Shown: positions 1 to 20,000 of the stretch, piece by piece | Position numbering within the stretch: position 1 is the first letter of the stretch | Layout of the letters: every line of letters begins with the position of its first letter | DNA from: an uncultured virus (IMG/VR IMGVR_UViG_3300005826_000001) | Taxonomy: Duplodnaviria; Heunggongvirae; Uroviricota; Caudoviricetes | IMG/VR virus record: IMGVR_UViG_3300005826_000001 | Location: 58,232-78,231 of that record | Length of the DNA: 20,000 nt | Strand: one strand, 5' to 3' | Position numbers and translations under genes: made by a program | The notes under the pieces: model-generated | Database searches by the model: none | What the model saw: only the letters and a program-made list of their open reading frames with translations | Told to the model about the DNA's origin: nothing

Positions 1-2
1 CT

Positions 3-347
3 CTGGAGCCCAAGATCAAGTCGGAGCCCGAGCCCGAGCCCGAGCCGGAGGATGATCCCGAGCCCGAGCCGGAGGATGATTCCGAGCCCGAGCCGGAGGA
101 TGATTCCGAGACGGAGCCCGAGCCGGCACCGCCTGCTCCCCAGCCAGCCAAAACCAAACCCAAGACCAAGCCGGAGCCTGTGTTGCCACCGGCATCACGA
201 GTGACGCCGAAGTCAGCGAGCGACTACAGCGAAGCTGAATTGAAGCGCATGAAAAAGGCGGAGCTGCAGAAAGTGGCGAAGGAATTGGGGTTGGATGACA
301 CTGGCACCGTGACTGAGCTCATATTGACCATATTGACCACCAAGTGA
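3..347 (+). CDS. 5'-truncated protein with a Glu/Pro/Asp low-complexity linker and a C-terminal SAP/HeH/Rho-N-like helical domain
   Basis: Not in the ORF track. Frame 3 is open from the window start to TGA 345-347 and reads LEPKIKSEPEPEPEPEDD...DYSEAELKRMKKAELQKVAKELGLDDTGTVTELILTILTTK*. The pattern L..MKK.EL...AKELGL...G...ELI..I matches helix-extension-helix motifs, which often follow phage capsid genes. Confidence 0.8.
   Translation: MEPKIKSEPEPEPEPEDDPEPEPEDDSEPEPEDDSETEPEPAPPAPQPAKTKPKTKPEPVLPPASRVTPKSASDYSEAELKRMKKAELQKVAKELGLDDTGTVTELILTILTTK
24..125 (+). repeat. Coding tandem repeat: GAGCCC/GAGCCG hexamers and 3 copies of the 24-bp unit GAGCCCGAGCCGGAGGATGATYCC (EPEPEDD[P/S])
   Basis: Units at 36-59, 60-83 and 84-107, read directly and in frame with CDS 3..347. 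Confidence 0.95.
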
Positions 348-381
348 TGGCTGCGGAATGACCTGAACTGGAGGGGCCTAA

Positions 382-714
382 ATGCCACTGGTGCAAGTAT
401 CTCAACACGCAAGCCCTTGCCAGGTCGATGACTTCGGCAAAGGGTGTGAGCGCTCTGTTCCAGGGGCGCTTCATTTCGTGCCTGGTTCCTTGAAGCAGTT
501 GACCGCCGATGAGCTGGCGCACATCCAAAAGAAGCACAAGAAGTTTGCGGCCAAGCTGGTGCTCGTGCCATTTGACGAGTCCAAAAAGCAGGTCGCCAAG
601 GTGAAGGCGCCGGAAGCTCCCGTGCGTGCCTCGGCCAAACCAACGGCTGCGCAACGTCGCGCCGCCACGGCGCAGCCCGAAGCACCGCCCGTTGACGGCG
701 AGAATCAGAGCTGA
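382..714 (+). CDS. Hypothetical protein (110 aa, basic Ala/Pro-rich C-terminal tail)
   Basis: ATG preceded by GGAGG (370-374). Fits the operon packing. Confidence 0.75.
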   Translation: MPLVQVSQHASPCQVDDFGKGCERSVPGALHFVPGSLKQLTADELAHIQKKHKKFAAKLVLVPFDESKKQVAKVKAPEAPVRASAKPTAAQRRAATAQPEAPPVDGENQS

Positions 715-767
715 TTGCTCTGCATGGCCATTATCCTTGCTTGGCTTAGGCCCAATGGGGAGGCTGT

Positions 768-1220
768 GTGCTCAAGGTCCACACGCGCGACGGGATCACC
801 GCAAGGATAGACTTGACGGATGAGGCGCAGGCGAAAGAATGGCTGCAACGCCTCAAAGATCCCGATTTCCAGCAGTCCATCACCGGCGTCACCATAGCGC
901 AGCGCCACACCAAGAAACATCGGTGTCCCAAGTGCCATAAGTCGGCACACATCGCGTGCGCAAAGTGCGGCCGGATAGACCAGAGCTCAAACTGCACCAC
1001 GGGCATCCAGTATTCCCTGACCAAGCCCGAGGGGTTTGAAAGGACATTCTTTCACTTGGAGGTGGTCGGCAGCGACCCTGATGCCAAAATCCGTGGAGGT
1101 GAAAAGATTGTGTGCTTTGCCGGGGAAGTGGCCGTGACAATCATGGTCCACCAGGCGCAGCCATCGATGCGGGCGACGTTATCCAAACCCGGTAGGCAGC
1201 GCTATAATCCATATGCTTGA
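768..1220 (+). CDS. Hypothetical protein with a Zn-ribbon (CPKC-x7-CAKC)
   Basis: GTG start after GGGAGG. Contains HRCPKCHKSAHIACAKC. Confidence 0.8.
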   Translation: MLKVHTRDGITARIDLTDEAQAKEWLQRLKDPDFQQSITGVTIAQRHTKKHRCPKCHKSAHIACAKCGRIDQSSNCTTGIQYSLTKPEGFERTFFHLEVVGSDPDAKIRGGEKIVCFAGEVAVTIMVHQAQPSMRATLSKPGRQRYNPYA

Positions 1221-1235
1221 TGCTCGGGAGATGGC

Positions 1236-2258
1236 ATGGGCACCTCATTACAACGTCTGGACTCGCTTGCGAAGCCAGACAGCTTTGACGACCAGAAGAC
1301 AGCTGCCCAGGTCGCTGCCTCGGAGGGTGCATCCGCTGATTATGCACAGTTCCAAGAAGCGTTGCTCAGCCAGCTCAAGCGAATCATCCACGGCGATCAA
1401 GCTGGCAACTGGTACGATGATCCAGCATCAATTCACGGCGCCGACGCTTCGCTGTATGGCCTGTTGGACGGGCTCACACAAGTCGATGAGAAGCCCATCC
1501 TCAGCTGGCGTTTCATCCTGGGTGATCTCGTGGTGCCGCCGGGGCAGAACTATGTGACCATCACCGCCGCCGGAGCGCTTCCGGTCGACTCCATCGCCAT
1601 CGCTGCCACGACGCTGGGCGCAGTCGCTGCACAGCTGTCCACCCCCGTCGGTGTTCATTCGCTGGATCAAATCTCGGGCGAAGTGACCATCCAACCCAAG
1701 AACCTTGTGGCTGTGTTCAACGGGGATACAGGCGAAGGGCTCTTCAGCGACGGCAAGCCGGTGTGGGGGTTGCTACAGGTCGGAGCCGCTGCGACAGACG
1801 GCAACGCCTTTGCGACGCACAGCAATGATCTTGGACAGATCAGCTTCATCCGATATGATTCAACATTCGACAGCTTTGAAGCGGCGGCGATCGCCGACGT
1901 TCAAGGCCGCACCATCGTCTATGCTTACAGCAGGAGGACAGAGCTAGGCTCCACCCCTGAAGAGGCATTCAGGACCGATGTCGGCGGAGGCTATGCACGG
2001 CCAGATTCAGGCACATTCCGGTTCAACGTAGCTCCGGCAGGAGTCCAGAACGGAGTGAACACAGTCTACACTGCGCCGGAGAATTTTGACGACAACACGA
2101 TACAGGTTCACGTCAATGGGATGCGAATGGCAAAGGGAGCGTCAAATGATTACACCACATCGGAGAGTGGCGGAGTGGGGACGGGATATGACACAGTGAC
2201 TCTCGTGTTCGCTCCTATCGCAGAGGATCAATTATTATTTGACTACGCTGTAGCCTGA
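1236..2258 (+). CDS. Putative virion structural protein A (340 aa), paralog of 2285..4207
   Basis: GGAG upstream. Acidic and Gly/Ala/Thr-rich. Shares SQL.RI......GNWYDD and a ~120-aa core with the next gene, and has a C-terminal G..NG.N...T.P...V.VNG...AP...D.L...Y module. Confidence 0.8.
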   Translation: MGTSLQRLDSLAKPDSFDDQKTAAQVAASEGASADYAQFQEALLSQLKRIIHGDQAGNWYDDPASIHGADASLYGLLDGLTQVDEKPILSWRFILGDLVVPPGQNYVTITAAGALPVDSIAIAATTLGAVAAQLSTPVGVHSLDQISGEVTIQPKNLVAVFNGDTGEGLFSDGKPVWGLLQVGAAATDGNAFATHSNDLGQISFIRYDSTFDSFEAAAIADVQGRTIVYAYSRRTELGSTPEEAFRTDVGGGYARPDSGTFRFNVAPAGVQNGVNTVYTAPENFDDNTIQVHVNGMRMAKGASNDYTTSESGGVGTGYDTVTLVFAPIAEDQLLFDYAVA

Positions 2259-2284
2259 TCGGCGCCAACGGAAAGGTAGACACC

Positions 2285-4207
2285 ATGGGCCGCACATACG
2301 CTCGCCAGGATGAACAGATCCGTCGCAGCATCACCTACACCGACAATATCGCCGCCGGGGCCACGATGGAGTCGGCAGCGGTCAATCTGCAAAACGACAT
2401 GAACAATATCCGGTCTCAGCTGAACCGGATCTTGAAAGCAGCAGGCGGCGGGAATTGGTATGACGATGTCGCCACGGTGAACACCAAGAAGCGTGGCCTC
2501 ACGGAACTGAACACGGACCTCGATGATCTTGAAGAGCATCGGATCCTGTGTGGTGTTCAGAAGCTGGAATCCATCACAGTCCCTGCCGCAGTCTATGCCA
2601 CAGGCTCGATCACGACCATCGCAGACTCGCTCCTTGTCGACGGTGAGAGCTTCACCATCGATGACGGAGTCAATCCGGCGGTGACTTTTGAGTTTGATAA
2701 CAACAGCTCTGTGGTCGAGACCAACACGCTGCGCCAGGTCGTGATCACCGGGAGCTTGACCGCCGACGATGTGCGCGACGCCATCATCACCGCCATCGGC
2801 AACGCTCCGGCGTTGTATGTTACGGCAAGCAACGGCGGAGCGGCGACGGTCACATTGACCGCCGATCGCGCCGGGACACACGCCAACAACGCCGTCACAG
2901 AGACTGTGACCAATGTGGGGTTCAGCGTATCAGGCCTCAGCGGTGGAGCCGGGGATGTCGTGGTGCTAAGTGCCACGGCGTCTGAGACTCCGAGCGACGT
3001 TGCGGCGGTGGACGCGGGCAACGCGCTGGGTGCTATCGTGGCAGTGCTCAGCGGCGACGTTGGCGCTTGGGACTCAGCCTTGGTCGCTGGATCATCGGCT
3101 ATCGCGCCGAAGTCATCGGTCATGATCCGAGACCAAAGCACACATGACGGCCTCACCAGTGACGGGCGCCAGATTGTTGGTCTGTTCCAGGCTGAAAGCG
3201 GAGTCGCCAACGGCGACACCTTCAATGACACAGACAAGCAGTGCCAGATCAGCTTCTATCGCATCACCGACGCCGACACCATCGAGCCTTGCCCGGGGCA
3301 GGACATCGGCGGGAAGCAGATTGAATACATCTACGCCAAGCGGGTGACCCTCGACACCATCCCAGAGGATTGTGGGTTTCCGTTTGTCGCTTTCACCGAT
3401 GAGCGGGCATCGGTCACCGTCACGCTTCAGACGGCTATAGACAATCAAGGAGCCACACCTGTAGTACAGACCACAGACATCTTTGTGGATTTGGCGGCCA
3501 ATTCCGATTGGTTGTTCAGGGATGCCAACTCCGATCCGCTCCTCAGCGTCGTGGAGGGCTCCGCCGGAGGGACCTCGCAGGTCCAAATCAACACCGACGT
3601 CGACACCTTCAACGTGGACGCGGCGGAGAATGACTTTGCCCAAGGCATCAAGGCAAACACCTCGGGCCAAGAGATCGACATCGGAGTCACAGCGGGCACC
3701 ATCGAGTCCACCGGGGCAAATGACCTCCGGCTGTTTGGCGCCGGGGAGATGCTGCTGGACGACAGCAACCAGGTGGGTTCAACGTGGGCGCAGACCACAG
3801 GCATCAAGCTGTCAGAAACCCAAGCTGAGTGGGATGACTTCAAGACGGAGTTTGGCGAGGTTTCCCTGCTCAATGCCATTGCGCAAGCCAAGAATGTTGG
3901 TGGATTGACGCACACCAAGAAGGTCGCAGTGGTGACTGCCTCATCCATCTCGGCGGACACCGACGTTGGTGGGCCAGCCAGCGCAAACAACGTGGACCTC
4001 GACTTCGCCGACATGTCTGCGGTCACCTTTGTCAACGATGTCGACATCTATCTCAACGGCATCCTACTCCGCTGTGGCGCCGACGCCGCTGCCAACCATG
4101 ACGTGTATCCGGGCAGCACAGGGACGCAGCTCAAGTTTGAATTCGGGTTACAGGGGAGCCCGGGCAATCCAGACGTGATCACCCAGGTGGTGTGGGCTGG
4201 CGTCTGA
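2285..4207 (+). CDS. Putative virion structural protein B (640 aa), fibre/decoration-like
   Basis: AAGG upstream. Long, acidic and beta-rich. Paralog of 1236..2258 with an inserted ATG...SGG domain and a longer C-terminal region. Confidence 0.85.
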   Translation: MGRTYARQDEQIRRSITYTDNIAAGATMESAAVNLQNDMNNIRSQLNRILKAAGGGNWYDDVATVNTKKRGLTELNTDLDDLEEHRILCGVQKLESITVPAAVYATGSITTIADSLLVDGESFTIDDGVNPAVTFEFDNNSSVVETNTLRQVVITGSLTADDVRDAIITAIGNAPALYVTASNGGAATVTLTADRAGTHANNAVTETVTNVGFSVSGLSGGAGDVVVLSATASETPSDVAAVDAGNALGAIVAVLSGDVGAWDSALVAGSSAIAPKSSVMIRDQSTHDGLTSDGRQIVGLFQAESGVANGDTFNDTDKQCQISFYRITDADTIEPCPGQDIGGKQIEYIYAKRVTLDTIPEDCGFPFVAFTDERASVTVTLQTAIDNQGATPVVQTTDIFVDLAANSDWLFRDANSDPLLSVVEGSAGGTSQVQINTDVDTFNVDAAENDFAQGIKANTSGQEIDIGVTAGTIESTGANDLRLFGAGEMLLDDSNQVGSTWAQTTGIKLSETQAEWDDFKTEFGEVSLLNAIAQAKNVGGLTHTKKVAVVTASSISADTDVGGPASANNVDLDFADMSAVTFVNDVDIYLNGILLRCGADAAANHDVYPGSTGTQLKFEFGLQGSPGNPDVITQVVWAGV

Positions 4208-4219
4208 TAGGACTGTTGG

Positions 4220-4756
4220 ATGAATTTGGACAAGGCGGAGTTGAAGATGGCGCTTGCCCAATCATGGGGCAAGCATCTTCAGGAGATGGACGCGGAGGTG
4301 CGCCGGGATGTTGCGCGGCTCGATGGCGGCGTGGAGGCATTGAAGAAGGTCGCCGATGTGATGAACAAGAGCCATCGGGAGTATTACCAGAAGCAGGTGG
4401 AGTCTGGTCAGATCTCGATGGCTGATTGCGAGCTGGCGATGAAGGTGATTGACCGGTGCATCGGCTCGCTCCAGAGCCTGATCGACACCGCGCACACCAA
4501 CCACCTGATCAAGCGGGGTGAGCTGATGGCCACCCAGCGGATATCGGATCACGTCCAAAAGCAGTACCAGGCGACGCGCCAGAGCGTGGAGGCTGTAGCG
4601 GCGGCGATGGAGCAGGGGGAGATTGACGCCCGAGGGCGCCCACAAATCAGCGCCGCTGCCGATATAGCAGCGCGCCGGGAGCAGGCCAAGGGACTATCCA
4701 CGCCAACGCCGAAAACACCGGAGCCGGGCACCTCGCTGGCGAGAAAGGGTGTCTGA
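4220..4756 (+). CDS. Hypothetical alpha-helical/coiled-coil protein (178 aa)
   Basis: ATG 12 nt after the previous stop with AGGA upstream. Rich in E/K/Q/A/L. Its TGA overlaps the next ATG. Confidence 0.8.
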   Translation: MNLDKAELKMALAQSWGKHLQEMDAEVRRDVARLDGGVEALKKVADVMNKSHREYYQKQVESGQISMADCELAMKVIDRCIGSLQSLIDTAHTNHLIKRGELMATQRISDHVQKQYQATRQSVEAVAAAMEQGEIDARGRPQISAAADIAARREQAKGLSTPTPKTPEPGTSLARKGV

Positions 4757-5244
4757 TGCCCAGGACTCCTGACAGGTTTCCGGGGACGCGTGAAGAGACA
4801 GAGGTGTTGCTGTCTACTCAGGCGAGCGACCCTGCCGATGAAGGGGCGACGCGCTATGTCACCCCCGGCAACTTCCGGCTGAAGGATCAATTGGGCGTGT
4901 TCAACCCTCGGGAAGTCGATGAGAGCTTCCACGAGGCGCTGCGGGCATTGATCCACTTCATTGACGAGGGGCCAGCATGTAGCTTCGCGTCGGGCGCGTA
5001 CAAGGAGACCTTGCCCGCCGGGGATGCCTTTCCGACCAGTATCATATGGTGGGAATCCGCTTCAAAGACGCAGAAAATTGTGGAGAAGACCATCACACGT
5101 ACAGGAACGGGGACCAACGTCAAGCCCACACCAATCGTGTGGAAGATGTATGACACCGACGGCACGACGGTTCTTTGCACCGTCACCGACGTGATCGTGT
5201 ACACGGGTGTGTTCGAGACATCCCGGACAAGGACAATCGCATAA
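4756..5244 (+). CDS. Hypothetical, probably structural, protein (162 aa, Thr-rich beta C-terminus)
   Basis: TGATG coupling at the 5' end and TAATG coupling at the 3' end. Confidence 0.8.
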   Translation: MPRTPDRFPGTREETEVLLSTQASDPADEGATRYVTPGNFRLKDQLGVFNPREVDESFHEALRALIHFIDEGPACSFASGAYKETLPAGDAFPTSIIWWESASKTQKIVEKTITRTGTGTNVKPTPIVWKMYDTDGTTVLCTVTDVIVYTGVFETSRTRTIA

Positions 5245-6485
5245 TGGCCGGTGAATCTCCAGCAGCAGTGCTTCACGACTCCACCGGGCAAGAGCGTGGT
5301 CACGAGCCACAAAACCCGGTCTTTGTGCAAGATGCATCGGAGGCATCTGCATTCGAGTGGGAGCGACAGACAGTCATCGAAGCGGATCAACCAGCCGTCG
5401 TGGAGTCGGGCAACTCCGAGCCGTACAACATCGGCGGGACCACACTGACCATCGCCATCAACGGGACCTCGGACCCACAGGCATTCCCCACGAGGGCGGC
5501 GACGGCGGGGATCTTTGTCTCAGGGCAGTATCCATCCCTCAACGGCGGCACAGAGAAAATCAAGATCAGCATCGATGGAGGGGTTGAAGAAGAGATCAAG
5601 ATCGGCAAAAATCTGACATCATACACAGCCATAGCTTCCGCCATCCAGACGCAAATCCAAGCTATCGTTCCCAACGGGACCGGCGTGACGTGCCAATGGA
5701 ACACAGCTGCGTATCCGCAACGGTTCTTGATCACGTCAGCGACTACAGGCGCCACCTCCGCTGTGACGGCGCGTAAGGGTGGCGATGACTGCGCGCTGTT
5801 CTTGAAATTGGACCCCACGGTCGGTGGTTTCGCTGTAAACGGGTTGGCTGCCAACAACTATTATGCATCGGAAGTCCCCGGGCTCGTGGACATTGCCGGT
5901 GCTGATGTGTTTGTGGTTGACGACACCGATTTGCGCATCGAAACAGTTGAATTCGGGGCCACCAAGTCAATCCAGGTCACAGCCGGAGGGGCCAACGCGG
6001 CTTTTGGCTTCCCTACCGCGATCACCTATGGGCAAACATCAGCCGGTGCCACCAACATGAATGTGGACGGCTCAACGACGCCGAAGCGCTTTGAGCTCAG
6101 GGCTGGAGCTAAGACTTTTGTCGCCGACAAGATGATCATCTTTGTGCGTGACGACAACGCGGCTGTGCTGAAGAATTTTGGCGGATTGGCGCAGCTGACC
6201 AACGGGGTGCTCGTGGAAGTCCGTTCACAGGATGGAGATCTTCATGAGTTCTTCACGGCACAGACCAATTCGGACTTGATTGCTTGGTGCGATGACGGCC
6301 AAGCGATCGATGATGCCTATGACGCCGGAGGCAAGGATCTCGTGGTGGCGACATTCTACCTGAAGCCCCGTCTCACCTTGCGCGGAGGGTCCAACGACGC
6401 CATCCGCTTCACCATCCAGGACAATCTGACCGGCTTGAATGAGATGAAGGCATATCTCTTTGGCCGAGTCTATGAGGTGACCTGA
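5244..6485 (+). CDS. Putative virion structural protein (413 aa) with nested sheath-insert/flagellin-like domains
   Basis: Start moved from 5175 to the ATG at 5244, which overlaps the previous TAA. Motifs LTIAING / IKISIDGG, RFLITSATTGATSAV, and a C-terminal MNVDGS...FGGL..LTNG domain. Confidence 0.8.
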   Translation: MAGESPAAVLHDSTGQERGHEPQNPVFVQDASEASAFEWERQTVIEADQPAVVESGNSEPYNIGGTTLTIAINGTSDPQAFPTRAATAGIFVSGQYPSLNGGTEKIKISIDGGVEEEIKIGKNLTSYTAIASAIQTQIQAIVPNGTGVTCQWNTAAYPQRFLITSATTGATSAVTARKGGDDCALFLKLDPTVGGFAVNGLAANNYYASEVPGLVDIAGADVFVVDDTDLRIETVEFGATKSIQVTAGGANAAFGFPTAITYGQTSAGATNMNVDGSTTPKRFELRAGAKTFVADKMIIFVRDDNAAVLKNFGGLAQLTNGVLVEVRSQDGDLHEFFTAQTNSDLIAWCDDGQAIDDAYDAGGKDLVVATFYLKPRLTLRGGSNDAIRFTIQDNLTGLNEMKAYLFGRVYEVT

Positions 6486-7222
6486 TGCCACGCGGAGTCA
6501 TCGAATCACCACCGGCAAAGACCCTTGAAGGGGTCGCATATCTGGTGGCCAACATGTTTCCACCCGGCGTGCTTGCGCAGTACGTGGGGATTGGTGACGA
6601 TGTCGCCAACGGGGTGAGATACGACGGGGACCGCTTCCACATCGAGTCCTTGGCCGTGGAACAACTCACCTTGGAATGGCAATACATGGACACCGTCTGG
6701 ATGGCCGGAGGGCAAATCACCTCCGCCGGCCAAAAACCAACCGATTGGGTGTCCATGGAAACCTTCGCGCCGGCAACGGCGGGCACGAGCAACCCCGGAG
6801 CCGGTGCCTACAACAAGGTCGCCATCGGCGGAGGGTTGAGCATCTTTGTCCCAGCACCGGCAGTGGACGGGGATTGGGACCTGAACCTCGCAGAGACGCT
6901 AAACGCCAACGTCAGCTTCCCCAAGGTCACGCCCGTCCCAGCCGCCGGAGGCAACAGCGGTTGGTTCGACTATGACTATGACGAACACGTTTGCTCGTTG
7001 AACGCGGCACAGGAGGGGGGCTACAACCTCATCGACGGGGTGGTGACGCTCGGGAGACAGGTGGTCATCACCCCGCTGTGTCACCTGGCGCTGACTGTGC
7101 CCGAGATCGTTGCCAAGCCAATGTTCCCGCAGTGGAAGTACAAGGTCACGGTCGATCACGGCTCGACTGAACAGCTGGACGTTTGTTGGGTGATGTTCAT
7201 CGGGCGGAGGAATATCACCTGA
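6485..7222 (+). CDS. Hypothetical protein (245 aa, beta-rich)
   Basis: TGATG coupling at both ends, with GAGG upstream. Confidence 0.8.
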   Translation: MPRGVIESPPAKTLEGVAYLVANMFPPGVLAQYVGIGDDVANGVRYDGDRFHIESLAVEQLTLEWQYMDTVWMAGGQITSAGQKPTDWVSMETFAPATAGTSNPGAGAYNKVAIGGGLSIFVPAPAVDGDWDLNLAETLNANVSFPKVTPVPAAGGNSGWFDYDYDEHVCSLNAAQEGGYNLIDGVVTLGRQVVITPLCHLALTVPEIVAKPMFPQWKYKVTVDHGSTEQLDVCWVMFIGRRNIT

Positions 7223-7452
7223 TGGTCAAACGAGTCCGAGAAATCAGCGGCGACGCTCCTGATGTGAAGTATCAGAGCAAGAAGGTTGATGTTGTCTACA
7301 TCGAGGCAGACAGTCTCCAGGATATGTGGGAGGAAATATTTGCCCAAGCATCTGGCCAAAACATCGAGCTGGTGGACAGCTACCTGCTCACTGGCCACAT
7401 GGGCAATCGCTTCCACGCAGCCGTTTTGATCGACACCAAGGGAGGTTCATGA
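7222..7452 (+). CDS. Hypothetical small protein (76 aa)
   Basis: ATG at 7222 overlaps the previous TGA, with GGAGG upstream. Start revised from 7183. Confidence 0.75.
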   Translation: MVKRVREISGDAPDVKYQSKKVDVVYIEADSLQDMWEEIFAQASGQNIELVDSYLLTGHMGNRFHAAVLIDTKGGS

Positions 7453-7808
7453 CCAAGCGCAACATCACCAAGTGGCTTATGGTCAGCGCGGCGTTGGTGC
7501 TCATCGCGTGGGATGTTGTCGTGGCCACGACACCGCCGAAGGGCGACACCATGTCCGAGGTGTTGCTTGGGTGGGCGTGGCAATGGTCCATTCTCCCGTT
7601 TGGTTGGGGTGTGATTGCCGGCCATCTGTTTTGGACGGTTGACCGGGTTGTGTACAAGTGGGAGCGCATCGCTATCTTGTGGGGGATCTTGATCGCAATC
7701 CTGCTGTTGGATGTGGCCATCCCGGTGATCGTGATGCCAGCTTGGCCATTGGTCGGTGGATTCATCGCCGGGCGTGTGTTTTGGCCTCAATCTACACCGC
7801 AGGTATGA
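7449..7808 (+). CDS. Small multi-pass membrane protein (119 aa), possibly holin-like
   Basis: GGAGG at 7441-7445 and an ATGA overlap. Basic N-terminus MTKR followed by 3-4 hydrophobic, Trp-rich segments. Start revised from 7326. Confidence 0.75.
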   Translation: MTKRNITKWLMVSAALVLIAWDVVVATTPPKGDTMSEVLLGWAWQWSILPFGWGVIAGHLFWTVDRVVYKWERIAILWGILIAILLLDVAIPVIVMPAWPLVGGFIAGRVFWPQSTPQV

Positions 7809-7830
7809 TAACACCAGCAGGAGGGGTGCC

Positions 7831-8127
7831 GTGGCACGCGAGTCCAACATATTTGTGCTGGCTGGAGTCACCGACGGAGCCAACCGCGTCTTCACGGCTC
7901 CGTCGGCGTTCTACATCCCTTCATTCCGGCTGATTTGGAACGGCCAGGTGTACGAGCCCGATGACGTCCGTCACGGTTGGTCGCCGTTGGACACGCTGAA
8001 CATCGAGACTTTCGTTGCGCCGAGGGCGGGAGATGTGCTCCAGGCGTTCTACAAGGAGCTGACAGCAGGCGGCGGGGATGAAATCGTCATCGGCTCGCCA
8101 TTCCACCCAACAGATTTGTATCCATGA
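7831..8127 (+). CDS. Stand-alone small beta module protein (98 aa), related to the C-terminus of 1236..2258
   Basis: GTG at 7831 after AGGAGG. LAGVTDGANRVFTAP...LIWNG...APRAGDVLQAFY aligns with PAGVQNGVNTVYTAP...VHVNG...APIAEDQLLFDY. Confidence 0.75.
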   Translation: MARESNIFVLAGVTDGANRVFTAPSAFYIPSFRLIWNGQVYEPDDVRHGWSPLDTLNIETFVAPRAGDVLQAFYKELTAGGGDEIVIGSPFHPTDLYP

Positions 8128-8537
8128 GGCAACTGATGAACGTGACGATGAAGACAGTGGTTCACAAGGCCAACGTGCCGATGCTCAAGGGTGAGACGCT
8201 GAGGATGTTCACTCAGGCACTCAGCGACTCCGGCAGCACCTATTTGCGCCGGAAGCTCAACTTGCTGGAGCAAGACGGCGTGTACATGCTGGAAACGATG
8301 GCTGATCAGGCTGTTTTTGAAGCGTACAAGACCAACGGGCCAACAGGCAAACCATCGTGCAAGTATTATGCATTGAAGTTCAAGCGCAAATCCGATGGCG
8401 GATTTGAGTTTGGCGAGTCTGTGGAGGTGCACCGCGTCACCCAATACGAGCCCGTCACCAAGGCGGCAGAAGCTCCTGTCCAGAAAGAAGCGTGGGTGGA
8501 AGCGGAGCCGCTGGTTGATTGGCACGAGGTGCTGTGA
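8124..8537 (+). CDS. Hypothetical protein (137 aa)
   Basis: ATGA overlap with the previous gene and a double stop TGATAG. The true start could be a slightly later Met. Confidence 0.75.
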   Translation: MRQLMNVTMKTVVHKANVPMLKGETLRMFTQALSDSGSTYLRRKLNLLEQDGVYMLETMADQAVFEAYKTNGPTGKPSCKYYALKFKRKSDGGFEFGESVEVHRVTQYEPVTKAAEAPVQKEAWVEAEPLVDWHEVL

Positions 8538-8549
8538 TAGGAGGCATAG

Positions 8550-9659
8550 ATGCCAGCGCTAGCCCGAGGGCAGGAAAACACGCCATCCATAGTCAATTGG
8601 TTTTTGACTATAAACGGCGTTCTCACCGACGCCTATGCGGTGGAGTACCGCATTTTTGACATCACAGGGGGGCTTCCAGGCACCCAGATCTTTCCGGCCA
8701 CCCCGGGCGACTATGAGACGGTGACCACAGGGGCAGGCAATTTTTCCACAGGGTCATACTACGCATATGACAACGGCAACGCCCAAGGGTGGACCCCGGG
8801 GATCGCGGAGCCGATTGGAACGCACCGCATCGAGTGGCGCTGGAAGATTTCTGTTGGTTCAGCGTATCAGGCGGGTCAAGAAGATTTTGAGGTGTTGGTG
8901 CAATCGGCGGGAAGCTCCGCCGACACCTACATCAACGTGCAGGACATCCGGGACCTCGGAGTGCCTGATCCGCCCGATGATGCGGCGGTGCTCGCCGCCA
9001 TCGAGACTTGGCAGGCGTTCTTGGAGAGGGCGTGCCGGCAATGGTTTGTGCCCAAGTCCTTGACGCTCCAGCTTGATGGGACAGATTCCGACACCCTCCA
9101 CTTCGGGGTGCCGATCATCAGCATCGACTACATCCAGATCAACGACCAAGGGGTGAATCTGGCTGCTGACGAGTACAAGGTGTACAGCGCGGTGAAGTAT
9201 CCGGACGACAGGCACAACCCGAGGATCAAGCTGGTTAACGCGCAAGACCTCGACATCTACACAGCGCCGGTGTCGCATCCCAATCTGCGCCGGAAGTTTC
9301 GCAAGGGGCGGCAGAACCAGATCGTCAAGGGCGTGTTCGGATACGTTGAGGAGGATGGCGGAGTGCCGAAGCTGATCAAGAGGGCGCTCACAAAGCTGGT
9401 CATCGAGAAGCTGTCCAAGCCCTTGTATGTAGACGACAGCAATCCTGCCGCTCTGCCATCGCCGCCGGCCATCCTGGGGGACGTTATGGAGGAGTGGACG
9501 GATGGCCATAAAATCAAATACGGCACAGCAGGGACAGAGCTCAAACCCCGATCGGCCGGGCTCGCTGGCATCACGGATGACCAGGAGATCACCGACATCA
9601 TCCGCCTGTATCGCGCGCCCATCGGCGCGGCGACTCCGGCGCACCCGAGTTTCACCTGA
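8550..9659 (+). CDS. Head-tail adaptor/connector protein with an extra N-terminal Ig-like domain
   Basis: AGGAGG RBS. From about residue 125: TYINVQDIR...DDAAVLAAIETWQAFLERACRQWF...LDG.....L...PIISID...V.G.FGY.....PKLIKRALTKL, a typical SPP1 gp15/HK97 gp6-like adaptor pattern. It is the first gene of the neck cluster. Confidence 0.8.
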   Translation: MPALARGQENTPSIVNWFLTINGVLTDAYAVEYRIFDITGGLPGTQIFPATPGDYETVTTGAGNFSTGSYYAYDNGNAQGWTPGIAEPIGTHRIEWRWKISVGSAYQAGQEDFEVLVQSAGSSADTYINVQDIRDLGVPDPPDDAAVLAAIETWQAFLERACRQWFVPKSLTLQLDGTDSDTLHFGVPIISIDYIQINDQGVNLAADEYKVYSAVKYPDDRHNPRIKLVNAQDLDIYTAPVSHPNLRRKFRKGRQNQIVKGVFGYVEEDGGVPKLIKRALTKLVIEKLSKPLYVDDSNPAALPSPPAILGDVMEEWTDGHKIKYGTAGTELKPRSAGLAGITDDQEITDIIRLYRAPIGAATPAHPSFT

Positions 9660-10063
9660 TGGTACAACCCAACCTCATCCATCCCGTGCCCATTGATGTT
9701 GAACAATGGGTTGAAGCGGAAACCATCGTTGATGACGACTTCCGGGAGCCGGTCCAGCAGGCGGCTCGGGCGGTGGTCACCACCGTCGTTGGCCAGCCCC
9801 GATGGGGGATTGAGAAGGGGCTTCAGCCCACGATCATCGGCGCTGAAGCAGAGTCAGACGGTTATGTGTTGTTCAGATACAAGGATCTGGAAGCAGCCGG
9901 CATCGAGCTGAAGACCAACGATCGGTTCATCAAGATTGGCAAGATTGTCACCGACGTTTACATCACCAAGCTCCGTCCGGAGGGGCACTACACAGATCAG
10001 GGCGGTGCCACCTTGGTGAAGGCGTTTTTTGCTGACAGGGAGCCGTCCAGAGGGGTGGCGTGA
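9659..10063 (+). CDS. Head-closure/stopper protein (SPP1 gp16-like)
   Basis: 134 aa, directly after the adaptor. Contains the DDDFREP motif and the L...GIELK.NDR....G...YI..L.P.GHY pattern. Confidence 0.7.
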   Translation: MVQPNLIHPVPIDVEQWVEAETIVDDDFREPVQQAARAVVTTVVGQPRWGIEKGLQPTIIGAEAESDGYVLFRYKDLEAAGIELKTNDRFIKIGKIVTDVYITKLRPEGHYTDQGGATLVKAFFADREPSRGVA

Positions 10064-10689
10064 CCCGAATCAAGTTTGACAAGCGGGGTTGGGTGAAGCT
10101 GGAGGCAGCTCTGGACCCCGCCAAGATGGACGCGACGATGAAGCGCCATCTCCGTCGGGCATCCGGTCTCAACGGCAAGTTGGTTCAAGCCGCTGTGCGG
10201 TCAGAGATCAGCGGCGGCAAGTTTGCTCCCAACCGCCCACTCACGGTGGCGCTGAAGGGCGGCAGGAATGAGCCCTTGATCGGCAACTCAGACCTCTTCA
10301 ACGCAATAACGTCCAAAGTTATTGGCGATACACAGGTGTTTGTCGGTGTGTTGCGTACCGACGATGTGTACAACATCGCAGTCGCAATTCACGACGGGCG
10401 GGAGATCGGCGTCACATCGGCAATGCGCGGCTTGTTCTTTGTGCTCTGGCAAGCTAGCGTTGACCCTGCCCAGGTAGCCAAGTTGAAGGGCAGGGCCAAG
10501 GACTTGTGGGAAACGATGCCAGGAGGATGGAAGCCGCTCAAGCCCTCCACCCGCGCCATCATCATCCCTTCGCGGCCATTCATCAAGCAGGCATTCAAAG
10601 CAGTGGGGCTCAAAAAGAAAGTCCAAGATAATTGGCGGATGGCACTTCAAGCAGCGGTGCGTGAACAAAGCAGGAGCGGTGGCGCATGA
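10060..10689 (+). CDS. Neck/tail-completion (virion morphogenesis) protein, HK97 gp10/Mu gpG-like
   Basis: Basic protein with FAPNRPLTVALKG...PLI...DL.NAI, A.A.HDG and IPSRPFI motifs, placed after the stopper. Confidence 0.8.
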   Translation: MTRIKFDKRGWVKLEAALDPAKMDATMKRHLRRASGLNGKLVQAAVRSEISGGKFAPNRPLTVALKGGRNEPLIGNSDLFNAITSKVIGDTQVFVGVLRTDDVYNIAVAIHDGREIGVTSAMRGLFFVLWQASVDPAQVAKLKGRAKDLWETMPGGWKPLKPSTRAIIIPSRPFIKQAFKAVGLKKKVQDNWRMALQAAVREQSRSGGA

Positions 10690-11948
10690 GAGTCAAAAGG
10701 CTGATCAAACGCTTCCAATTTGAAGAGCGCAATCGCAGCCGCATCACCCTCGGGACCGATGTCAGGCTCAATCCTGAGACGCATCGACTGCAGCTCAAAG
10801 AGACATCGGCGGGGACCTATCCAACCACAGCAGACCTGTACGCCAAGACCTGGGTGACGACGCCGGAGCGAGTCCGGCAGTGGCTCAGTTTTGAGGCGGA
10901 GATTGTCCACCCCAAGGATGATCTCGGGCAACCGCTCACCAGCGCCGGATATCGGCTCTCAGACGGCACGGATGAATATTGGTGGGACGGAGGGGCGTGG
11001 ACGGTAAACACCACCGACTGGAACACCGAGCAGGAAGTTGCCGCCAACATCTCCGACTTCCCAGCCACCGCGAAGCAGCTTCAAGTCATCATCAACCTGG
11101 TCACGACCGATGAGACGGTGACGCCCGAGTTGGCGGCGGTCAAGGTGCTGTACTCGGCAGATATCGAGCACCAAGAGGACTATGTGTACAGGTCGCTGGT
11201 CCGATTGCTCCGGAGCGAGGTGCGGCCGATCTCGGATTATCCAATCAAGTTGACCGCCGTCACCGACGTGGTGGACATCGATGACTATCCGTTGGAGACG
11301 CCCTACAACGTGGTTGGGGTGGACTCTGTGTTTGATCACACGGCAGATCCGAACCACTTCACAGATCTCTTGGCGTCGTATGACGCACCGACCAAGGTCA
11401 TCACCTTGACCAGCGCGGTGGCCGCCGGTAACATCCTGTGGGTCAAGTTCATCTGGGAGCCCGAGGTTGCCGTGACCACCGCCGCAGAATACACAGAGGT
11501 GGCCAAGGTGCCAGCCATCGAGATCAGCGATATCAATCTGGTGGACTCCGCCGATACAGGCACAGACGATTGGGTGATCGACAAGGGCGCCGGGACGGCA
11601 GTCAAAGTCTTTGCGCCGCTCCAAGCGGACATCGAGTTCACGTTACGCGGGCTGACTGATAGCGCGCGGGACCAACACAGACTCGCTGACGAGCTGAAGC
11701 GCTTTTTCCGCAACAACCCGATCATTCGGTCTGTCGGGATGGATGAAGAGTTTAGGCTTTGGTTGCTGACCGAGTATGATATGGCAACCGTGGCCAATCG
11801 GGATGAGATTCAGTCCGGCAGGCTCCGGGCTCGCATCGTCAAGGCGTTGTTTTATGAGCGCGACGCCGTGGACGTATACGCTGTACAGAGGTTCAACCTG
11901 ACAGGCGACATGAACGCTGTGATCAACCAAGTGAACGTTGGTGATTGA
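10686..11948 (+). CDS. Tail terminator/sheath-capping protein with extra domains (420 aa)
   Basis: Immediately upstream of the sheath. C-terminal PAIEISD...PLQADIEFTLRGLTDSARDQHRLADELKRFF resembles the terminator fold. Confidence 0.6.
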   Translation: MRVKRLIKRFQFEERNRSRITLGTDVRLNPETHRLQLKETSAGTYPTTADLYAKTWVTTPERVRQWLSFEAEIVHPKDDLGQPLTSAGYRLSDGTDEYWWDGGAWTVNTTDWNTEQEVAANISDFPATAKQLQVIINLVTTDETVTPELAAVKVLYSADIEHQEDYVYRSLVRLLRSEVRPISDYPIKLTAVTDVVDIDDYPLETPYNVVGVDSVFDHTADPNHFTDLLASYDAPTKVITLTSAVAAGNILWVKFIWEPEVAVTTAAEYTEVAKVPAIEISDINLVDSADTGTDDWVIDKGAGTAVKVFAPLQADIEFTLRGLTDSARDQHRLADELKRFFRNNPIIRSVGMDEEFRLWLLTEYDMATVANRDEIQSGRLRARIVKALFYERDAVDVYAVQRFNLTGDMNAVINQVNVGD

Positions 11949-11964
11949 TTAGGAGGCACGACCC

Positions 11965-14253
11965 ATGGCTCAAAGGCGATTTGGCCCCACACGTGGTGCG
12001 GGCGTGGCAATCATTGAGTTGGAAGGTGAAAAGGGGATCACCCCCGGAGCACTTGGCTTTGCAGGCTATGCGGGCGTGCTTGAAAAGGGACCCGTTGGTG
12101 AGTTGATCATAGCCACCAACCAGAAGCAGTTTGAGAAGAAATGCGGCGGGATCATCTCCGCGTCCTTGCTCCCGGATGCCGCGTTTGATTACTATTCACT
12201 GGCCAACGGCGCCGGAGGGCTCCTGCTTGTCCGTGTCACCGACGGCAATGAAGCGCAGGCGGAGATGCCGCTGTATGCGCGCAACGCTTCGGTGCTCACC
12301 CAGATGGGGACGCTGAAGGCCAAGAACGGCGGGAGATGGGGCGGCAAGGAGAAACGCTACAGTGGCGAGATGGCCGTTGTCGCCACGGACCTCACCAACA
12401 CAACCCTCGACACCGGCGTGGCCACCTTCAAGACGGATGAGTGGGTGGGTGGTTACATCGAGCTACCCGATGTGCCCAATGTGCGTTATCCGATCGTGGG
12501 CAACACCGCCGCCGGGGTGATCACGGTCGCCGCCGACCAGACCATGAAGGACACATACGATGGTCTGTCGGGCGCTGATGACAGGTACTACCTGGTGTTG
12601 GAAAACGAGGACAAGGCTCTCAGCGTCATCATCGGCGATGGTGAGGAGGACCCCAGCGGCGAGTTCAGCCTGTCTGTGTACGTGGACGGGGACTTTGTCA
12701 AGAAGTATCCCAACCTGAACACGGATCCGACCGACGCCAACTACTGGGTGAAGGTCATCAACGATGACACCGGGAATGACGAGATCACGGCTGTGGATCT
12801 TTGGACGGGTGCTCACGTGCCAGGCGTGCGACCGGCCAACGTTTATGGCTTGATCGCTGCTGGATTGTCTGATACGGTGCTGCCCGCCGTCATCCACGAC
12901 TTCGCGGTCACGTTGTCACCAACGGGCGCCAATCCGACGGTCGCGCTGGACGCCACCGACGATGACATGGTTGCCCAGCAGCTGACCCTTACGATGGCTG
13001 ATGCCACGACGTTCAACGTGGTGTCCGACAAATTCGGAGCGCTGGGCGTCGGCACGGTCGGAGTCTCGTTTGTCGCCGACATCAAGTGGGTGCCGGAGTT
13101 CACGGTGTCCAACGGCGCCACCGTCTTGGCCACGGGCGACACGATGCGGCTGAACTACAAGCCGCTGAAGCCCGACGCCCTGATCGGGGGCTATGTGTAT
13201 CCAGACAAGGTGAACGCCAAGTCCACCAAGTTCAGGATTGTCGACAACGACCACGACAGCATCACAGCCGCCGACGGCTCCACGATGCTCACCGACGGAG
13301 CGCCAGGCGATCAATTCCTGGTGGAAGCTCCGTTGGAGATGGAGGGTGGCAGAGACGGCTATGCAGACCTGGTGGATGCCGACTACAACCAGCAGGCTTG
13401 GGACGTTGGCAACAGCCCGTTCAACCGCACCTTCGGCAAGAACTATGGGCTGATCAAGTTTGCGACGCCGGGCATCAACGCCACGGCAGTCCAAAAGGCC
13501 GGCGTTGCCTATGCCGACGCCAAAAACCATCAGTACAGGTATGAATTCCCCGCCAACATCACCACGGAGTCAGCAGCGATTGACTACGTGAATGACACCC
13601 TCGGGCGTTCAGACTATGCCGTGGCGGCATTCCCGTCCTACGGTGACGTGGCTGACCCGAGCGGAGGGCCGCTGACCAAGCAGGTGGTCAACACCGGGAT
13701 GATCCATGGCCGTGAGGCTCGGATCGCGGCTGACTATGACGGCTATCACAAGGCGGGAGCGGGTTTGGACGCGACGCTTCCGGCGTTGCTCGATGTGACG
13801 ACCGGGGACGCGCTGCTCAATGAAGAGCTGCTCAACCCCGTCGGCATTGCTGTCGTCAAGAAGCTGAAGGGCAACTACGTGGTCTGGGGCGACCGGACCC
13901 TGAACACAGACCCCAACTGGAAATGGAAGCATCAGCGAGAGCAGATGTCCTACTATGAACACGTGCTCCAGGAGTCCTTTGACTGGGTTGTGTTCATGAT
14001 CAACGATCCGACCACGGAAAAGTTGGCGTTGGCATCGCTCCAGAGCTACTTTCTGCCGGAGTTCACCAAGCGGGCTCTGCGCGGGGAAACCTTCCAGGAC
14101 GCCGCGATCATCAAGCTCGATGAAGAGTTGAACACCAATGCGACCAGAGCGGCTGGCGACATGATCGCTGAGATCAAGCTCCGGCTGGCCGACACGGTGG
14201 AGCGCTTCATCATCCGCATTGGCAAACAGGGCATCTTTGAGTCTGTTGGCTGA
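11965..14253 (+). CDS. Contractile tail sheath protein (762 aa)
   Basis: AGGAGG RBS. N-terminal GV.IIE...GYAG..EKGP, and C-terminal LNP.GI......G..VVWGDRTL...W......RE...F.W.VF..ND...RG...ERFII, the conserved sheath C-terminal pattern. Confidence 0.95.
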   Translation: MAQRRFGPTRGAGVAIIELEGEKGITPGALGFAGYAGVLEKGPVGELIIATNQKQFEKKCGGIISASLLPDAAFDYYSLANGAGGLLLVRVTDGNEAQAEMPLYARNASVLTQMGTLKAKNGGRWGGKEKRYSGEMAVVATDLTNTTLDTGVATFKTDEWVGGYIELPDVPNVRYPIVGNTAAGVITVAADQTMKDTYDGLSGADDRYYLVLENEDKALSVIIGDGEEDPSGEFSLSVYVDGDFVKKYPNLNTDPTDANYWVKVINDDTGNDEITAVDLWTGAHVPGVRPANVYGLIAAGLSDTVLPAVIHDFAVTLSPTGANPTVALDATDDDMVAQQLTLTMADATTFNVVSDKFGALGVGTVGVSFVADIKWVPEFTVSNGATVLATGDTMRLNYKPLKPDALIGGYVYPDKVNAKSTKFRIVDNDHDSITAADGSTMLTDGAPGDQFLVEAPLEMEGGRDGYADLVDADYNQQAWDVGNSPFNRTFGKNYGLIKFATPGINATAVQKAGVAYADAKNHQYRYEFPANITTESAAIDYVNDTLGRSDYAVAAFPSYGDVADPSGGPLTKQVVNTGMIHGREARIAADYDGYHKAGAGLDATLPALLDVTTGDALLNEELLNPVGIAVVKKLKGNYVVWGDRTLNTDPNWKWKHQREQMSYYEHVLQESFDWVVFMINDPTTEKLALASLQSYFLPEFTKRALRGETFQDAAIIKLDEELNTNATRAAGDMIAEIKLRLADTVERFIIRIGKQGIFESVG

Positions 14254-14296
14254 AGCAGCCCCGATACAGCCCACCAAGGGGGCATAGGAGTTTGAC

Positions 14297-14554
14297 ATGA
14301 CAACCAATCTGAAGAAGCTGTTGGGCGAAGCTGGGGCAGGCCTGGACTCGTCACATGGCTCCACAACCCTCTATGAGCTGTTGGAAGCGATGGTCACCCA
14401 GATGACCGACGTGGCCGACAAGTTCAACAACCACACGCACGCCGCCGACGGGGCGGAGGCAGGGGCATACAACACGTCCAGGCCTCAGTCCGACGCCGAG
14501 GACAAGACTCAGGGCACACCATCCGCCATCACGGCGTTGGTGGCTGTGGAGTAG
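14297..14554 (+). CDS. Small protein (85 aa) with a helix and an FNNHTH (HxH) motif
   Basis: AGGAG RBS. Fills the gap between the sheath and tube genes. Confidence 0.75.
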   Translation: MTTNLKKLLGEAGAGLDSSHGSTTLYELLEAMVTQMTDVADKFNNHTHAADGAEAGAYNTSRPQSDAEDKTQGTPSAITALVAVE

Positions 14555-14608
14555 CCACCGAGGGCAAGGCCGCAGGCGCGGACACTTCAGCTCAGGAGGA
14601 TTCTATAC

Positions 14609-15049
14609 ATGAAAGGCGCTATCCAAGCTGACCACATACCGGTCAACAAGTACGTGTTGTTGGTCTTGGGGCTTCCAACGCTGACGCCCACAGAAATTGG
14701 CGGGTTGGAGGATGAACTCCAAACCACAGAACTGCCAGACCGCACTCGGGCATCCGGCGGGAACCGGGGGCCATCCGAGTTCACGATCATGCTCCCCATG
14801 CATCACACGGTGGAGCAGGCGGCAATGGAGGTTTGGTTCAGGGAGTCTCAGGACCCCGTCAGCCCAACCTACAAGAAGGTCGCAACGCTGATTCACCAGT
14901 CCATCAGCGGCAACGCTTCTCGCACGTACTCCATCGTCAACGCATTCCCGACAAAGCGGGTGCTCCCTGACCTGGAGATGGAAAACGAGGGCGAGCTGGC
15001 GGCAGTGGAGTGGACCATCAGCGTCGATGACATCGTGCCAACTGCTTGA
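14609..15049 (+). CDS. Tail tube protein (T4 gp19-like family)
   Basis: AGGAGG RBS, 146 aa, after the sheath. Pattern N.Y.L.V.G....EIGGL...W......K...L......Y...NAFPTK...PDL.......VEWTI.VD.I. Confidence 0.9.
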   Translation: MKGAIQADHIPVNKYVLLVLGLPTLTPTEIGGLEDELQTTELPDRTRASGGNRGPSEFTIMLPMHHTVEQAAMEVWFRESQDPVSPTYKKVATLIHQSISGNASRTYSIVNAFPTKRVLPDLEMENEGELAAVEWTISVDDIVPTA

Positions 15050-15052
15050 TTC

Positions 15053-15240
15053 GCTGTCTGGTTCGGACCTGCACCAGACAGCATAGGTCGCAGCGCGCCT
15101 GGACAGACTGTGACGGAGCCAGGATGCACGAGCGATCCTGAGTCGCAGCGCTCCCGGTTCCGTTCAGCCTTCGCGCCGGGAGCGCTGCGACCCTTACATA
15201 CAGCGGCGGGCCTAACAAGGCGATTGCTAATTGGAGGTTG
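15053..15240 (+). ncRNA. Candidate structured cis-regulatory RNA in the tube-chaperone intergenic region
   Basis: Perfect 10-bp stem 15053-62/15073-82, hairpin 15120-15140, perfect 16-bp stem 15142-57/15176-91, and an alternative 11-bp pairing 15086-96/15182-92. This is the largest non-coding gap in the window. Function is unknown. Confidence 0.55.
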
Positions 15241-15242
15241 CC

Positions 15243-16067
15243 GTGACCACCGAGAAAACACCCCCACAGACCTCGATTGTCCAGCTCAAAGAATTGGGTG
15301 CGCACCTGCCTTTGGGCATCCTTGACAGCGGCAGCTATGTCAGGGACATAGCGCTGCGTCCTTGGCGTATGGCTGAAGAGCGAGAATTGGGGCGCATCCG
15401 GGACGCGAACAAGGACGCTAACATTGCGACGTTTGTCAGCTTGGTGCTTTCCGTCATGTGTACAAGGTTAGGTCCACATGACTTCGGAAACATGAAGCCC
15501 GAGCAACGTCGCGTGATTATCGGCCAGATGTTCATGGGTGACGTTCTGTACGTGTATGTCTGGCTGCGCGTCCAGACCATGGGGAATATGCTGGACCTCA
15601 ACCTGACTTGCGCAAGTTGCGGCCACAAATTCCCATTCAAGGCAGATCTGGAGACTGTCGAGGTGGAAACCGCCGAGACAGAAGATGCAGCATCGTGGAC
15701 CTACAAGCTCCGGGACCCGTTCAAGATCCGGGACCGAATGGCCGACGCCATCCGGATGGGTCCAACGCGCTGGAATGCTCTGGAGATGATGGACGGGCGC
15801 GGCGGGATGAACACAGGCGCGGCCAAGGCGGGAATCATCCAGGGGTGCTTCCGAGGGCTCGCAGACGATGACAAGCCCATGGTGATCGGGGACTCGGAGC
15901 TGGATGACATGTCCAAGTGGGACCTCGAACACCTGACCACGGAGATCGATGACTACAGCATCGGGCCCAACATGGCGGTGGAAGGGAAGTGCCCACGTTG
16001 CAACCGTGATTTCCGCACGTCGATGGACTGGGGATATGACAGTTTTTTCGGCGTTTCCTCCCGCTAA
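15243..16067 (+). CDS. Tail assembly chaperone (lambda gpG analogue, T4 gp26-like), two tandem domains each ending in CxxC
   Basis: GTG at 15243 after GGAGG (15233-37). Lies between tube and tape measure. Motifs D..Y....LR..T.G....L..TCASC and GP...VEGKCPRC...SFF. Confidence 0.8.
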   Translation: MTTEKTPPQTSIVQLKELGAHLPLGILDSGSYVRDIALRPWRMAEERELGRIRDANKDANIATFVSLVLSVMCTRLGPHDFGNMKPEQRRVIIGQMFMGDVLYVYVWLRVQTMGNMLDLNLTCASCGHKFPFKADLETVEVETAETEDAASWTYKLRDPFKIRDRMADAIRMGPTRWNALEMMDGRGGMNTGAAKAGIIQGCFRGLADDDKPMVIGDSELDDMSKWDLEHLTTEIDDYSIGPNMAVEGKCPRCNRDFRTSMDWGYDSFFGVSSR

Positions 16068-16090
16068 GATCCACGGATGATTTGCGGGAG
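16043..16090 (+). promoter_or_regulatory. Programmed -1 ribosomal frameshift signal (T TTT TTC plus 3' hairpin)
   Basis: Heptamer 16043-16049 is in the correct X XXY YYZ phase (AGT TTT TTC). After an 8-nt spacer comes the stem CTCCCGC 16058-64 / GCGGGAG 16084-90. The -1 frame is open to TAA 16250-52. Confidence 0.8.
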
Positions 16091-16252
16091 CAGGTGTTTG
16101 CGCTAACCTATTGTATGGAGGGGATGACCTACGGGGATGTGATGGACATGCCGAGCGTGGACCGTGAATGGTACCTGAATCGGCTCCACACGCAGATGAA
16201 GCGGGAAGCTGACGCCATGAAGCGGACCCGAGTGAGAAAACCAAGAGGATAA
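16049..16252 (+). CDS. -1 frame extension of the chaperone (lambda gpT analogue, short gp51-like helical domain), giving a fusion of about 336 aa
   Basis: Not in the ORF track. Reads RRFLPLRSTDDLREQVFALTYCMEGMTYGDVMDMPSVDREWYLNRLHTQMKREADAMKRTRVRKPRG* and ends 3 nt before the tape-measure ATG. Confidence 0.8.
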   Translation, partial: RRFLPLRSTDDLREQVFALTYCMEGMTYGDVMDMPSVDREWYLNRLHTQMKREADAMKRTRVRKPRG

Positions 16253-16255
16253 CAG

Positions 16256-19200
16256 ATGGCGCTTGAACGCATCGGTCTTGGAGCCACGCTCACAGCAGAC
16301 AGCACCCAGATGGTCAACGCCATGGGGAAGGCCCGAGATGAATTCGGGCGCTTCGTGACTGCTGGCAATCGCGTCCCACCCACTCTAAACAACATCGGGA
16401 TGGCATCGCAACGAGCGATGCAACAGATGTCGGCTGGTGTCAGCAAGATCAGCAAGGGCATCGGCCAATTCAACTCCGGGCTCCGCTCCGCCACCTTCGC
16501 CGCTTTGCCTCTGACCGTCGCCGTCGGAGCCGGCGTGGCGAAGGCAGCCGCGTTTGAGAAGCAGATGTCTGCCGTGGGCGCCATCACCCGCGCCAACGAG
16601 CAGGACATGACCATGCTGACCAAGAAGGCCAAGCAGATGGGCATCACATCTGTCTTCTCGGCCACTCAGTCGGCACAGGCTATGGAATTCATGGCGCGGG
16701 CGGGAGCGTCGGCGACGCAGATCACCGCTGGTCTCAGCGGCGTGATGAACGCGGCGGCGGCAGATTCCATCGACTTGGCGACCTCAGCAGACATCGTGTC
16801 TCAAGTCGTGAAGGGGATGGGCAAATCGTTTGACGAAGCCAACAACATTGCCGACATCCTTGCACTTACATCAGCGCGTTCTAACACCAACATCATCAAT
16901 CTCGGTGAGTCCTTCAAGTATGGTGCCGCCCAAGCCCGAGCGATGGGTGTGCCGATTGAAGAGACTGCGGCCATCTTTGGGAAGCTGGCCGACGCTGGTC
17001 TGCGCGGGAGTCTCGGTGGGACCGCATTGACCAACATGCTCATCAAGATGGCCAAGCCATCCAAAGAAGGCAAGAAGATTCTGGATGAGTTTGGTGTCAA
17101 GCTGACCACCGCCGATGGCAAGATGCGCAAGATCAGCGCCGTTGTCGATGACTTCTCCAAGGAGCTGAACAAGATCCCTGACGCCGCCCAACGAGCGGCC
17201 AAGGCCACAGAAGTCTTTGGCGTCCGTGGTCAGCGAGGTTTCTTTGCTCTGGCAGCCGCCGGAGCCGAAGCGACCAACAAACTTGAGCGCGAGCTGCTAG
17301 CATCCAGCTTCGGGATTGGCGCCGCTGCTGAAGCCGCCGAGAAGCGGCTGGACAACTTCCTTGGCGCTTTGACTCTGTTCTCGTCATCAGTGGAGTCAGT
17401 CAGCATCGGGTTGTTCAGCCCTCTGCTCAAGGCATTCACGCCAGTGGTCCAGGAGATCACCGACGGGCTCAACTCCATCTTGTTCTCGCTGGAGGGGTTG
17501 GACGACATCCGAAACAAGGAGCGACGCCTCAACGCGGAGTCCGCACAGGTCATCGGTGAGTTGACAGCCCGACGGCTAGAAGATGCAGGTGCAAGTAAAC
17601 AGCAGACGTTGGCCACGCAGAGTGCCATGATGGTACTATCTCGGAGTCAGATCTCAACCGAGAATTTGAGCCGGGCACAAGTGGAGGCACGCAAACGCGG
17701 CGTGCTGGCGGCGTTTGAACAAGCGCAACGGGAGAAAGAAGCGGAAGCTCTGGCCAACGCGGCACGCGCCGCCGGGGTCAAGAGCGTTGAAGATTTGAGT
17801 GAAAACCGCAAAAAGGTTGTGCTTTCAGGTCTCAAGAAACAGTTTGAGGTTGAAAAAGAGACCATTGGCAAGCAGATTGACCTGGCACTATCCGGGGCCA
17901 AGGGCGCGGCGGCGGCTCGGGAAGCGCTCAAGGAGCGGACCCTTCAGCTGGCGCTGGAGACTTCCGCCGGTCTTAGCGCTGAACAGCGGAAGCAGTTGGC
18001 CACGACACTCGCCGCCGACGCTTCAATCATGGTCGGGCTGGAGCAGCGTGAAGACTCAATCCGAGCCCAAATCCACACCATCGAGCGGCTGCAAGAGATT
18101 GAAGAGAAGCACGGCAAGGGCGCTGTGTCCATTGCCCAAGGCATTCAGGACGCTATCGACACCCTCAAGAATGGATGGGACAGATTGGTCCAATCCGTCC
18201 GGAATTTCGGCGACGCACTTCGCCAGCAACTGGGCGATGAAGGGCTCCGCCGGCTGACCAAGATCATCACCGTCATCACTCTGATCACAGCGGCGGTTGT
18301 ACCGGTGTTGATCGCTTTAGCCACCGTCGGTTTCTTCATCAGCGGGCTGACCACCGCGTTTGCCGCCTTGTGGACCATCGCCAGCGGAGTGTTCACCTTC
18401 ATGTCAGGCGCCGCCGGGATGCTCATGGCGGCTCTGTGGCCTATCACGCTCGTGCTCGGAGCCGTCGGGCTCGCCTTTGCTCTCATCCGCCGGGAAAACG
18501 AGACTGTGATGCAGACGGTCACCCGCGTCTGGGAAGGCATCAAGGCCAAGGTGATCGAGGTTTGGGTTGGGGTGATTCAGCCCTTCATCGAGGGCTTCCG
18601 GCTGGCCTGGCAGGTGCTCACCGCCGACATCAAGGAGGCATGGGACAACACCATCGGTTCTGTGATACAGGTGTTCACCGAAGTCATCGCCGACATCAAA
18701 TCCCACATCCAGGAGATCTCAGCCGCATGGGGGTTTGGCACCGACGCCATGACCGTTGATTGGGTGGAGATGGGCAAGACGGTGGCCAATTTCGTGGCGG
18801 CGATGGTCATTGCCGTCATTGAGACGATCGGATTCTTGGTCAAGACGGCCACAAAGGTAATGGGCGTTTTGTTCAAAGTCTTGACCATGCCCTTCCAAGC
18901 GTTTGACAACTTCTTGGGGCTCACCTTTGATGGGATCATCGACCTCATGGAAGGCAACTTCTTGACCGGGCTCGCCAAGATCGGGGTGGCCATCTTTGAT
19001 GTGCTGACCACGCCAATCCGAATGGCGCTCAAGGGCGTCCTGGAGCTGGCCAAGCTCATCCCCGGAGTCGAGAGCAAGATCCCACAGGGGTTGCAGAAGT
19101 TTGCGGATGAAGGGCTCCAAGGGTTCACATTCCCGAAGCCCGAGCAGCAAAAGAAGACCGCAGTGGAGGTGGCACAGAAGGGCGCCGAAGCGGCGGCGAC

Positions 19201-19537
19201 CACCGCGCCCACGCAGCCTCAAGTGGCGGCGGAGCAGGACCGGAAGTCCCAACTGGCGACGCTCAAGGAGCAGCTGAAGGGCATCACAGACCTCAAGGTT
19301 CAAGAGAAGCAGCGCCAACAAGAGGCACCCAAGGTTCAGGTCCAGGCGGATCTCACAGACAAGCGCACCCTCAACATCAACAACAAGATGTGCGTGGACG
19401 GAGAAAGTCTCAATGTCGCGTCGGCGCGGCACAAGCAGGAGATTCAGGACAGAGCCGGGTTCCGGGCGACGCCGTGGCAACGGAGGGTGATGTTGGAACA
19501 GGGCGCGGCGCCGGTGACCGCGTCAGCGACGGGGTGA
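16256..19537 (+). CDS. Tail tape measure protein, TP901 family (1093 aa)
   Basis: AAAFEKQMSAVGAIT...SVFSATQSAQAMEFMARAG...DILA.....SNT....LGESFKY...GLRGS.GGTAL is the TP901-type core. It is followed by a charged helical region, a hydrophobic segment and Trp-periodic repeats. Confidence 0.95.
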   Translation: MALERIGLGATLTADSTQMVNAMGKARDEFGRFVTAGNRVPPTLNNIGMASQRAMQQMSAGVSKISKGIGQFNSGLRSATFAALPLTVAVGAGVAKAAAFEKQMSAVGAITRANEQDMTMLTKKAKQMGITSVFSATQSAQAMEFMARAGASATQITAGLSGVMNAAAADSIDLATSADIVSQVVKGMGKSFDEANNIADILALTSARSNTNIINLGESFKYGAAQARAMGVPIEETAAIFGKLADAGLRGSLGGTALTNMLIKMAKPSKEGKKILDEFGVKLTTADGKMRKISAVVDDFSKELNKIPDAAQRAAKATEVFGVRGQRGFFALAAAGAEATNKLERELLASSFGIGAAAEAAEKRLDNFLGALTLFSSSVESVSIGLFSPLLKAFTPVVQEITDGLNSILFSLEGLDDIRNKERRLNAESAQVIGELTARRLEDAGASKQQTLATQSAMMVLSRSQISTENLSRAQVEARKRGVLAAFEQAQREKEAEALANAARAAGVKSVEDLSENRKKVVLSGLKKQFEVEKETIGKQIDLALSGAKGAAAAREALKERTLQLALETSAGLSAEQRKQLATTLAADASIMVGLEQREDSIRAQIHTIERLQEIEEKHGKGAVSIAQGIQDAIDTLKNGWDRLVQSVRNFGDALRQQLGDEGLRRLTKIITVITLITAAVVPVLIALATVGFFISGLTTAFAALWTIASGVFTFMSGAAGMLMAALWPITLVLGAVGLAFALIRRENETVMQTVTRVWEGIKAKVIEVWVGVIQPFIEGFRLAWQVLTADIKEAWDNTIGSVIQVFTEVIADIKSHIQEISAAWGFGTDAMTVDWVEMGKTVANFVAAMVIAVIETIGFLVKTATKVMGVLFKVLTMPFQAFDNFLGLTFDGIIDLMEGNFLTGLAKIGVAIFDVLTTPIRMALKGVLELAKLIPGVESKIPQGLQKFADEGLQGFTFPKPEQQKKTAVEVAQKGAEAAATTAPTQPQVAAEQDRKSQLATLKEQLKGITDLKVQEKQRQQEAPKVQVQADLTDKRTLNINNKMCVDGESLNVASARHKQEIQDRAGFRATPWQRRVMLEQGAAPVTASATG

Positions 19538-19541
19538 TCAG

Positions 19542-20000
19542 ATGTTGATGTTTCCCAATCTGAAGACGTGGTTTCTGGCCAACGTCGATACAGGCCAGAT
19601 CCTGAAGGGCCAGTTTGAGCCTGAAGGTACAACCAAGAACATCGCCGTCAACTACGCTCAGCACACGGCGCTCAATCGACAAAACCCCATCCTTCAATTC
19701 CTGAACCGGGCGGCGGAAACAATCTCGTTCAGGGCGCGTCTCTTCAACCGCCACGCTCTGGAGTTTCAGGCTGAAGATACGCTGAAGCTGTTGGAGTCCT
19801 GGACAGAGATTGACCCGAAGTACAACCGCCCACCCACGATGTCATTCTGGGTGGGCGACGGGCACCTGCAGCAGATCGATTGCGTGATCACCTCGCTCGA
19901 TGGGATCACATACGGGCGCCCAACCTTCTTTGGCGGGCTCCGAGAAGTCTCACTCACGATCAACCTGCTCCAATACGAGCCCTTCAGCCTTGAGTCCACC
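19542..20000 (+). CDS. 3'-truncated baseplate tube initiator (CIS-tube / P2 gpU / Afp7-like)
   Basis: Not in the ORF track. Open from ATG 19542 to the window end: GQFEP......VNYA......PILQF.....TISF....F...RPP...F..G.....CVITSL...Y......GGLREVSLTINL.QY. Directly follows the tape measure. Confidence 0.8.
   Translation, partial: MLMFPNLKTWFLANVDTGQILKGQFEPEGTTKNIAVNYAQHTALNRQNPILQFLNRAAETISFRARLFNRHALEFQAEDTLKLLESWTEIDPKYNRPPTMSFWVGDGHLQQIDCVITSLDGITYGRPTFFGGLREVSLTINLLQYEPFSLEST

Follow-up and report, generated by a model that had tools for sequence, protein, structure and literature searches.

A conserved hairpin over the ribosome-binding site of a phage tail chaperone gene, preceded by a lineage-specific duplicated palindrome

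The spacer between the tail tube and tail assembly chaperone genes of an uncultivated myophage probably consists of two layers: a conserved leader that buries the ribosome-binding site (RBS) of the chaperone gene in a hairpin, and, 5' of it, a young, lineage-specific palindrome that originated by duplication and is at most a passive RNA barrier. The window analyzed here is a 20,000-nt stretch of a 78,231-bp viral record; coordinates are those of the window, and all features described lie on its + strand. Structures, their conservation or absence among relatives, covariation and duplication are what we describe, and from these we infer the effects on gene expression that are proposed further below.

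In the ORF list, the tail tube gene occupies 14609..15049 (146 aa, stop TGA at 15047-49), downstream of the sheath gene (11965-14253, PHROG 23). The tube protein has a weak match to Pfam PF06841 (T4 gp19; E 5.8e-4, under the curated cut-off), and its relatives span 41-100% identity. After a spacer of 193 nt comes the chaperone gene (15243..16067, 274 aa, start GTG 15243-45), followed by the tape measure protein gene (16256..19537, 1093 aa; Pfam PF10145, E 4.8e-44; PHROG 1533). The chaperone gene carries a slippery T_TTT_TTC at 16043-49, and its -1 frame runs on for 67 codons to a stop at 16250-52. Among 11 relatives, the one with a mis-set start codon (L012) was left unevaluated for this reason; the window and 10 of the 11 have the same heptamer and a -1 extension of 54-80 codons ending at the tape measure start. 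The encoded protein matches Pfam PF12322 (T4_baseplate, E 3e-13) and PHROG 150 (baseplate hub), with no match to a chaperone family. The initial annotation of this gene as a tail assembly chaperone is nevertheless supported by the conserved -1 frameshift site: as expected of a G/GT-type chaperone, the gene lies between the tube and tape measure genes and combines an X_XXY_YYZ site with a -1 extension that reaches the tape measure gene. The spacer had also been described as the sole gap in the operon. It is the largest in the window's + strand ORF chain but not the sole one, with further gaps of 43 and 54 nt before a small ORF and before the tube gene.

The 3' end of the spacer is a conserved stretch of ~45 nt (15201-15245) that contains the leader hairpin (15203..15245), recognized by fold, covariation and covariance model. 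Its outer helix P1 pairs 15203-09 with 15238-44 and covers the GTG start; inside it are P2 (CCT 15211-13 with AGG 15235-37), P3 (CAA 15216-18 with TTG 15231-33) and the variable apical helix P4 (15219-21 with 15226-28). In this nested hairpin the box CCTAACAAG pairs with ATTGGAGG, and the chaperone Shine-Dalgarno (SD) sequence GGAGG is located at 15233-37. The leader by itself folds into the P1-P4 structure at -16.3 kcal/mol, pairing four of the five SD bases and two of the three bases of the start codon, and the minimum free energy (MFE) fold of the whole spacer leaves the hairpin intact. P1 of the window needs three G-U pairs or a bulge. An earlier reader had treated the conserved 3' 45 nt merely as a Shine-Dalgarno.

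In every individual MFE fold of the 23 sequences, three or more of the five SD bases are paired. All three bases of the start codon pair in 10 of these folds, and 15 pair at least part of it. The folding energy of the leader has a median of -17.6 kcal/mol, with values of about -16 to -23 and of -7.4 in one AT-rich relative (L011). In a MAFFT alignment of the 23 sequences (A1), 82.0% of 434 cells pair, compared with 32-42% when the 3' partners are slid, and two-sided changes occur at 12 of the 20 pairs, in 57 cells. Covariation scores 0.325, versus 0.047-0.074 for slid partners, and none of 500 shuffles reaches this value, both of these controls leaving phylogenetic relatedness in. A model-fitted alignment agrees with this result, and RNAalifold independently recovered P2 (2 bp), P3 and P4 (4 bp). 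G-U is the commonest pair at two of the 20 positions, which fits an RNA of the + strand. P2 and P3 hardly vary, so they provide no covariation evidence by themselves, and P1 is poor in distant relatives, with 6-12 of the 23 sequences unpaired at five of its seven columns in the fixed alignment. The leader has the structural features of an RBS-sequestering element: in the favored fold the SD, and in part of the sequences also the start codon, is paired, and compensatory change maintains the structure. A covariance model of the leader finds one strong match per genome in five of five genomes (30-59 bits), always at the tube/chaperone junction, with weak extra matches of 13.6 and 11.8 bits. As a repeated promoter or operator (a regulon signal), the string CCTAACAAG...TTGGAGG was rejected, its regular-expression counts in the 78-kb record being at chance level; look-alikes at 8085 and 8671 of G000 lie at ORF ends.

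The remainder of the spacer is an array of hairpins, and direct reading located all sequence features that had been listed for it at the coordinates given. Hairpin (i) (15053..15082), part of the lineage-specific insert, begins 3 nt past the tube stop and has a perfect 10-bp stem (GCTGTCTGGT 15053-62 with ACCAGACAGC 15073-82) and a 10-nt loop. Unit U1 (15087..15141; 5' arm GTCGCAGCGCGCCTGG, direct repeat D12) is a degenerate copy of a hairpin unit and includes hairpin (ii) (15120-40; CAGGAT 15120-25 with ATCCTG 15135-40), whereas unit U2 (15142..15191) has a perfect 16-bp stem (15142-57 with 15176-91) around an 18-nt loop. A second copy of GTCGCAGCGC is present at 15087-96, and TAGGTC (15084-89) can pair with GACCTG (15066-71) over 6 bp, one of them G-U. 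The A/C-rich linker CCTTACATACA (15192..15202), whose ACATAC is common to the closest relatives, joins the insert to the leader hairpin. No other perfect hairpin of the 78,231-bp record is as long as the 16-bp stem, and the maximum in ten first-order simulated sequences was 9-11 bp. We also screened the other long hairpins of the record for a common U-tract-less terminator style; a 15-bp hairpin at 11207 of G000 was discarded because it lies inside a long ORF, leaving no class to define.

Region 15047-15260 folds at -103.4 kcal/mol compared with -77.8 (sd 4.4) for shuffled sequences (z = -5.8; 0 of 200 shuffles as good), bearing out the initial view of an unusually structured spacer. With z = -4.4 the opposite strand is almost as stable, so the fold reflects palindromic DNA and cannot tell the strands apart. 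In the MFE state, U1 pairs with U2 in a long imperfect hairpin of 107 nt (15086..15192), with the upstream copy of GTCGCAGCGC bound to 15182-92, and forcing the local 16-bp stem gives -99.1 kcal/mol. The two near-isoenergetic pairings previously noted do exist, and the predicted difference of about 4 kcal/mol makes bistability of the insert physically possible.

Duplication explains this alternative pairing. One hairpin unit is present in two copies, the 55-nt halves 15087-15141 and 15142-15196, with a global alignment score of 11 for U1 against U2 that none of 2000 shuffles reaches (-6.4 +/- 3.4), and the center of U1 is similar to the U2 loop in reverse complement. Hairpin (i), considered as a third copy (U0), did not align significantly (p = 0.1-0.3). 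Because the units are palindromic and duplicated, U1 is able to pair through its 5' arm with the 3' arm of U2; the competing copy of GTCGCAGCGC, formerly taken as the design of a switch, follows automatically from the duplicated palindrome and requires no selection for switching. The young layer (15050-15195) would then be a lineage-specific insertion formed by duplication of a ~55-nt hairpin unit plus a further 10-bp hairpin.

The distribution of the insert points the same way. Absence of the hairpins from homologous loci had been named in advance as counting against their function, and those at 15053-15192 are missing from all 22 distinct homologous tube-to-chaperone spacers; only an identical twin contig carries the insert (L004, L146). 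A related-locus search with the chaperone protein returned the twin alone. The 22 spacers measure 46-76 nt in 19 cases, 104 nt in one and 143 and 146 nt in two (L016 and L164), and their 5' sequence differs throughout, so the insert boundaries are not fixable to the base. L016 and L164 form a second high-GC lineage with unrelated GC-rich sequence and none of the window's hairpins, yet they have a structured spacer at the same site with one compensatory change between the two members. This hints that long stem-loops can be selected here and that the window insert is perhaps not just a passive by-product. Three other complete related genomes do not contain the insert, and a fourth has 18-nt chance matches only; blastn of 14000-16500 against phage records found no match.

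The initial annotation interpreted the whole of 15050-15245 as a two-state cis-regulatory RNA in which an effector (ligand, protein or RNase) would decide whether the local 16-bp stem or the pairing with the upstream copy forms, and the loop, once exposed, would in turn mask or unmask the chaperone SD. The strong fold (z = -5.8) and the real alternative pairings about 4 kcal/mol apart are in its favor, as is a 9-bp run that the loop and the RBS region can form (duplex -13.1 kcal/mol). The complementarity of the loop CAGCCTTC (15165-72) with GGAGGTTG (15233-40) does exist, but at chance level: a shuffled loop reaches the 9-bp run, G-U included, in 4.5% of 20,000 trials, and some site of the shuffled 146-nt insert does so in 36% of 2,000. 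Forcing the loop onto the SD costs about 19 kcal/mol in the nested fold, and the pairing would face competition because a conserved, local, covarying anti-SD helix already holds the SD. There is no sign of a sensor that responds to a ligand, a protein or an RNase, and as a single sequence the insert offers no conserved unpaired pocket for comparison. The element matches no known RNA family, in line with the initial remark that none was recognized: an Rfam cmscan covering both strands of 14500-15800 (E up to 10) returned no family at gathering score, and its seven sub-threshold matches (14-18 bits, to eukaryotic snoRNA, miRNA and lncRNA models) are far under the gathering scores. With the hairpins missing from every distinct related spacer, the alternative pairing a necessary consequence of duplication and the opposite strand folding nearly as well, a two-state switch is very unlikely.

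The insert could instead be an actively selected intercistronic signal for processing or termination, either a terminator/attenuator lacking a U-tract or a site of the RNase III type, that sets the ratio of sheath/tube to chaperone/tape-measure mRNA. RNase III prefers helices of ~20 bp or more, and the perfect helix here is only 16 bp. Such a signal would sit at the very point where stoichiometry has to step down, with very stable stems straight after the tube stop; the unrelated structured spacer with compensatory change that L016 and L164 acquired independently argues for it too, and protective 3' structures have a precedent (Dar and Sorek 2018, PMC5927463). On the other hand, the 19 relatives with spacers of 46-76 nt do without such stems. 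The 10-bp and 16-bp stems are G+C-rich, as in an intrinsic terminator, but the 16-bp stem has a loop of 18 nt and, as already recognized, a T-run is absent after either stem (ATAGGTCG and CCCTTACATACA follow). A consensus scan of the whole window for sigma-70 promoters and terminators likewise found no site in the spacer (15050-15245), and we hold a selected signal of this type to be a tentative and rather unlikely explanation. Origin from a palindromic element of the REP/REPIN or MITE type, mobile or derived from the host and lodged in the sole tolerant non-coding stretch of the tail operon, would account for the imperfect palindromic unit in an inverted doublet, with a U1 center similar to the reverse-complemented U2 loop and a 107-nt hairpin formed by the pair, and for the presence/absence polymorphism among relatives. 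The many dispersed copies expected of such elements were not found in the 78-kb record, the complete 105,469-bp twin genome or viral contigs: the insert is single-copy in the record and in the twin, and blastn of the insert against phage and plasmid records gave no match. A palindrome pattern scan requiring exact 10-nt arms 15-45 nt apart detected six loci in viral contigs, namely the twin and five unrelated sequences that form no family, and at least 120 loci in representative prokaryote genomes, none among the matches listed being similar beyond the required arms. We therefore regard a mobile origin as quite unlikely. Even less credible is that the palindromes act as DNA rather than as RNA, for instance by forming a cruciform, by binding a protein or as a signal for replication or packaging. 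The perfect Watson-Crick stems and the almost equally strong minus-strand fold would suit this, but the element lies within a co-directional late operon, and it is absent from relatives, including genomes classed with direct terminal repeats; the idea seems extremely improbable.

Returning to the two-layer reading, we propose that CCTAACAAG serves as an anti-Shine-Dalgarno box that would pair with ATTGGAGG through P2 and P3, with P4 closing the loop and P1 pairing the A/C-rich-flanked 5' side with the SD-start spacer and the start codon. Such a hairpin may throttle translation of the frameshifting chaperone gene and keep chaperone and tape measure initiation far below that of sheath and tube. 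The distance from the tube stop to P1 (measured to alignment column 20) is 151 nt in the window, 59-93 nt in L014, L016 and L164, and at most 13 nt in 11 of the 23 sequences. In roughly half of the relatives, ribosomes ending the tube gene could open the nearby hairpin, giving translational coupling, and the insert, with the tube stop 151 nt from the leader hairpin, would uncouple chaperone translation from that of the tube gene. Over the 23 sequences, the 16 nt 5' of P1 have a mean A+C of 0.67 compared with 0.51 for the loci, and this single-stranded stretch could serve as a ribosome standby site. CA-rich single-stranded tails strongly boost translation from a sequestered RBS, according to Sterk et al. 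2018 (PMC5934652). The likeliest effect of the insert, if any, would be that of a stable, passive stem-loop barrier that shields sheath/tube mRNA at its 3' end or acts as a partial stop for RNA polymerase. Intergenic 3' stem-loops that shield upstream cistrons against 3'-5' exonucleases, for example malE-malF, are described by Dar and Sorek 2018 (PMC5927463).

Expression control at the tube-chaperone junction, the core of the initial proposal, is plausible. Parts of the 20,000-nt stretch are contained in seven RNA-library runs, four of which (X1-X4) were compared with it, and X1 has a single contig spanning 10000-18280. Being contigs, they tell nothing of RNA ends, strand or level, and they may stem from carried-over DNA. 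A contig of another run (X4) covers 14896-15130, and parts left uncovered in X2-X4 are not evidence.

A more far-reaching combination would make the leader an undescribed cis-regulatory RNA class of a ~105-kb uncultivated myophage family, in which 45-58 nt tie chaperone and tape measure to tube translation by ribosome-driven unfolding or a CA-rich standby site, and the palindrome insert a truly bistable element that rewires this coupling. We judge it improbable that both parts hold together; if they did, the window would be a snapshot of a riboregulator born from palindrome duplication. What the analysis yields is a small, well-supported conserved motif that combines an anti-SD box and a covarying apical helix and recurs across an environmental myophage family. 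It offers a simple explanation for how one operon might yield sheath and tube in large excess over chaperone and tape measure, marks the tube/chaperone junction for annotation, and may be a model for translational coupling. The result also corrects an attractive but unsupported 'riboswitch-like' reading, as apparent two-state RNA switches can arise trivially through palindrome duplication.

Several known systems resemble parts of this locus. The chaperone gene is like the lambda G/GT-type in its T_TTT_TTC heptamer and in a -1 extension that stops where the tape measure gene starts, and differs in that its protein matches PF12322 and PHROG 150 rather than a chaperone family. In phage T7, the intercistronic RNase III sites are irregular long hairpins between late genes that can leave a stabilizing 3' hairpin. 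The window has such hairpins in a comparable place of a polycistronic phage mRNA, yet there is no sequence or structural homology, the element is lineage-specific, and cleavage is hypothetical. Typical REPs are shorter than ~55 nt. A REPIN, an inverted REP doublet, likewise has two palindromic copies forming one long hairpin, whereas the insert occurs once per genome and its units are ~55 nt. As in the protective 3' stem-loops and REP sequences of the malE-malF type (Dar and Sorek 2018, PMC5927463), very stable stem-loops directly follow a highly expressed cistron with no U-tract; the insert differs in being single-copy, not conserved among relatives and outside any repeated family in the collections searched. 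The leader is an ordinary kind of element with no new kind of mechanism, and its closest parallels are RBS-sequestering hairpins with standby or coupling, such as those of the MS2 coat and replicase cistrons in the de Smit and van Duin model (Sterk et al. 2018, PMC5934652). It is distinguished by its setting in the late operon of a DNA myophage and by a CCTAACAAG / ATTGGAGG box with a variable apical helix that is absent from Rfam. In common with the MS2-type hairpins, it has an SD and start within a stable local hairpin, an A/C-rich single-stranded stretch directly 5' and, in many relatives, an upstream cistron that ends within ribosome reach of the 5' arm.

The window is the final 20 kb of a record (G000) of 78,231 bp and 58.6% G+C, and carries a late morphogenesis operon on its + strand: a sheath gene (11965-14253; PHROG 23), a small ORF (14297-14554), a tube gene (14609-15049; PF06841, weak match), a 274-aa gene (15243-16067; PF12322, PHROG 150) and a tape measure gene (16256-19537; PF10145). 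The 274-aa gene has the features of a G/GT-type tail assembly chaperone: the slippery heptamer T_TTT_TTC at 16043-49 gives access to a -1 frame of 67 codons whose stop (16250-52) lies 3 nt upstream of the tape measure ATG. Of 11 relatives checked, 10 share this heptamer together with a -1 extension of 54-80 codons up to the tape measure start, the eleventh (L012) being left unevaluated because its start codon was mis-set. Despite this conserved programmed frameshift signal (16043-16252), the protein matches families named 'T4_baseplate' (PF12322) and 'baseplate hub' (PHROG 150), and no chaperone family. Elsewhere in the window, a small conserved hairpin, (A)AGGCCGC...GCGGA, precedes the tube gene (~14566-14582), as it does in the related loci L005 and L010, and positions 1-131 hold a tandem repeat with a 12-nt period (GAGCCCGAGCCG..., overlapping 48-nt copies, n = 7) that codes for a Glu/Pro/Asp-rich stretch.

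Direct reading of the spacer between the tube and chaperone genes located every feature listed in the initial annotation, and an Rfam search returned nothing, in line with its recognition of no known family. The spacer region has a minimum free energy (MFE) of -103.4 kcal/mol, compared with -77.8 ± 4.4 kcal/mol for shuffled sequences (z = -5.8; 0 of 200 as good). The opposite strand is nearly as stable (z = -4.4), a consequence of the perfect DNA palindromes, so the fold does not identify the RNA strand. No other perfect hairpin in the entire record is as long as the 16-bp stem (15142-57/15176-91); 10 simulated sequences reached 9-11 bp at most. In the predicted MFE state this local stem is absent: an upstream copy of GGTCGCAGCGC (15086-96) pairs with 15182-92, and the two halves zip into a single 107-nt hairpin. 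As forcing the local stem yields -99.1 kcal/mol, a cost of only 4.3 kcal/mol, two states of the spacer are thermodynamically possible. Other hairpins occur in the record outside the window. At G000 11177-11260, a perfect 15-bp hairpin (11207-11244) comes after a T-run within a mechanically called 1623-aa ORF (8742-13613), which may be mis-joined, or the hairpin may be an embedded element; three more, at 29229-29249, 34472-34515 and 35397-35425, have all or part of the arms TCGGAGGGTG / CACCCTCCGA in common and may constitute a small repeated hairpin family of the early region.

Tube-protein searches gave 15 viral-contig and 23 metagenome loci, of which 35 of 38 were examined (L165 was left out because its tube match extends past the locus end, as were L167 and L168 for an identity of only 28%). 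De-duplication left 22 distinct related spacers (tube identity 41-80%) in addition to the window's own, which is 193 nt long and identical to that of a twin contig (L004, L146). Nineteen of the 22 measure 46-76 nt, one 104 nt (L014), and two 143 and 146 nt (L164 and L016, respectively). The initial annotation had proposed judging its hairpins by their conservation in homologous loci, and by this measure they fail: those of 15053-15192 were found in 0 of the 22. The insert that they form (~15050-15195) is present once in the twin's complete genome (105,469 bp) and absent from three further complete relatives, a fourth having only two 18-nt chance matches.

The structure of the insert suggests how it came about. 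Its two 55-nt halves, U1 (15087-15141) and U2 (15142-15196), align with a score of 11, which 0 of 2000 shuffles reached (-6.4 ± 3.4); direct repeat D12 in the repeat listing is this relationship again. It follows that the region came from one palindromic hairpin unit that was duplicated, with U1 having decayed since. The 3' arm of U1 now makes the small hairpin at 15120-40, and the centre of U1 is similar to the U2 loop in reverse complement, which is why the halves can zip together. When a palindrome is duplicated, pairing between the 5' arm of either copy and the 3' arm of its partner is bound to be possible; the competing second-copy pairing, previously taken as a sign of switching, follows from the duplication and gives no evidence of selection. 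A host-derived repeat is an unlikely source. Both 10-nt arms spaced 15-45 nt apart matched at least 120 loci in representative prokaryote genomes, yet among those listed none was like the element beyond the required arms, and in viral contigs the pattern recovered just the twin and five unrelated sequences, with no family among them; this search demands exact arms. Searches with blastn gave no matches, either for 14000-16500 against phage records or for the insert against plasmid and phage records.

What all 23 spacers have in common is their last 45-58 nt. This leader has an A/C-rich run followed by a box whose consensus is CCTAACAAG. A short, variable hairpin separates the box from (G/A)ATTGGAGG, and the start codon, GTG or ATG, lies 5-9 nt further on. 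A nested architecture recurs when each leader is folded singly. Its outermost helix, P1, pairs CACGGTT with AACCGTG (consensus) and extends into the start codon; P2 pairs (G)CCT with AGG(T) of the Shine-Dalgarno sequence (SD), P3 pairs CAA with TTG, and the apical stem P4 differs in sequence almost everywhere (CATCCAT/ATGGATG in L017, CGCGC/GCGCG in L159, GACCGT/ACGGTC in L012). In the unedited MAFFT alignment of the 23 sequences, 82.0% of 434 cells hold standard pairs; sliding the 3' partners by 1-3 columns lowers this to 32-42%. Both-sided changes occur at 12 of 20 pairs (57 cells), and the covariation score is 0.325 against 0.047-0.074 in the slid controls. Neither the paired fraction nor this score was reached in any of 500 shuffles, a control that leaves relatedness in. 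P1 covaries (CACGGCT/AGCCGTG in L007, CGTGGGT/ACCCATG in L152) and, in the fixed alignment, pairs poorly in the most distant relatives; P2 and P3 are nearly invariant and hence uninformative for covariation. At two positions G-U is more frequent than any other pair, consistent with a + strand RNA. RNAalifold on its own recovers the core, with P3, two base pairs of P2 and four of P4, and a model-fitted alignment, which leans towards the model, gives the same figures.

At least three of the five SD bases are paired in 23/23 individual folds and the start codon is fully paired in 10/23 (median -17.6 kcal/mol); the window's leader (15201-45) takes the consensus fold at -16.3 kcal/mol and retains it in the whole-spacer MFE. 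These folds and pair counts show a conserved, covarying hairpin that holds the chaperone SD and often the start codon too. A covariance model of the leader (R1) finds one match per genome in 5/5 genomes (30-59 bits), always at the tube/chaperone junction, so the leader is gene-specific and no dispersed operator. Searches of open-access full text on tail chaperone leaders and intercistronic stem-loops gave no account of such a leader ahead of a gene for a tail assembly chaperone. A partial leader core (CTCACAAG - hairpin - AGTTGGAG; R1 14.7-20.1 bits) also occurs just upstream of the tube gene in L162 and L165 (both 1459-1490) and L013 (2968-2992). At G000 8650-8750, outside the window, a weak R1 match that may be chance (13.6 bits, E 0.08) consists of CTATCAAG and, ~50 nt on, GATTGGAGGG with a GTG start, at an ORF end.

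The proposed pairing of the U2 loop with the chaperone SD fares poorly. A 9-bp run is possible between the loop and the RBS region, a length reached by a shuffled loop in 4.5% of trials and by some site in the shuffled insert in 36%; a nested fold with this pairing forced lies ~19 kcal/mol above the MFE, and the SD is already paired locally in a conserved structure. With the array conserved in none of the relatives, its competing pairing a by-product of duplication and the loop match so common by chance, the switch interpretation is unsupported. What remains plausible of it is that expression is controlled at this junction. What is really conserved is a leader hairpin of a known type; the conspicuous hairpins make up a duplicated palindrome confined to one lineage.

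The leader hairpin would throttle initiation, leaving the chaperone and downstream proteins far scarcer than sheath and tube. Ribosomes might gain access by either of two known routes: standby on the A/C-rich stretch upstream of P1, or translational coupling, in which a ribosome terminating on the tube gene reaches into the hairpin and could open it. Both fit the leader anatomy: the 16 nt upstream of P1 are A/C-rich and G-poor (mean A+C 0.67 versus 0.51 for the loci), and P1 (alignment column 20) begins at most 13 nt past the tube stop in 11/23 spacers. CA-rich single-stranded tails are described as ribosome standby sites for a sequestered RBS (PMC5934652). In the window, the insert places 151 nt of stable structure between tube stop and P1 and reduces the standby stretch to ~11 nt; any tube-chaperone coupling should then be lost. 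Most simply, the insert would be a passive stem-loop barrier, for example in 3'-end protection, as at malE-malF (PMC5927463), or in partial termination. It may also be without any effect. Long stems at this junction may be under selection in some hosts: the tube stop of a second, high-GC lineage (L016 3438-3584, L164 499-642; 48-49% tube identity) is followed by a structured spacer of 143-146 nt that is unrelated to the insert. Its 10-bp hairpin reads CGTCTCCC/GGGGGACG in one of the two members and CGACCCCC/GGGGGTCG in its counterpart, a difference of one compensatory change. Parts of the window are contained in seven RNA-library runs labelled estuary metagenome, four of which were examined closely. 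A single contig spans 10000-18280 in one run, and a contig of a second run covers 14896-15130, which takes in the 5' half of the insert; as assembled contigs with possible DNA carry-over, they carry no information on RNA ends, strand or level and have no bearing on mechanism. A contig from run X2 (15223-15489) has four differences, at 15254-56 and 15277, suggesting a closely related variant strain in a different sample; beginning at 15223, it is uninformative on the insert in that strain.

Among known systems, the insert is similar in form to REPINs, protective intergenic stem-loops and T7 RNase III sites, but its single copy sets it apart from REP/MITE repeats and it lacks the U-tract of intrinsic terminators. 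The leader, by its SD pairing and covariation, is of the same general kind as classical RBS-sequestering hairpins, though it matches no curated family.
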